Source of the DNA: an uncultured Candidatus Rokubacteria bacterium
Lineage (GTDB): Bacteria > Methylomirabilota > Methylomirabilia > Rokubacteriales > CSP1-6
NCBI GenBank assembly: GCA_963762145.1
Contig: CAVXJS010000007.1
Location: 64,001-128,000, forward strand
DNA length: 64,000 nucleotides
Reading direction: 5' to 3'
This document shows positions 1 through 64,000 of this stretch, one piece after another. The notes under the pieces were generated by a model, which saw nothing but the letters and a program-made list of their open reading frames with translations, did no database searches and was not told the origin of the DNA. The position numbers were made by a program, and so were the translations under genes. Position 1 is the stretch's first letter; each line of letters begins with the position of its first letter.

Positions 1-1907
1 TCGTGGTTCTCGTCCGGGAAGCGCACGAACACCACCTCGCGGCCCAGCATCTTCAGCGCGACGAACAGCTGCTCGGCCTGCTCGATCGGGCAGCGCAGAT
101 CGTCCTCGGAGTGGATGATCAGCAGCGGCGTGCTTGATGTCCCGCGCGTAGGTGAGCGGCGAGCGCTCGAGGTAGCGCGCCATGTCCTCCCAGGGCAGCG
201 GGCCGCCCATCTCGACCACGTTGAAGAGGTGCCCGATGTCGCTGGTGCCGAACATGCGTCGGCGTGGCTGTTGACCGCGCGCTCCGAGCAGGCGGCCGTG
301 AAGCGGGTCGAGTGCCCCACGATCCAGCTCGTCATGAACCCGCCGTAGCTGCCGCCCATCACGCCGAGCCGCGCCGGGTCGATGCCAGTCGAAGCGTCGC
401 AGCGCCTCGTCGAGGCCGGCCATGCACGTCGGCGACGTCGCCGCCGCCCCAGTCGCCGACCACCGCGCGGGTGAACGCCTCGCCGTAGCCCTGGCTGCCG
501 CGCGGGTTGGCGTAGATCACCGCGTAGCCGGCGCCGGCGTAGACCTGGAACTCGTCGAAGAAGCCGTAGCCGTACTGGGCGTGCGGGCCGCCGTGGATGT
601 TCAGGAGCCCGGGTAGCGGCGCCGCCCGCGCTTCGCGCCGGGCGGCAGCATCACCCAGGCGTCGACGTCGAAGCCGTCCCGCTCGAAGCGGAAGCGCTCG
701 GGGCGGCTCGAGCGCGACCTCGCCTTGCCAGGCGCGGTTCAGATCGGTGAGGCGGCTGCTCGCCGCGCGCCGTCCGCCGTTGCAGACGAAGATCTCGGCC
801 GGGGCAGTCGGCTCGCTGGCCGCGAACGCGAGGAGTGCGGCCGTCCGCGGACGCCGAGAAGCCGGTGATCACGCGCTCGCCGCCGACGACGCGGCGTCAC
901 CGGCGCCGCTCGCGGCGGCACCGGTAGACGCCGAGCCGTCCCTCGGTCCTCCGCGGCCGAAGAGACGCGGCGATCCGTCGGGCGACCAGATCGGCGCCTC
1001 GCCGAGCGGCCCGCACGATCGATCGAGTCGGCGCGGACAGCGCGACGGGCGCGCCGCCCGCGACGGGACGGCGAAGCACGCGGACGTTGCGCCCGAAGGC
1101 GTTGAGCTCGCGCGCGCCCGAGGTAGGCGAGGCGTGCGCCGTCCGGCGAGAAGCGCGGGTGGCCGCGGGGCCCGCGGTGTCGGTCACGCCGGCGCGCGGC
1201 TCGCCGCCCGCTCGGCGGGCACGACCCAGATGTCGCTGCCGTCGTCGCGGTCGCGCGTCGTCGTGGCGCGCCGAGGTGAACGCGATCGCGCGGCCGTCGG
1301 GCGACCACGCGGGATCGCCGTCGACGATGTCGCCGTCGGTGATCTGGCGCGGCTCGCCGCCGTCGGCGGACACGCACGAAGACGTGCGGGCGGCGGTCGT
1401 AGGTGAAGCCCTCGCCGTTGAACCGGTACTTCATCGTGGTGATCACGCGCGCGCGGACTGGACTTGCGCCTGCTCCTCCTCGGTGGCTCGGGCTCGGGCG
1501 CGCCGCCCACTCGCGAGGCGAACGCGAGGCGCGTGCCATCGGGCGACCACGCGGGCGCGCTCACGCCGTTGGCGGAGCTCGGTGAGCCGAACCGGCTCGC
1601 CGCCGTCGGCGCGGCATGACGTGGAGCTGCGCCTTTCTTGCCGGGCTCGCGCTCGGAGATGAACGCCAGGCGGGTGCCGTCGGGCGACCAGCGCGGCGAC
1701 GGTGTCGCGCCGCGGGCCCGCCGTGAAGCGGCGCGGCTCGCCGCCCGCCGTCGCTCACCATCCAGATGTTCGAGAGGTACTCGTCGCGCTCCTCGGAGAG
1801 CTCGTGACCACGAAGGCGACCAGCCGCCCATCCGGCGAGATCTGCGGGTCGCTGACAAAGCGGATGCGGGTGAGATCCTGCGGCACCATCGCGCGCGGGG
1901 TGGGCAT
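1..1907 (-). CDS. S9 family prolyl oligopeptidase / acylaminoacyl peptidase (multiple frameshifts; 3' end runs off the window)
   Basis: N-terminal MPTPRAMVPQDLTRIRFVSDPQISPDG, PD40-like WSPDG repeats, nucleophile motif MGGSYGG near 337-360, C-terminal TPLLIIHSEDDLRCPIEQAEQLF...VRFPDENH. Assembled across several frames. Confidence 0.88.
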
Positions 1908-1936
1908 GGGGCGCATGATCCGCCAGGGTCCCCATC

Positions 1937-1966
1937 TTGACAAGCGTCGAAGCCCGGCCGTATCGT
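1937..1966 (+). promoter_or_regulatory. Putative sigma-70 promoter
   Basis: TTGACA-N18-TATCGT upstream of the ATG at 2027, which has a GGAGG RBS. Confidence 0.45.
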
Positions 1967-2026
1967 CCGGCCGACACGGTGCTCGCCGGTCCGACCCTCA
2001 CCGCGCCCTGACAGGGGAGGTTCACC

Positions 2027-3218
2027 ATGCGGCCGCTCACCTCGACGTTCCTCGCAATCCTGCTCACGCTCGCACTGGCCTTCCCGGTCCTCGCCCAGGC
2101 GCCGCCGCCCTGGAAGCAGGGGCAGCCGGCCGAGATGGCCAACTCGCCTCTGGCGCCCATCGCCCAGCCGCCCGCCCCCAAGGCGCCCGGCGAGATCCCG
2201 GTGGACAAGATCAAGGTGCCGCGGGGCTTCAAGGTCGGCGCTCTGGGCGCACGGGATCAACAATGCCCGGGTCATGGTCTGGGGCGACAAGGGCACCCTG
2301 TTCGTCAGCAGCCGCGTGGCGGGGAACGTCTACGCGGTGCTGGACAAGGGCGGCCAGCGCGAGGTCAAGGTCATCGCCAAGGGCCTCAACCGCCCAACGG
2401 GGTGGCCTTCAAGGACGGCACGCTCTACGTGGCGGAGGTGCACCGGATCACCAAGATGGAGGGGATCGAGGACAAGCTCGACAACCCGCCCGCCATGGAC
2501 GTGGTCTACGACACGCTGCCCAAGGATCTGCCGCACGGCTGGAAGTACCTGGCCTTCGGGCCGGACGGCAAGCTCTACTTCAACATCGGCGCGCCCTGCA
2601 ACATCTGCATCCCGCCCGACACCCACGCCAACATCTCGCGCGTGAACCCCGACGGCAGCGGCTTCGAGTACTTCGCGCACGGCGTGCGCAACAGCGTGGG
2701 ATTCGACTGGCATCCCGGTGACCAAGGAGCTCTACTTCGCCACCCACGCCCGCGACTGGCTCGGCGAGGACGTGCCGAGCGACCGCTTCGACCTGGCGCC
2801 GAAGAAGGGCCTGCACTTCGGCTTCCCCTACTGCCACCAGGGCGACATCCCCGATCCCGAGTTCGGCAAGGGGCGCTCCTGCTCCGAATTCGCGCCGCCG
2901 CTCATCAAGACGGGCCCCCACGTGGCCGGCAACGGCGTCGAGTTCTACACCGGCTCGATGTTCCCCGCCGAGTACAAGAACCGCGTGTTCCTGGCCCAGC
3001 GCGGCTCCTGGAACCGGACCAAGAAGAGCGGCTTCGCGGTGATGATGGTCACCCTCCGCACCGGGGACGTGCCGAAGTACGAGGTCTTCGCCGAGGGCTG
3101 GCTCCAGGGCGATCAGGTCTGGGGCCGCCCGGTCTACACCAAGCAGATGAAGGACGGCTCGCTCCTGATCGCCGACGACTACGCGGGGGCGATCTACCGG
3201 GTCACCTACCAGCCCTGA
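2027..3218 (+). CDS. PQQ-dependent sugar / L-sorbosone dehydrogenase family protein (frameshifted near 2250, 2395 and 2715)
   Basis: Signal peptide; motifs HGWKYLAFGPDGKLYFNIGAPCNIC, GVRNSVGFDWHP, HFGFPYCH, GSWNR, GRPV, DGSLLIADDYAGAIYR. Confidence 0.88.
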
Positions 3219-3220
3219 CG

Positions 3221-3831
3221 GTGCTGAGACGGGGCGCCGCCCTCCTCGCGGCCTCTCGCTCGTCGTCGCCGCTCATCGCGACGGCGCGGCGGGGCCGCGG
3301 CGCGGCCGCCGATCCCGAGGCGGGCCGGCGCAAGGCCGAGCCGTGCGCGGCCTGCCACGGCCCCGACGGCAACGCGACCATTCCCGGGCACGCCGTCCCT
3401 CGCCGGGCAGCCCGTCTACTTCACCCACTGGCAGCTCATCAAGTACCGGGACGGTCGGCGGAAGGACCCGGTGATGGCGCCGTTCGCGGCCACTTGAGCG
3501 ACGCGGACATGGCGGATCTGTCCGCCTACTACGCCGCCCAGCGCCCCGGCGCCGCCCCGTCGGCCACCGATCCGGCGCGGGTCGAGGCCGGGCGGCCGCT
3601 CGCCGAGCGCGCATCACTGCACCTCGTGTCATCGCCCCGGCCTCGTCGGACAGGAGCAGGCCGCGCGCCTCGCCGGGCAGGACCTCGACTACCTCCTGCG
3701 ACTGCTGCGCGCCTTCAAGGCCCGCACCGCCTCCGACCTCGACGGGACCATGACGGTGGCCACGCAGCCGCTCACCGACGACGGAGATCGTGAGCCTGGT
3801 GCACTTCATCGCCACGCTGGGCGAGCCCTAG
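3221..3831 (+). CDS. Di-haem cytochrome c (c4/c553-like), frameshifted
   Basis: CAACH (about 3344) and CTSCH (about 3618) haem motifs, two P(S/R)LAGQ-type motifs, LSDADMADLSAYY. Start approximate. Confidence 0.8.
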
Positions 3832-3928
3832 CGCGGGCACCGGGGACCGCCCGGCTCCGCCTTGCAAGCCGGGCCGGCATAGGAGGAAAAAATCACATCG
3901 GCGAGAATGGTGGGCAGGAGGACCCCGC

Positions 3929-4427
3929 ATGCACATCTTGACGATGACGCTCTTCGCGCTCGTGATTGTCGCTCCCGCGGTGGCCCAGGCCCAGGTGCAG
4001 GTGCACGTCGACATTGGCATTCGCCTCCCCGCTCCGCCTCGCCTGATCGTGGTGCCCCAGGTGCCCGAAGTGCGCTACGTGGCGGCCCCCGCCGCGCCGG
4101 GCAACCTGTTCTTCTACAACGGGCAGTACTGGGTTTTCGCGAGCGGCGGGTGGTACGTCAGTGGCGGCTATAACGGTCCGTGGGTCGTCGTCGCCCCCGA
4201 GTTCGTGCCGCGACCCGTCCTGTTCGTGCCGGTGCGCTACTACCACGTCCCGCCCGGCCACTGGAAGAAGTGGGCGGCCGAGCGGCCTCCGCACTGGCAG
4301 GAGGACTGGGGACGGGAGTGGGCGGAGAAGCGGGAGTGGAAGGCACGGGGGCGGGACCGTGACGACGACCGGGACGGCCATCCCGGTCAGGGGCAAGGGG
4401 AAAGGGAAGGGGCACGGGCGCGGGTAG
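3929..4427 (+). CDS. Secreted Pro/Trp-rich hypothetical protein (VPPGH motif)
   Basis: AGGAGG RBS, signal peptide, FFYNGQYW and WYVSGGYNGPW, HVPPGHW. A likely frameshift near 4390 gives a KGKGKGHGRG-stop tail. Confidence 0.65.
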
Positions 4428-4442
4428 TCCGGCCGCGTCCGG

Positions 4443-5163
4443 CTAGAGGTACCCGCGCCGGAAGATCTCGAAGACGTTCAGCGCGCCCCCGCGCCAGTAG
4501 CGATTGGCGGGCAGCGAGAAGGTTCGACGGTCCCGGTCATAGATGAGGCGCGCCGGGCGTTCCGGCTCGTTGGGGTCATAGGCCTCGAATTCCGCCCCCG
4601 CGCTGGTCCGCGCCGTCGATCACCACCATCCCGTGGTTGATGGCCAGCGACGGGAAGCGGAGCAGGTGCACGAGCGGCGCGCCGTGGTCCGCGACCGCGT
4701 TCAGGAGCTCGCCCGCGGTGCGGTGCTGATGTGCGCGCGAGACCGGGACCACGATCCGCCAGTGGCTGCGCTGCACGTAGGACCGCCACGCCCCGCCGCA
4801 GGCCGCCTTCACCACCGGCTCGCGCGCGACGCTGAGCTCCCGCAGGCCGGCGTAGCCCGGGATGACCACGCGCCACTCGGCGGGCGACGGCCGCCGCGGA
4901 GGCCGTGCGAGCACCGAGCGGATCAGCCGCCGATATGTCAGATCGTCGGCGGGCGCGTCCGCCGGCTCGAACCGGGCGTGGTAGAAGAACTGGCGCGCGG
5001 CCCGGACCAGCACGAAGCAGCGGAGCGCGTAGCGGGGCGGGGGCCGGCGGCGGACGGCGCGGGTCTGCCCCGACGCCGGGTCGAAGTGGTACTCCCACAC
5101 CAGCTCGTTCGAGAACGCGAAGGTATCGCGCCCGAAGTCGAAGCGTTGGGCCAGGGCGAGCAT
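4443..5163 (-). CDS. Hypothetical protein, possible papain-like Cys-His-Asp fold (frameshift near 4595)
   Basis: ORF 4576-5163 continues in another frame as EFEAYDPNEPERPARLIYDRDRRTFSLPANRYWRGGALNVFEIFRRGYL-stop. Confidence 0.65.
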
Positions 5164-5201
5164 CCTGGTTCGAGCCTACACCCGCGCCTCCGTCCGGGGT
5201 C

Positions 5202-5218
5202 ATTACCTTGCGGGTAAT
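5202..5218. promoter_or_regulatory. Palindromic candidate operator ATTACC-N5-GGTAAT
   Basis: Perfect 6-bp inverted repeat in the divergent intergenic gap. A second palindrome GGTCATGACC lies at 5222-5231. Confidence 0.45.
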
Positions 5219-5268
5219 TGCGGTCATGACCGGGCCCATCGACGATGAGCTCCGAAAGGAGATCACTC

Positions 5269-5553
5269 ATGGTCAACGCAACGGTGAGGGAGCTGCAGCG
5301 AAGGAACGACGCGGTGTGGGAGGCCCTCGGCGAGACGCTCGAGGGTATGGACGCGGCCGATCTCGCCCGCCGCGCCCGCATCCCCGTCTTCGGCCCGCTC
5401 CTCGGCACCGACGAGGTCCCGCTGCCCGTCTTCGTCGGCATCATGTTCGACCGTCACTGGGCCGCGCACATCGAGCAGCTCGCGAAGATCCGTCGCGCGG
5501 CCGGATTGCCCGAAGCGCAGTACACTACCCCGACCACAGGAGCCACCCGATGA
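5269..5553 (+). CDS. Short DinB/YfiT-like protein
   Basis: AAGGAG RBS; C-terminal HWAAHIEQL (HxxxH) helix; only 94 aa. Confidence 0.6.
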   Translation: MVNATVRELQRRNDAVWEALGETLEGMDAADLARRARIPVFGPLLGTDEVPLPVFVGIMFDRHWAAHIEQLAKIRRAAGLPEAQYTTPTTGATR

Positions 5554-5951
5554 GCGCGCCTACCGACCGCACGACCTTTCTCCGCCGCAGTCTCCAGCTC
5601 GATGGCATCGCCTCCGGCCTCTGCGGCGTCCTGCTCCTGGCCGCCGCGGAGCCCATCTCCGCGCTCATGGGGCTCGCGGGTCCCGGCATCGCCCGGGCGG
5701 TCGGCGGCGGCCTCGTGATCTACGCGGCCGCGCTGCTCTACAATGCCGCGCGGGCCACGGTGAGCCGGGTGGAGGCAGTGGCCGCGGTGGTGCTCAACGC
5801 CGCCTGGGTGCTCGGCAGCGCGCTGGTGATCCTGGCTGGCCCGTTGACCCTGATGGGCAACCTCGCGGTGGCCGCGGTGGCCGCCGCGGTCCTGCTGTTC
5901 ACGATGCTGGAGGTCGTCGGGCTCACGCGCCTGCGCGAGATGGCGGGGTGA
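5550..5951 (+). CDS. Hypothetical 4-TM membrane protein
   Basis: ATGA overlap with the upstream gene; FLRRSLQLDG followed by four hydrophobic segments. Confidence 0.75.
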   Translation: MSAPTDRTTFLRRSLQLDGIASGLCGVLLLAAAEPISALMGLAGPGIARAVGGGLVIYAAALLYNAARATVSRVEAVAAVVLNAAWVLGSALVILAGPLTLMGNLAVAAVAAAVLLFTMLEVVGLTRLREMAG

Positions 5952-6744
5952 CCGCGGCCCTCTACGATTTCGACGTCGACACGGCCGTGGAGGCCGTCGC
6001 GGACCATCGGTTCGCGGCGGCCATCACGGACCGCTGGAACGTGCTGGGGGGCCGGCCCAACGGCGGCTATGTCATGGGCGTCTGTCTCCAGGCTCTCACG
6101 CGCGTCATGCCGCCGCCCGATCCCCTGGTCGTCTCGGCGTTCTTCCTGCGCCCGGTGCTGCCGGGTCCCGCCGAGGTGCGGACGGCGGTCATCCGGAGCG
6201 GTCGCCGCATCGCCACCGGCGAGGCGACGCTCTACCAGGACGGCAAGGAATCCCTGCGCGTCACCGCGGCCTTCTCGGATCTCGGCCGGGCGGCGGGCCG
6301 CACGGTGGTGCTCGCGGCCCCGCCGGAGCTGCCGCCTCCGGATCAGGCGGTCGATCTCATGAGCGGCCGGGTCATCCCCGAGCTCTCGATCGCCCAGCGC
6401 GTGGAGTATCGCGTGGCGGCATGGCCCGGCTGGGCCCGTGGGGAGCCGAGCGGCCGGCCGAGCCAGGAGTTCTGGATGCGGATCGCGACGGGCGCGAGCC
6501 CGATCTGCTGAGCCTGGCCTCGCTCGTGGACGCGGCCGCGCCGCCCGTGCTCGAGCTCGGCGAGACCGCGTCCGCGACGGTCGAGCTGACCGTGCACCTG
6601 CGCGCCCACCCGGCGCCGGGCTGGCTCGCGTGCCGCGTCGCCACCCGCTTCGTGATCGGCGGCTATCACGAGGAAGACTTCGAGATCTGGGACTCGACCG
6701 GCGCCCTCGTGGCCCAGTCTCGCCAGCTCGCGCTGCTGCCCTAG
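5948..6744 (+). CDS. Acyl-CoA thioesterase family protein (double hotdog), frameshift near 6485
   Basis: W...GRPNGGY motif, DAAAPP, TVELTVH, HEEDFEIWDSTGALVAQSRQLAL. Confidence 0.85.
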
Positions 6745-6789
6745 CGGGCGGCGGCTCGCGCGTCGCGCGCGATGTTATGATCCGCGCAC

Positions 6790-7488
6790 ATGGCGGAGCC
6801 GGTGGACGACGTCGCGGGACGCATCGTGCTGATCGTGGACGCGAGCGTGCCCGCGGCCGCGCGGGCCGCCTGCGACGACGCGGCCGCCGCGCTCGCCCAG
6901 CGCGCGGGGATGCCGGTGACGCTGGCCGCGGTGCCCATCGAGACGCTCGACGCGGTCCAGCCCGTGATCCGCCGGCGCCCCGGGCAGATCAAGGACGTCG
7001 AGCCGCCCGCTCCAGACGCGATGGCGTCGGCCCCGTTCGTCTGGCGACGCGACGGTCGGCCGGACTGGAGCGCGATGTGGACCACGTTCTGCGATCTGGC
7101 GCTCCACGGCGGCCCGCCGCAGCGCGGCGCGCTCCAGGCGCTGCGCGGTCCCGATCCCGGCGAGCGTGCGGCGGGGTCGGCGCCCGAGATCGCGGCCGAG
7201 CTCCGGCGCGGCATCGAGGAGACCACCGGCCTCGCGGCTGAGCCGGCTGGGCCTGCCGACCCTGGATGGGTCGCGATCACGTGCGCGAGCGCGCGCATGG
7301 CCGCCTGGCTGTGCGCCACCATCATCCTGGAGAACGTGGACGCGCGCGCGGAGGGCCGGCGGCTCCTCGTGCCGGCAGGCCCCGGATTCGTCCTCGAGGA
7401 CCAGGTCAAGAGCGTGGTCACAGTGGTGGCGAAGACCCACCACTACTGGCGGGAGCACCTCGCATCGGGGCGGGAGACCCGATCCTGA
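6790..7488 (+). CDS. Conserved hypothetical protein (WTTFCDLALHGGPP; C-terminal KTHHYWREH), possibly metal-binding
   Basis: Clean 232-aa ORF with Cys/His motifs, overlapping the UreE-like gene. Confidence 0.7.
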   Translation: MAEPVDDVAGRIVLIVDASVPAAARAACDDAAAALAQRAGMPVTLAAVPIETLDAVQPVIRRRPGQIKDVEPPAPDAMASAPFVWRRDGRPDWSAMWTTFCDLALHGGPPQRGALQALRGPDPGERAAGSAPEIAAELRRGIEETTGLAAEPAGPADPGWVAITCASARMAAWLCATIILENVDARAEGRRLLVPAGPGFVLEDQVKSVVTVVAKTHHYWREHLASGRETRS

Positions 7489-7919
7489 TCGCGGCCCTGC
7501 CGGCTGCGCCCGGCGCGGGCGCGCTGGCCGGCCTCGAGGCCGACGCGGTCGAGCTGACCGCGCAGGAGCGGCGGCGCGCCCGGCGGCGCGTGGTCTCCCG
7601 GGCCGGGCGCGTCTTCACGCTCGCGCTGCCCGCCGGCGACGTGCTCGTGCCCGGTCGCGTGCTGCACGTGGGGCCGGGGTGGTACGTGACGGTGGAGGCC
7701 GCCGCCGAGGCGCTGCTGGCGATCACGCCGCGGACGCGGCGCGAGGGGCTGCGCGTCGCGCTCGAGGTGGGCCGGCTCCACGCCGCCCTCGCGGTGGCCG
7801 CCGGCCGTCTGCTCGTGCCCGACGAGCCCGCCGTCGAGCGGCTGCTCCGGCGCCTCGGCGTGCCCTGGGTGCGCGCCCACGAGCCGTTCCTGCCCGTGTC
7901 CTCCGGCTCGCCGCACTAA
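7482..7919 (+). CDS. ureE: Urease accessory protein UreE-like nickel metallochaperone (no clear ATG/GTG start)
   Basis: ELTAQERRRARRRV, LALPAGDVLVPGRVL, ALEVGRLH (variant of GNRH), LLVPDEPAVERLLRRLG, C-terminal PFLP...H. Confidence 0.7.
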   Translation: MLIAALPAAPGAGALAGLEADAVELTAQERRRARRRVVSRAGRVFTLALPAGDVLVPGRVLHVGPGWYVTVEAAAEALLAITPRTRREGLRVALEVGRLHAALAVAAGRLLVPDEPAVERLLRRLGVPWVRAHEPFLPVSSGSPH

Positions 7920-7927
7920 ATCGAGAC

Positions 7928-7987
7928 GTGACAAGCGGGCACGGTTCGACTAAGGTGCTCGTGCCGAATGCGGAATGGTATTCGGCA
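7928..7987 (+). promoter_or_regulatory. Candidate promoter with overlapping inverted repeat (possible IclR operator)
   Basis: GTGACA-N17-TAAGGT (7928-7956) followed by TGCCGAAT-N10-ATTCGGCA (7962-7987), upstream of an operon ending in an IclR gene. Confidence 0.4.
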
Positions 7988-8004
7988 ATGGGAATGGAGA
8001 GGCC

Positions 8005-9189
8005 ATGACGCGCGAGCGGACCATCCGGGGGCAGGTCGCGGTCGTCGGGGTGGGGGAGACGACCTACTACAAGCACGGCCGCGCGCCCGAATCCGAGTTC
8101 GCGCTGGCGCTCCAGGCCATTCTCCGGGCGTGCGAGGACGCGGGGATCGACCCCCGGCAGGTCGATGGCTTCGCCTCCTACAGCAACGACCGCAACGATC
8201 CGTCGCGCCTGGCCGCGGCCCTCGGCCTGCCCGAGCTGCGCTTCTCGAACATGCAGTGGGGCGGCGGCGGGGGCGGCGGCTCGGCGGCGGTGGGCAACGC
8301 GGCGGCCGCGGTGGCCGCGGGCTACGCCGACTGCGTCGTGGTCTTCCGTGCGCTCGCCCAGGGCCAGTTCCAGCGCTTCGGCGCCGCGCCGCCCGGCGGC
8401 ACCGTCAGCGGCGAGGCGGCGCTGACCTTCCCGTACGGGCTCATCTCGCCCGCCCAGCGCTTCGCGATGCGCGTGATGCGCTTCATGCACGATCACGGGG
8501 TGCGCCAGGAGGCGCAGCGCGCGATCGCGCTGGCCTCGTATCATCACGCGCAGGCCAACCCCAGAGCCGTCATGCACGGGCGGCCGCTCACCGCGGAGGC
8601 CTACGACGCCTCGCGGTGGATCGTCGAGCCCTTTCGCCTCTTCGACTGCTGCATGGAGAACGACGGGGCCGCCGCGCTGGTGCTGGTCTCGGCCGAGCGC
8701 GCGCGCGACCTGCGCTTGCCTCCCGCATACATCTTGGGAGTGGCGCAGGGCTCCGAGCACCGCAACGCGGCCCGCGGCCACAACGCCCCGGTCTACGCCA
8801 GCTCGAGCTTCACCACCGTGGCCCCGCATCTCTGGGCGATGGCCGGGCTCGGGCCCAAGGACGTCGACGTGGTCCAGAGCTACGAGAACTTCACCGGCGG
8901 CGTCCTCATGAGCCTGGTGGAGCACGGCTTCTTCGCGCCCGAGGAGGCGAACGACTTCCTGATCCCGGAGAACCTGATCGCGCCGGGCGGCCGGCTGCCG
9001 CTCAACACCAGCGGCGGCAATCTCGCCGAGTGCTACATGCACGGGCTCGAGCTGCAGATCGAGGCGGTGCGCCAGCTGCGCGGCGAGTCGCCCAACCAGG
9101 TGCCCGGGGCCCGGACCGCGCTGGTCATCTCGGGGCCGATGGTGACGCCGGTCTCGAGCATGCTGCTGGGCACGGAGGCGACCCGGTGA
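8005..9189 (+). CDS. Thiolase-fold lipid-transfer protein (SCP-x/Ltp2-like)
   Basis: VAVVGVGET, DCCMENDGAAALV, YENFT, LNTSGGNLAECYMHG. A GGGGGGS stretch replaces the usual thiolase catalytic Cys. Confidence 0.88.
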   Translation: MTRERTIRGQVAVVGVGETTYYKHGRAPESEFALALQAILRACEDAGIDPRQVDGFASYSNDRNDPSRLAAALGLPELRFSNMQWGGGGGGGSAAVGNAAAAVAAGYADCVVVFRALAQGQFQRFGAAPPGGTVSGEAALTFPYGLISPAQRFAMRVMRFMHDHGVRQEAQRAIALASYHHAQANPRAVMHGRPLTAEAYDASRWIVEPFRLFDCCMENDGAAALVLVSAERARDLRLPPAYILGVAQGSEHRNAARGHNAPVYASSSFTTVAPHLWAMAGLGPKDVDVVQSYENFTGGVLMSLVEHGFFAPEEANDFLIPENLIAPGGRLPLNTSGGNLAECYMHGLELQIEAVRQLRGESPNQVPGARTALVISGPMVTPVSSMLLGTEATR

Positions 9190-9632
9190 GCGGGACGAGC
9201 TATCTGCCCGCGGGCATGCCGCGCCCGGTCCCCGAGCCCGACGGCCTCGACCGGCCGTACTGGGAGGGCACGCGGGCGGGGGAGCTGCGCGTCCAGCGCT
9301 GCCGCGCCTGCCGCGGCTGGCAGTGGGGACCGGAGTGGATCTGCCATCGCTGCCTGACGTTCGATCTCGAATGGGTGACGGTCGCCCCGCGCGGCCGAAT
9401 CTATTCGTGGGAGCGGGCCTGGCATCCGGTGCATCCGGCCCTGAAAGACCACGGCCCCTACATCGTCGCGCTCGTGGAGCTGCCGGAGGCGGGCCACGTC
9501 CGGATGCTCGGCAACCTGCTCGGGGATCCCCGGCAAGACGTCCAGATCGGCGCGCCGGTCGAGGCGGTGTTCGAGCCGCACGACGAGGCCGCGCCGCCGT
9601 TCACGCTCGTCCAGTGGAGGATGACGCCATGA
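9186..9632 (+). CDS. DUF35 Zn-ribbon / OB-fold protein (ChsH2-like)
   Basis: PYWEG, QRCRAC...PEWICHRC, GRIYSW, PYIVALVEL, IGAPVEAVF. Confidence 0.9.
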   Translation: MSGTSYLPAGMPRPVPEPDGLDRPYWEGTRAGELRVQRCRACRGWQWGPEWICHRCLTFDLEWVTVAPRGRIYSWERAWHPVHPALKDHGPYIVALVELPEAGHVRMLGNLLGDPRQDVQIGAPVEAVFEPHDEAAPPFTLVQWRMTP

Positions 9633-10837
9633 CGCCCACCGACATCGTGGTCAACGAGCCGAACCAGTGGCGGCTCACGACGCCGGGACACGCGGGCTGG
9701 CCGCGCAGCGCCCGCCCCGGCGATCCGCGGAAGTACTTCATGGTGTCGGCGGATTGCCACGCCAACGAGCCCTTCGATCTCTGGGCGACGCGGATCGAGG
9801 AGAAGTATCGCGCGCGCGTGCCCAAGGTGATCACCGACGAGAACGGCGTGAAGTGGCGCGTCTCCGAGGGCCACCGTCCGGACCGCCTGCGCACCGACGC
9901 GCTCGAGGGCGAGGACGGGCTCCGGCAGCGGGTGGGCGCCGATCCGGTGGAGCGCCTGGCCGACATGGACCGGGACGGCATCGACATCGAGGTGATCTTC
10001 CCCAACAAGGGCCTCGCGATGTGGGCCACGCCCGATCCCGTCTTCGCGATGGCCCAGTGCCGCGTCTACAACGACTGGGCGCACGAGACCTTCGGCCGCT
10101 TCCGGGACCGCATGGCCCCCGCGGCCGCGCTCGCCACCGGCGATCTGGAGGGCTCCATCGCCGAGGTCAAGCGCGTCGCGAAGCTCGGCTTCCGCCTGCT
10201 GACCCTGCCGTGCAAGCCGATCTGGGGCGGGCACGATGTGGACCACCCGAACTACAACCTGCCGATGTTCGACCCGCTCTGGAGCGTGATCCAGGACGTG
10301 AACCTGCCGGTGACCTTCCACGTCTCGACCGGGCGCGATCCGCGCGCCGCGCGCGGCAACGGCGGCGCGGTGATCAACTACGTCTCGCACTCGCTGTCGC
10401 CCACCATCGAGCCGGTGGCCAACCTCTGCGCCTCCGGGGTGTTCGAGCGCTTCCCGCGCCTGCGCGCGGCCACCATCGAGGCCGGGATCGGCTGGATCGC
10501 CTGGTTCCTGGGCGCGATGGACGAGGCCTACCGCAAGCACCACTTCTGGGTGCGGCCGAAGCTCAAGCGCCTGCCGAGCGAGTACTATCGCGAGCATTGC
10601 TGGGCGTCGTTCCAGGAGGATCCGGCCGGGCTCGCGCTCGCCGAGCCCATGGGCCTGGCCGACCGCTTCATGTGGGGTAACGACTACCCGCACCACGAGG
10701 GCACCTGGCCGCATTCGGCGGAGGCCATCGAGCGCACGATGGGCCACCTGTCGGAGACCGCGCGGGCCAACGTGCTCGGCCTCAACGCGGCGCGCTTCTT
10801 CGGCTTCGAGGTGCCCGCCGGGTCCGGGCTCGCGTGA
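9629..10837 (+). CDS. Amidohydrolase family 2 protein
   Basis: SADCHANEP, DMDRDGID, YNDW, FHVSTG, EAGIGW, MWGNDYPHHEGTWP. Confidence 0.9.
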   Translation: MTPTDIVVNEPNQWRLTTPGHAGWPRSARPGDPRKYFMVSADCHANEPFDLWATRIEEKYRARVPKVITDENGVKWRVSEGHRPDRLRTDALEGEDGLRQRVGADPVERLADMDRDGIDIEVIFPNKGLAMWATPDPVFAMAQCRVYNDWAHETFGRFRDRMAPAAALATGDLEGSIAEVKRVAKLGFRLLTLPCKPIWGGHDVDHPNYNLPMFDPLWSVIQDVNLPVTFHVSTGRDPRAARGNGGAVINYVSHSLSPTIEPVANLCASGVFERFPRLRAATIEAGIGWIAWFLGAMDEAYRKHHFWVRPKLKRLPSEYYREHCWASFQEDPAGLALAEPMGLADRFMWGNDYPHHEGTWPHSAEAIERTMGHLSETARANVLGLNAARFFGFEVPAGSGLA

Positions 10838-11667
10838 CCACCGGCGCGGTCCGCGAGCGTCACGGCGCGGCCGCGGGCGCCCATCGCGCGGCCGGGCGCG
10901 TGATGGACATTCTCGAGCTGGTTGTCCGGACCCGCGAGGGCCTGCCCCTGCGCGAGCTGAGCGCGCAGCTCGAGGCGCCCAAGAGCAGCCTGCTCCCGCT
11001 GCTCCGCACCCTGACCGCCCGGGGCTACCTCGAGCACGGCGCGCTCCGCGAGTACCGGCTCGGCCCGAAGGCGCTGGAGCTCGGGATGGGCTCGCCGGGC
11101 CATCGCGCGTGGCCGGAGATCGCCCGGCCCGCGCTGCGGACGCTGATGCACCGCACCGGGGAGACCGTCTTCCTGGGCGTCCTCGGCGGCGACGGCACCG
11201 CGGTGGTCTTCGTGGACAAGGTCGAGAGCGAGCAGGTCATCCGCTACGCCGCGGGGGTGGGCGACCGGCGGGCCCTGCACGCCACCTCGAGCGGCAAGGT
11301 GATCCTGGCCTTCCTGCCCGCGCCGGAGCGCGAGCGGATCCTCCGCGCGCTCCCGCTCAAGCGCTACACCGATCGCACCGTGACGAGCCTGCCCGCACTG
11401 CGCGCCGCGCTCGAGGAGGTGCGGCAGAGCGGGATCTGCGTGAATCTCGACGAGCTCGCGCTGGGCGCGGCGGGCATCGCAGCGCCGATCTTCGATCGCG
11501 ACGGCCACGTCGCCGGCGCCTGCGCGATCGGAGGGCCCACCGATCGGGTCCGCCCCCGGCTCAAGCCGCTCGCCGCGGAGGTGCGGGCCACCGCGCGCGC
11601 GATCTCGGCCCTCCTGGGCCGGCGCGGCGACGGGCTCGTCGCCCGAAAGGACCAGCCCTCGGCGTAG
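10834..11667 (+). CDS. IclR family transcriptional regulator
   Basis: N-terminal HTH (PKSSLLPLLRTL), GETVFL, HATSSGKVILAF, GIAAPIFD. Confidence 0.92.
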   Translation: MTTGAVRERHGAAAGAHRAAGRVMDILELVVRTREGLPLRELSAQLEAPKSSLLPLLRTLTARGYLEHGALREYRLGPKALELGMGSPGHRAWPEIARPALRTLMHRTGETVFLGVLGGDGTAVVFVDKVESEQVIRYAAGVGDRRALHATSSGKVILAFLPAPERERILRALPLKRYTDRTVTSLPALRAALEEVRQSGICVNLDELALGAAGIAAPIFDRDGHVAGACAIGGPTDRVRPRLKPLAAEVRATARAISALLGRRGDGLVARKDQPSA

Positions 11668-11813
11668 CAAGACCTTCCCGCCCCATCCCTCGTTCCCGGT
11701 AACCGTTTCCGCAACGGAGCCGTGCGCGGGCCCATCCGGCTTCACAGAGGGCTTCTCCCCCCCGACCGATCTAGCACAGGAAATGCTTGGCTTCTCCCGG
11801 AAAGGAGACCGCC

Positions 11814-12269
11814 ATGGACGCGATCCAATTCCTCAAGCAAGAGCACGAGAAGGCCAAGCAGGCGTTCGAGAAGCTGCTGAGCGCGCCGCCCGCTCGCCGG
11901 GGCGCCATCTGGAAGGAGCTCCAGCCCGAGCTGAAGGCGCACGAGAAGATGGAGGAGCAGCATCTCTACGGGCCCATCGCCCGGGACGGCGCGTCGGATC
12001 CCATGCTGTCCGAATGGGTCTCGACCGCCATCAGGACGAGGTGCACGAGGTCGAGAGCCTCATCAAGGAGCACCGAGGGGCTCGATCCCGAGGACGAGGG
12101 CTGGCTCGCCACCGTCCGGCAGATCAAGTCGGCGCTCGAGAATCACATCCGTCAGGAGGAGGCCGGATATCTTCCCGCGGATCGGCCAGATCTGGGACCG
12201 GCGCACGCCTCGATGAGGCGGGGCGGGAGATGAGCCAGAGCAAGAGAGAAGGCCGGCCAGCGAAGGTAA
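11814..12269 (+). CDS. Hemerythrin/HHE cation-binding domain protein (several frameshifts)
   Basis: AAGGAG RBS; MDAIQFLKQEH, HEKMEEQHLY, HIRQEE motifs. Confidence 0.8.
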
Positions 12270-12318
12270 GCGGCCCGGCGCTCATCGACGAAACCCCTCA
12301 ATCTCGAAAGGAAGAGCC

Positions 12319-12457
12319 ATGGAGCCTCGCGAGCGGAGGCAGGACGACGAAGCGCCCGAGCATGGACGAGCGCCTCGAGGATATGGTCCCGGAGGACGGG
12401 CCTCTCGATCCGGATGACGACGACACGCTCGGCCGCCCGGTACAGCTTCAACCCTAG
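12319..12457 (+). CDS. Small acidic hypothetical protein (probable frameshift)
   Basis: AAGGAAG RBS before ATG 12319; tail MDERLEDMVPEDGPLDPDDDDTLGRPVQLQP. Confidence 0.35.
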
Positions 12458-12520
12458 CGGCGTCGCGTGATCGGCGGCCGACCTGGCCCGGATGTTCGGG
12501 GCAGGTCGGCCGCTGCTGCT

Positions 12521-14682
12521 CTACGCCGGGATCCCTGGGCCGCTTCTCGCGAGCCCAGTCGCGGTGTCGGGCGATCGCCTTCAGGAAGGCCGGCACCGAC
12601 GAGATCGCATCCTCGATGCCGGCGGCCTTCAGCATGGCCAGCCCGGTGCCGGCTCCGCCCACCGCCTTGCAGTGCTTGTAGGCCTCCCTGACGAAGAGCA
12701 CCGCGGCCGCCTCGGCCCGAGCGCCTCCGCGCTGCTCGTCGCCGCCCGGCGACGAACACCGCGTCGAAGAGGACCGAGCCCACGGTGAGCAGGCTGAAGT
12801 CGACCGGCACCTCGCCGCCGCGCGCGCCCTCAGGTCGCCGCCGCTGCGGCGCGACGACCTTCGACCTGCGCGCCCGCCGCCGTCAGCGCCGCTGCATGCG
12901 CGGCGACCGCGGCGGCGTCGACGCCGTCGGCGGCGAGGATGGCCACCTTGCGCGTCTTGCCGTGTCCTTGACCGTGTCGGCCATGCTGAGCGCGGCGACG
13001 CGTCGACCGTCTGCTTGGCACGGCTGCGGCTGAAACTCCTTCGGGTCGCCGTCGGCGGGCACGCTGAGGTTCAGCGGCCCGTCCGGCCTTCGCCGGCACG
13101 GCGATCCCGAGGCCCTCCGCGACCTGCGTCGGCCAGGCCGCGTCGACCTGCGCGAGCATGCCCACCATCCGCTCGCGGATCGGCGGCGCCTCGACCTTGC
13201 CGAGCTCGAAGCGCAGCGCCTGGACGATGTGCTGCTGCTCGTGCTCGGACTGGCTGTTGAAGAACAGCGTCGCCTGGCTGAAGTGATCGAAGAAGCTTCT
13301 CGCCGCGCGCGCGCACCTTCTGCCCCGTCGACAGCGCTCGGGTAGCGTGACGAAGCCGCCCTGCGCCGCGGCCCGCCTGCATCGGACAGCCGCCGCCGAG
13401 CGTGTTCGGGTTCGTAGCTGGCCTGGCCGTGGTTGATCGTCTGCCGCATGAAGCCGTCGCGCTGGTTGTTGTGCACCGGCGCCACCGGCCGGTTGATCGG
13501 GATCTCGTGGAAGTTCGGGCCGCCGAGGCGAATGAGCTGCGTGTCGAGTGTACGAGAACAGCCGGCCCTGCAGCAGCGGATCGTTGGTGAAGTCGATGCC
13601 GGGCACGATGTGCCCGGGATGGAAGGCGACCTGCTCGGTCTCGGCGAAGAAGTTGTCCGGGTTGCGGTTCAGCGTCAGCCGGCCGACGCGCTGCACCGGC
13701 ACGAGCTCCTCGGGAATGATCTTCGTCGGGTCGAGCAGGTCGAAGTCGAACTTGTGCTCGTCCTTCTCCTCGACGATCTGCAGGCCGAGCTCCCACTCGG
13801 GAAAGCGCCCGCTCTCGATCGCCTCCCACAGATCGCGGCGATGGAAGTCCGGATCCTTGCCCGAGATCTTCAGCGCCTCGTCCCACAGCACCGAGTGGAC
13901 GCCGAGCAGCGGCTTCCAGTGGAACTTCACGAAGCGCGACTGTCCCCTTGTCGTTGACGAGCCGGAACGTGTGGACGCCGAAGCCCTCCATCATCCGGAA
14001 GCTGCGCGGGATGGCGCGGTCGGACATCACCCACATGATCATGTGCATCGATTCGGGCATCAGCGAGATGAAGTCCCAGAACGTGTCGTGCGCGGAGGCC
14101 GCCTGCGGGATCTCGTTGTGCGGCTCCGGCTTCACCGCGTGGATCAGGTCCGGGAACTTGACCGCGTCCTGGATGAAGAACACCGGGATGTTGTTGCCGA
14201 CGAGGTCGAAGTTGCCCTCCTCGGTGTAGAACTTCACCGCGAAGCCGCGCACGTCGCGCGCGAGGTCGGTCGAGCCGCGCGAGCCCGCCACCGTCGAGAA
14301 GCGCACGAACACCGGCGTCTTCCGCGCGGGGTCCTGCAGGAACGCCGCCCGCGTGTAGCGCCGCCAGCGACTCGTAGACCTGGAAGTACGCCGTGCGCCG
14401 CCGCACCCGCGCGCATGCACGACGCGCTCGGGGATGCGCTCGTGATCGAAGTGGGTGATCTTCTCGCGGAGGATGGAAGTCCTCGAGGAGCGACGGGCCG
14501 CGGTCGCCCGCCTTGAGCGAGTTCTGGTCGTCGTTGATCCGCAGGCCCTGGTCGGTGGTCAGGAACTGCTCGTCCGGGACCTCCCGGTGCTGCTCGAGCT
14601 GTTGCTGCTTGGGGTCGGCGATTCCGGTCTCGCGGCGGGCACGCGGCGTGGGCGCAGTCGTCTTCCGTTTCTTGTTTGTCAT
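12521..14682 (-). CDS. katE: Large-subunit catalase HPII with C-terminal DJ-1/PfpI domain (many frameshifts)
   Basis: [72 protein letters not shown]...[14 protein letters not shown]. Confidence 0.93.
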
Positions 14683-14697
14683 GGCGAATACACTTCA

Positions 14698-14713
14698 AGC
14701 AATCGAGGGGCCA
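14698..14713 (-). promoter_or_regulatory. Sigma-54 (-24/-12) promoter of katE
   Basis: Minus strand reads TGGCCCCTCGATTGCT (GG-N10-GC), 15 nt before the ATG. Confidence 0.6.
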
Positions 14714-14789
14714 CGAGCGGACCCGCGGAATCGCTTGGGGAAGCGCGGTCGACGGGAAGGGGTTACGCGGTAAGAAGGGCCGGACGGGG

Positions 14790-17129
14790 TCAGTCGTGCT
14801 GCATGTCGGGCTGCCCCTGGGCGACTCGCGGGGGCTTCCCGGCGCGCGACTCTGCGATGCCGGCGAGGACCGCGATCAGCTCCTCGGGGTCTACCGGCTT
14901 CTCCACGAAGACGTTGAAGCCCGCCGCCTGCGCGCGGGCCCGGTCCTGGACCCGCACGTAGGCGGTGAGGGCCACCGCGGGGGTTTCTCGCCCGCTCGCC
15001 CGCTCGAGCGCGCGGAGATTGCGGATCAGCGAGTAGCCGTCCTCGTCGGGCATCGCCAGGTCGGAGACGAGCACATCCGGCCGGATCCAGCGCAGCAGGG
15101 CCAGCGCCTCCGTCGCGGAGGCGGCGGTGCGCACCGCCGCGCCCGCCTCGGTCAGCACGACCGTCAGCATCTCGAGCGCGTCGGGGTCGTCGTCCACCAC
15201 CAGGATCTGCGCTCCCTGCAGGGCCGGCCGGTTGCCGTTGCCGGGGGCGGGACCGGTCCGCGTCTCCGCGATCTTCTCGGCCAGGGGCAGCCGCACGATG
15301 AACGAGGCGCCGTACCCCTCGCCGGCGCTCTCCGCCCGCACGGTGCCCTCGTGCAGCTCGACGAGGGTGCGCACGATGGCGAGCCCCAGGCCCAGCCCTC
15401 CGTGGCGCCGCGTGATGGTGGCGTCGCCCTGGCGGAAGCGGTCGAAGATGAAGGGCAGGAACTCGGCCGCCACGCCCTCGCCGGTATCCGTCACCGTGAT
15501 CTGGGCCTGGCCGTCCACCCGCTCGAGCCGTACCTCGACCCGGCCCCCGGCGGCGGTGAACTTCACGCCGTTGGCGAGCAGGTTCCAGACCACCTGCTGC
15601 AGGCGGCTGGCGTCGCCCTGGGTGTGGCGCGCCGCGGGATCGAGGATCACCGCGAGCTGGATGCCCTTCGCCTCGGCGCCGGCACGCACCGAGTCGGCCG
15701 CGGCATTGATCACGGTGGACAGGTCCACCGGGCCGCGGTTGAGGCGGAGACTCCCGGTGATCACGCGCGAGGCATCGAGGATGTCCTCGATGAGCTGGGC
15801 CTGGGTCTGGGCGTTTCGCTCGATCACCTCCACGCCCCGGGCCACCGTGGTCTCGTCCGGCTTGCCCCAGCGAAGGATGTGCGACCAGCCCAGGATCGCG
15901 TTCAGCGGGGTCCGCAGCTCGTGCGAGACGGTGGCCAGAAACTCGTCCTTCATCCGGTTGGCGGTCTCGGCTTCCGCGCGGGCGGAGTGCTCGCGGGTCA
16001 GCGACCTCCGTCGGTCCTCCAATTCTTCCTGAAGCCGCTGGCGCAGCCGGGCGTTCTCGATCGAGTCGGTCGCGATCCGCGCGTAGAGATCCATGAGGCG
16101 CGTCTCGCGGTCGGACGGCCGATGAGGCTCCGCGAACAACACGGACAGCACGCCGATCGTGTCCCCGCGCCGGCTGATCAGGGGCGTGCTGTGGCAGGCG
16201 CGGAAGCCCGCCCGGCGGGCCGCCTCGCGATACGGCGCGAAGATGGGATCCACCTCGGTATCCTCGACCACGACGCGCCGCCGCTCCGCGTACGCGGTGC
16301 CGCAGGCGCCGCCTCCCGGGGGCACCTCCTCGACGTGCCGGAGGAACTCGTCGTCGAGCCCGGCGTGCACCCCGAGGCGCAGGCCGGGTTGCTCCGCATC
16401 GCAAAGGGAGAGCAGGCCGAGACCGGTGGCCTGCACCGCCATGGCCGCCCGCAGGACCTCGCGCAGCACCGATTCCACGTCGAGCAGGCTGGTCAGGCGC
16501 AGGCTCGTCTCGTGGAGCCGGCGGAGATCCTCGATCTGGGTCTCGAGCTCGCCCAGTCGCCCGCGGGCTGTCCCATCGGGCACGCCGTCCCCGGCGGGAA
16601 TGACGCGCGAGTGGCGGGCGCAGACCTCCGCGATCGGCCCGGCCAGCCCCCGCTCATCGACCTCCGCGAGGGAATAGCCGCAGAAGAGCCGGAACTCGAG
16701 CGTCCGTCGCAGCTCGTTCCACAGATCCTCGAGGCCCACGGTGGCGGAGACTTGTCCGCGCGCGAGGAGCCGGCCGACCATGTCGCCGAACACGCGCAGC
16801 CCGCGGCCGCCGCGCGCGGCGCGCGTCAGCTCGCCGCCGATCACCTCGGCGAAGCGCGCGCGATCGGGCGTGCCGTCCACCATGATCCGCCCGAGGGTCT
16901 CGTCGGCGTCGAGGGGCACGTACGTGCCGGCGGCGCGCGCGGCGTCCACCGCGATGCCCGTCGCGCGCAGGCGCCGCTCGAGCTCGCCCCGATGCTCCGG
17001 GGTGGCCACGACGATGCACGCGTCGCCCGCGGTCAGGCCCGAGGCGATGAAGCTCGTCAGGGAGTCCGAGAGGGCGGGATCCGTCTCGTAGAATTGTACA
17101 GAGTGCTCGTACAGCTCCCGTTCGGGCAT
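14790..17129 (-). CDS. Hybrid sensor histidine kinase MEDS-GAF-HisKA-HATPase-REC
   Basis: HSVQFY...VATPEHR...VFGDMV (MEDS), GAF, FLATVSHELRTPL, NLLANGVKFT, GGLGLGL, ILVVDDD...SDLAMP. Confidence 0.93.
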   Translation of the reverse strand: MPERELYEHSVQFYETDPALSDSLTSFIASGLTAGDACIVVATPEHRGELERRLRATGIAVDAARAAGTYVPLDADETLGRIMVDGTPDRARFAEVIGGELTRAARGGRGLRVFGDMVGRLLARGQVSATVGLEDLWNELRRTLEFRLFCGYSLAEVDERGLAGPIAEVCARHSRVIPAGDGVPDGTARGRLGELETQIEDLRRLHETSLRLTSLLDVESVLREVLRAAMAVQATGLGLLSLCDAEQPGLRLGVHAGLDDEFLRHVEEVPPGGGACGTAYAERRRVVVEDTEVDPIFAPYREAARRAGFRACHSTPLISRRGDTIGVLSVLFAEPHRPSDRETRLMDLYARIATDSIENARLRQRLQEELEDRRRSLTREHSARAEAETANRMKDEFLATVSHELRTPLNAILGWSHILRWGKPDETTVARGVEVIERNAQTQAQLIEDILDASRVITGSLRLNRGPVDLSTVINAAADSVRAGAEAKGIQLAVILDPAARHTQGDASRLQQVVWNLLANGVKFTAAGGRVEVRLERVDGQAQITVTDTGEGVAAEFLPFIFDRFRQGDATITRRHGGLGLGLAIVRTLVELHEGTVRAESAGEGYGASFIVRLPLAEKIAETRTGPAPGNGNRPALQGAQILVVDDDPDALEMLTVVLTEAGAAVRTAASATEALALLRWIRPDVLVSDLAMPDEDGYSLIRNLRALERASGRETPAVALTAYVRVQDRARAQAAGFNVFVEKPVDPEELIAVLAGIAESRAGKPPRVAQGQPDMQHD

Positions 17130-17143
17130 GGCCGGTTCTGTGG

Positions 17144-17159
17144 AGCAACCGACGTGCCA
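17144..17159 (-). promoter_or_regulatory. Sigma-54 promoter of the MEDS kinase
   Basis: TGGCACGTCGGTTGCT is an exact match to TGGCACG-N4-TTGCW, 14 nt before the ATG. Confidence 0.72.
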
Positions 17160-17265
17160 CGGCGATCGGCGGGAAATATCCGTGCAATCGAACGCGTAAA
17201 GCGACGAAAGTCCAGGTCCACGCTGCGGGCCCGGGAAGTTTATTCCCGGGCGGTTTTACCCGCTG

Positions 17266-18141
17266 TCAATGGGCCGCCGGTGCGACCCGTGCGCCGCCCG
17301 GGGCCACGATGACCGCGAGCCCGGACAGGACGAGCCCCATGCCCGCGAGACGGAGCGGACCGAAACGCTCGCCGAACGCGAGCGAGGACGCGTAGGCCGC
17401 GACGAACGGGATCAGGAGCGCGAACGGGGTGACGATGGCGGCGGGGTAGTGCCGCAGCAGCGCGCCCCAGATCGCGTAGCCGAGGACGGTGGCGATCACC
17501 GCGATGTACAGCACCGCGGCGCGCCCGAGCCACGAGCTGGCCACGAGCGCGGTCCCGAGCGCGGACGGGCCGTCGACGGCGACGGACAGCGCCAGCGCCG
17601 GCAGCGGCGGGATCACGCTCAGCCAGACCATGAGGGGCAGCATCTCCACCGGCGGGAGCCGCTTGACGAGCACGTTGCCGACGCCCCAGCTCACCGCGGA
17701 CAGGCCGCACAGGATGAGGCCCGCCGCGGTCAGATCGCGGCCGACGGTGAGTCCGATCAGGGCGAGGCCCGCGAACGCCACCAAGGCCCCGGTCCACTCG
17801 CGGCGGGTCGGGCGCTCGCCCAGGGCCAGCGCGGCCAAGAGGATGGTGAAGAGCGCCTGGGTCTGGACCACCACCGCGGCCAGTCCGGGCGGCGTGCCCA
17901 GCGCGATGCCGGAGAATTGCAGGAGGAACTGGCCGAGGAACAGGGTGAGGCCGACCGGAACGAGGGTCCGCCAGGGCACGCGCGGGCGCGCGAGCACTAG
18001 CGCGGGCGCGGCCGCGATGAGGAAGCGCAGCGCGGTGAGCTGAGACGGAGAGAAATCGTCGAGCGCCCACCGGGTGGCGACGAACGTGAAACCCCAGATG
18101 AGGACCACCGCGAGCACGAGCGCCGTATGCGCGAGAGTCAT
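17266..18141 (-). CDS. EamA/DMT family transporter (O-acetylserine/cysteine exporter-like)
   Basis: IWGFTFV, LTALRF, QTQALFT, two EamA repeats, FGERF. Confidence 0.88.
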   Translation of the reverse strand: MTLAHTALVLAVVLIWGFTFVATRWALDDFSPSQLTALRFLIAAAPALVLARPRVPWRTLVPVGLTLFLGQFLLQFSGIALGTPPGLAAVVVQTQALFTILLAALALGERPTRREWTGALVAFAGLALIGLTVGRDLTAAGLILCGLSAVSWGVGNVLVKRLPPVEMLPLMVWLSVIPPLPALALSVAVDGPSALGTALVASSWLGRAAVLYIAVIATVLGYAIWGALLRHYPAAIVTPFALLIPFVAAYASSLAFGERFGPLRLAGMGLVLSGLAVIVAPGGARVAPAAH

Positions 18142-18184
18142 GACGCCCGACCATAGCATCCATGCCATCGGGGAGGTCGTCCGA

Positions 18185-18213
18185 TGGACAAGGCCCGCCC
18201 GGCGACGTAGACT
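18185..18213 (+). promoter_or_regulatory. Putative sigma-70 promoter
   Basis: TGGACA-N17-TAGACT upstream of ATG 18252. Confidence 0.5.
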
Positions 18214-18251
18214 CCGGGCGGTCATCATCCCCGTTCCGGGAGGCGTCGCCC

Positions 18252-19628
18252 ATGGCAGAGAGTCTCAAGATCGATCACGCGCGGTACATCCTGACCGTCG
18301 ATCGCCAGCGCCGCATCATCCAGGACGGCGCCATCCTGGTGGAGGGCGGCCGCATCACCCGGGTCGGAAAGGCGGCCGAGCTGGCCGACGCGCGGGCGGC
18401 CCGCGTCATCGACGGTCGCCATCTCGTGATCACCCCCGGCTTCTTCAACGGGCACATGCACATCAGCTACGCGCATCCGGTGCGCGGCATCTTTCCCGAC
18501 GAGCAGGCGAGCCCGCTGCTCCACGTCTTCAATCTGCAGTCGGCGATGACCGAGGACGAGGAGTACCACGCCACGCTGCTCGGCCTGGTCGAGCTGGTCC
18601 GCAACGGAACGGTGTGCTTCCTCGACCCGGGGAGCACGCAGTTCCCCGACGCGTGCCTGCAGGCCTACGAGGACGCGGGGATCCGCGTGGTGCTGGGCGA
18701 GGCGGTCACCGATCAGGAGGCGCCGTGGAAGCTCCCGCGCTATCCGGCCCCGGAGGCGGTGGCCCGCACCACGTCGTTCATCGAGAAGTGGAACGGTCGG
18801 CTCGACGGGCGGATCCGGGCGTGGGCGATGCCGTTCTCGTACGAGACGTGCAGCGCGGGCCTCCTGCAGTCACTCAAGCGGGTGGTGGACGAGCGGGGGA
18901 CCGGACTCACCCTCCACCACAACAGCGGGACCAAGGCGCGCGAGGACGCGGCGGCCCGCTACGGGCACAGCCCGACCGCCTACCTCCAGTCCATCGGGGT
19001 GCTGGGGCCGAACGTGCTGCTGGCGCACTGCCTGGGACTCGACGAGGCCGAGATCGACGTGATCGCGCAGACCGGCACCGCGATCGCGATGTGTCCGGTC
19101 ACCGCGGCCAAGGGCGGCCGCGGGGTGCCACAGCATGGTCGCATGCCCGAGTTCCTCGCCCGCGGCGTGAAGGTCGCGCTCGGCTGCGACTCGCCCAACA
19201 ACTCGAACCACCTCGACATGGTGCGCACCATGAACATGGCCGCGATCCAGTACAAGGACGCGCGCCAGGACACGCGCCAGGTTCCCGCCGAGACCGCGCT
19301 CGAGATGGCCACGATCCTGGGCGCGGAGGCGATGGGGTGGGGCGACGAGCTGGGCTCGATCGAGGTCGGCAAGAAGGCCGACCTCGTCTGCTTCGATATC
19401 CTGCGCCCCGAGTGGCAGGCGCTCTGGAACCCGGTCAACAATCTGGTCTACAACGCGGACGGCCGCAGCGTCCACACGGTGGTGATCGACGGACGCGTGG
19501 TGGTGGACGCCTACCGGCAGCGCTTCGTGGACGAGCCGCGCCTCTTCGCGCGCGTGCAGGAGATCGGGGAGCGGCTCCAGGCCCGCACCGGCGTCTCGTT
19601 CCCGCGCTCGCGCTGGCCGATGAGCTGA
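18252..19628 (+). CDS. Metal-dependent amidohydrolase (MTA/SAH deaminase / Atz-Trz-like)
   Basis: PGFFNGHMH, LLAHC, ALGCDS, GSIEVGKKADL. Confidence 0.9.
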   Translation: MAESLKIDHARYILTVDRQRRIIQDGAILVEGGRITRVGKAAELADARAARVIDGRHLVITPGFFNGHMHISYAHPVRGIFPDEQASPLLHVFNLQSAMTEDEEYHATLLGLVELVRNGTVCFLDPGSTQFPDACLQAYEDAGIRVVLGEAVTDQEAPWKLPRYPAPEAVARTTSFIEKWNGRLDGRIRAWAMPFSYETCSAGLLQSLKRVVDERGTGLTLHHNSGTKAREDAAARYGHSPTAYLQSIGVLGPNVLLAHCLGLDEAEIDVIAQTGTAIAMCPVTAAKGGRGVPQHGRMPEFLARGVKVALGCDSPNNSNHLDMVRTMNMAAIQYKDARQDTRQVPAETALEMATILGAEAMGWGDELGSIEVGKKADLVCFDILRPEWQALWNPVNNLVYNADGRSVHTVVIDGRVVVDAYRQRFVDEPRLFARVQEIGERLQARTGVSFPRSRWPMS

Positions 19629-19650
19629 GACCTCCGGAGGAGATGACGGG

Positions 19651-20106
19651 ATGGGCAGGCGACGGCAGAAGGACGGGAGCGGGTGGCTGGAGCGTTCGGC
19701 GCGGGCGGTCACGGTCTGGACGGGCAGCTCGCAGGCCTTCGGCGCCGCGGTCGGCGTCGTCATCGTCTGGGCCCTGCTGGGGCCGGTGTTCCACTTCTCG
19801 GACACCTGGCAGCTCGTCATCAATACCGGCACCACCATCGTCACCTTTCTCATGGTGTTCCTGATCCAGCGCGCCCAGAACAAGGACTCGCTCGCGATCC
19901 ATCTCAAGCTGAACGAGATCGTGGCGGTGCTGCAGGGCGCGAGCAACCGACTGATCAACGTCGAGGACCTCAACGAGCAGGAGGTGGCGACCCTGCACCG
20001 GCACTACCAGACGCTCGCCCAGATCGCCAAGCGGGATACCACGCTCACCGAGTCGCATTCCGTGGAGGAGGCCGAGACGCGCGCCGCCCGCAAACGCCCC
20101 CGCTGA
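19651..20106 (+). CDS. Low-affinity iron permease (Fet4-like) family protein
   Basis: FSDTWQLVINTGTTIVTFLMVFLIQRAQNKD...LKLNE signature. Confidence 0.9.
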   Translation: MGRRRQKDGSGWLERSARAVTVWTGSSQAFGAAVGVVIVWALLGPVFHFSDTWQLVINTGTTIVTFLMVFLIQRAQNKDSLAIHLKLNEIVAVLQGASNRLINVEDLNEQEVATLHRHYQTLAQIAKRDTTLTESHSVEEAETRAARKRPR

Positions 20107-20190
20107 CCGTTGGCGCGCGCGCACTGACACTTCCTTGTAGTTTCATCTCCCGCCGTCCTCGTAAGTCCCTGATTTGTGTGGCCAGACCCC

Positions 20191-20206
20191 TGGTGCACTT
20201 CTTGCA
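20191..20206 (+). promoter_or_regulatory. Sigma-54 promoter candidate
   Basis: TGGTGCACTTCTTGCA (GG-N10-GC) within an AT-richer intergenic region. Confidence 0.5.
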
Positions 20207-20266
20207 CAAAAATGCCGCGCCGAGGCGCGTGAGCCCGGCCATTTCCGGTCCGAGAGGAGGCAGCCC

Positions 20267-20641
20267 GTGTCCGAGCCGCGCATTCTGGTGGTCGAGGATG
20301 AGACGAACGTCCGGGAGCTGGAGGCGGAGATCCTGCGCGAGGAGTGGGAGCACGTGGACACTGCGGTGGACGGCACGGACGCGCTGCGGCTCCTGGCCGA
20401 GAACGTCTACTCCGCGATCGTGAGCGATCTCGCGATGCCGAAGATGGACGGGCGCGGGCTCTTCCACGAGGTGGAGCGCCGTTACCCCGCCTCGCAGAGA
20501 CGGCTCGTGTTCGTCACCGGCTACGCGGAGGCCGAGGAGTACGACGAGTTCCTCCGCCAGAGCGGCGTGCCGGTGCTCGCCAAGCCCTTCACCATCGCCG
20601 ATCTGGTCGGCGCGGTGCAGCGGGCGTTCTCGCCGGCCTGA
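20267..20641 (+). CDS. Single-domain response regulator
   Basis: AGGAGG RBS, GTG start, ILVVEDE, SDLAMPKMDG, FVTG, KPF. Confidence 0.9.
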   Translation: MSEPRILVVEDETNVRELEAEILREEWEHVDTAVDGTDALRLLAENVYSAIVSDLAMPKMDGRGLFHEVERRYPASQRRLVFVTGYAEAEEYDEFLRQSGVPVLAKPFTIADLVGAVQRAFSPA

Positions 20642-20654
20642 ACGGACGAGCCCG

Positions 20655-21323
20655 GTGCCCGACGTCGAGCCGTCCCCGCAGCGCTATCGCGAGCTCGTGG
20701 AGCAGAGCGGCGGCCTGATCTGCATCCACGATCTGGCCGGCGTCCTGCTCTCGGTGAATCGCGCGGCGGCCGAGCGCCTCGGCTACACCCCGCGCGAGCT
20801 GATCGGGCGCAGCCTGGGCGACCTGCTCGCCCCGGCCGTCCAGCACCTCTTCCCCGAGTACCTCTCCCGCATCCGGCGCGCCACCACCGACGAGGGGCTC
20901 ATGCTCGTGGTGACGCGCGGCGGGGACGAGCGGATCTGGACGTACAGCAACGTGCGCAGCCGGGAGCCCGGCGGGCCGGAATACGTGCTCGGCCACGCCC
21001 ACGACATCACCGACATCAAGCGGTCCGACGCGCGGGCCGGCCAGGCGGAGGCCCTGCGCTCCGTCGGCCAGCTCGCGCTCGCGACCGCCCACGAGATCAA
21101 CAACCCGCTCACCGTCATCATGGCGAGCCTGCAGCTCATGATGGCGCGGGGGCAGGTGCCGGGCCCGGCGACCGCGTACGTCCAGCGCGCGATCAAGTCG
21201 GCCGAGCAGATCCGCGACACCGTCCGGAACATGTCCCGCATCACCCGGCTCGAGCTGTCCCGCCAGTCCCCCCAGCTTCCCCCCGTCCTCGACCTCTCCA
21301 AGTCCAGCGCCCCGCGGGACTGA
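20655..21323 (+). CDS. PAS + HisKA protein lacking a HATPase domain
   Basis: PAS (VNRAAAERLGY...HDITD), H-box AHEINNPL, ends about 70 aa later. Confidence 0.82.
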   Translation: MPDVEPSPQRYRELVEQSGGLICIHDLAGVLLSVNRAAAERLGYTPRELIGRSLGDLLAPAVQHLFPEYLSRIRRATTDEGLMLVVTRGGDERIWTYSNVRSREPGGPEYVLGHAHDITDIKRSDARAGQAEALRSVGQLALATAHEINNPLTVIMASLQLMMARGQVPGPATAYVQRAIKSAEQIRDTVRNMSRITRLELSRQSPQLPPVLDLSKSSAPRD

Positions 21324-21418
21324 CCGCCGCCCGCGGGGCTTGCCGTCGCACCCCCTCCCGGGCTAAGGTTTGCCCGCGAGCAAACGGCATCGGTCCCCCC
21401 AACCGAGGAGTGTCCGAC

Positions 21419-23005
21419 ATGAAGCGTGCGACGGCGATGGCGCGAGTTCTCCTGCTGGTCCTGGCCCTCCTGGGCATGACGCTGGTCGGAACGGGCTGGG
21501 CCCAGCCCAAGACCGAGCTCACGATCGCCCTCTCGAGCTTCGCCACCGAGGTCCTCGATCCTCCGCTCGGCGGCCACCTCGTGAAGTACTACCTCTCGAT
21601 GATGTTCGACTACCTCGTGGGCACGACACCGGACGGCCAGCCGTCCCGGGACGGCGGCATCGCCACCCGCTGGGAGAACTCTCCGGACTTCAAGCGCTGG
21701 ACCTTCCACCTGCGGAAGGGCGTCAAGTTCCACAACGGCGACGAGCTCACGTCCGAGGACGTGAAGTTCAGCATCATGCGCGCCATCGGCAAGCGCTCCA
21801 CCACCGGGTACGCGGGGCCCCTGCGGACCCTGATCCAGGACATCGAGACGCCGGCGCCCGACCGGGTGGTCATCGTGACCAAGGAGCCCACCCTGATCAT
21901 CCCGCTCTACCTGTCCCGGTCGCTCTCCACCGAGGGCATGATCCTGCCGAAGAAGTACATCGAGTCGGTGGGCGACGACGTCTTCGCGCGCAAGCCGATC
22001 GGCAGCGGGCCCTACAAGTTCGGGGAGCAGGTGACCGGCTCGCACATCACCCTGACCGCGGGGGACAACCACTGGCGCATCGGCACGCCGAAGTACAAGA
22101 CCATGACCTTCCGGCTCGTGCCGGAGGAGACCACCCGCATCGCCCTGCTGCGCCGGGGCGAGGTGGACGTGGCCGAGTTGAGCCGCGAGCGGGTGAAGGA
22201 CGTGGAGAAGGACGGCTTCCCGATCCACTACCGGCGGGAAGAGGCCGTCCTCACCATGTGGTGGGTTCTGGGGCCGGACGGGCGGGTGGGGCCGTCCAAG
22301 GACAAGCGGGTCCGGGAAGCGCTCAACCTGGCTCTCGACCGCGCCGAGATCGCCCAGTCCATCTTCGGGGGCAAGGCCGAACCGGCCTCCGTCCCGCTCG
22401 GGCTCTCGTGGTCCTTCAAGGACGTGGGCTTCAAGCCGACGCAGGACATGATGTACCCCTACGATCCGGCGCGGGCCAAGAAGCTGCTGGCCGACGCGGG
22501 CGTGGCCTCCGGTCTCAGCCTGGACATCTACGCCTACCAGCTTCCCGGGCTCCCCGAGGGCAAGACCATGGCCGAGGCGGTGGCCGGCTACTGGGAGAAG
22601 CTCGGAATCAAGACCCGGCTGATCCCGGTGGACTATCCGGCTTTCCGGAAGGCGTGGTTCGATCGCACCGCCCCCGGCGCGGTCGGCTACTTCAACATCG
22701 CCAACCGGGACTGGATCGGCGCCTACGCCCTGCTCGAGAAGCAGGCCTACTCGGGGTCCAAGCCCTCCGACACCGTCAACGACGCCGAGATCGACGGGAT
22801 GCTCTCGCAGGTGATGCGCCAGACGGACCGGGAGAAGATCAACACGCTGATGCGCAACGTCTACACGCGGCTGCGCAGCGAGCACTATGGCGTCCCGGTG
22901 GTCTATCTGCACTCGCCCTACGCGACGTCCAAGAGCCTCGCCAAGTGGAACGTGGGCAGCGTCATGTACGACCTGTTCTTCGACCAGCTCGCGTCCGGCA
23001 AATAA
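21419..23005 (+). CDS. ABC transporter substrate-binding protein, family 5 (Dpp/Opp-like)
   Basis: WTFHLRKGVKFHNGDELTSEDVKFS, PIGSGPYKF, VREALNLALDR. Confidence 0.93.
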   Translation: MKRATAMARVLLLVLALLGMTLVGTGWAQPKTELTIALSSFATEVLDPPLGGHLVKYYLSMMFDYLVGTTPDGQPSRDGGIATRWENSPDFKRWTFHLRKGVKFHNGDELTSEDVKFSIMRAIGKRSTTGYAGPLRTLIQDIETPAPDRVVIVTKEPTLIIPLYLSRSLSTEGMILPKKYIESVGDDVFARKPIGSGPYKFGEQVTGSHITLTAGDNHWRIGTPKYKTMTFRLVPEETTRIALLRRGEVDVAELSRERVKDVEKDGFPIHYRREEAVLTMWWVLGPDGRVGPSKDKRVREALNLALDRAEIAQSIFGGKAEPASVPLGLSWSFKDVGFKPTQDMMYPYDPARAKKLLADAGVASGLSLDIYAYQLPGLPEGKTMAEAVAGYWEKLGIKTRLIPVDYPAFRKAWFDRTAPGAVGYFNIANRDWIGAYALLEKQAYSGSKPSDTVNDAEIDGMLSQVMRQTDREKINTLMRNVYTRLRSEHYGVPVVYLHSPYATSKSLAKWNVGSVMYDLFFDQLASGK

Positions 23006-23056
23006 CCGAACGGCCTAGGAGTGCCCTCGCGCGGATGATCAAAGCGGTGGGGGGGC

Positions 23057-23087
23057 ATGGGGGAGGAGCGCCGCCGCTCCCCCCCAT
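23057..23087. repeat. REP-like hairpin (GGAGCG-CCGC-CGCTCC core)
   Basis: ATGGGGGAGGAGCG-CCGC-CGCTCCCCCCCAT; the core is shared with the 43893 hairpin. Confidence 0.6.
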
Positions 23088-23133
23088 TCAGAACAAGCTT
23101 CTAAGGCTGTAAACGGTAACGCGGACCCCGCCC

Positions 23134-24054
23134 ATGCTTCGCTTCATCGCCGCCCGCCTGCTGCAGTCGCTGATCGCGCTCGCCATCGTCTCGGTGGTGG
23201 TGTTCGTGCTGGCGCGGGCCACCGGGGATCCGCTGTACCTGATCCTCCCGATGTCGGCGTCCCAGGAGGACTTCGACAACGCCCGCCGCTACCTGGGGCT
23301 CGATCGCCCGTACGTCGAGCAGTACCTGTCCTTCGTGGGGCGCGCGGTCACCGGCGACTTCGGGACGTCGCTGCGCGCGCGGCGCCCGGTGAGCGAGCTG
23401 ATTCGCGAGCGCCTGCCCAACTCGCTCAAGCTCGCCGTCTTCGCGATGGGGGTGTCCCTCGCGATGGCGTTCCCCCTCGGCATCATGGCCGCGGTGAAGA
23501 AGGGCACCGGCCTCGACCGCACCGCCCAGATCATCTCGGTGCTCGGGCAGTCCCTGCCCACCTTCTGGGTGGCGATTCTCCTGGTGGAGTTCGTGGCCGG
23601 GCGCCTGCAGTGGCTGCCCGCGGGCGGCATCAGCGGGTTCTCCAGCTACGTGCTGCCCGGCTTCACCCTCGGGTGGTTCGTGGTGGCCGGGCTGATGCGG
23701 CTGCTGCGCTCCGGCATGCTGGAGGTCCTCGACTCGGAGTACGTGAAGCTGGCCCGGATGAAAGGCGTCGCCGAGCGCCGGGTCATCTGGCTGCACGCGC
23801 TCCGCAACGCGCTGATCCCGGTGGTCACCTTCGCGGGGATCTACTTCGCGATCCTGGTCACCACCGCCATCGTGGTCGAGACGGTGTTCGCGTGGCCCGG
23901 CATCGGGCGGCTGGCCTACGAGGGCATCAGCTCGCGCGACTTTCCCGTGATCCAGGCGGTGGTGCTGACCACGGCCGCGATCGTGGCGGTGGTCAACCTG
24001 GGCGTGGACTGCCTCTACGCGTGGATCGACCCGCGCATCCGCTATGCCCGCTGA
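23134..24054 (+). CDS. ABC transporter permease (DppB-like)
   Basis: GLDRP..EQY, GDFGTS, EYVKLARMKG, HALRNAL, DPRIR. Confidence 0.93.
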   Translation: MLRFIAARLLQSLIALAIVSVVVFVLARATGDPLYLILPMSASQEDFDNARRYLGLDRPYVEQYLSFVGRAVTGDFGTSLRARRPVSELIRERLPNSLKLAVFAMGVSLAMAFPLGIMAAVKKGTGLDRTAQIISVLGQSLPTFWVAILLVEFVAGRLQWLPAGGISGFSSYVLPGFTLGWFVVAGLMRLLRSGMLEVLDSEYVKLARMKGVAERRVIWLHALRNALIPVVTFAGIYFAILVTTAIVVETVFAWPGIGRLAYEGISSRDFPVIQAVVLTTAAIVAVVNLGVDCLYAWIDPRIRYAR

Positions 24055-24928
24055 GCCGGCCGCCCTCGTCCTGCCGGAGGCCGTGGCCCCGCCCGCCTCG
24101 CGGGGCTGGCGGCTGCCCGTGTTCCCGCTCGCGGTCATCGGCCTCTTCCTGCTGATCGCCCTGGTGGCCCCGCTGCTCGGCCTGCCCGACCCGCACGCGC
24201 AATCACTCCGGAATCGCTTCAAGCCACCGGTGTGGGAGGAAGCCGGCAGCTGGGCTCATCCGCTGGGCACCGACCGGCTGGGTCGCGACATGCTCTCGCG
24301 CATCGTGTGGGGCTCGCGAATCTCGCTCTCGGCCGGCGTGGTCACCGTGCTGCTCGCCAGCGCGTTCGGGGCCGCGATCGGGCTCACCGCGGGCTACTAC
24401 GGCGGCCGCGTCGACGCGGTGCTGATGCGCGTGACCGACGCCACGATGTCCTTTCCGGTCATCCTCCTCGCCCTGATCCTGGCCGTGACGGTCGGCCCGA
24501 GCTTCACCAACGTGGTGGTGGCCATCGCGGTGATCCTCTGGGCGCGCTACGCCCGCGTCATCCGGGGCCAGGTGCTGACCCTGATGCAGCTCGACTTCAT
24601 CGCGCAGGCCCGCATCGCGGGGGCGGGGGGCTGGCGCATCATCACCCGGCACCTCCTGCCCAACACGCTCGGGACCCTGCTGGTCCTGGTGACGCTCCAG
24701 ATCGGCTACGTGATCATCGTGGAGGCCTCGCTCTCCTTCCTGGGCGCGGGGATCCCACCGCCCACGCCGGCCTGGGGCTCCATGATCGCGGAGGGCCGCG
24801 ACGTCGTGACGAGCGCCTGGTGGGTCTCGCTATTCCCCGGTCTCGCGATCCTGCTCGTGGTCCTCGCCTTCAACCTGCTCGGGGACTGGCTGCGCGACAC
24901 CTTCGACCCGAAGCTCCGCCAGCTCTGA
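24044..24928 (+). CDS. ABC transporter permease (DppC-like)
   Basis: HPLGTDRLGRD, HLLPN, EASLSFLG, GDWLRD. Confidence 0.93.
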   Translation: MPAEPAALVLPEAVAPPASRGWRLPVFPLAVIGLFLLIALVAPLLGLPDPHAQSLRNRFKPPVWEEAGSWAHPLGTDRLGRDMLSRIVWGSRISLSAGVVTVLLASAFGAAIGLTAGYYGGRVDAVLMRVTDATMSFPVILLALILAVTVGPSFTNVVVAIAVILWARYARVIRGQVLTLMQLDFIAQARIAGAGGWRIITRHLLPNTLGTLLVLVTLQIGYVIIVEASLSFLGAGIPPPTPAWGSMIAEGRDVVTSAWWVSLFPGLAILLVVLAFNLLGDWLRDTFDPKLRQL

Positions 24929-24964
24929 GCGCCCGGCGGTGAGGCCCCCCGTGGCACCATCCCC

Positions 24965-25954
24965 GTGACATCATCCCCCGTAACACCATCCGTCATCGAC
25001 GTCCGCGACCTTCGCACCCACATCGTCACCCGCTGGGGCACCGTGCGAGCGGTGGACGGGGTCTCGTTCGCCATCGGGGAAGGGGAGACGCTCGGGCTCG
25101 TGGGCGAATCCGGCTCGGGCAAGAGCATGACGTGCCTGAGCCTGGTGCGGCTGGTGCCGCGCCCCGCCGCGCGCATCCTGGGCGGGCAGGTGCTGCTCGA
25201 CGGGGAAGATCTCCTGACCAGGAGCGAGGACGAGATGCGCCGGATCCGCGGCCGGCGGATCGGCATGATCCTGCAGGATCCGATGAGCTCGCTCAATCCG
25301 GTGTTCTCGATCGGCATGCAGATGCGGGAGCCGGTCGCGCTCTATCACGGGCTCCGCGGCCGAGCGCTCACGGAGCGCGCCGCCGCGCTGCTGGCCGCGG
25401 TGCGCATCCCATCGCCCGCCCAGCGGCTGCGCGCGTTCCCGCACCAGCTCTCGGGGGGCATGCGCCAGCGGGTGGTGGGGGCCATGGCCATCGCGGCCCC
25501 GCCGCGCCTGCTCATCGCGGACGAGCCGACCACGAGCCTCGACCTCACGATCCAGGCGCAGTACCTGGGCCTGCTCAAGGAGCTCCAGCAGCGGCACCGG
25601 TTCGCCCTCGTCTTCGTCACCCACAACCTCGGGATCGTGGCGAAGATCTGCGACCGGGTGGCGGTGATGTACGCCGGGCGCATCGTCGAGATGGGCCCGG
25701 TGCGGCGCATCTTCACGCGGCCCGCGCATCCGTACAGCCGCGCGCTGCTCGAGTCGATCCCGCGCCTCGGCGCGCGCGCGGCGCGCCTCACCGCGATCGA
25801 GGGCCAGCCGCCGGACCTGGCGCGGCTGGCCGGCGGCTGCGCCTTCGCCCCGCGCTGTCCGCACGTCATGGACCGGTGCCGGGCGGAGGCGCCGCCCGAG
25901 CGCCCCGTCGGCGACGGGCACGTGGCGCGCTGCTGGCTCGAGGCGCCGCCATGA
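24965..25954 (+). CDS. ABC transporter ATP-binding protein (DppD-like)
   Basis: GESGSGKS, LSGGMRQR, DEPTT, C-terminal GCAFAPRC. Confidence 0.93.
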   Translation: MTSSPVTPSVIDVRDLRTHIVTRWGTVRAVDGVSFAIGEGETLGLVGESGSGKSMTCLSLVRLVPRPAARILGGQVLLDGEDLLTRSEDEMRRIRGRRIGMILQDPMSSLNPVFSIGMQMREPVALYHGLRGRALTERAAALLAAVRIPSPAQRLRAFPHQLSGGMRQRVVGAMAIAAPPRLLIADEPTTSLDLTIQAQYLGLLKELQQRHRFALVFVTHNLGIVAKICDRVAVMYAGRIVEMGPVRRIFTRPAHPYSRALLESIPRLGARAARLTAIEGQPPDLARLAGGCAFAPRCPHVMDRCRAEAPPERPVGDGHVARCWLEAPP

Positions 25955-26913
25955 GCGCGCTGCTGGAGGTCGAGGGCCTGACCAAGCACTTCCCGGTCCG
26001 CCGCGGGCTGCTCGGGCGGTCCACCGGGCTGGTCCGCGCGGTGGATGCGATCTCGTTCACGATCGAGGCCGGGACCACGTTCGGCCTGGTCGGGGAGTCG
26101 GGCTGCGGGAAGACCACCACCTCCAAGCTGGTCCTGGGACTCGAGCGGCCGACCGCGGGGAGTATCCGATTCCAGGGAGAGGACGTCCTGGCGCTCGATC
26201 GCGCCCGGATGCGCCACTACCGTCGTGCCGTGCAGGCGGTGTTCCAGGATCCGTACGCGTCCCTCGATCCGCGCATGCGCGTGGGCGCCATCGTCGCGGA
26301 GCCGCTCGTGATCAACGATCCGATGGACCGGAGCGCGCGCCGGCGGCGGGTGCTCGAGCTGCTGGACCTGGTCGGCCTGCCCGCGCGCGCGGCCGAGCTC
26401 TTTCCGCACGAGTTCTCGGGCGGCCAGCGGCAGCGGGTGGCCATCGCGCGGGCGCTCGCCCTGTCGCCGCGCCTCGTGGTGCTGGACGAGCCGGTCTCCG
26501 CGCTCGACGTCTCCATCCGCGCGCAGATCCTCAACCTCCTGCGCGATCTGCAGGAGCGGCTCGGCGTGTCGTATCTCTTCATCGCCCACGATCTCGCCGC
26601 GGTCGCGCACATGAGCCACACCATCGCGGTGATGTACCTGGGCCAGATCGTGGAGTGGGGCGACGCGGCGGCGGTGGCCCTCGAGCCGCGCCATCCCTAC
26701 ACGCAGGCCCTCTTCGCGGCGGCGCTGCCGATCGATTTCGACACGCCCCACCAGGACATCGTGCTCTCGGGCGAGGTGCCGAGCCCGCTGGCGCCGCCCG
26801 CCGGCTGCCGCTTTCACACGCGCTGCCCGCAGGTGATGCCCCGCTGCGCCACCGAGGTCCCGGCCCTTCGCGCCACGACCGCCCACCTCACCGCCTGCCA
26901 CCTCTACGACTGA
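25951..26913 (+). CDS. ABC transporter ATP-binding protein (DppF-like)
   Basis: GESGCGKT, FSGGQRQR, DEPVSALD, GCRFHTRC. Confidence 0.93.
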   Translation: MSALLEVEGLTKHFPVRRGLLGRSTGLVRAVDAISFTIEAGTTFGLVGESGCGKTTTSKLVLGLERPTAGSIRFQGEDVLALDRARMRHYRRAVQAVFQDPYASLDPRMRVGAIVAEPLVINDPMDRSARRRRVLELLDLVGLPARAAELFPHEFSGGQRQRVAIARALALSPRLVVLDEPVSALDVSIRAQILNLLRDLQERLGVSYLFIAHDLAAVAHMSHTIAVMYLGQIVEWGDAAAVALEPRHPYTQALFAAALPIDFDTPHQDIVLSGEVPSPLAPPAGCRFHTRCPQVMPRCATEVPALRATTAHLTACHLYD

Positions 26914-26914
26914 T

Positions 26915-26991
26915 CGGGGTCAGGTCTTGAATTACGACATTTCGAGGAGGGCGTGGGCGCCTGAAATGTAGGAATTCAAGACCTGACCCCG
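26915..26991. repeat. Long inverted repeat (REP/REPIN-like) between convergent genes
   Basis: Perfect 19-bp arms CGGGGTCAGGTCTTGAATT / AATTCAAGACCTGACCCCG plus an inner ACATTTC/GAAATGT pair. Confidence 0.8.
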
Positions 26992-26992
26992 G

Positions 26993-27869
26993 CTATTCGG
27001 CGAGGAGGAGGCAGGCGGCGCCGAGGCAGGCGAGGAGGGCGGCGGTGAGGCGGCGGGCGAGGTCGGGCTCGCCGAAGAGCGTGCGGCCCAGGAGGACGGC
27101 GAGCACCGCCGACATCCGGCGGATCGCGTTCACGTAGGCGGCGGGCGCCATCGTGAGCGCGTGCGTCTGCATCCCGGTGCCGGTGACGCCGAGGAGCCCG
27201 TGGCTCGCGAGCGTGACCAGGTTGCGCGGCACGAAGCTGGCGGCCAGCCCGCGCGGATCGGTCAGCAGCAGGACCAGCGTCGTGACGACCGCGGTCGCGC
27301 CGTGCGAGGCCACCAGATAGCTCGGCGGCCCGATGGCCAGCGCGGCCCAGCGATCCACCGCGGCCAGGAATCCCAGGAAGAACGCGGCGCCGAGCGCGTC
27401 GAGGGCGTCGGGGCGGGCGAAGAGGACACGGACGCGTCCGAGCAGGCCCGTGGGCCCGGGTCCGCCCGAGAGGCTCACCGTGCCGGTGAGGGACAGCGCC
27501 AGCCCGATCCAGCCGAGGGCGCTGGGCCACCCGCCCGCGAGCGCCGCGTCGGGCAGGATCGTGAAGATCGGGCTCAGGGCCAGGATCGGCCCGACGATCG
27601 AGATGTCGCCCCGCGCGCTGGCCCGCGCGAGCAGGCCGCTCATCCCGATCACGAGCAGGGACGAGGCGGCGATCGCGGGCCAGGCGGCGCCCGGCGGCAC
27701 GAAGCGCGTGGCCCGAGACCACGAAGAAGATCACCCACGCCGCGCAGGCCACCGCCTGCGTCCACGCGACGATCACCAGCGGCGGGATCTCCCGCGCGCG
27801 TCCCTTGACGACCGCGAACTGCACGGCCTGGGTGAGCGCCGCGCCGAGCGACAGCGCGAACCAGGTCAG
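26993..27869 (-). CDS. EamA/DMT family transporter (frameshift near 27705; start uncertain)
   Basis: TWFALSLGAAL, GDISIVGPILALSPIF, YVNAIRR, FGEP. Confidence 0.8.
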
Positions 27870-28012
27870 GCGGGAACCACGGAGAAGGCCGGCTGAGCGC
27901 TCATCGATCCTGTGTCTCCGCCCGAGACCGTAGCCGAGGACTCGGCCACCGGTCAATCGGGTAGAAAATTCGCGGTCATCTCGCGGCCCGCGACACGGGC
28001 CCGGCGTCGCGC

Positions 28013-28041
28013 TTGACGTGCCGCATCGCGACCCCTAAATT
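28013..28041 (+). promoter_or_regulatory. Putative sigma-70 promoter
   Basis: TTGACG-N17-TAAATT before ATG 28060, which has a GGAGG RBS. Confidence 0.55.
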
Positions 28042-28059
28042 GGCGCCGGGGAGGACTTC

Positions 28060-29073
28060 ATGGCGCGAGCATCCTTCGGGCTGATCCTGGCGAATCGGGC
28101 GGTGGTGCTGGGCGCGATCCAGGCCCGCGATCTGATCGAGCTGTCGCAGCAGGCCGAGGTGTCCGGGGCTTTCGACACGCTCTGGGTCGGCGACAGCCTG
28201 CTGGCCAAGCCGCGCCTCGAGGCGGTGGCCCTGCTGGCCGGACTGGCCGGCGCCACGTCGCGCCTCAAGCTCGCCGTCGGCTGCCTCGCCACCTTCGTGC
28301 ATCGTCACCCGCTGCTGTTCGCGCAGCAGTGGGCGAGCCTCGACGTGCTCTCGGGCGGGCGCGCCTGGCTCGCGGTCTGCCTCGGCGGACCCGACGAGCA
28401 GAGCGCCGCGCAGGCGCTCGAGCACAAGGTCATGGGGGTGCGCTCCAGCGAGCGCGTCGGCCGCCTCGAAGAGGGCATCGCCATTCTTCGGAAAGTCTGG
28501 AGCGGCGAGAAGGTCTCGCACCAGGGCGAGTTCTACCAGTTCGAGGGCGTCAAGATCGAGCCCCGGCCGGCGCAGCAGCCGTGCCCGATCTGGATCGCGA
28601 GCAACCCGACCGGCCTCACGTGGAAGGGCGGGGCCAGCGCCTCCGAGGCGGCGGTGGAGCGCGGATTCCGCCGGGTGGCCCGCTACGCGGACGGCTGGAT
28701 GACCAACAAGGTGAGCCCGGCGCAGTTCCGCGAGCAGTGGGCGCGGATCGCGAAGATGGCGCAGGAGGAAGGCCGCAACCCCGACGCGCTCGGCAGCGCG
28801 CTCTACCACAACATCAACATCAACGAGGACCGCCAGCAGGCGCTCGAGGAGAGCAAGACGTTTCTCGACACCTACTACACGTCCAAGTTCTCGCCCGAGT
28901 TCGTGGAGGGCTGGACGGTGGCGGGCAACCCGGCCCAGTGCGTCGCCGAGCTGCGCGCCTACGCGGAGGCGGGCCTCGGTCACATCGCGCTCCGGCTCAC
29001 TTCGTGGGATCAGCGCGGTCAGCTCAAGCGGTTCCTGGCCGAGGTGGCGCCCTCCCTCGCGGGCGGCCGCTGA
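28060..29073 (+). CDS. LLM class flavin-dependent oxidoreductase
   Basis: WVGDSLLAKPR, ASLDVLSGGR, RVARYADGW. Confidence 0.9.
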   Translation: MARASFGLILANRAVVLGAIQARDLIELSQQAEVSGAFDTLWVGDSLLAKPRLEAVALLAGLAGATSRLKLAVGCLATFVHRHPLLFAQQWASLDVLSGGRAWLAVCLGGPDEQSAAQALEHKVMGVRSSERVGRLEEGIAILRKVWSGEKVSHQGEFYQFEGVKIEPRPAQQPCPIWIASNPTGLTWKGGASASEAAVERGFRRVARYADGWMTNKVSPAQFREQWARIAKMAQEEGRNPDALGSALYHNININEDRQQALEESKTFLDTYYTSKFSPEFVEGWTVAGNPAQCVAELRAYAEAGLGHIALRLTSWDQRGQLKRFLAEVAPSLAGGR

Positions 29074-29086
29074 CGCCGAAGGCGGG

Positions 29087-31265
29087 ATGCCCCGCATGCC
29101 CTGGAGCCTGACGCGCGGCCAGACCGTCGCGATGGCCCTGCTGGTCGTCGCGCTCCTGACCGACGCGGTCCTCACGCTGCACAACATCCGCGAGGTCGCG
29201 GTCAGCGTGCAGTGGGTGTCTCACACCCACGAGGTGCAGGGCCAGCTCGAGCAGGTCGTCTCCGCCCTCAAGGACGCCGAGACCGGTCAGCGCGGCTATC
29301 TCCTGACCGGCGAGCGGGTCTATCTCGAGCCCTACGAGCAGGCGGCGCCGCGAGTCCCGGGCCACCTCGCGCGGCTCCGGGCGCTCACCATGGACAATCC
29401 GCCGCAGACCGCGCACGTGCTCCGGCTCGAGCAGCTCGTGGCCGAGCGGCTCGCGGTGCTGCGGCAGGGGCTCGACCGCTTCCGGGCCGAGCCCGACCCG
29501 AGCCGGGCGCTCGCGCTCTCCCGGCAGTACCTGCTCCAGGGGGAGGGGAAGCGCCTGATGGATCTGGTCCGCGACGAGATCTACGGCATGCAGCAGCTCG
29601 AGCGCGCGCTGCTCGCCCGGCGGGAGGCGGACTCGCGCACCAACGCCCGCACCGCGCTCGCCAGCACCATGGTTGGTCTCGCGCTGGGTCTGGTCCTGGT
29701 CGCGATGGTCGTCACGCTGGTCGCGCGCAACCAGGCCGCCCGCCAGCGGGCGGCCGACGTGCTGCACGCCGAGCGCGAGCGTTTTCGCACCACCCTCACC
29801 AGCATCGGGGACGCGGTCGTGGTGACCGACGCGCAGGGGCGGATCACGCTGCTGAACCCGGTCGCGCAGGCCCTCACCGGCTGGGGCGCCGAGGCGCTGG
29901 GCCACCCGCTGGACACGGTATTCCGCATCGTCAACGAGACGACGCGGGAGCCGATGGAGAACCCGGCGAGCAAGGTGCTCCGCCTCGGCACCATCGTGGG
30001 TCTCGCCAACCACACCGTGCTGATCGCCAAGGACGACAGCGAGCTGTCCGATCGACGACAGCGGCGCGCCGATCCGCGACACCCGCGGCCGCATCGTGGG
30101 CGTGGTGCTGGTCTTCCGCGACATCACCGACCGGCGCGGCTCGGAGCGCGCCCTGGAGGTCGCCGACCGCCGCAAGGACGAGTTCCTCGCCATGCTGGCT
30201 CACGAGCTGCGCAATCCGCTTGCGCCGATCCGCAATGCGGCCCACACGCTGGCCCTGCTCGGAACCGGCGACGACCGGCTGCGGTGGGTCTCCGGCGTCA
30301 TCGAGCGACAGGTCGGCTTGATGACCCGGCTCGTGGACGATCTGCTCGACGTCTCGCGCATCACGTCGGGCAAGATCACCTTGCAGCGCACCACGGTCTC
30401 GGTCGGGGAGGTCCTCGCCCAGGCGGTGGAGGCGGCGCGCCCCCCCGCGGAGAGCCGGGGTCAGACGCTCAACGTGGACGTGCCGGAGGACGCGGGCTGG
30501 GTGGACGGGGACCCGGCGCGCCTGACCCAGGCGGTCGGCAATCTCCTCGACAACGCGATCAAGTACACCGACGACGGCGGGGGGATCTGGCTCCGCGCGC
30601 GGAACGAGGGAGACGAGGTCGTGATCGTGGTGGAGGACAGCGGGGTCGGCATCGATCCCGAGGTCTTGCCGCACGTGTTCGACCTCTTCATCCAGGCCGA
30701 CCGCTCCCTCGAGCGCAAGCAGGGCGGGCTCGGCCTCGGCCTGACCCTCGTGCGCCGGCTGGTCGAGATGCACGGCGGCCGCGTGGAGGCGGCGAGCGCG
30801 GGCCCGGGCCTGGGGAGCGCCTTCACCATCCGGCTGCCGCGTCGGGCCCACGAGGCCCCGGACGCCGCGGCCGCCGCGGGGCCCGAAGAGGCGCGCCAGC
30901 CGTCGGGCCCGGCCCGCCGCATCCTGGTCGTGGACGACCACCAGGACTCCACCGACTCGCTGGCCCTGTTCCTCCGCCTGCGCGGCCACGAGGTGCGCAC
31001 CGCGAACGACGGGCCGAGCGCGCTCGACGAGATCGAGCGCTACCATCCCGACGTCGTCTTCCTCGACCTGGGGCTGCCCGGCATGAGCGGCTACGACGTG
31101 GCGCGCCGGGTGAGGATGATGAGCGATCCGGACTCGCTGCGGCTGGTGGCGGTCACCGGTTACGGCACCGACGCGGATCGCCAGAAGACACGCGACGCCG
31201 GCTTCGACGTCCACCTCGCCAAGCCGGTGGACCCGCGGGCGGTGGACGCGCTGCTCGCCGGCTGA
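29087..31265 (+). CDS. Hybrid histidine kinase CHASE3-PAS-HisKA-HATPase-REC (frameshift near 30047)
   Basis: DAETGQRGYLLTG (CHASE3), SIGDAVVVTD, FLAMLAHELRNPL, GGLGLGL, DLGLPGMSG. Confidence 0.92.
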
Positions 31266-31306
31266 CCGCTACTGCGGGACCCGGATCGCGGCCGCCCGAC
31301 CGGTGC

Positions 31307-32275
31307 TCACAGGCCGCGGTGCTTCAGGAAGGTGCTGAACCAGGGGCCGACGTAGTTGTCGTGGGTGCTCCTCTTGATCGTGTCCTTGAGCGCGCCCGAC
31401 TGATGATTGTTGATGCTCTTGGCCACGATCGTCAGCGTCTTGGCGCTCCGCTGGTAGCGCCACCAGAAGAAGGCGAGCCCACCGCTGCTCGCCAGCAGGA
31501 GCGCCCCGAGGAGGACGATGCCGGAGATGAGCGCGACCTGGGCCTGGTCGGGCAGGCCCTCGGTCATCCCCTGCCGCGCTCCCCGCATCGCCTGGAGCAT
31601 CACGTGGCTGGTGAGCCCCCCGAACCCGGCCTGGTTGATCGGATCCTCGGCGCCCTCCGCCGCGCCCTTCATCAGGGCCTGCGACATGTTGCGCCCGGCC
31701 TGCAGCATGGACTTCTGGAGCGGGCCCTCGAGGCCCTTGACCACCGACGCGACGAGCTCCTCGCCCATGCGGCGGGCCAGCCGCTCCGCGGACGGAGTCA
31801 CGTCCCGGTCGAGCGAGTCGCGCAGGGTTGTCGTCGTCGCCAGGATGCCGGCCGCGGCCACCCGGCGGAGCTCGAGCTCCAGCGTGGCGCCCGCCGTCTT
31901 GACGAGCTCCCGGACCGCCTCGTCGGTGTCCCGCCGCAGGCTCTCCATCGCTTGGGCCACCAGCGCGTCCACCTGGCGGCGCATCTCGGGCGAGCCCAGG
32001 CGCGCTTCCAGGACCTCGACCGCCGACCGGGCCATGTCGCGCGCGGCCTCCTTGAGCACCGGATCGTCCACGAGGGCACCGCGCAAAGTTTGCCGGAGCG
32101 GCTCCTGGATTCCGGGAATTCCGTCGCGCACGCCCTGCATGGCCCCGCTGGCCGCGCTCTGGGCGGTGGTCCGGTAGTAGTCCTGGGACACGCAGCCGCC
32201 CAGCAGCGCCAGGGCGAGGAGCCCGGGCCCGGCGGCCCGGCAGATGGGACGACAGCGGGTGATCGCGACGCGCAT
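31307..32275 (-). CDS. Hypothetical helical lipoprotein with a C-terminal TM helix
   Basis: Lipobox LLGGC, Ala/Leu/Glu-rich amphipathic helices, TM VALISGIVLLGALLLASSGGLAFFWW. Confidence 0.75.
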   Translation of the reverse strand: MRVAITRCRPICRAAGPGLLALALLGGCVSQDYYRTTAQSAASGAMQGVRDGIPGIQEPLRQTLRGALVDDPVLKEAARDMARSAVEVLEARLGSPEMRRQVDALVAQAMESLRRDTDEAVRELVKTAGATLELELRRVAAAGILATTTTLRDSLDRDVTPSAERLARRMGEELVASVVKGLEGPLQKSMLQAGRNMSQALMKGAAEGAEDPINQAGFGGLTSHVMLQAMRGARQGMTEGLPDQAQVALISGIVLLGALLLASSGGLAFFWWRYQRSAKTLTIVAKSINNHQSGALKDTIKRSTHDNYVGPWFSTFLKHRGL

Positions 32276-32360
32276 GCTCGTTCTCCCGGCACGGATATCG
32301 GAGGGTGGTGGCCCATTCGTCTAGCACACGGGGGATGGAGCCCGCAAGGGCGCTGCTCAC

Positions 32361-32388
32361 TTGACGGGCCGCAATTTCCGTCTAGACT
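32361..32388 (+). promoter_or_regulatory. Putative sigma-70 promoter of the CHASE2 operon
   Basis: TTGACG-N16-TAGACT; GGAGG RBS before GTG 32416. Confidence 0.5.
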
Positions 32389-32415
32389 GTTGGGACATTT
32401 CGGTACGGAGGTCGC

Positions 32416-34221
32416 GTGAGTCAGCCCCTCGCAGGAGACGGATCAGCGGAGATCGACTCCGCGTCCGTCGGTGTCCGGCGGCCCGGTCCCGGGACGCGCG
32501 CCCTCGCGCAATTCCTTTTTCTCTCCGCCATCGGCGTCCTGCTCTTCATGTTCCACGGCATCTCGCTCCACCTCACGCCGTGGTCCCAGGCGATCGTCAA
32601 CGGCATCGTGAAGTACGCGTACCCGCCCAAAGGGCAGAACGACACCACGGTGGTCCTGTTCCGGGAAGAGAACCTGGCCGAGCTCGCGGAGTCCTTTCCG
32701 GTGTCCTACGCGCGGCACGCGGAGGTGCTGGAGGCGCTGTCGGTGTACCGGCCCCGCGCGGTGTTCGTGGACTTCGCCTTCATCGACGCGCGCAGCCCCG
32801 AGGACCAGGCTGCGCTCGGACGCGCCATCTGCGATCTCAACGCGCGGGGAAAGGTGCCGGTCTACCTGGCCGCGCCCGCGCCCAGCTCCGACCGCGACCA
32901 GGGCGCCCCGATCAACGCGCGCCTGCTCGAGTGCGCGGAGCCGGTGAACGCGCAGATGGACGTCGAGCGCGGGGTGAGCGGCGTGCTCACCTATCTCCAC
33001 GGGAACCGGCCCGGCGGCGGGGACGCCCGGTTCCGGTGGACGCCCGCCTTCGCGATGTACGATGCGCGCGAGCGCCTCGCGTCGCGCCCGCGCCTCGCGC
33101 CCGAGGACGCGCAGCCGATGGAGATCATCTGGGGCAACCTCGCCTCGAAGCTCAACGAGAGCTGGATGCACTGCACGAGCGAGGCGGCCCTGTGGCACCT
33201 CTTCAACATCCTCCGGGAGAACCCGCTCGCGGCCAAGCGCACGTGCCCGCACACCAACACCATCTCGGTGGTGCACCTCCTGGGGCCGCACAACGAGGGC
33301 GTGCGCCGGGCCGTCGAGGACAAAGCGATCTTCTACGGGGGCAACTTCCAGATGGTCGGCGACCGGGTGATCTCGCCGGTCTACGACGATCTGCCCGGCG
33401 TCTACCTGCACGCGATGGCCTACGACAACCTGGTGACCTTCGGCTCGACCTACAAGCGGGCCGATCACCACGGGCTCTCGCTGTCGAGCGTGGTCAACGG
33501 GCTGCTCCTCCTCTTCACGGTGGTTCTGCTGCTGCTGGTGGACAAGCCGCCCGCGTTCGCCCGGGCCCTGCTCGGCCAGCTCGCGACGGTCAGCCCGTGG
33601 ATCAAGTGGCTGGCCCTCGGCGGTGCCCTGCTGCTGATCGGCGTCACGATCGCGTTCCCCACGAGCCTCGCCGCGGTGCTGCTGCTCCTGCCGCTGCTCC
33701 TGGGCATGGTCGCGGTCCTGCACCTGGCCGCCACGCGCCCGCCGCAGCCCACCACCGCGCGGCAGTTCCTGCGCGTCTGCGCGCTCGGGATCGGCATCCT
33801 GGTGGTGGCGGCGGTGATGTTCCTCGTCGTGGATACCCGCTACGGGATCGAGGCGGGCCTGCTGCTCGTGGTGCTGCCCGGCTACTTCGTCTACAAGGCG
33901 CTGGTGGCGCGCGACGTGCTCTTCGTGGCGACGTCGGGCTTGCTCGTCGCGGCCGCGGTGGTGAGCTTCCTGCCCCCGATCAACCTGGGCCCCCGCAACA
34001 TCGTGGCCTACGTGGCTTTCTTCGAGATCGCGCGGCATCTCATGCGGCACGCCGACGAGGCGGCCGAGAAGTACTTCGCGCTCCGTCGAGCCCATCCGCG
34101 GCCCGAGGAGTGGGGCGTCGGGGCCGGAGTGCTCGGCGCCGTGGACTGGCTGTTCACCCTGTGCTGCCGCGGTGATCACGAGGAGACGAGGCATGAGAGG
34201 ACGACGCATGCGGTGGCGTGA
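32416..34221 (+). CDS. CHASE2 domain membrane protein without a cytoplasmic output domain
   Basis: N-terminal TM; TTVVLF.E..L...FPVSYARHAEVL...PRAVFVDFAF; PGVYLHAMAYDNL; then about 7 TM segments and a short tail. Confidence 0.82.
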   Translation: MSQPLAGDGSAEIDSASVGVRRPGPGTRALAQFLFLSAIGVLLFMFHGISLHLTPWSQAIVNGIVKYAYPPKGQNDTTVVLFREENLAELAESFPVSYARHAEVLEALSVYRPRAVFVDFAFIDARSPEDQAALGRAICDLNARGKVPVYLAAPAPSSDRDQGAPINARLLECAEPVNAQMDVERGVSGVLTYLHGNRPGGGDARFRWTPAFAMYDARERLASRPRLAPEDAQPMEIIWGNLASKLNESWMHCTSEAALWHLFNILRENPLAAKRTCPHTNTISVVHLLGPHNEGVRRAVEDKAIFYGGNFQMVGDRVISPVYDDLPGVYLHAMAYDNLVTFGSTYKRADHHGLSLSSVVNGLLLLFTVVLLLLVDKPPAFARALLGQLATVSPWIKWLALGGALLLIGVTIAFPTSLAAVLLLLPLLLGMVAVLHLAATRPPQPTTARQFLRVCALGIGILVVAAVMFLVVDTRYGIEAGLLLVVLPGYFVYKALVARDVLFVATSGLLVAAAVVSFLPPINLGPRNIVAYVAFFEIARHLMRHADEAAEKYFALRRAHPRPEEWGVGAGVLGAVDWLFTLCCRGDHEETRHERTTHAVA

Positions 34222-34606
34222 GGCCCTCGCGGTCTCGCTGGTTCTCCTGGGTGGGGGCGGCGCGGGCCTGGCCGCCGCGCCGGGGACCGAGACCTTCAGC
34301 GTCAAGGGCCTGCGCACCGACAAGGTGACGCTCTACGACTGCAACAAGGAGAAGGACAAGCGCCGCGCGGTGAAGGAAGTGACCCGGGACAAGTTCGTCG
34401 GCCCGTGGCCGGCGATCCGCGACCCCGATTCGCCGCTCTATCTCAAGGTCCAGGTGGAGCAGGTCGAGTACTGCGTCCGGGCCTTCGCGGTCGATACCGA
34501 CAAGACGGTGACGATCCAGAAAGACATGGAGTGCCGCGCCATGGTGGCCGGCAAGCAGCCCAAGACCGGCGCCACGCGCGGCGTGGGCGAGGAGTGTGGG
34601 AAGTGA
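34193..34606 (+). CDS. Small secreted Cys-containing protein with C-terminal GATRG motif
   Basis: AGGAG RBS, signal peptide, 4 Cys, ends TGATRGVGEECGK; overlaps both neighbours. Confidence 0.78.
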   Translation: MRGRRMRWREALAVSLVLLGGGGAGLAAAPGTETFSVKGLRTDKVTLYDCNKEKDKRRAVKEVTRDKFVGPWPAIRDPDSPLYLKVQVEQVEYCVRAFAVDTDKTVTIQKDMECRAMVAGKQPKTGATRGVGEECGK

Positions 34607-36078
34607 TCCGTCGCCTCGGGCTGGCGCTGGCGCTGCTCGCGCTCGCGGGCTGCGCGGCGACCGGCCCCGGCAAGGAGGGCGGCGGCGTGGCGGTCCCGGC
34701 GTGGATGGGCGGCAAGCCCGCCAACGTGACCGTGCTCTCCACCATCAAGGCCGGCCCGTACGAGCCGTCCACCCTGGCGATCGGCGAGGCGAAGGACATC
34801 GCCCAGCACCGGGGCGACGGCCTGGGGTTCGTGCGATCGGCCGCGCTGGAGCAGTATCTCAACGAAACGCGGGCGCGGATCATCGCGGCCTCCGGCCGGA
34901 CCGGGGTGCCGGGACGGGTGGTGATCCTCGCCAATCCCGGCTTCGTCGCGTTCTCGACGCCCGACGGCAACGTGTACCTCGCGATGGGGCTGATCGAGAC
35001 GCTCGAGAACGGGGACGAGGTGTCGGCGATCCTCGCCCACGAGACCGCCCACGTGCTGCTCAAGCACCACACCTCGGACGTGGTCGCCGACATGCAGAAG
35101 AAGGGGCAGGCTCTGTTCGAGCTCGGGGTGGGGACCAAGGCGGCGCTCGGCGGCCGGAGCACGGTGAGCAAGAGCGATGCCCGGACGATCCAGCAGGTGC
35201 AGCTCGCCACCGACGCGACCGACAAGCTCGTGCTGCCCGCGTGGGGCCGCGGCCAGGAGCGGGAGGCGGATCTCCTCGCGGTGGACCTGCTCGTGGAGAC
35301 CGGGCAGTCGTCGCCCGCGGTGGTGACCATGCTCGAGAAGCTGCAGGCGTGGGAGAAGGCCACCGCGGAGACCGACGAGGCGTTCTGGAATCGAGTGAAC
35401 CAGGCCTCGCAGCGGAACGTCAACGAGGCGATGGGCATGGCGTACCAGAAGATGCTCAGCTCGGTGTCGGTGAACCATCCCAAGACCGAGGAGCGGATCA
35501 CCGAGACCGCGGAGTACTTCGAGCGCCACTACGGCAGCCGCGCGCTGGTCGAGCCCGCGAGCGCACCGTGGAAGGCGCTCCGCGCGCGGCCCGAGGTCGC
35601 CCTCGTGCTGCGGAACTACCGCCAGGCGTTCCTGGCCAAGAAGCTGCTCGACCACGGCAAGTACCAGGAGGCCTACACCACCGCGCGGACCGCGATCGCC
35701 GGGCGCACCGCCACCGACGCGTACCCGAACTGGGTGCTCGCGCGCGCGGCCTTCGCGCTCGGCCGCTCGCGGGAGGGCATCGAGGCGCTCCGGCGGGCGG
35801 TCACCTCGGCCGAGCCGGTGCCGAACGTCTACGAGGATCTGATCGTGGCCCACGAGGGCGCCGGCAACCTGCCCGCGGCGCTCGAGTGGACCGACCAGGC
35901 TTCGAAGACCTTCGGCGGCGCTCCGCGCTGGATGCTGCACAAGATCCGCCTGCTCCGCAAGACGGCCCGGGTGGCGGAGGCGAACAGCGCGACCATCGAC
36001 TGCTCGCTGAACGCGCCGGACTGGAAGCGCCTCTGCCAGGAGGCCAACGCGACGCCGGCCGGGCGCGCCGCGCGCTAG
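34603..36078 (+). CDS. M48 family metalloprotease lipoprotein with TPR-like C-terminus
   Basis: GTGA overlap, lipobox LAGC, AFSTPDG, ILAHETAH (HExxH), QEREAD, NHP...RI, helical repeats. Confidence 0.88.
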   Translation: MIRRLGLALALLALAGCAATGPGKEGGGVAVPAWMGGKPANVTVLSTIKAGPYEPSTLAIGEAKDIAQHRGDGLGFVRSAALEQYLNETRARIIAASGRTGVPGRVVILANPGFVAFSTPDGNVYLAMGLIETLENGDEVSAILAHETAHVLLKHHTSDVVADMQKKGQALFELGVGTKAALGGRSTVSKSDARTIQQVQLATDATDKLVLPAWGRGQEREADLLAVDLLVETGQSSPAVVTMLEKLQAWEKATAETDEAFWNRVNQASQRNVNEAMGMAYQKMLSSVSVNHPKTEERITETAEYFERHYGSRALVEPASAPWKALRARPEVALVLRNYRQAFLAKKLLDHGKYQEAYTTARTAIAGRTATDAYPNWVLARAAFALGRSREGIEALRRAVTSAEPVPNVYEDLIVAHEGAGNLPAALEWTDQASKTFGGAPRWMLHKIRLLRKTARVAEANSATIDCSLNAPDWKRLCQEANATPAGRAAR

Positions 36079-36090
36079 CCGTCGCTGCGG

Positions 36091-36828
36091 TCAGCCGGCC
36101 AGGTCGAGGACCATGGCCGCGTGATCGCTGGCCGGCCGTCCGGTGAGACGGGACAGGCGGCCCCAGTCGTAACGGAATCGGCGGAGCCGGGGCTGGAGCG
36201 CGCGGTTGAGGAAGGCCTGGTCGATCCGGAATCCGTTCCCGCCGTTCGGGGAGTACCAGGTGTAGGCCCGCGCGGCGCCCCGCAGGTGTCGGTAGGCGTC
36301 GGTCCAGCCCGCCTGGTCGAGCTCGCGCATCCAGCCGTCCTCGATCCGGTTGAACGCGGGGACCTGCTCGTCCAGGCCGATGCGGCCGGAGTTCGTATCC
36401 CCGAGCAGCAGCGCGGGGGTGGCCCAGCGCCGCTGCGCGGTGCTGAGCACCGCATCGAGGAACGGGTACTTGCGCCCCCCGACCCGGTTGGGCACGTGCA
36501 TCACGCCGAGCGCGAGTGGCTCCGGGGCCAGGACCCGGGCCAGCAGCCAGCGACACGGCTCGCTGGGGGCGCAGGGGAGGCGGAGCCGGCGCAGCGGCCA
36601 GCGCGAGGCCAGCAGCAGGCCGTTGACCCCGGGCCGCACCGGATCCGCGGTGCTCCACTGGTGGGGGAGCCCGAGCCGGGCGAGGTCGCGGGCCAGCTCC
36701 CCGCTGGGCGGCGTGCCGCGGAACTCGGCCAGCGCCACCGCGTCGGCCTCCCAGACCGCGATCTGCCGCGCGATGGCGGCGGCGCGCACGCCGCCGCCCG
36801 CGCGGATGTTCCAGAAGACGACCCGCAT
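36091..36828 (-). CDS. Endonuclease/exonuclease/phosphatase family protein
   Basis: WNI, ALAE, LLGDTN, YTWYS, RIDQAF, SDHA. Confidence 0.88.
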   Translation of the reverse strand: MRVVFWNIRAGGGVRAAAIARQIAVWEADAVALAEFRGTPPSGELARDLARLGLPHQWSTADPVRPGVNGLLLASRWPLRRLRLPCAPSEPCRWLLARVLAPEPLALGVMHVPNRVGGRKYPFLDAVLSTAQRRWATPALLLGDTNSGRIGLDEQVPAFNRIEDGWMRELDQAGWTDAYRHLRGAARAYTWYSPNGGNGFRIDQAFLNRALQPRLRRFRYDWGRLSRLTGRPASDHAAMVLDLAG

Positions 36829-36841
36829 GCGGGAGCTCGGG

Positions 36842-38464
36842 CTACTTGTCGAGCCAGACTTCCTGGAGCCGGCAGCAGTTGTAGGTGACCTGATTCAGGA
36901 TCAGGTTCTTCACGTACGGGTAATGCGCGAAGCGGTCGGTGCGCCAGCCCATGGTGGGCCGCGCCGCGTCGTCCTCGAGCTTCTTCTGGAGCTGCCAGAC
37001 GAGGGCGAGGCGCTTCTTCTGGTCGATCTCCTGGGACTGCTGCTCGATGAGACGCGTCACTTCCTCGTTGCAGTAGTCCCCGTAGTTCCGGGGAGATCCG
37101 CAGGCGTAGTTCTCGTAGAAGTTCGCGTCGGGATCGTCGACGCCGAGGCCGGTGAGGTTGGTGCCCATGAGGAACTCCCGGCGGGTGACCATCGGGTGCC
37201 ACTGCGCGGTGTCCACCTGCTTGAGCGTGCCCTCGATCCCGACCTGCTTGAGGTCGCTCATGACGAAGGCCGAGAAGTCGAGGTAGATCGCGATCGCGCG
37301 CGTGACCACCTCGAGCTTGAGCGGGTTGCCGGGCCCGAAACCGGCCTCCGCGAGCAGCTTCTTGGCGGTGGCGCGGCCCTCCGCGGCCCCGCCGTAGCCC
37401 GGAAGCTGGGCGAGATCCTTCTCGAGCAGGCCCCAGACGCCCCACGGCTTGGGCGCCAGCGAAGCGCCGATGACCGCGGCCCCGCGATGCACGGTCTGGG
37501 TGTAGGCGCGGCGGTCGATCGCGAAGCTGAGCGCGCGCCGCACCTTGACGTTGTCGAAGGGCGGCTTCTTGGTGTTGAGCAGGAGGTTCTCGCTGACATT
37601 GCTCGCGGTCTCCGTAAAGACCATGCTCGGGACCGCGCCCTTGAGCTGCTCCGCGATGGAGAGCGTGGTCTCGCCCGGATAGGCCACGTCGATCTGGTTC
37701 GCCTGGAGCGCGGCCACCCGCGTGCCGCGCTCGACGATGACGGTGTAGCGCACGGCGTCGAGGTACGGGCGGCCCTTGACGAAGTAATCGGGGTTGCGGA
37801 CCAGATCGACAGACTGGCCGCGCTTCCACTCCTTGAACTTGAAGGGGCCGGTGCCGATGCAGCGCGAGCGGTGCTCCGGGATCGGCACGTGGGCCGGGAT
37901 CACCGGCGAGTACCCGGAGGCGAGCATGGCCACCAGCGAGGGCTGGGGCCGCTTGAGCCGGAACACCACCGTGTACGGATCGGGGGCCTCGATCGCGTCC
38001 ACGTTGGCGTACCACTCTTTCCTCGGGTTGATCCGCAGCTTCGCGGGGGCGTCGGCGGCCTCGCGCACGGTGTCGAAGGTGAACTTCACGTCCTTCGAGG
38101 TGAAGGGCTGGCCGTCGTGCCACTTCACGTCTTTTCGCAGAAAGAACACCAGGTTCCGATAGTTGTCCTGCCACGACCACTTCTCGGCCAGCTCCGGGAC
38201 GATGGTCTCCATGCGGCCGAGCCGCTTCGTCTGGTCGTAGATGACGAGGTTGCTGTAGCAGGGCATGGACGGCCACGTGACCGAGTTGGTCGCGGACTCG
38301 TGGATGGAGAAGCCCTGCGGCAGGTCCTCGCGCAGTACCAGGCGCAGGGTGCCGCCCGGCTTGCCCTCTTGCACCGCGGGCGCCGGGGCCTGCGCGGCGG
38401 CGGGCAGCACGGCGAGGCCGGAGAGGATCAGGAGGAGCGCGAGGGAACGCGCGGCGCTGGGCAT
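36842..38464 (-). CDS. ABC transporter substrate-binding protein, family 5 (orphan)
   Basis: PGGTL, PELAEKWSW, VKWHDGQPFTSKDVKFT, IGTGPFKF. Confidence 0.92.
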   Translation of the reverse strand: MPSAARSLALLLILSGLAVLPAAAQAPAPAVQEGKPGGTLRLVLREDLPQGFSIHESATNSVTWPSMPCYSNLVIYDQTKRLGRMETIVPELAEKWSWQDNYRNLVFFLRKDVKWHDGQPFTSKDVKFTFDTVREAADAPAKLRINPRKEWYANVDAIEAPDPYTVVFRLKRPQPSLVAMLASGYSPVIPAHVPIPEHRSRCIGTGPFKFKEWKRGQSVDLVRNPDYFVKGRPYLDAVRYTVIVERGTRVAALQANQIDVAYPGETTLSIAEQLKGAVPSMVFTETASNVSENLLLNTKKPPFDNVKVRRALSFAIDRRAYTQTVHRGAAVIGASLAPKPWGVWGLLEKDLAQLPGYGGAAEGRATAKKLLAEAGFGPGNPLKLEVVTRAIAIYLDFSAFVMSDLKQVGIEGTLKQVDTAQWHPMVTRREFLMGTNLTGLGVDDPDANFYENYACGSPRNYGDYCNEEVTRLIEQQSQEIDQKKRLALVWQLQKKLEDDAARPTMGWRTDRFAHYPYVKNLILNQVTYNCCRLQEVWLDK

Positions 38465-38496
38465 GAGGGAGTCTCCTTGCAGAGCTGGATCGGGAA

Positions 38497-38541
38497 CCCC
38501 CTCACCCTGCCCTCTCCCCCTGGGCGGGGGAGAGGGTGGGG
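38497..38541. repeat. REP-like palindrome CCCCTCACCCTGCCCTCTCCCCC...GGGGGAGAGGG
   Basis: 11-bp perfect stem at 38510-38520 / 38526-38536 with a CCCCTCACCC leader. Confidence 0.65.
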
Positions 38542-38554
38542 AAGGGTCGAAGGA

Positions 38555-39478
38555 TCAGACCGTGACGGGCTTGTAGACCGGCATCCGCCACTCGGGGAAT
38601 CGCCGGTCCGTGCCCCGGACCACGTTCATGTAGGCGGTGAGCAGCCGCTGGGTGATGGGGCCGACGCCCCCGTCGCCGAGCGGGAACTTGTCCACCGAGA
38701 GGATCGGGGTGATCTCGTACCCACTGCCGCAGAAGAAGGCCTCGTCGGCCACGTAGAGCTCGGTGCGCGCGATGTCGCGCTCCACCACCTCCATGCCCAG
38801 CGCAGGCGCCACCGCGTCGATCAGGGTGGTGCGCGTGATGGACTCGAGGATGTCGCTGGTGATGGGCGGCGTCACGAGCTTGCCGCGGCGCACCATGAAG
38901 AACGTCGCGCCCGAGCCCTCCGCCACCGTGCCGTGCTGGTTCAGGAAGATCGGCGCGTCATAGCCGTCGGCCTTGGCCTGCAGCGTGGCGAGCCGCCCGT
39001 TCTGGTAGTTGGCGCCGCACTTGAGCCGGATCGGGATCGCGTTGTCGCTCGTGCGCTGCCAGGAGGTGATGCAGCACCGGAGCCCGTGGCCGTCGATGAT
39101 GCGGGCGCGCCGCCGGGGATTGATGTAGAGCCCGGTCGGGGTGGTCGAGTCGAGTCCCGCGGCGGCCACGTAGGCGACCAGGTGCATGTGGACGTCCTCG
39201 TGGATGTCGTTGCCGCGGAGCACCTCCCGCACCGCCTCGTAGAGGTCCATGTCGGTGTAGGGCACCGTGAAGCGCATCATCTTCATGGACTCGCGCAGGC
39301 GCGCGAAGTGCTCGCCGAGACGGAAGCAGTAGACCTCGCCGTCGGCCTCGTTCCAGTACGCCCGCAGCCCCTCGAACACGTTGGTCGCGTAGAACACGGC
39401 CGCGCTGTTCACGGGCAGGACGGCCTCGGCCTGCGGGACGAGCCGTCCGTTCATCCAGATCTTGAGGTCTGTCGCCAC
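38555..39478 (-). CDS. ilvE: Branched-chain amino acid aminotransferase (class IV PLP)
   Basis: VFEGLRAY, FRLGEHFARL, LKCGANY, EGSGA, ILESITR, ADEAFFCGS. Substrate is not certain. Confidence 0.82.
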   Translation of the reverse strand: MATDLKIWMNGRLVPQAEAVLPVNSAAVFYATNVFEGLRAYWNEADGEVYCFRLGEHFARLRESMKMMRFTVPYTDMDLYEAVREVLRGNDIHEDVHMHLVAYVAAAGLDSTTPTGLYINPRRRARIIDGHGLRCCITSWQRTSDNAIPIRLKCGANYQNGRLATLQAKADGYDAPIFLNQHGTVAEGSGATFFMVRRGKLVTPPITSDILESITRTTLIDAVAPALGMEVVERDIARTELYVADEAFFCGSGYEITPILSVDKFPLGDGGVGPITQRLLTAYMNVVRGTDRRFPEWRMPVYKPVTV

Positions 39479-39536
39479 GATGGAATCCTCCGTTGTCGGC
39501 GCCCCTGCGCTGCGGCGCCCGACCGCAGAGAGAATA

Positions 39537-40382
39537 TCACCGATGGCGGGCGAGGTGGGAGAGGAGCGCGCGGGTGGCCGCCGCCGGGTCCTGGTCGGTC
39601 ACGAAGTGGCCGATCCCGGGCAGCACCTCGAACCGGAAGGGGCCGGTGACGAAGTCGGCGGTGAAGCGGGCCGCGGACGGGCCGACGGTGGCGTCGGCGT
39701 CGCCCCAGATGTAGAGCGTCGGCACCGTGACGGGGCCGACCTCCACCGCGGTGAGGGTCCCCGCGGCCCGGTACCAGGCGAGCGCGGCCTCCAGCGCCGC
39801 GGGCTCTCCCAGCACCGAGAGGTACTCGGCCACCGCGGCGTCCGGGACCCCCTGCTCGCCGAGGCGGGCCCGTAGCCGGCGCGCTCCATCCTCCAGGAGC
39901 CGCGGGCCGGTGGTCGGGTCGTGGAAGCTCTTGTGATGGCGGGAGCGGTGCCGCTGCTCGTCGGCGTTCTCCTTGAACGCCCGCCGGAAGGCCGCGGGAT
40001 GCGGGCGCGAGAGGACGGTGAGCGAGCGGATACGCGCCGGATGGCGGTGCGCGGTGACCCAGCTCACGTGCCCACCCCAGTCGTGGCCGACCAGATGGAA
40101 GGGCTCGCCGGGCCCGGCCACCGCGTCGGCCAGGTCCAGGACGTCGCGGACCAGGCGGTCGATCGCGTAGGCGTCGAGGCCGCGGGCGGGATCCGGCCGC
40201 ACCCCGGGGGAGTACCCGCGCTGGTCGGGCGCCACCGCGCGAAATCCGGCCGCGCCGAGCGCGGGGAGCTGGTGGCGCCAGGTGTGGCGCGTCTGCGGGT
40301 AGCCGTGGAGGAGGAGGACCAGCGGGCCGGGGCCGGGGCCGGTGGTGTCGGCGGTGAAGTGGCCTTCGGGGGTCGCGATCAT
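39537..40382 (-). CDS. Alpha/beta hydrolase (epoxide hydrolase-like)
   Basis: LLHGYPQ, PDQRGYS, GHDWGG, WGDAD, GHF. Confidence 0.9.
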   Translation of the reverse strand: MIATPEGHFTADTTGPGPGPLVLLLHGYPQTRHTWRHQLPALGAAGFRAVAPDQRGYSPGVRPDPARGLDAYAIDRLVRDVLDLADAVAGPGEPFHLVGHDWGGHVSWVTAHRHPARIRSLTVLSRPHPAAFRRAFKENADEQRHRSRHHKSFHDPTTGPRLLEDGARRLRARLGEQGVPDAAVAEYLSVLGEPAALEAALAWYRAAGTLTAVEVGPVTVPTLYIWGDADATVGPSAARFTADFVTGPFRFEVLPGIGHFVTDQDPAAATRALLSHLARHR

Positions 40383-41194
40383 GCGCTCTCGGAAAGCGGG
40401 CTGGTCCAGACCGTGAACTTCGTGAGCGTGGTGTTGCCGAACGAGGTGGTCAGCGCCACGTCCACCGCGTCGCGCCCGCGGCCCATCAGCACGCGGCCGA
40501 TGCGGGGCTCGTTGTGTCGGGCGTCCAGGGTGTGCCAGCCGTCGCCCAGGTAGACCTCGAGCCACGCCGAGAAGTCCATGGGATTGGGATCCGGCGGCAC
40601 GCCGATGTCGCCCAGGTATCCGGTGGCGTAGCGGGCCGGGACGTTGAGCGCGCGCAGGATCGTGATCGCGAGGTGCTGGAAGTCGCGACAGACCCCCTGC
40701 CGCTCGGTGAAGACGTCGAACGCGGTCTTGGTGGGGCGCGAGTACTGGTAGCCGAAGGTCACGTGCTCGTGCACCCAGTCCACCACCGCCTGCACCCGCT
40801 CCCAGGTCTCCGGCGTCTTGCCGAAGAGGTCCCAGGCGATGGCGGTCATCCGGTCCACCTCGCAGTAGCGGCTCGCGAGCAGATAGCGAAGGGAGTCGGG
40901 GGGCAGCGCCGCCACCGGGACCAGCGGCAGCCCCTCGATCGTGGGCTCGGGGCTCCCGCTGTCCGTCACCACGTTGTCGTAGCGGATCCGCAGGGTCCCG
41001 GCTGGCGCCAGTACCCGCGCGCCGCGGTTGCCGAACCAGTCGACGAAGCTCTCGACCGGGACCGCCGGCTCGACCACGATGCCCTCGGGCTGCTGGAGCG
41101 CGGGCGCCACCTCGGGACGGACGTAGAGCATCAGGAGCATCGGGGTGGGCTGGGGCACCTCGAAGACCAGCTCGTGCCCGATGCGGATCCGCAT
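40379..41194 (-). CDS. Transglutaminase-like protein
   Basis: YLLASRYCEVD, GVCRDFQHL, PARYATGYL, DFSAW, GRDAVD. Confidence 0.92.
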   Translation of the reverse strand: MRIRIGHELVFEVPQPTPMLLMLYVRPEVAPALQQPEGIVVEPAVPVESFVDWFGNRGARVLAPAGTLRIRYDNVVTDSGSPEPTIEGLPLVPVAALPPDSLRYLLASRYCEVDRMTAIAWDLFGKTPETWERVQAVVDWVHEHVTFGYQYSRPTKTAFDVFTERQGVCRDFQHLAITILRALNVPARYATGYLGDIGVPPDPNPMDFSAWLEVYLGDGWHTLDARHNEPRIGRVLMGRGRDAVDVALTTSFGNTTLTKFTVWTSPLSESA

Positions 41195-41309
41195 GGCTCA
41201 CGGTAATCCCCGTCCGTGTGGCGGTCAATCGCATCGCGGCCGGTTCTGGTAACATACTGCTCCGGATGCCCAGAATCGGAGCAGGGCCCCGCAGCGGAGC
41301 CGGCACGCC

Positions 41310-42156
41310 ATGACCTACTGTGTCGGGATCTGGACCAAGTACGGCCTGGTGATGGCGTCGGACTCGCGGACCAACGCGGGCTACGACCAGGTCAACATCG
41401 CGCGCAAGATGCACACCTTCGTCCAGCCGGGCGAGCGCGTGTTCATCCTGCTCAGCAGCGGCAGCCTCTCCTGCACGCAGTCGATCATCACCCTGCTCCA
41501 GCGCGACTTCGACCAGGGCAAGGGGCTGGCGCAGGCGCCGTCGCTCTACGACGCGGCCCGCATCATCGGCGAGCAGGTGCGCCGCGTCTCGGACATGGAT
41601 CGGGACGCCCTCGAGCGCGACGACTACAAGTTCAACGTCCACCTGGTGCTGGGCGGGCAGGTGCGAGGAGAGTCGCCCGGCCTCTTCATCATCTACCCGC
41701 AGGGCAACCCGCTGCAGGCGAGCGTGGACTCGCCGTACCTCCAGATCGGCGAGACGAAGTACGGGCGGCCGATCCTCGACCGCGGCATCCGCTTCGAGCG
41801 CACGACGCTGGAGGAGGCGGCGAAGTACGCGCTGCTCTCGATCGACTCGACGATGCGGTCGAACGTGACGGTGGGCCCGCCGGTGGACCTGCTCGCCTAC
41901 GAGGTGGACGAGCTCGAGATCACCCGGCTGCGCCGGTTCCCCGCGGGCGACCCCGACCTCCTCAAGATCGGCATGCGCTGGGAGCAGGCCCTCCGGCAGG
42001 CGGTGGGTCGGCTGCCGCAGATCCGGTTCCGGGCCCGCCGGCCCACGGAGCCGTCCCAGATGCCGCCCGCGGAGACGATCGAGCTCGTCGAGCCGGCTCG
42101 GGACCGAGGTCCCGAGCGCCGAGCTGCAGCCGCAGGCCAAACCGCCATCATCCTGA
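41310..42156 (+). CDS. Anbu proteasome-type (Ntn) protease; end inferred (as sequenced it reads through into the AOR)
   Basis: MTYCVG...SDSRTNAG, LGGQ, IYPQGN, QIGETKYGRPILDR, DSTMRSNVTVGPP. A frameshift near 42098 would end it at TGA 42154-42156. Confidence 0.85.
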
Positions 42157-42176
42157 CCGAACCCAAGGAGCGAGCG

Positions 42177-43889
42177 ATGCGCACCTACTACGACATCCGC
42201 CTGAGCGACCGGAACATCACCAAGCGCGAGCTGGAGGGCGAGGCCATCGTGAAGGCCGGCCGGTACTTCATCGCCAGGACCCTGCTCGACCTGGGCGCGG
42301 CCACCGTCGATCCGCTCTCGCCCGCCAATCCGCTGATCTTTTCGGCGGGGCCCTTCGCGGGGACCAGCTTCTCCAACGCCAACCGCACGAGCGTGGGCTG
42401 CAAGAGCCCGCTCACCGGCGGCATCAAGGAGGCCAACGGGGGCGGCAGCTTCAGCTACGGGCTCGGCCAGCAGAAGATCGCCGGGTTCACCCTGCTGGAC
42501 GCCTCGCCCGACTGGGTGGTCATCCACTTCAAGAAGGACGGCACGATCGAGTTCGACGACGCCAAGCCGTACCTGGGCAAGGGCAATTTCGAGGCCCAGA
42601 ACATGCTGCACGCCAAGTACGGCAAGAAGGTCACGATCGCCCTCTGCGGCCCGGTGGGCGAGTACGAGGGCCTGATCGCGGGCATCGCCTTCAGCGACAA
42701 GGACGGGCGGCCCGCCCGGCTCTCCGCCCGCGGCGGCGTCGGCGCGGTCATGGGATCGAAGAAGGTCAAGGCCGTCGTGGTGGACCTCGACAAGATCCCG
42801 CCGTTCTCCGACCCCAAGAAGGTGAACGCGGCCATCAAGAACTACGCGAAGATGCTCCAGGCCGATTCGATGGTATCCAACTTCTACGCCAAGGTCGGCA
42901 CCATGGGCATGGCCGATCTCCAGAACACGCTGGGCGGCCTGCCGGTGAACAACTTCAGCGTGGGCCGGCAGGTGGACGTCTCCACCGGCGAGAAGTTCAA
43001 GATGGGGGGCGAGTACATCAGCCAGCTCAACGTCTCGCGCGGCGGCGAGCACACCCACGCCTGCATGCCCGGCTGCGTGATCCAGTGCAGCAACATCTAC
43101 GCGGACAAGGACGGCAAGGAAGTGGTCTCCCCGGTCGAGTACGAGACGCTCGGCCTGCTCGGGACCAACTGCGGCCTCACCGATCCCGACGACCTCGCCC
43201 AGATGAACTACCTCGCCAACGACCTGGGCGTCGACACCATCGAGCTGGGGGCCATGATCGCGGTGCTGATGGAGGCGGGCCTCGGCCGCTTCGGGGACGT
43301 GACGTTCATGGCCGAGTGCCTGGCCGAGATCCGGAAGGGCTCCGAGAAGGGGCGGATCTGGGCCCAGGGCACCGCGCGGGTCGGCGAGCACTACCAGGTC
43401 AAGCGGGTGCCGGTCATCAAGAAGCAGGCGATCAGCGCCTACGATCCGCGGGTCGTCGAGGCCACCGGCATCACCATGATGGCCACCGCCCAGGGCGCCG
43501 ACCACACCGCGGGGAACCTGCCGCGGCTCAAGACGCGCGAGATGGAGGCTCCCGCCATCGTGGAGCAGAGCGTGGCCCACCAGGCGCGGGTGGCCGCCAA
43601 CGACTCCCTCGGCCTCTGCATCTTCGGCATGAGCGTGACCAATCCCAATACCGAGTGGCTCACCGAGACCATCAACGCGGCCCACGGCACCACGCTGACC
43701 AAGGACTTCTTCGAGGCTCTCGGCCGCCAGGCCCTCAAGCTCGAGCACGAGTTCAACAAGCGGGCCGGCTTCACCGCCAAGGACGACGAGCTACCCGAGT
43801 TCTTCTACGCGGAGGCGCTGCCGCCGACCAATCACGTGGCGCGCTTCCACGCCGCCGACGTGCAGGGCATGTACGAGCGACTAGTCTGA
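42177..43889 (+). CDS. Aldehyde:ferredoxin oxidoreductase family (W/Mo-pterin) protein
   Basis: Own AAGGAG RBS; KSPLTGGIKEANGGG, RGGVGAVMGSKKVKA, CMPGCVIQC, EYET, NDLGVDTI, DSLGLC. Confidence 0.9.
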   Translation: MRTYYDIRLSDRNITKRELEGEAIVKAGRYFIARTLLDLGAATVDPLSPANPLIFSAGPFAGTSFSNANRTSVGCKSPLTGGIKEANGGGSFSYGLGQQKIAGFTLLDASPDWVVIHFKKDGTIEFDDAKPYLGKGNFEAQNMLHAKYGKKVTIALCGPVGEYEGLIAGIAFSDKDGRPARLSARGGVGAVMGSKKVKAVVVDLDKIPPFSDPKKVNAAIKNYAKMLQADSMVSNFYAKVGTMGMADLQNTLGGLPVNNFSVGRQVDVSTGEKFKMGGEYISQLNVSRGGEHTHACMPGCVIQCSNIYADKDGKEVVSPVEYETLGLLGTNCGLTDPDDLAQMNYLANDLGVDTIELGAMIAVLMEAGLGRFGDVTFMAECLAEIRKGSEKGRIWAQGTARVGEHYQVKRVPVIKKQAISAYDPRVVEATGITMMATAQGADHTAGNLPRLKTREMEAPAIVEQSVAHQARVAANDSLGLCIFGMSVTNPNTEWLTETINAAHGTTLTKDFFEALGRQALKLEHEFNKRAGFTAKDDELPEFFYAEALPPTNHVARFHAADVQGMYERLV

Positions 43890-43892
43890 TCC

Positions 43893-43937
43893 GGGGGGAG
43901 TCCGGGGGAGCGACCGCCGCTCCCCCGGACTCCCCCC
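43893..43937. repeat. Perfect 20-bp GC hairpin (REP-like, or terminator/stabiliser)
   Basis: GGGGGGAGTCCGGGGGAGCG-ACCGC-CGCTCCCCCGGACTCCCCCC; no U-tract. Confidence 0.75.
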
Positions 43938-43975
43938 ACCGGTTTCGAGATGGATGGGGGACCAGAAAGGCATTC

Positions 43976-44872
43976 ATGGCCAAGAGTGAGCGGATCTTCG
44001 GAATCGTTCCGCCGATGACCACGCCGTTTCGTCCCGACGACACCATCGACGAGGCCGCGCTGCGCACGGAGGCGCGCTTCATGGTCGAGACCGCGCGGGT
44101 GCACGGTCTCGCGGTGACCGGCAGCACCGGCGAGGGCCACGTCCTCTCCACCGACGAGGTGCGCCGCATCACCGCCGCGGTGGTGGAGGAGGTGCGCGGC
44201 CGCGTGCCGGTCATCACCGGCATCATCACCGACAGCACCGCGTCCGCGGTCGAGCGGGGCCTGTCGGTCAAGGACCTGGGGGTGGCCGCGCTCCAGGTCA
44301 CGCCGGTGCACTACCTGTTCCGGCCGGACGACGACGCGATGGTCCGCCACTTCGACACGCTGGCGAGCCGGACCGGCATGCCGATCATCATCTACAACGT
44401 GGTGCCGTGGACGTACCTGTCCCCGCAGCTCCTGGCCCGGATCATCAAGTCGGTGCCGGGGGTTGTCGGGGTCAAGCAGAGCGCGGGCGACATGAAGCTG
44501 CTCGCCGATTTGTTGCTGCTGGTGGGCGACGAAGCCCGCATCATGACCGCGGTGGACGCGCTGCTCTATCCCTCGTTCATACTGGGCGCCCACGGCGCGA
44601 TCGCGGCCATCCTCACCGCGGTGCCCGGCCTCTGCGTCCAGCTCTGGGATGCGGTGCAGGCGGGCGATCACAAGCAGGCGCTCGCGCTGCACGGCAAGCT
44701 GCTGCCGATCTGGAACGCGATCTTCCAGGACAATCTTCCCGCCAACGTGAAGCACTGTCAGGCCCTCATGGGACGCCCCGCCGGCGTCCCCCGCGCCCCG
44801 ATGCCGGCCACGTCGCCGGCCCAGGCCGTGGCGATCCACGCGGCGCTCCAGGGCGCCGGCGTGCTCCAGTAG
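43976..44872 (+). CDS. Dihydrodipicolinate synthase / class I aldolase family protein
   Basis: GIVPPMTTPF, GSTGEG, IYNV, GVKQS (Schiff-base Lys). Confidence 0.9.
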   Translation: MAKSERIFGIVPPMTTPFRPDDTIDEAALRTEARFMVETARVHGLAVTGSTGEGHVLSTDEVRRITAAVVEEVRGRVPVITGIITDSTASAVERGLSVKDLGVAALQVTPVHYLFRPDDDAMVRHFDTLASRTGMPIIIYNVVPWTYLSPQLLARIIKSVPGVVGVKQSAGDMKLLADLLLLVGDEARIMTAVDALLYPSFILGAHGAIAAILTAVPGLCVQLWDAVQAGDHKQALALHGKLLPIWNAIFQDNLPANVKHCQALMGRPAGVPRAPMPATSPAQAVAIHAALQGAGVLQ

Positions 44873-44917
44873 ATCCCGATGTCCACGTCTCCACATCGCA
44901 GTCAAGGAGGACACAGC

Positions 44918-46276
44918 ATGGCTGATCTGGAAGAGGGTACGAAGTCTGCCGGCAAGACCACGGTCGATCGGCGCGGCTTTCTCAAGACCGCCGGCGCGGC
45001 CGCCGCGGTCGCGGGCGGCATCGAGGGCATCCTGGCCGCGCGCCGGGCCCCCGCCTTCGCGCAGGGGACCAAGCTGCACTGGGTGCGCTGGGTGGACTTC
45101 GTGCCCGAGTCCGACGTCGAGCTGAAGCGGCAGATGCCGGAGGCCTCCAAGGCCCTGGGGGCGGAGGTCGTGCTGGAGACGATCAACGCCAACGACCTGC
45201 AGCCGCGCATCACGGCCGCGATCCAGTCGGGCTCCGGCGCCGACATCTTCATGTTCCAGTACAACTGGGCGCACCTCTACCAGAACGCGGTGGTGGACGT
45301 CAGCGACGTGGCGGGCGAGCTGGGCAAGGCGGAGGGCGGCTTCTACGACATCTATCCGCCCTCCATGCAGGTCAACGGCAATTGGCTCGCGGTCCCGCAC
45401 TCCATCGTGGGCAACGCGGTCGCCTACCGGAAGTCGTGGCTCAAGGAGGCGGGCGCGAGCCAGTATCCGAAGACGTGGGACGAGGCCCGCAAGCTGTTCA
45501 CCGCGCTCAAGAAGAAGGGCAAGCCCTACGGCCAGACCCTCGGCCACACCTTCGGCGACGCCCCGGTGTTCACCTACACCATGCTCTGGGCCTTCGGGGG
45601 CGCCGAGACCGATCAGAGCGGCAAGAAGGTCGTGCTCAACAGCAAGGGCGCGATCGAGGCGGTGAAGTTCATGCAGGCCTTCTGGAAGGACGCGTGCGAT
45701 GAGGGCGGGCTCGCCTGGGACGACACCAACAACAACCGTGCCTTCCACGCGGGCGAGATCTCCGCGTCGCTGAACGGGGCCAGCATCTACCTGGTGGCCA
45801 AGCGGCAGAAGGAGAAGATCAAGGACGACAAGGGCGAGCCGATGTGGACCGACATCGACCACGCGCCGCTCCCGGCCGGCCCGGCGGGGGCCTACCTGCT
45901 CTTCCTGAACCACGGCCACGCGGTCATGAAGCACAGCAAGAACCAGAAGGCGGCCAAGGACCTGATCCGCTGGCTGCACAAGAAGGAGAACTACGAGAAG
46001 TGGTTCCTCACCCAGGAGGCGTACAGCGTGGGCGCCACCAAGGTCTGGGAGAACCATCCGATGTGGGGCAAGGTGGACGAGCCGCTCAAGATGTTCCGCA
46101 CCGCGGCGCGCAGCAGCCGCCTCTTCGGCTACGCGGGGCCGTCGACCGCCAAGGCCACCGAGGTCTTCACCAAGTACATCATCACCGACATGTACGCCAA
46201 GGCCGCGCAGGGCATGAAGGCGGAGGACGCCGTGCAGTGGGCGGACGTCGAGCTCAAGAAGATCTACGAGGGATAG
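44918..46276 (+). CDS. Carbohydrate-type ABC substrate-binding protein with Tat signal
   Basis: DRRGFLK twin-arginine motif, PKTWDE, WDDTNNNRAF, NGASIY. Confidence 0.9.
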   Translation: MADLEEGTKSAGKTTVDRRGFLKTAGAAAAVAGGIEGILAARRAPAFAQGTKLHWVRWVDFVPESDVELKRQMPEASKALGAEVVLETINANDLQPRITAAIQSGSGADIFMFQYNWAHLYQNAVVDVSDVAGELGKAEGGFYDIYPPSMQVNGNWLAVPHSIVGNAVAYRKSWLKEAGASQYPKTWDEARKLFTALKKKGKPYGQTLGHTFGDAPVFTYTMLWAFGGAETDQSGKKVVLNSKGAIEAVKFMQAFWKDACDEGGLAWDDTNNNRAFHAGEISASLNGASIYLVAKRQKEKIKDDKGEPMWTDIDHAPLPAGPAGAYLLFLNHGHAVMKHSKNQKAAKDLIRWLHKKENYEKWFLTQEAYSVGATKVWENHPMWGKVDEPLKMFRTAARSSRLFGYAGPSTAKATEVFTKYIITDMYAKAAQGMKAEDAVQWADVELKKIYEG

Positions 46277-46279
46277 CCG

Positions 46280-47299
46280 ATGAGGGCGGCGGTTCTGCGC
46301 GAGCCGGGTCCGGCCGAGAACCTGCGGCTGGAGGACGTGGACGATCCCACGCCCGGCCCGGGAGAGGTCGTGGTCCGGCTCCGCGCCGCCGCCCTCAATC
46401 ATCGCGACGTGTGGATTCGCAGTGGTACCGGCGCGTACGCGGGAGGGTTCCGCCAGCGCGTCATCCTCGGCTCGGACGGCGCGGGGGAGGTGACCGCGGT
46501 CGGCGCGGGGGTCGATCCCGCGCTGGCCGGGCGTGCGGTGGTCATCAACCCGAGCCTCGACTGGGGCGACGACGGTGTCGCTCAGGGTCCGGAGTTTCGC
46601 ATCCTGGGCCTGCCCGACGACGGTACCTACGCTCAGGGGATCAAGGTGCCGGCGCGGAACGTGCACCCCAAGCCGGCCGCGCTGTCATTCGAGGAAGCGG
46701 CCGCCATCCCGCTCGCCGGGCTCACCGCCTATCGCGCGGTGGTCAGCCGTGCCCAGGTGCGGACGGGGGAGACCGTGCTCGTGACCGGGATCGGCGGCGG
46801 GGTGTCGACCTTTGCGCTTCAGATCGCGGCCGCCCGCGGGGCCCGTGTGCTGGTGACGTCGGGGAGCGACGCCAAGCTGGCCCGCGCCCGCGAGCTCGGC
46901 GCGGCGGGCGGGGCCAACTACCGCACCCAGGACTGGGCCAAGGAGATCCTCGCCCTCACCGGCGGGCGCGGGCCGGACGCGGTCATCGACAGCGTGGGCG
47001 GCGAGACCTTCGCCCGCGCGGTGGACCTGCTGCGGCCGGGCGGGCGCATCGCGACCTACGGCGCGACCACCGGCCCGGTGCGCGAGCTCGTCCTGCGCGC
47101 GGTGTTCTGGCGTCAGATCTCGGTGCTGGGCACCACCATGGGCAGCCCGGCCGAGTTCGGCGACATGCTGAACCTCTATGCGCGCGACGGGCTCCGCCCG
47201 GTGGTGGACCGGGTCTTCCCGCTCGCCGAGGCGGCCGCCGCCCATCGGCGCATGGAAGAGGCGGGGCAGTTCGGCAAGATCGTCCTCGTCGCGGCCTGA
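46280..47299 (+). CDS. MDR family zinc-binding dehydrogenase / quinone oxidoreductase
   Basis: AALNHRD, GSDGAG, TGIGGGV, GTTMGS, QFGKIVL. Confidence 0.9.
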   Translation: MRAAVLREPGPAENLRLEDVDDPTPGPGEVVVRLRAAALNHRDVWIRSGTGAYAGGFRQRVILGSDGAGEVTAVGAGVDPALAGRAVVINPSLDWGDDGVAQGPEFRILGLPDDGTYAQGIKVPARNVHPKPAALSFEEAAAIPLAGLTAYRAVVSRAQVRTGETVLVTGIGGGVSTFALQIAAARGARVLVTSGSDAKLARARELGAAGGANYRTQDWAKEILALTGGRGPDAVIDSVGGETFARAVDLLRPGGRIATYGATTGPVRELVLRAVFWRQISVLGTTMGSPAEFGDMLNLYARDGLRPVVDRVFPLAEAAAAHRRMEEAGQFGKIVLVAA

Positions 47300-48384
47300 T
47301 GCGTCTGCGCGAGGTGCGGGCGGACCACTATCGCATCCCGCTGCCGGTGGCGCTCTCCGACAGCACCCACGGCGTCATCGAGGGCTTCGAGCTGGTCACG
47401 GTGCGCCTCCGCGACGAGGAGGGCGCCGAGGGCGTCGGCTACACCTACACGGTGGGCACCGGCGGCGCGGCGGTGCACGCGCTACTCGGGCGAGACCTGG
47501 CGCCCCGGCTGCTCGGCCGCGAGGCCGAGCGCATCGAGGAGCTGTGGCAGGCCATGTGGTGGGCGCTCCACTACGGCGGTCGCGGCGGCGCCCAGATCTT
47601 CGCGATGTCGGCGGTGGACATCGCCCTGTGGGACCTGCGCGCGCGGCGGCAGGGGGCGCCGCTCTGGCGCGTGCTGGGCGGCTTCGATCCGCGCGTGCCC
47701 TGCTACGCGGGCGGCATCGATCTCGAGCTCCCGCTCGACGCGCTCCTGCGCCAGACCGACGACAACCTGGCCCGGGGCTTCCGCGCGATCAAGATGAAGG
47801 TGGGCCGCCCGTCTCTCCGGGAGGACGTCGAGCGCGTGCGCGCGATGCGCGCGCACCTGGGCCCCGAGTTCCCGTTGATGGTGGACGCCAACATGCGCTG
47901 GAGCGTGGACGACGCCATCCGCGCCGCCCGTGCGCTCCGCGACCTCGATCCGGTCTGGCTCGAGGAGCCGACGATTCCCGACGACGTCCCCGGCCACGCC
48001 CGCATCGTTCGCGAGGGCGGCCTGCCCATCGCGGCGGGTGAGAACCTCCACACGCTCCACGAGTTCCGCGCGCTCATCGCGGCCGGCGGGGTGACGTTCC
48101 CCGAGCCCGACGTCACCAACTGCGGCGGCATCACGTCGTTCATGAAGATCTGCCACCTCGCCGAGGCGTTCAACCTCCCGGTCACCTCGCACGGGGCCCA
48201 CGACGTCACCGTGCACCTGCTGGGCGCCGCGCCGAACCGCTCCTACCTCGAAGCCCACGGCTTCGGCCTCGATCGCTACATCGCGTCGCCGCTCGTCCTC
48301 GAAGACGGGCTCGCCATTGCGCCTGATCGCCCCGGCCACGGCATTGCGTTCGACTGGTCGGGACTGGAGAAGCTGCGCGCGTAA
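47299..48384 (+). CDS. Mandelate racemase / muconate lactonizing enzyme family (acid-sugar dehydratase-like)
   Basis: SAVDIALWD, KMKVG, MVDAN, WLEEP, GENL, SHG, PGHG. Confidence 0.9.
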   Translation: MRLREVRADHYRIPLPVALSDSTHGVIEGFELVTVRLRDEEGAEGVGYTYTVGTGGAAVHALLGRDLAPRLLGREAERIEELWQAMWWALHYGGRGGAQIFAMSAVDIALWDLRARRQGAPLWRVLGGFDPRVPCYAGGIDLELPLDALLRQTDDNLARGFRAIKMKVGRPSLREDVERVRAMRAHLGPEFPLMVDANMRWSVDDAIRAARALRDLDPVWLEEPTIPDDVPGHARIVREGGLPIAAGENLHTLHEFRALIAAGGVTFPEPDVTNCGGITSFMKICHLAEAFNLPVTSHGAHDVTVHLLGAAPNRSYLEAHGFGLDRYIASPLVLEDGLAIAPDRPGHGIAFDWSGLEKLRA

Positions 48385-48386
48385 CC

Positions 48387-48559
48387 GGCGGCCGCCAGCC
48401 GGGCGGGGGTGGGGGCAGGGGGTCTCTCACCACGACACGCTGCTTCGTCTTCTTGCAGGAGGAGTTCCCAATCCGGGAGGGCTAGCTTCTGGGCTTCCCT
48501 CGGCGGGGAACGGGTGAACCGACCCCCATGCCCCCACCCCCGCCCGGCTGGCGGCCGCC
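48387..48559. repeat. MITE/REPIN-like element with 31-bp perfect terminal inverted repeats
   Basis: GGCGGCCGCCAGCCGGGCGGGGGTGGGGGCA at 48387-48417 and its reverse complement at 48529-48559, extending imperfectly inward (GGGGGTC..TCACC). Confidence 0.8.
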
Positions 48560-48582
48560 TCGCCCCGTGGTCTCTTGATTCC

Positions 48583-49503
48583 CTAGCGTTCGCGCTGCTG
48601 TTCCAGGGCTGGGCGGATTTCCTCGGCGATGATGTCGATCGTTTCGAGGATCGCGGGGTAGGTGCTGTAGCTGACTTCGAGGGCGACGTGTTCGCAGCCG
48701 GCGGTCTGGTACTGGCGGAGCTCGCGGACGATGCTCGTGAGGGGGCCGCGGAGGACGTGGCGGGTGCCCAGCAGCGCGGTGTCCACGGCGGCTTGGTGAA
48801 CTCCATCGATGAGGATCGGGATGCGCAGGCTCAGATGCGGGTCTCCCTCGCGCTTGGCTTCCTTCCAGAGGTTGCCGACCGCGAGCGCGCCCGCGCGGAA
48901 CGTGGACGGGGGCATGCCGGAGGCGTGCCAGCCGTCGCCCAGGCGGGCGGCGCGCCGCATGGCCGCCTCGGAGGCGCCGCCGACGAGGATCGGCGGACGG
49001 GGCTTCTGGAGCGGCATCGGCGAGGCCTTCACATTCGTCAGGGTGTGGTTCGCGGTCTTGATCTCGGGGTATTCCTGGGTCCACACCGTACGGAAGAGCT
49101 CGATGGCCTCGTCGGTGCGACGGCCGCGCTCACGGAACGGGACGTTGAGGGCGTCGAACTCGCCCTCGACCCAGCCCACCGCCACGCCCACGATCAGACG
49201 ACCGCCGGAGAGCACGTCGACGCTGGCGAGGAGCTTGGCCACCGGCAGGGGCGACCGGTAGGGAAGCACGATCACGCTGGTGCCGAGCGCGATGCGCTCG
49301 GTGACGCCGGCCAGCCAGGGCAGCATCGCGAGGGGGTCCAGCATGTCGCTGCGGTAGATCAGCGACACGTCGCGCGGCACGATGACGTGGTCCGTCACCC
49401 AGATGGAATCGAGGCTCATCTCCTCGGCGCGGGCCGCGATCTGGGCGAGCCGCGAGGGCTCGATGGGGCGTCCGTAGTGGGGCAGGCAGATCCCGAGTTT
49501 CAT
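48583..49503 (-). CDS. LLM class (F420-dependent-like) oxidoreductase
   Basis: WVTDHV, LGTSV..LPYR, VDVLSGGR, RRAARLGDGW. Confidence 0.9.
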   Translation of the reverse strand: MKLGICLPHYGRPIEPSRLAQIAARAEEMSLDSIWVTDHVIVPRDVSLIYRSDMLDPLAMLPWLAGVTERIALGTSVIVLPYRSPLPVAKLLASVDVLSGGRLIVGVAVGWVEGEFDALNVPFRERGRRTDEAIELFRTVWTQEYPEIKTANHTLTNVKASPMPLQKPRPPILVGGASEAAMRRAARLGDGWHASGMPPSTFRAGALAVGNLWKEAKREGDPHLSLRIPILIDGVHQAAVDTALLGTRHVLRGPLTSIVRELRQYQTAGCEHVALEVSYSTYPAILETIDIIAEEIRPALEQQRER

Positions 49504-49541
49504 GGGCCGGAGCCTACCACGACCGGGCTCCGTCCGATGAC

Positions 49542-49892
49542 CTAGCGGGTCAGGGAGTCGGTCGCACCGCCTGCCATCGTCGCCGACTCGAGCGGGCCGG
49601 GGTCGGTGGGCTTCGGCAGGTTGCGCGCGATCAGCCGCCAGTAGCGCACCGCCAGCAGGCAGCGCGAGAAGGCTCGCTCGCCCCGCGTGTCGTGGGTGGC
49701 GGCGCGCTCGATGTCCACGTGACCGGACTCGAGGTCGACACTCCGTACCCACGCGGAGAAGGTGGGCGACGTCCGCTGCGCGAAGCTCACACACGTGGTC
49801 ACGTCCGCCCGCGACTCCTCGGCGTGGTCCGGCGGCCAGGCAAATCCACTGCACAGCAAAACGGTGCACGTCAGCACGATGGCCCGGGTCAT
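49542..49892 (-). CDS. Small secreted hypothetical protein
   Basis: AAGGAG RBS, signal peptide, Cys pair (TTCV / FSRCL). Confidence 0.6.
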   Translation of the reverse strand: MTRAIVLTCTVLLCSGFAWPPDHAEESRADVTTCVSFAQRTSPTFSAWVRSVDLESGHVDIERAATHDTRGERAFSRCLLAVRYWRLIARNLPKPTDPGPLESATMAGGATDSLTR

Positions 49893-49921
49893 GGCACGCT
49901 CCTTCCGCGGGCACTCAAAAG

Positions 49922-49937
49922 AGCAAGAGGCACGCCA
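49922..49937 (-). promoter_or_regulatory. Sigma-54 promoter candidate
   Basis: TGGCGTGCCTCTTGCT (GG-N10-GC). Confidence 0.55.
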
Positions 49938-50027
49938 CCGGCGAGCGTCGGAGAATCAGCGGGTTAGCTTGGCGGGGGCGCGACGATGTTGCGTCAGCGC
50001 CAGAAGAACCAGGAAATTTCTGCCCGT

Positions 50028-50335
50028 TCAGCCGTCGAGTCGGGGCGGCTCCGGGAACTGCTGATCTACCAGACGATGATTGCGAAGGCCGATCGCCTCA
50101 CGCTGGATGATCAGGATGCGGCGCGCCTCGAGCGCCCGCGTCCGCGCCTGGCGGTACCGCTCGCGCGCGCGCTCCCGCGCGGCGTCGTCGGGGGCGTCCC
50201 GCATGGCCTCGTGCAGCTCGGCGGCCAGGCGCAGGGCGGCGTCCAGCCGCTCGCCCGCGCGGCCGAGGGTGGCCGCTTTCTCGGCCACGATCTCCTTCTC
50301 GGTCCGCTGGAGCGCTTCTTCTCGCGGTAGTTCAT
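50028..50335 (-). CDS. Small helical hypothetical protein (DUF6665-like), frameshift near 50315
   Basis: EIVAEKAATLGRAGERL...LIIQREAIGLRNH. The family name is from recall and unverified. Confidence 0.6.
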
Positions 50336-50348
50336 GCGAGCCGGAAGC

Positions 50349-51560
50349 TCACTCCGGACCCTCGACGGTGCCCGCCGCGATGAGCTCCGCGATCCGCGCG
50401 TCCTTGTAGCCGAGCACGTCGCGGAGCACCGCGCGCGTGTGCTGGCCCACGTGGTAGGCGGCCGGGCCCCGGGGATGGGTGGGGCGCCCGTCGAGGTGAT
50501 ACGGGCTGGCCGTCACGCGCAGCGAGGGCAGGCCGGGATGGGGCAGCACCGGGAAGAAGCCCCGCGTGGCCAGGTGCTCGGTGGCGATGACCTCCGCCGG
50601 GCGGAGCACCGGGGCGCAGGGGATGCGCGCGGCGGTGAGCACCGCGAGCGCCGCGTCCGTGCTCGGGAACGTGTCGAGCCACCCGGTGATGACCGAGCGC
50701 AGCTCACGCCAGTGCCGCCGGCGCGTGATCGCGGTGGTGAAGCGCGGGTCCTCGGCCAGCTCCGGCCGCTTCATGATCCCGAGGAGCCGCTGCCAGAGCC
50801 GCGGCGCCCCCACGATCTGCATGGCCATGTAGCGATCGCCGAGCTTGTGCACGATCATGCCCGGCCGCGGGTTGCCGTGCTCCTCGCCGCCGTTGAGCAC
50901 CGAGGCGTAGGTCACGCTGTCGGCGCCCACGAGCGCTTCCAGCATCGAGACGTCGAGATGCGCGCCCTGCCCGGTGCGGGCGCGCCGCCAGAGCGCGGCC
51001 ATGATCGCGCCCATCGCGTGGGCGGCGGCCAGGACGTCGGCGGCCTGGAGATTCGAGGCGCGGGGAGCGGCCTCGTCGCCCTGCTCGAGCGCCATCATGC
51101 CGGAGGCGGCGTTGATGATGTGGGCGAACGCGGGGCGTTCCCGCCACGGCCCGGTCTGCCCGAACCCCGAGATCGAGCAGTACACGATGTCGCGCTTCGC
51201 CGCGGCGACCGGCGGATAGTCGAGGCCGAGCTTGCCGGCCACGCCGGGTGCGAAGTTCTCGATGAACACGTCCGCGTGGCCCGCGAGCTCCAGGACCACG
51301 TCGCGGCCGTCGGGGCGGCTCAGATCCACCGCCACGCTCTCCTTGCCCGCGTTCACGCGCGCGAAGTAGGTGGACTGGTCGTCGCGCCCGGCCTCGATCT
51401 GGTGCGGGTTGCGACGCATCTCGTCGCCCTCGATCGGGCGCTCGATCTTGATGACCCGGGCCCCCAGGTCGGACAGCAGGCGCGTGCAGTAGGGGCCGGC
51501 GAGCACGCGGGTCAGATCCACGACCAGCAGGCCGTGCAGCGGCAGGGACGCTTCGCTCAC
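50349..51560 (-). CDS. CoA-transferase family III (CaiB/BaiF)
   Basis: DLTRVLAGPYC, DLGARVIKIE, NAGKES, ENFAPG, SISGFGQTGP, conserved Asp in AADVL. Confidence 0.93.
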   Translation of the reverse strand: MSEASLPLHGLLVVDLTRVLAGPYCTRLLSDLGARVIKIERPIEGDEMRRNPHQIEAGRDDQSTYFARVNAGKESVAVDLSRPDGRDVVLELAGHADVFIENFAPGVAGKLGLDYPPVAAAKRDIVYCSISGFGQTGPWRERPAFAHIINAASGMMALEQGDEAAPRASNLQAADVLAAAHAMGAIMAALWRRARTGQGAHLDVSMLEALVGADSVTYASVLNGGEEHGNPRPGMIVHKLGDRYMAMQIVGAPRLWQRLLGIMKRPELAEDPRFTTAITRRRHWRELRSVITGWLDTFPSTDAALAVLTAARIPCAPVLRPAEVIATEHLATRGFFPVLPHPGLPSLRVTASPYHLDGRPTHPRGPAAYHVGQHTRAVLRDVLGYKDARIAELIAAGTVEGPE

Positions 51561-51593
51561 GAGTCGGGGGTCACGAGTGGGACGGCGCGCGCC

Positions 51594-52244
51594 TCAGGCG
51601 GACTGCACGAGGCCCGTCGGACAGGCGACGCCGGTGCCGCCCACGCCGCAGTAGCCCCACGGATTCTTGGCCAGGTACTGCTGGTGATAGTCCTCGGCGT
51701 AGTAGTACTCGGGCGCCTGCCGGATCTCGGTGGTGATCGGACCGTAGCCCGCCTTCTCGAGCACCGCCTGGTACGCCTTGCGCGAGGCCTCCGCGGCTTC
51801 CTGCTGGGCGGGCCCGTAGCAGTAGATGGCCGAGCGGTACTGCGTCCCCACGTCGTTGCCCTGGCGCATGCCCTGCGTCGGATCGTGGCCCTCCCAGAAG
51901 ACGCGCAGCAGCGACTCGTAGGACACCTTGGTCGGATCGAAGACGACGAGCACGACCTCGGCGTGGCCGGTGGCGCCGCTGCAGACCTCCTCGTAGGTCG
52001 GGTTCGGCGTGTGGCCGCCCGCGTAGCCGACGGAGGTGGAGTAGACGCCCGGGATCCCCCAGAACTTCTTCTCCTCGCCCCAGAAGCACCCCATGCCGAA
52101 GACGGCGCGCTCGGTGCCCTCCGGGAACGGAGGCTCGAGGCGCGCTCCGGTCACGAAGTGGCGCTCGGGGACCGGCATGCGCTCCTGGCGGCCGGGGAGC
52201 GCCTCGGCGGCCGACGGCAAACCGCGCTTCTTCGAACCGAACAT
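51594..52244 (-). CDS. msrA: Peptide-methionine (S)-S-oxide reductase
   Basis: [42 protein letters not shown]. Confidence 0.97.
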
Positions 52245-52313
52245 GGTCTGTCCTCCTCCCGGTAGAGCCTACATCAGGGCGGCCGCCGAGGCCACTCTGC
52301 TATGCTCGTCGGC

Positions 52314-53252
52314 ATGAGCGAGCGCGACTGGAACTGGGCGCGGCAGCTGCACGGGATCGTTCCCCCGCTGATCTCGCCGCTGGACGACGCGGGCGCGACG
52401 GACGCGGGGGCCATGGCCGCGCTGGTGGACCACGTGATCGGCGGCGGTTGCTCCGGCCTGTTCATGCTGGGCGGCTGCGGCGAGGGCGCCTGGCTGACCA
52501 CCGCGCAGCGCGGGGCGGTGGTGCGGGCGGCCGCCCGCGCCGCCACCGGGCGCGCCCCGGTGCTGGCGGGCGTGATGCTGCCCGCCACCGGGCCCGCCGT
52601 CGAGGCCGCCCGCCAGGCCGCGGGCGAGGGCGCGGACGCGCTCGTGGTCGGCTCGCCCTACTACTTCGGGGTGGAGTCCGCCGCGCAGGAGCGGCACGTG
52701 GAAGCGGTGCTGGCCGCCACGCCGCTGCCCGCCCTCCTCTACAACATTCCGCAGTGCACGCACCACGTGTTGCCCGCCGACACGGTGGGGCGCCTGGCCC
52801 GGGATCCGCGCGTGCTCGGCATCAAGGACTCGGCGGGCGATTTCGAGGCGTTTCAGAAGCTGCTCGCGGTCAAGCGAGAGCACCCGCGCTTCCGCGTGCT
52901 GCAGGGCCACGAGTCGCTCGCCGCCGCGAGCCTCCTGCAGGGCGGCGACGGCATGGTGCCGGGCATGGCCAACCTCGCGCCGGCGCTCTTCGTCCGCCTG
53001 CAGGCCGCCGCCGACCGCGGCGCGGCGGCGGAGTGCGCGGAGCTGCAGCGGCAGGTCACCGCGATCGCGCGGATCTACCCGCAGGGGCCGTGGCTGTCCG
53101 CGCTGAAGGCGGCGTGCGCGATGCTCGGGCTGGGCAACGGCCGCCCGGCGCCGCCCCTCGCGCCCGCCGGGCCCGCCGCCCGCGAGGCGATCGCGGCCCT
53201 CCTGGCCGAGGCGGGCCTGGGCGCGGCCGCGGACGTCGCCCGCGCCCGGTGA
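52314..53252 (+). CDS. Dihydrodipicolinate synthase family protein
   Basis: GIVPPLISP, GGCGEG, LYNIP, GIKDS. Confidence 0.88.
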   Translation: MSERDWNWARQLHGIVPPLISPLDDAGATDAGAMAALVDHVIGGGCSGLFMLGGCGEGAWLTTAQRGAVVRAAARAATGRAPVLAGVMLPATGPAVEAARQAAGEGADALVVGSPYYFGVESAAQERHVEAVLAATPLPALLYNIPQCTHHVLPADTVGRLARDPRVLGIKDSAGDFEAFQKLLAVKREHPRFRVLQGHESLAAASLLQGGDGMVPGMANLAPALFVRLQAAADRGAAAECAELQRQVTAIARIYPQGPWLSALKAACAMLGLGNGRPAPPLAPAGPAAREAIAALLAEAGLGAAADVARAR

Positions 53253-53887
53253 AGGTCCAGGCCGTCGTCTTCGACATGGACGGCGTGCTCGTGGACTCGG
53301 AGCCCTTCGGCTTCGAGGCACTGCGCCGGGTGATGGCCCGCTACGGGCTCGGGTACTCGGAGGAAGAGAACGCGGAGTTTCTCGGCCGCACCACGCTCGA
53401 GTCGTGCCGCATCCTGAAGGCCCGCCACGCGCTGCCGGACTCGGCGGAGGCGCTCGCCGGATTCTACATCGATGGCATGCTCGAGCAGATCGGGAACGGC
53501 CCGATCCCCATGCCGGGCGTGCCCCACGTGCTGGAGCGGGTGCGGGCCGCGGGATACCGCCTGGCCCTGGCCTCGTCCGCGGAGGTGCGGGTGATCCAGG
53601 CCAATCTCACCGCGCTCGCGCTCGCGCCGCTCTTCGAGGCGGTGGTCTCCGGCACCCAGGTGGCGCGCGGCAAGCCCGCCCCCGACGTGTTCCTCGCCGC
53701 GGCCGAGCGGCTCGCGGTCGCGCCCGATCGGTGCCTCGTCATCGAGGACTCGCGCAACGGCCTGCTGGCGGCCAAGGCGGCGGGCATGGCCTGCGCGGTG
53801 GTGCCGTGCGCGCACACCCGTCACCAGGATTTCCGCGAGGCGGACCATCGCCTGGCCGCGCTTCCCGATCTCCTGACGCTCCTCTAG
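53249..53887 (+). CDS. HAD family phosphatase
   Basis: FDMDGVLVDSE, ASS, GKPAPD, IEDS. Confidence 0.92.
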   Translation: MKVQAVVFDMDGVLVDSEPFGFEALRRVMARYGLGYSEEENAEFLGRTTLESCRILKARHALPDSAEALAGFYIDGMLEQIGNGPIPMPGVPHVLERVRAAGYRLALASSAEVRVIQANLTALALAPLFEAVVSGTQVARGKPAPDVFLAAAERLAVAPDRCLVIEDSRNGLLAAKAAGMACAVVPCAHTRHQDFREADHRLAALPDLLTLL

Positions 53888-53893
53888 CTTTTC

Positions 53894-53962
53894 GCAGGCC
53901 GCTCAAAAAGGTCCAGATGCGAGGGCGCCAACGAAGCAGATGGGCCTTTTTCAGCAGCCGGC
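53894..53962. repeat. Short MITE-like element with imperfect inverted ends
   Basis: GCAGGCCGCTCAAAAAGGTCCA ... TGGGCCTTTTTCAGCAGCCGGC (18/22 complementary), between convergent genes and flanked by CTAG. Confidence 0.65.
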
Positions 53963-54678
53963 TAGATCTGCTTGAGGAGGAAGGCGGCGCGGCTCATCCG
54001 CCGCTCGATCGCCGCGACGTAGCGGCGATAGGCCGCGCTGGTCGCGCCGGGATGCCACCCGCTCGGATTCGGCAGCGCGGCGGCAAGCTGGGCCGCCTCG
54101 CCGTCGTCGAGATCCGCGGGCGCCTTGCCGAAGTAGTGCTGGCTCGCCGCGCCCACCCCGTAGACGCCCGGCCCGAGCTCGACCACGTTCAGATACAGCT
54201 CGAGAATGCGCCGCTTGGAGAGCGCGCGCTCGAGCTGCCAGGTCAGGAGCGCTTCCTTGCCCTTGCGCAGCGGATTGCGTGACGGAGAGAGCCAGAGGTT
54301 CTTGGCGAGCTGCTGGGTGATGGTGGACGCCCCGCGCGGCAGCTCGCGGTCGCGCAGCGCGTCCTCGAGGGCGTTCTGCATCTCGGTGAGCGCGAAGCCG
54401 CGGTGGGAGAAGAAGCCGATGTCCTCGGCCACCAGCACCGCGCGCTTGAGCGCGGGCGAGATCGCGGCGTACGGCGTCCAGGTCCAGGCGACGCGGGCGG
54501 GCCGGCCCGCGGCGCGCTGCTGGGCGCGGTAGCGCTCGATGAACGCGGTGGTCGCGGGACGCTCGGTGGCGAGGCGGGCCACCGCGGGCCAGCGCCAGAT
54601 CTCGACCCCGATCCAGATCGCGACCGCCAGCAGCACGAAGGCGGCCAGCCGGCCCGCCCATCCCCGTCGCCTGCGCAT
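53962..54678 (-). CDS. mtgA: Monofunctional biosynthetic peptidoglycan transglycosylase
   Basis: AED..FFSH.GF, RGASTITQQLAKNL, RKGKE, KRRILELYLNVVE, LPNP. Confidence 0.93.
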   Translation of the reverse strand: MRRRRGWAGRLAAFVLLAVAIWIGVEIWRWPAVARLATERPATTAFIERYRAQQRAAGRPARVAWTWTPYAAISPALKRAVLVAEDIGFFSHRGFALTEMQNALEDALRDRELPRGASTITQQLAKNLWLSPSRNPLRKGKEALLTWQLERALSKRRILELYLNVVELGPGVYGVGAASQHYFGKAPADLDDGEAAQLAAALPNPSGWHPGATSAAYRRYVAAIERRMSRAAFLLKQI

Positions 54679-54701
54679 GGCCCATGGTATCGTGGTGGGC
54701 C

Positions 54702-55868
54702 GTGGACGCCCTCAAGCAAGGCATCGCGGAGTCGGTGGACGGGCTGGGCGACGAGCTCGCCGCGCTGTCGTCTCGGATCCACGCCCATCCCGAGCTGGCC
54801 TTCGAGGAGCGGCGCGCCTGCGGCTGGGTCGGCGAGTTCCTCGCCCGGCAGGGCTTCCAGGTGGAGACGGGCGTCGGCGGCGTCGAGACCGCGTTTCGCG
54901 CGACCCTCGACGCGGGCCCGGGGCCCACGCTCGCGATCCTCTGCGAGTACGACGCGCTGCCCGGCATCGGCCACGCCTGCGGGCACAACGTCATCGCCGC
55001 GGCGGGCGCCGGCGCGGGCGCCGCGCTGATGGCGGTGCGCGACCGCCTGCCGGGCGGGCGCATCCAGGTGATCGGCACGCCCGCCGAGGAGCGGGGCGGG
55101 GGCAAGGGCGTGCTCGTGGGCGCGGGCGTCTTCGAGGGCGTGGACGCCGCGATGATGATCCACGGCTTCGATCGCACCCTGCTCCACCAGGACCTGCTCG
55201 GCGTCGTACGCGTGACGTTCGAGTGGGCGGGCCGCGCCGCCCACGCGTCGACCGATCCCTGGGAGGGCGTGAACGCCCTCGACGCCTGCGTCGCGACCTT
55301 CAACGCGGTGGCCATGCTTCGCCAGCAGATGCGGCCCGACTGCCGCATCCACGGTGTCGTCGCGGATGGGGGCGCCGCCGCCAACATCATCCCGGAGCGC
55401 GCGGTCGCCGACTTCAACGTGCGCGGCCCGAGCCTCGACGCGATGTGGGCGCTCTACCGGCGCGTGGTGGCCGCCGCGGAGGCCGCGGCCACCGCCACGT
55501 CCACCCGGCTCACCGCCTTCCAGCACCCCGACGTCTACGAGCCGCTGCGGTGCAACCGGGCGCTCAACGAGGTCTTCGCGGGTAACCTGGCCGCCGCCGG
55601 GCTGGCCGAAGGCCCGGCCGCGCCCGATCGCCTCGCCTCCTCGGATATCGGCAACGTGAGCCAGGTCACGCCGACCATCCATGCCTGGGTGGCCATCGCG
55701 CCCCTGGGGACCGCGATCCACACCCGCGAGTTCGCCGCCGCCGCGGCGGCGCCGGGCGCGCGGGCGGGACTGCTCGCGGGCGCCAAGCTCATGGCGCTCA
55801 GCGCGGCGGATCTGCTCGCCGCGCCGTCCCGGCTCGCGGCCGTGAAGGAGGAGTTCCGGCGCCGGTGA
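54702..55868 (+). CDS. M20 family amidohydrolase (PM20D2/Acy1L2-like)
   Basis: HPELAFEE, EYDALPGIGHACGHN, GTPAEE, GVNALD, SSDIGNVS. Confidence 0.92.
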   Translation: MDALKQGIAESVDGLGDELAALSSRIHAHPELAFEERRACGWVGEFLARQGFQVETGVGGVETAFRATLDAGPGPTLAILCEYDALPGIGHACGHNVIAAAGAGAGAALMAVRDRLPGGRIQVIGTPAEERGGGKGVLVGAGVFEGVDAAMMIHGFDRTLLHQDLLGVVRVTFEWAGRAAHASTDPWEGVNALDACVATFNAVAMLRQQMRPDCRIHGVVADGGAAANIIPERAVADFNVRGPSLDAMWALYRRVVAAAEAAATATSTRLTAFQHPDVYEPLRCNRALNEVFAGNLAAAGLAEGPAAPDRLASSDIGNVSQVTPTIHAWVAIAPLGTAIHTREFAAAAAAPGARAGLLAGAKLMALSAADLLAAPSRLAAVKEEFRRR

Positions 55869-57202
55869 AGAGCCGGCTCGCGCTCTGGGCGGTGGCGGCG
55901 GTTCTCACGGTCGCCGTCGTCGGCCTCAGCTTGCGCTTCGTGGATCCGTTCCCACCCACCCGGATCGTGCTGGCCACCGGTCAGCCGGGCGGCGCTTACG
56001 ACGCGTTCGGCCGCGAGTACCAGCGGCGCCTCGAGCGGGAAGGCCTGCGCGTGGAGCTCCGGCCGTCCGCGGGCTCCGTCGAGAACCTGGAGCGGTTGAT
56101 GCGCGGCGAGGTGGACGTGGCCTTCGTGCAGGGCGGCACGTACCCGCTCGCCAAGGACGTGGACGGCCGGCTGCGCGGGCTGGCCGCGCTCTACCGCGAG
56201 CCGCTCTGGATCTTCCATCGCGGCAAGACGCTCAGGGATGATCTGGGCGGCTTGGCCGGCCGCCGCGTCGCGGTCGGCGCGCCCGGCAGCGGCACCGAGG
56301 CCATCACGCGGGCGCTGCTCGAGGCGGTCGGCCTGCCCGCCACGGGCCCGAATCTCCTGAGCCTGCCCGCGGCCGAGGCGCGCGCGCAGCTCGAGAGCGG
56401 CGCGATCGACGCGGCCTTCTTCGTGTCCTCCTACCGCGACACGAACGTCGCGGCGCTGTTGCGCCGGCCCGACGTCCACCTGCTGAGCGTTCAGCGCGAA
56501 GCCGCCTTCGCCGGCAACTTTCGCTATCTCTCCGCGGTGCGGATCCCCCCGGGGCTGCTCGATCTCAAGGCCGACCTGCCGAGGGAGCCGATCACGGTGA
56601 TGGCGCCCGCGGCGCTGCTGGTCGGCCGCGAGACCCTCCATCCCCGCGCGGTCGAGCAGATCCTCTCGGTGGCCCAGGCGGTGCACGGCGGAGGGAGCCT
56701 GCTCGATCCGCCCGGGCGGTTTCCCACGCGCGAGGGCGTGGACGTCCCCCTGCACGACGCGGCGGATTCCTACCTGGTGCGCGGAGAGTCGTTTCTCTCC
56801 CGCGTCCTGCCCTATTGGGCGCTCCGGTGGGTGCTGCAGCTCCGCCTGCTCCTGCTGCCCCTGGTCGCGATCTGGGTGCCGCTCTTCAAGATCCTGCCGT
56901 GGCTGCTGAGGTGGCGCGGCAACCGGGTGATCGAGCGGCACTATGCGCTGCTGCGAGCCACGGAGGCCGCCGTCGCGACGGCGCCGGGGCCGGACGCGCT
57001 CCGACGGGAAGTCGAGCAGCTCGAGTCACTGCGCCGCCAGGTCGAGGGCCTGGCCCAGAGCCTCTCGCTGCCGCACCAGCGCGACGTCTATCACTGCCGC
57101 ATGCACGTCGCGCTCGCGCTGGAGGAAGCCCGCGCCCGCCTCGGGGGTGCGGAAAAAGGCCCATCGGCCTCGCTGGGACCCTCGGCCGCACGCTCAACGT
57201 AG
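55865..57202 (+). CDS. TAXI family TRAP solute-binding protein with C-terminal membrane extension
   Basis: ATGQPGGAY, GSVENL, FVQGG, YREPLW, GAPGSGT, then a hydrophobic helix and a helical tail. Confidence 0.87.
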   Translation: MKSRLALWAVAAVLTVAVVGLSLRFVDPFPPTRIVLATGQPGGAYDAFGREYQRRLEREGLRVELRPSAGSVENLERLMRGEVDVAFVQGGTYPLAKDVDGRLRGLAALYREPLWIFHRGKTLRDDLGGLAGRRVAVGAPGSGTEAITRALLEAVGLPATGPNLLSLPAAEARAQLESGAIDAAFFVSSYRDTNVAALLRRPDVHLLSVQREAAFAGNFRYLSAVRIPPGLLDLKADLPREPITVMAPAALLVGRETLHPRAVEQILSVAQAVHGGGSLLDPPGRFPTREGVDVPLHDAADSYLVRGESFLSRVLPYWALRWVLQLRLLLLPLVAIWVPLFKILPWLLRWRGNRVIERHYALLRATEAAVATAPGPDALRREVEQLESLRRQVEGLAQSLSLPHQRDVYHCRMHVALALEEARARLGGAEKGPSASLGPSAARST

Positions 57203-57231
57203 GCCCTCGGACCTGGACGGTCGGGACGCGT

Positions 57232-57867
57232 CTAGCGGTGGCGACCGCGGGCGGAGATCACGCCCGCGCGCGAGGAGCGGAAGCGCCGGCGGGCGCGGCG
57301 CCGAGCAACCTGGCGATGGGCCCGATCGCCGACGAACACGAGGCCCAGGCCGATACAGAAGCCGGCGAGCCCGATCCAGACCGCGGGCAGACTGCCGACC
57401 AGCCGCACCCCGAGCATCTCGACCGTCCGCTCGCCGCCGCTGCCCGCGGAGCCGGCCAGGCGCGTGCCGGCTACGACGAAGGAGAGCAAGGTGGCCAGCG
57501 GCAGGATCACGCCCTGCACCCCGATGGCCAGGCAGGCCCGCGTCATGGCCCGGCGCAGCAGCGGGGCGCGCCCGATGAACAGCATCGCGACCACCGACGC
57601 CACCGCCCAGATCGCGACGATCTCGGGCCTGGCCAACGTGCCGGGCTTGCCCGCGTTGACGACGGTGGCGACCACGAGCAGCGACGCCGCGCCCGCCGCG
57701 GTCCCGCCGACCAGGGTCGCGACGGCCTTCGCGAGACGGCGCGGCCAGCGCGGCCGGCTTCGGCGCAACCCCGTGGGCGTTTCCCTGAGGAGCAGCCGCC
57801 AGAGCACGAGGCTGGCGACCAGGTAGACGACGAGGCCGACCAGCACCAGGGCATTGGTGCCGGGCAT
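57232..57867 (-). CDS. Hypothetical multi-TM membrane protein
   Basis: Five hydrophobic segments with Arg-rich loops. Confidence 0.6.
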   Translation of the reverse strand: MPGTNALVLVGLVVYLVASLVLWRLLLRETPTGLRRSRPRWPRRLAKAVATLVGGTAAGAASLLVVATVVNAGKPGTLARPEIVAIWAVASVVAMLFIGRAPLLRRAMTRACLAIGVQGVILPLATLLSFVVAGTRLAGSAGSGGERTVEMLGVRLVGSLPAVWIGLAGFCIGLGLVFVGDRAHRQVARRRARRRFRSSRAGVISARGRHR

Positions 57868-57872
57868 GCGGG

Positions 57873-58712
57873 CTAGGGGGCCTTCCAGATCACCCGTTCG
57901 GAGGCGTCGCCGAGGGCCAGTCTCGGCACGCCGCCCTGCTGCAGGAGCATCGCCACGCGCTGCTTGCCGTCACGATCGTGCAGGCTGAGGAATGGAAGCT
58001 GGAAGTCCGCGCTCACGCGCAGCCAGAGCCGTCCCTTGCCTGCGGTGTCGCTGAGATTGAGCGTGGGCTGCCCGTCGCCGGTGACCGCGAGCATGGCGCG
58101 GCCGTTGCCGTCGACGTCGTAGAGCCACAGCGCGGGCGCCCCCGCCGGCTCCGTCCCCATCGCGCTGCGTCGCCGGCCGTTGCGGTCGTAGAGCGTGAGC
58201 CCGGTCGCGCCCTCGGCGGTGAGGGCGAGCAGCGACCGGGGGCGGCCGCCCTGGTCCAGCAGGGCGAGGCTGGGGCGGCCGTCGCTGTGTGACTTGAGCT
58301 CCACGCGGGGCCGGTCGGTCTGGTCGAGCAGGGTGAGCAGGGCCGAACCGTCCGCGCGCACGCCCAGGCCCGCGCGCAGGTGCCCGGCGCGGTCGGAGAG
58401 GTCGACGGCCGCCTGGCCGGGCGCGGTGACGCTCAGCACCGCGCGGTCCTGCTGGGTGTCGTCGGCCAGCGCCAGGACCGCGGTGCCGTCCGGGCGCAGG
58501 CCGAGGGTGGCCCGCACGTTGCCCGCGTTGTCGCGGAGCACGAAGCGCTCGGCCTCGAGCGTGTTGGCCACCGGGGCGGGGGCGGTCTGGCCCATCACGG
58601 TCAGGGCGCCGAGTCCGAGCAGCACGAGGCCGCCCAGGAGCTTGAGCCGCCGGTTCTCGCGCTCCAGGCGATCGAGCCGTCGCGTGAGGTGGTCGGAGAT
58701 GGGTTCGCTCAC
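57873..58712 (-). CDS. Membrane-anchored protein with about nine 23-aa repeats
   Basis: AGGAGG RBS, coiled coil LDRLERENRRLK, TM, repeats LxLxDxxGxxRxxLxxxxxGxP. Confidence 0.8.
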   Translation of the reverse strand: MSEPISDHLTRRLDRLERENRRLKLLGGLVLLGLGALTVMGQTAPAPVANTLEAERFVLRDNAGNVRATLGLRPDGTAVLALADDTQQDRAVLSVTAPGQAAVDLSDRAGHLRAGLGVRADGSALLTLLDQTDRPRVELKSHSDGRPSLALLDQGGRPRSLLALTAEGATGLTLYDRNGRRRSAMGTEPAGAPALWLYDVDGNGRAMLAVTGDGQPTLNLSDTAGKGRLWLRVSADFQLPFLSLHDRDGKQRVAMLLQQGGVPRLALGDASERVIWKAP

Positions 58713-58723
58713 GTCGAGTCCTC

Positions 58724-59008
58724 CTACTTCTGGTCTTTCTTCTCGTCGGGGCCGGTGGACGCCTGCATCGTGACCTTGTCGCCCACGATGAGAAAGACCA
58801 CGGTTCCGTTCGAGGCGTTGTAGGTCCACTGCTCCACCGGGCCCAGCTTGCTGATGTCGGTCGGCTTGCCGAGCGCCCGCTCCAGCTCCGCGCGGGTGGC
58901 GACGCCGCGCGATTTCTGGATGAGATCCTCCTTGCTGCGGCTGCACCCCACGAGAAGACCGGCCGCGAGCAGCGTACAGACCAGCAGCCCCGCCCATGCT
59001 CGGATCAT
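58724..59008 (-). CDS. Small lipoprotein (SmpA/OmlA-like fold)
   Basis: Lipobox LVGC; TRAELERALGKP, EQWTY, VVF. Confidence 0.75.
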   Translation of the reverse strand: MIRAWAGLLVCTLLAAGLLVGCSRSKEDLIQKSRGVATRAELERALGKPTDISKLGPVEQWTYNASNGTVVFLIVGDKVTMQASTGPDEKKDQK

Positions 59009-59143
59009 CGCGTCCCTCCTTGAGCTACGGGCCGTCCCGGGAGCGTGGTCGGCCGTTCCGGCTGCCCGAGTCTATCAGAGTGCTCGGCGGCCGCGGGGGC
59101 GGGCGCGCGCTACGGCCGCGCGCGCCCGGGCGGTCTCGGCGGG

Positions 59144-59821
59144 CTACGGGTTCTTCGGGGCGGGGGCGACGGGCGGAGTGACGACGGCGGGAGTCACCAC
59201 GGCGGGTGCCGCGACGGGCGTCGCGGAACGGCCGCGCATCTCGGCGTACTTCGCCTTCAGGTCGCGGATCAGGGCCGCGAACGACGAGCTCCGGATGATC
59301 CGATCGAACTGCCCTCGATAGTTCGCCACGAAGCTCACGCCGGAGACCGCGACGTCGTAGACCACCCAGCGGCCGCCGACCTGGTGGAGACGGTAGTCCA
59401 CCGGAACCTCCGCGCCGCGTCCGGTCACGATCTTGGAGCGGACGGTGGCGAACTCGCCATCCACGTGCTCGCTCAGGTACACGACCTGCTCGCCCGCGTA
59501 GCTCTCGAGCCGTCCGATGTAGGCGCGGCCGAGGAGCTGCTTGAACACCGTGACGAACTCGGCCTGCTCCTGCGGGGTGCGGTCGCGCCAGTGCAGCGCC
59601 AGCGAGCGGCGAGACATCTCCTGGAAGTCGAAGAGGCGATCGGCGATGCGCTGGACCTCGGCCCGCCGCTGCTCCAGGGGAAGGGCCGCGGCGAGCTGCC
59701 CATCCTGGACGATCTGCAAGACTTGCTCGGTGGCCGCCTGCACGACCTGGGTCGGGCTCGTTTCGGGTTGCGCTCCGCTGCCCGCCGCGAGCAGGAGCCA
59801 CATCGCCAGTGCCTTTTGCAT
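59144..59821 (-). CDS. mlaC: MlaC/Ttg2D family periplasmic protein
   Basis: FDFQEMSRRSL..HW, VDYRL, WVVYDV.VSGVSFVANYRGQF. No mlaFEDB nearby. Confidence 0.85.
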   Translation of the reverse strand: MQKALAMWLLLAAGSGAQPETSPTQVVQAATEQVLQIVQDGQLAAALPLEQRRAEVQRIADRLFDFQEMSRRSLALHWRDRTPQEQAEFVTVFKQLLGRAYIGRLESYAGEQVVYLSEHVDGEFATVRSKIVTGRGAEVPVDYRLHQVGGRWVVYDVAVSGVSFVANYRGQFDRIIRSSSFAALIRDLKAKYAEMRGRSATPVAAPAVVTPAVVTPPVAPAPKNP

Positions 59822-59889
59822 GATTCCCCCTGGGGCACCTGCGCCGGTGGACCGGACGCACGGTCGCTGCTCTCCCCGCGGGAAGACAG

Positions 59890-59905
59890 AGCATGGCGCA
59901 TGCCA
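59890..59905 (-). promoter_or_regulatory. Sigma-54 promoter candidate for the mlaC-like gene
   Basis: TGGCATGCGCCATGCT (GG-N10-GC). Confidence 0.45.
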
Positions 59906-60005
59906 GGCAAGCTGCCGGCTAACCGGCTGGATTTGTGGTCCGCCGCCGGGCCGCGGCGTGATGCGACTCGTCAGCGGCAGGACGCTCGTCAGGAGCCGGA
60001 CGGGA

Positions 60006-60387
60006 TCAGGAAACGAACGCGGCCAGGCTCTCCCGTACGAGGTTCTGCAGCGCCGACGACGTCGAACGGCTTGGTGAGGATCGGCACCGTGAGGTCTCCG
60101 AGGAGGCCGGCATAGTCGGTGTGCTCGGAGGTGCCGGTGATGAAGACGAAGCGGCGGGCCAGCTCGGGCCGGTTCTGCTCCAGCTCCCGGTACAGACCGA
60201 GCCCGTCGAGCCCGGGCATGCGCAGATCGCTGAGGATGAGGTCGTACGCGTGGCGGTCGATGCGCTCGAGCGCAACGAGACCGTCCGACGCCGTATCCAC
60301 GTCGTATCCGTCACCGCCCAGCACGTCGGTGATGAGCTGCGCGATGATGGGCTCGTCGTCCACCACGAGAATTCTGGGAGCGGCCAT
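60006..60387 (-). CDS. Single-domain response regulator (frameshift near 60055)
   Basis: ILVVDDE, SDLRMPGLDG, FITG, KPF. Confidence 0.88.
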
Positions 60388-60400
60388 GGCCGCTTGAGAG

Positions 60401-60416
60401 AGCAAGACGCGGGCCA
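60401..60416 (-). promoter_or_regulatory. Sigma-54 promoter of the response regulator
   Basis: TGGCCCGCGTCTTGCT (GG-N10-GC), 13 nt before the ATG. Confidence 0.6.
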
Positions 60417-60508
60417 GCCGGATACGGCCGGAAATCAGCCGATTCGGCCGAGTTGGCGGCGCGCCGCTCCAGAAATCGTCAGGGCCGGGCCGGAAAACAG
60501 CACCGCGG

Positions 60509-61594
60509 CTACGCAGGCTGGAGGCGCCGCCGAGCCACCACGCCGCGGATACCGAGCCAGAGCCGGCCGATGCCCACGAGGAGAGCCATCAGCGCCGCGT
60601 ACGCGAGCGCGTACCACCACCAGTTGTTCAGCGCGAGACCGAGCCACTCCTTGGCGAGCGTGAGCACGATCAGGTGATGGAGGAAGTAGAGCATCAGCGC
60701 CGTGCGGCCGAGGACCACCAGCCATCCGGCGGGCAGGCGCTTGACCTCGACCGCGTAGTACGCGAGGCCGAGCAGGCAGAAGACGGAGCCCAGGCCCAGG
60801 AACGTGCTGATCCCGCGCGGGGTCCAGTGGCTGTTGACGATGAAGTCGCGCTTGAAGGCCAGCGACAGATGCAGCGGGGTGCCGTGCGCCCAGTCCCAGA
60901 TCGCGAACACGGCCAGGCCGACGAGGCCGGCCGCGGTCATGCGCGCCAGGTAGCGGGCGCGCCGCTCGGCGGTGTCCTGGAGCGCGAAGACCCAGCCCAG
61001 CGAGAGCCCGATCCACACGATGGCGAGCCACGGCCACGGGGGGAACTCGAAGAAGAAGATCCGCCCGAGCGTGCGATGGTCGGGCAGCCACGCCGAGATG
61101 TGCGCGTGATAGATCGAGAACAGCGCGTAGAAGGCGAGGGCGAACGCCACCAGGAGATATCGGGCCGACCGCCGGTGCAGGACCAGCATCGGCGGCAGGG
61201 CCAGGATGATGCCGAGCCCGATGGTCTGCAGCACGCCCCATTCCCAGAACGGCTCGTCGCGGAACACGACCAGGTTGAGCGCCCAGCCCGCCAGCATCAG
61301 CTTCGCCCCGCGCTGGAGGAACTTCGCGGCGACGCCGGGGCCGATCGGGGCGCCCGCCTGGCGCCGGGGCGCGAACGACAGGGGCAGGCAGAAGCCGACC
61401 AGGAACAGGAAGAGCGGCGCGCCCACCGCCATGGTCACGTAGATCATGTTGTAGCGCGGCCAGCCCATGGTGCCGTCCTGCCACCAGCGGCCGGTGTGGT
61501 TCGCGATCATGAGCAGCAGGGCGAAGCCCCGCACCGCATCCAGGAACTGCAGCCGGTCCGCGGAACCGCCGCCGCCCGAGCTGGCCGCCGCCAT
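60509..61594 (-). CDS. Heparan-alpha-glucosaminide N-acetyltransferase-like (DUF1624) membrane protein
   Basis: RLQFLDAVRGFALLLMIANH, PLFLFLVG, GVLQTIG, FPPWPW, LGRTALMLYFLH. Confidence 0.85.
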   Translation of the reverse strand: MAAASSGGGGSADRLQFLDAVRGFALLLMIANHTGRWWQDGTMGWPRYNMIYVTMAVGAPLFLFLVGFCLPLSFAPRRQAGAPIGPGVAAKFLQRGAKLMLAGWALNLVVFRDEPFWEWGVLQTIGLGIILALPPMLVLHRRSARYLLVAFALAFYALFSIYHAHISAWLPDHRTLGRIFFFEFPPWPWLAIVWIGLSLGWVFALQDTAERRARYLARMTAAGLVGLAVFAIWDWAHGTPLHLSLAFKRDFIVNSHWTPRGISTFLGLGSVFCLLGLAYYAVEVKRLPAGWLVVLGRTALMLYFLHHLIVLTLAKEWLGLALNNWWWYALAYAALMALLVGIGRLWLGIRGVVARRRLQPA

Positions 61595-61608
61595 CGTGCG
61601 CCGTCTCG

Positions 61609-63247
61609 CTAGCGCGGGTGCTTGGCCGGTGTCCGCCGCGGGGCGAAGAACAGCGGGCGGTCCATCCGGCCCACCGGCACCTCGACGAGCACCGGGCGAT
61701 CCTTGTCGATGGCCTCGCGCACGAGGCGGCCGACCTCGGTCGGCTCCTTGGCCCGCATGCCGAGGACGCCGTAGGCGTCGGCCAGCTTCATGAAGTCCGG
61801 GTTCTGGAGCTCCGCGCCGTACTGGCCGCCCCAGGACTCGTCGAGATCGCGCGCCACGTTGCCGTACGAGCTGTCGTTGAACACCACCGCCACCACGTTG
61901 ATGCCGTGGCGGGCCGCGGTGGAGAGCTCCTGCGCGTTGAAGAGGAAGCCGCCGTCGCCCGAGACCGAGACCACCGGCCGGTCCGGCCGCGCGACCTTGG
62001 CGCCGAGGGCCACCGGATAGGCGTAGCCGAGATTGCCGGAATACGATGACGAGAGATAGGTCCGCGGCTCGTAGACCGGCCAGAACGGCCGCGAGTAGTA
62101 GCCGATCTGGGTCATGCCCGCGACCAGGATGGCGTTCTCGGGGGTCGCGGCCCGGAGAGACTTGATGATCGACGCGTTGGGCTCCATCGTGTTGTCGGCC
62201 GCGATCCTCGCGCGGAGCGCCTCGTGCTCCGCCTTCCGGGAGGCCCGGGGCGGCGAGGCCGCGCGCAGCCGCTCGAGCAGGGCCTCGAGGGTGGCGCGCG
62301 CGTCGCCGACCAGGCCGAGGGTGTCCTTGTGGTTGCGGCCGATCTCGCGCTCGTCCGCGTCGATCTGGACGATGCGCGTCCCCGGCTTGAAGGTCGACCA
62401 GGGCCAGGCGCGTGCCCACCGCGAGCACCACGTCCGCCTCGTGCACGTGGTTGCGGAGCGGCGAGTCGCGCCAGTAGGCGGCGCCGAGCGAGAGCGCGTT
62501 GTGGTCGCTCACCGCGCCCTTGCCCTCGGCGGACTGGGCCACGCCGGCCTGCAGGTGCTCGGCCACCGCGGCGAGCGCGTCGTGCGCGCCGGAGAGATGG
62601 ACGCCGCCGCCCGCGTAGATGAGCGGCGCGCGCGCGCCCAGCAGCAGCTCGGCCGCGCGGTCCACGTCGCGCGCGGCGGCCGCGGGCCGGGGGACCTCGG
62701 CGGGCGGCAGCAGCTCGGCGAGGCCCTCGTCCTCCATCGTCTCGGGCGGCATCTCGAGCTCGACCGGGCGCGGCCGGCCCGACCGGAGCTGGACGGCCGC
62801 CTCGCGCACCGCGGCGGGAATGTCGGCGACCTGGAGCACGCGCTTGCGCCACTTGGTGACCGGCGTGATGCAGTCGAGCTGGTCGTTGACCTCGTGGAGC
62901 AGGCCGATGTCCTTGCCGATGCTGTCGCGCGGGATCTGGCCGGAGAGGATCAGCACCGGCGAGGAGGCCGAGTAGGCGGTGGAGAGGCCCGACATCGCGT
63001 TGAGCAGGCCGGGGCCCGGCACGACGAGCGCGGTGCCGAAGCTGCCGCCCGCGCGCGCGTAGCCGTCGGCCATGAAGCTGGTGGCCTGCTCGTGGCGCGT
63101 GGTGATGAAGCGGATCCGCGGCTCGTCGCGCAGGGCCGCCATCACCCCGTAGAGCTGCACGCCGGGCAGCCCGAAGATGACGCGGACGCCTTCGGTGTAG
63201 AGGGAGCGTACCAGCGCTTCGCCGCCCGTCATCGGTGTCGCCGCCAT
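61609..63247 (-). CDS. Thiamine pyrophosphate-binding protein (acetolactate synthase-like), frameshift near 62395
   Basis: FGLPGVQ, RHEQATSFMADGYAR, PGPG, GDGGFLF...FND. Confidence 0.9.
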
Positions 63248-63273
63248 GTCTCGTCTCTCCTGTGGTCTCCGCC

Positions 63274-64000
63274 TCAGGGCGCCTGCACGGCGCCGGCCTG
63301 GGCGAGATCGTCGATCGCACGGTCCTTGTAGCCCAGCAATGAGGTCAATACGGCGCGGGTGTGCTCGCCGACCCGGTAGGGCGCCGGTCCCGCCGGCGTG
63401 ACCGCGCGGCCGTCGAGCTGGAACGGCGCGGCGGTGACGCGTACCTCGCCGCGGGCCGGATGCGGCACGGTGGGGAACGCGCCGCGCGCCTGCAGGTGGG
63501 GATGCGCGACGACCTCTTCCGGCATGAGCACCGCGCGCGGCGGGGATGCGGGCATCGCGCAGCGCGGCCAGCGCCTCGTCCACCGTGGCGAACCGCGCGA
63601 GCCACTCGCCGATGATGTCGCGCAGCGCGGACCAGTTGCGCCGCCGCTGGTCCGGTGTCTCGAAGCGCGGGTCGGAGGCCAGGTCGGACCGGCCGAGCAG
63701 CGCCTGCAGGCGCGGCCACAGCGCGGCGGCGCCGCCGGTCTGGAGCGCGAGGTGGCGGCCGCCCACCGCGAACACGCCCATGGCCGGCCGCGGGGAGCCC
63801 TGCGTCTCGCCGCCGTTCAGCACCGCGGCGTAGGAGACGTCGTCGGCCGCGATCAGGGCCTCGAGCATCGACACGTCGAGGTACGCCCCTTGCCCGGTCC
63901 GATCGCGTCGCCGGAGAGCGGCCAGGATGGCGCCGAAGGCGTGCGTGCCGGCCAGCACGTCGGCGGCCTGGAGGTTGGACGCGCGCGGCGACGGCTGATC
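63274..64000 (-). CDS. CoA-transferase family III (5' end outside the window; frameshift near 63535)
   Basis: PRASNLQAADVLAG, TGQGAYLDVSMLEAL, DPRF, GEHTRAVL; close paralog of 50349-51560. Confidence 0.88.

Follow-up and report, generated by a model that had tools for sequence, protein, structure and literature searches.

In the canonical CHASE2 receptors, represented by the S. meliloti cyclases CyaD1, CyaD2 and CyaK and by a Burkholderia histidine kinase, the ectodomain lies between an N-terminal transmembrane (TM) helix and later TMs (PMC5192318, PMC3501461). A plant protein acts, via NsrA, as a signal for the S. meliloti CHASE2 cyclases (PMC13001267), and in the Burkholderia 'BiofilmReg' operon a secreted LysM/FecR protein is encoded beside the CHASE2 kinase (PMC5192318). 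The same paper, of 2016, describes the factors recognised by CHASE2 domains as not known.

Here we analyze a 64,000-nt stretch of DNA (the window), in which three overlapping genes on the + strand, at 32416-36078, encode a CHASE2 protein, a small secreted protein and an M48 lipoprotein (Table 1). As in the canonical receptors, the CHASE2 ectodomain lies between an N-terminal TM and later TMs, and as in the Burkholderia operon, the gene of a secreted partner adjoins that of the receptor. No published description of such a module was found in the literature, and the trio has apparently never been studied before.

Table 1. Features of the three-gene locus, in window coordinates
Feature	Position	Strand	Basis or remark
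Sigma-70-like match TTGACG-16-TAGACT	32361..32388	+	Consensus match only; upstream of the operon
Gene 1: membrane CHASE2 protein without output domain, 601 aa	32416..34221	+	ORF; Pfam finds CHASE2 only
Predicted periplasmic CHASE2 domain, residues 53-374	32572..33537	+	PF05226
Multi-TM region, residues ~357-559	33484..34092	+	Six hydrophobic helices and a long last helix with conserved LGPRN..FFE..R
Gene 2: small secreted protein, 137 aa	34193..34606	+	Signal peptide, possible beta-rich SH3b-like core, C-terminal Cys loop
C-terminal loop Cys114...Cys135 with GATRGVGEE	34532..34597	+
Gene 3: M48 zinc metalloprotease, 491 aa, a predicted lipoprotein whose C-terminal domain is helical and TPR-like	34603..36078	+
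Lipobox Cys17 (LAGC; signal peptide end LLALAGC)	34651..34653	+	Invariant in 32 sequences
HExxH zinc site, HETAH (H146, E147, H150)	35038..35052	+	Invariant
C-terminal helical/TPR-like domain with Cys467-x10-Cys478	35620..36075	+	C467 and C478 invariant

Gene order and conservation of the trio

The CHASE2 gene starts with GTG and has GGAGG upstream. The ATG of the small gene lies 7 nt 3' of GAGGAG, within a 29-nt overlap with the CHASE2 gene, and the GTG start of the M48 gene, again with GAGGAG upstream, shares 4 nt with the TGA of the small gene (GTGA). The original prediction of three overlapping genes is thus borne out by the ORFs; its start coordinate, 32361, is that of a promoter-like hexamer, and no gene starts there. 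A promoter scan found this one site where 0.1 would be expected in shuffled sequence, as a match to the consensus only. The third-position GC content is 0.94 for the CHASE2 gene and 0.90 for each of the other two, which is the level of real genes in the window. A CHASE3 hybrid kinase is encoded upstream of the trio in the window.

Genes for a CHASE2 protein, a small secreted protein and an M48 lipoprotein follow one another in this order in six lineages of two phyla: in Methylomirabilota, where it is found in the window and at three further loci (L001-L003), and on five proteobacterial replicons, from Caballeronia, Photobacterium, Novosphingobium, Paroceanicella and Tistrella. The Paroceanicella trio has gaps of 115 and 27 nt; in the other four proteobacterial trios the junctions lie between a 7-nt overlap and a 21-nt gap. 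All three plasmid records matched by CHASE2 queries are trios. A plasmid search with the window M48 protein gave 11 matches, of which six were inspected, all but those from three Sinorhizobium sp., Shinella and Aeromonas. The four best matches are trios, and at two weaker ones, which span residues 51-260 or about 40% of the query, the M48 gene has no CHASE2 gene beside it. The genes flanking the trio vary among lineages, so the trio itself is the unit, and no conserved kinase, regulator or sigma gene was found beside it in the flanks of the other lineages inspected. Note that a contig search with the small-protein alignment does not provide an independent test, because the three loci it gave are all close relatives with synteny across the whole neighbourhood, and that a census of six lineages is small. 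As an indirect count, matching the three homolog tables by the length of the longest contig gave 11 CHASE2-M48, seven small-CHASE2 and three small-M48 pairs of at least 4 kb.

The same gene order between different flanks in two phyla confirms the trio as a conserved, portable gene unit, as had been proposed for the window. One could still argue that the three genes are mere neighbours with unrelated functions, given that every physical interaction within the trio is one that we infer. However, the order and tight coupling are shared by six lineages, and hallmarks specific to the protein subfamilies co-occur with the trio, which makes such an arrangement of unrelated genes extremely improbable.

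The CHASE2 protein and its membrane region

CHASE2 is the sole Pfam match of the first protein, with 52.5 bits against a cut-off of 26.3 (E 6.6e-14), and the invariant residues in the family alignment include D119, C277, D316, H332, D337 and N338. According to hydropathy and an AF2 model (pLDDT 79, pTM 0.79), the domain is flanked by an N-terminal TM at about residues 30-50 and by helices from residue 356 on. Specifically, the hydropathy scan gives one TM ahead of the domain and six strong peaks behind it, and the model adds a seventh long helix at 529-559, in agreement with the roughly seven segments originally counted after the sensor domain. Within this region D500, P526 and N528 are invariant in the family alignment. 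A Foldseek search of the PDB with the CHASE2 model gave no match at E ≤0.001, and so no fold assignment.

The window protein itself has no Pfam match to a cyclase, kinase or GGDEF domain. Output domains are equally missing from the 120 listed of its 256 homologs, where CHASE2 is the only domain, and a cyclase, kinase or GGDEF domain was found in none of the 21 distant relatives scanned. The post-CHASE2 TM region occurs solely at the C-terminal end of CHASE2 proteins. These observations bear out the description of a CHASE2 protein that has no output domain, and reject the idea that it is a truncated cyclase or kinase.

The number of TM helices after the domain is five or seven in family members, two helices being a clade-specific insertion in the family alignment, and approximately three in the proteobacterial copies, where crude hydropathy scans show 2-3 peaks. 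Because the number differs by lineage, the channel or effector role that had been suggested for the extra bundle is unlikely, and the bundle was rejected as a conserved effector. In the Methylomirabilota family, the LGPRN..FFE..R motif and the long last helix could still serve in signalling, either to the cytoplasm or within the membrane.

It is well established that membrane sensors can be controlled by regulated proteolysis, and together with the co-conservation of the three genes this speaks for a model where the substrate under control is the CHASE2 protein: M48 would cut its ectodomain, much as anti-sigma factors undergo site-1 cleavage, at a site that the small protein would shield until a cue arrives. 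However, the CHASE2 proteins of the trios have only 19-82 residues after the last TM and an N-terminal tail of about 25 residues, which leaves no cytoplasmic domain to hold a sigma factor or regulator, and no gene for either is conserved nearby. We therefore consider this model quite improbable.

The small secreted protein and the M48 lipoprotein

The small protein has a signal peptide and cysteines at positions 50, 94, 114 and 135, as expected from the original account of a secreted protein with four Cys, and its C-terminus is given as GATRGVGEECGK and as TGATRGVGEECGK. It belongs to no Pfam or NCBIfam family, and a tblastn search of plasmids with it gave no match. The core may be SH3b-like and beta-rich, but the evidence is only suggestive: the top Foldseek matches of the model are mostly SH3b-containing proteins with E 0.06-0.4 (none at ≤0.001), and one SH3_3 cluster in the Atlas scores 0.91; Pfam gives no SH3 match for the small protein. 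A proposed likeness to DUF928 was rejected, since none of the small proteins of the six lineages matches any Pfam family, DUF928 included, at E limits of 0.01 or 0.1. Comparing the small-protein profile with three proteobacterial small proteins by hhalign gave E ~0.02 for each, too weak alone to prove homology; by sequence the presumed homology across phyla is weak, and its main basis is the shared position, size and Cys-loop pattern.

The most conserved segment of the small protein is its Cys-flanked C-terminal tail, where GATRGVGE-C hardly varies even between sequences of 40% overall identity: two residues, R129 and G132, are invariant, and C114, G126, A127, T128, G130, V131, E133 and C135 are conserved at ≥90%. 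In a model of the protein alone the pLDDT is below 50 at residues 117-127 and 130-137, which predicts disorder. All six lineages have a Cys-Cys loop, 19-31 residues long, that ends 0-5 residues before the C-terminus. The emphasis that had been placed on the cysteines and the TRG motif thus holds for the loop everywhere and for TRG in Methylomirabilota, where it is near-invariant, but TRG is not universal. The form [ST]-[RH] is recognisable in three of the five proteobacterial copies (TH in Photobacterium, SR in Caballeronia, TR in Paroceanicella), Tistrella has RT, and the Novosphingobium protein has neither a TRG variant nor a basic residue in the tail.

These patterns bear directly on the mechanism of the original prediction, in which M48 clips the small protein at T-R-G in the disulfide loop, the product is the CHASE2 ligand, and the extended TM bundle works either as a channel or effector or by signalling to a kinase in trans. 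Such a scheme is consistent with the conserved trio, with a predicted disordered tail whose motif is nearly invariant in Methylomirabilota and recognisable, counting RT, in four proteobacterial copies, with the conserved polar motif in the last TM region, and with the CHASE3 hybrid kinase upstream in the window. It is doubtful nonetheless, given a TM number that may be 3, 5 or 7, a Novosphingobium tail that offers no basic residue, and other lineages where no kinase or regulator is conserved beside the trio.

The third protein matches Pfam Peptidase_M48 with 73.2 bits (cut-off 20.3), and its signal peptide and lipobox predict a bacterial lipoprotein. Downstream of HExxH, E219 and E221 are also invariant, and the predicted active site is intact in the M48 alignment. 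The C-terminal domain scores below the cut-offs of the TPR models (TPR_16, 23.4 against 32.7; TPR_14, 20.9 against 23.5; also TPR_19), while the M48 family profile matches the TPR protein MamA at profile positions 354-441 with E 0.0011. All of this agrees with the lipid-anchored HExxH protease with TPR-like repeats that had been read from the window, the repeats being below cut-off. The lipobox and HExxH are present in the proteases of all six lineages, as is C-x(10-11)-C near the C-terminus, and the window protein aligns with the Caballeronia M48 over nearly its full length, the C-terminal Cys pair included, at 25% identity (E 5e-33).

Some sources call M48 homologs 'beta-barrel assembly-enhancing protease'. 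Orthology to BepA (the NF052400 equivalog) was rejected at 37.2 bits against an NCBIfam cut-off of 570, and orthology to LoiP (NF052399) at 35.6 bits against 365. The protease could be a housekeeping enzyme of the BepA/YcaL/LoiP type, acting on misassembled envelope proteins, with the CHASE2 and small proteins as delivery or anchoring cofactors and not as a sensor. The names of the homologs would fit such a role, as would the shared M48 plus TPR-like architecture and the BepA chains among the closest solved relatives (E 7e-9 for the sequence alone, ~1e-13 for the profile). However, the BepA matches are confined to the protease domain, the protein is an ortholog of neither BepA nor LoiP, and the strict linkage to CHASE2, when other M48 genes stand alone, would be left unexplained. 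A housekeeping role is thus unlikely.

Proposed mechanism and known systems

Our best reading, to which we assign a probability of roughly 0.4, is that the trio forms a self-contained periplasmic unit of sensor, adaptor and effector with regulated proteolysis as its output, where we infer all physical interactions, the direction of control and the substrate. It builds on the overlap of the genes, with the translational coupling this implies, the conserved order, the missing output domain, the conserved tail and the intact protease site. The CHASE2 protein would reside in the inner membrane, its TM helices serving mainly as an anchor, and display its ectodomain in the periplasm without any cytoplasmic signalling domain. 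A cue would decide whether the ectodomain retains or releases the small protein, whose flexible, disulfide-closed C-terminal loop may dock into M48 either as a pseudo-substrate or inhibitor or as a substrate. The output would then be periplasmic proteolysis by the lipid-anchored M48, not a cytoplasmic second messenger or phosphorelay. A three-chain complex prediction (CHASE2 ectodomain 45-358, M48 18-491, small protein 30-137) gave scores of 0.43, 0.36 and 0.01, and 0.25 for a control with M48 replaced, which speaks neither for nor against binding.

A more specific version is that the C-terminal loop is the cognate ligand of the CHASE2 ectodomain, the first for any such domain to be genetically defined, and that the M48/TPR lipoprotein sets the availability of the loop by cleavage or capture, so that the trio would be a complete periplasmic proteolytic switch that needs no cytoplasmic enzyme domain. 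We think this version unlikely, but if it is true, CHASE2 domains in general would read protein tails and not small molecules. If the output is proteolysis, the trio would represent a new CHASE2 logic, leading from sensor to periplasmic protease without a cytoplasmic enzyme, and a role could be assigned to a distinct M48 subfamily. As a system, the trio is also minimal and portable. Its CHASE2 protein consists of only an ectodomain and an anchor and always comes with two defined periplasmic partners, and binding, cleavage and structure are therefore directly testable with three recombinant proteins.

Two known systems are analogous to the proposed working of the trio. AprI/Inh is a small periplasmic beta protein, encoded beside a metalloprotease, that inserts a terminal segment into the metalloprotease, and in RcsF-IgaA a small envelope protein is read by the periplasmic domain of a multipass inner-membrane protein that has no output domain. 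The analogy is in the working only: no relation in sequence or fold was found, and in a profile search of the PDB the best match of the small-protein alignment had E 0.27. In BepA of E. coli, which is periplasmic, the M48 catalytic domain precedes a helical TPR-like domain, as in the trio M48, but the trio protein differs in its invariant lipobox Cys17, its C-terminal C-x(10-11)-C pair and its linkage, in all trios found, to CHASE2 and the small protein. The LoiP/YcaL lipoproteins share the predicted lipid anchor and the periplasmic M48 domain (the NCBIfam LoiP match is weak), whereas the trio protein continues into an additional C-terminal domain of about 150 residues, which LoiP and YcaL are not known to have.

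The cyanobacterial metacaspase-CHASE2 fusions (PMC3501461) also pair a protease with CHASE2, but there the protease is fused and cytoplasmic. A lead is provided by Caulobacter CCNA_00635-00637, likened to the trio by description only: PMC11724286 lists a 'CHASE2 membrane receptor', an intervening hypothetical and a TPR protein that are co-regulated. Compared with the canonical receptors, finally, the CHASE2 protein of the trio has no fused cytoplasmic output domain in the relatives examined, the partner is a different small protein outside any Pfam family, and a protease gene completes the operon.

Conservation of the three-gene unit

The genes for a CHASE2 protein, a small secreted protein and an M48 lipoprotein make up a three-gene envelope module, conserved and uncharacterised, that occurs in Methylomirabilota as well as in the Alpha-, Beta- and Gammaproteobacteria. 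Because the window, at a G+C content of about 70%, contains many long open reading frames, these were sorted by codon-position GC and domain content. Three plus-strand reading frames emerge as real genes, at third-position GC values of 0.94, 0.90 and 0.90 for genes 1, 2 and 3 respectively. Genes 1 and 2 overlap by 29 nt, taking ATG 34193 as the most likely start of gene 2, and the GTG start of gene 3 overlaps the gene 2 stop as GTGA. No terminator-like site was found in the window either between the three genes or 3' of gene 3.

Features of the trio and its surroundings (window coordinates)
Feature	Position (nt)	Strand	Remarks
Hybrid kinase (MEDS, GAF, HisKA, HATPase, REC)	14790-17129	-	
Response regulator and PAS-HisKA fragment	20174-21323		
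Hybrid histidine kinase (CHASE3, PAS, HisKA, HATPase, REC)	29087-31265	+	two frames; apparent 1-nt frameshift near 30045-30052
322-aa protein gene	31307-32275	-	divergent from the trio
Promoter-like site TTGACG-16-TAGACT	32361-32388	+	one site against 0.1 expected in shuffles; consensus match only
Gene 1, CHASE2 protein	32416-34221	+	GTG start preceded by GGAGG
Gene 2, small secreted protein	34193-34606	+	ATG start, GAGGAG 7 nt before
Gene 3, M48 protease	from 34603	+	GTG start, GAGGAG upstream
Exo_endo_phos gene	36091-36828	-	weak exodeoxyribonuclease III matches; convergent with gene 3, 12 nt past its stop
Aldehyde ferredoxin oxidoreductase ORF	41310-43889	+	Pfam domains begin only at residue 295

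A profile search of genome contigs with the small-protein alignment gave three related loci (L001–L003), all in Methylomirabilota/Rokubacteria MAGs, with identities to the window of 84% for CHASE2, 66–69% for the small protein and 86–88% for the M48 protein, against 92–97% for the flanking genes. Since the whole neighbourhood is shared with the window, these loci are not independent of it. Gene 2 diverges faster in them than its neighbours, with its C-terminal tail constant.

The independent test was a tblastn search of annotated plasmid and secondary-replicon records. The window CHASE2 protein matched two records and two proteobacterial CHASE2 proteins matched three each; in all three records of the union (Caballeronia, Photobacterium and Novosphingobium) the genes run CHASE2, small ORF, M48. 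The window M48 protein matched 11 records, and gene context was taken for six of them, the other five also being weak matches. Trios account for the four best (Paroceanicella, Caballeronia, Tistrella and Photobacterium); two weaker ones, which match about 40% of the query (residues 51–260), are M48 genes that stand alone, in S. meliloti and Legionella adelaidensis. Further replicon queries gave no additional record. The trio is thus conserved as a unit, as the original prediction required, with the same order in five proteobacterial replicons and flanking genes that differ between lineages, and the module is more general than that prediction had observed. Indirect support for the linkage comes from pairs of homolog clusters whose longest contigs are of identical size, at least 4 kb (11 CHASE2–M48, seven small protein–CHASE2 and three small protein–M48 pairs).

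Across the six lineages (the five proteobacterial ones and that of the window) the CHASE2 proteins have 477–721 aa, with 19–82 residues past the last transmembrane (TM) segment. The small proteins, all of 107–137 aa and with a signal peptide, have their last two cysteines 19–31 residues apart and the final one 0–5 residues from the end; the M48 proteins, of 491–651 aa, each have a lipobox cysteine, HExxH and C-x(10–11)-C near the C-terminus. Pfam recognizes only CHASE2 and M48, the latter with or without weak TPR matches, in the proteobacterial trios, and no family in their small proteins. Between the window and Caballeronia the M48 proteins share 25% identity over nearly their full length (E 5e-33) and the CHASE2 ectodomains 28% (E 1e-21); the profile similarity of the window's small protein to three proteobacterial copies is weak (E ~0.02 each).

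The three proteins and the neighbouring genes

For the gene 1 product, Pfam reports CHASE2 only (residues 53–374, 52.5 bits against a cut-off of 26.3) and NCBIfam gives no match. By hydropathy the domain is preceded by one TM segment and followed by six strong peaks, and the AF2 model, built on an alignment of 30 relatives (pLDDT 79, pTM 0.79), has helices at 356–375, 394–413, 424–440, 448–476, 478–496 and 501–518 and a long one at 529–559. Together these results bear out the description of a CHASE2 protein with about seven TM segments and no output domain. That the gene is a truncated cyclase or kinase can be ruled out, as no output domain occurs in the homologs listed or in the more distant relatives scanned: the 120 listed of 256 homologs at E ≤ 0.001 are 399–638 aa long (mostly 570–640) and contain CHASE2 only. 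When only the TM part (residues 371–601) served as query, an exhaustive search gave 45 representatives, in which the match always lies at the C-terminal end of proteins of at most 680 aa or in fragments; CHASE2 is present in 20 of the 21 scanned, a cyclase, kinase or GGDEF domain in none, and two have sub-threshold transporter-like matches across the TM region. Foldseek found no PDB structure matching the model at E ≤ 0.001. The family alignment shows that two of the TM helices are an insertion in the window's clade, missing from shorter members, and that the last TM hairpin is conserved, with an LGPRN..FFE..R motif and invariant D500, P526 and N528. Since the additional helices are specific to a clade, the earlier suggestion that the TM bundle acts as an effector is unlikely to hold.

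The gene 3 product has the lipobox LLALAGC (Cys17) and HETAH at 146, and matches Peptidase_M48 with 73.2 bits (Pfam cut-off 20.3); the TPR models stay under their cut-offs. A profile of 32 family members does match the TPR protein MamA (E 0.0011, profile positions 354–441), and C17, H146, E147, H150, E219, E221, C467 and C478 are invariant in their alignment. There are 153 homologs at E ≤ 1e-5, and where an organism is named it is mostly Rokubacteria or Methylomirabilota, with one entry each from Verrucomicrobia and Vicinamibacteria. BepA chains are among the best solved relatives (E 7e-9), in the protease domain only, and a BepA-like role in quality control is an alternative for the trio protease. 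With NCBIfam scores of 37 bits against a cut-off of 570 for BepA and 36 against 365 for LoiP, the protein is an ortholog of neither.

The 137-aa gene 2 product has a signal peptide and cysteines at 50, 94, 114 and 135, and belongs to no Pfam or NCBIfam family. All 55 homologs are unnamed or 'hypothetical', and the sole organism name given is Methylomirabilota. In an alignment of 30 of them R129 and G132 are invariant and C114, G126, A127, T128, G130, V131, E133 and C135 at least 90% conserved, even in homologs with 40% overall identity. Two exceptions (P0044 and P0049), whose C-terminal ends enter an alternative frame resembling ORF 34405 of the window and lose GATRGVGEEC, probably come from contigs or gene calls with a frameshift. 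In 25 sequences both Cys50 and Cys94 occur, four have neither, and one has a deletion there; this distribution would be consistent with a Cys50–Cys94 disulfide and a second one, Cys114–Cys135, closing a 20-residue loop around GATRGVGEE.

The expected conservation of TRG thus holds among these homologs, and the cysteine loop is found in six of six lineages, but TRG varies in the proteobacterial tails: TRGVGEEC in the window becomes THGLGEGC in Photobacterium, TRALGNC in Paroceanicella, SRNAGSARC in Caballeronia and PRTGSNLGNGC in Tistrella, and the Novosphingobium tail is Gly-rich and without a basic residue. It is possible that the M48 protease cleaves the small protein at RG and that the product is sensed by CHASE2, as originally proposed.

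In the AF2 model of the small protein (pLDDT 69.8), residues 31–110 form a beta-rich core predicted with confidence, and the tail is of low confidence (pLDDT < 50 at 117–127 and 130–137). Foldseek gave no match at E ≤ 0.001; the top ten (E 0.06–0.4, probability 0.77–0.98) are for the most part proteins with bacterial SH3 domains, one of them explicitly an 'SH3-like_bac-type domain'. In the Atlas one cluster is SH3_3, at 0.91, and the remaining ones are unnamed. As a lead, the modelled core may be SH3b-like.

Signalling genes are plentiful in the region, given the MEDS hybrid kinase, the response regulator and the PAS-HisKA fragment. The PAS domain of the CHASE3 hybrid kinase runs on in the second reading frame, and the split gene reflects either a pseudogene or a mistake in assembly; the L003 copy is likewise in two frames. 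The divergent 322-aa protein, which starts with a lipobox-like sequence (LLGGC), has a single TM segment at its C-terminal end and belongs to no Pfam or NCBIfam family, is kept beside the trio in L001 and L003; in the three proteobacterial trios with annotation (Caballeronia, Paroceanicella and Tistrella) the corresponding divergent position holds no gene. The Exo_endo_phos gene is syntenic in L002 and L003. Either the aldehyde ferredoxin oxidoreductase ORF carries a long N-terminal extension, or its start is called too early.

Proposed mechanism and published CHASE2 systems

The products of the trio are extracytoplasmic or membrane-bound, their genes are tightly coupled, and CHASE2 is without an output domain in any of the lineages and variable in its number of TM segments. 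We favour a periplasmic unit of sensor, adaptor and protease, and propose a mechanism in which the role of sensing or holding would fall to the CHASE2 ectodomain, the flexible, cysteine-closed tail of the small protein would dock the M48 protease, as inhibitor or substrate, and proteolysis would be the output. Such a unit would explain why the output domain is missing, the anchor variable and the tail conserved, and why there is a dedicated M48 subfamily. Alternatively, the CHASE2 protein itself may be cleaved. Under the sensor–adaptor–protease reading, M48 proteolysis is the probable output of the receptor.

In the full-text literature, with most subscription journals outside its scope, we found no description of the trio, and nothing relevant on CHASE2 with M48 or another metalloprotease or on CHASE2 in Rokubacteria. 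Three papers (PMC5192318, PMC3501461, PMC8195603) describe CHASE2 ectodomains that lie between one preceding and three following TM segments and are fused to kinases, cyclases, GGDEF domains or metacaspases; the trio is instead a CHASE2 receptor with an operon-encoded periplasmic M48 protease as its partner, not a fused enzyme. Other published CHASE2 systems are these: a secreted LysM/FecR protein adjoins a CHASE2 kinase (PMC5192318), the CHASE2 cyclases of S. meliloti respond to a plant protein via NsrA (PMC13001267), a CHASE2 gene of Nostoc lies close to DUF928 (PMC5587647), and a co-regulated cluster of Caulobacter contains, according to Table 1 of PMC11724286, a 'CHASE2 membrane receptor', a hypothetical protein and a TPR protein.
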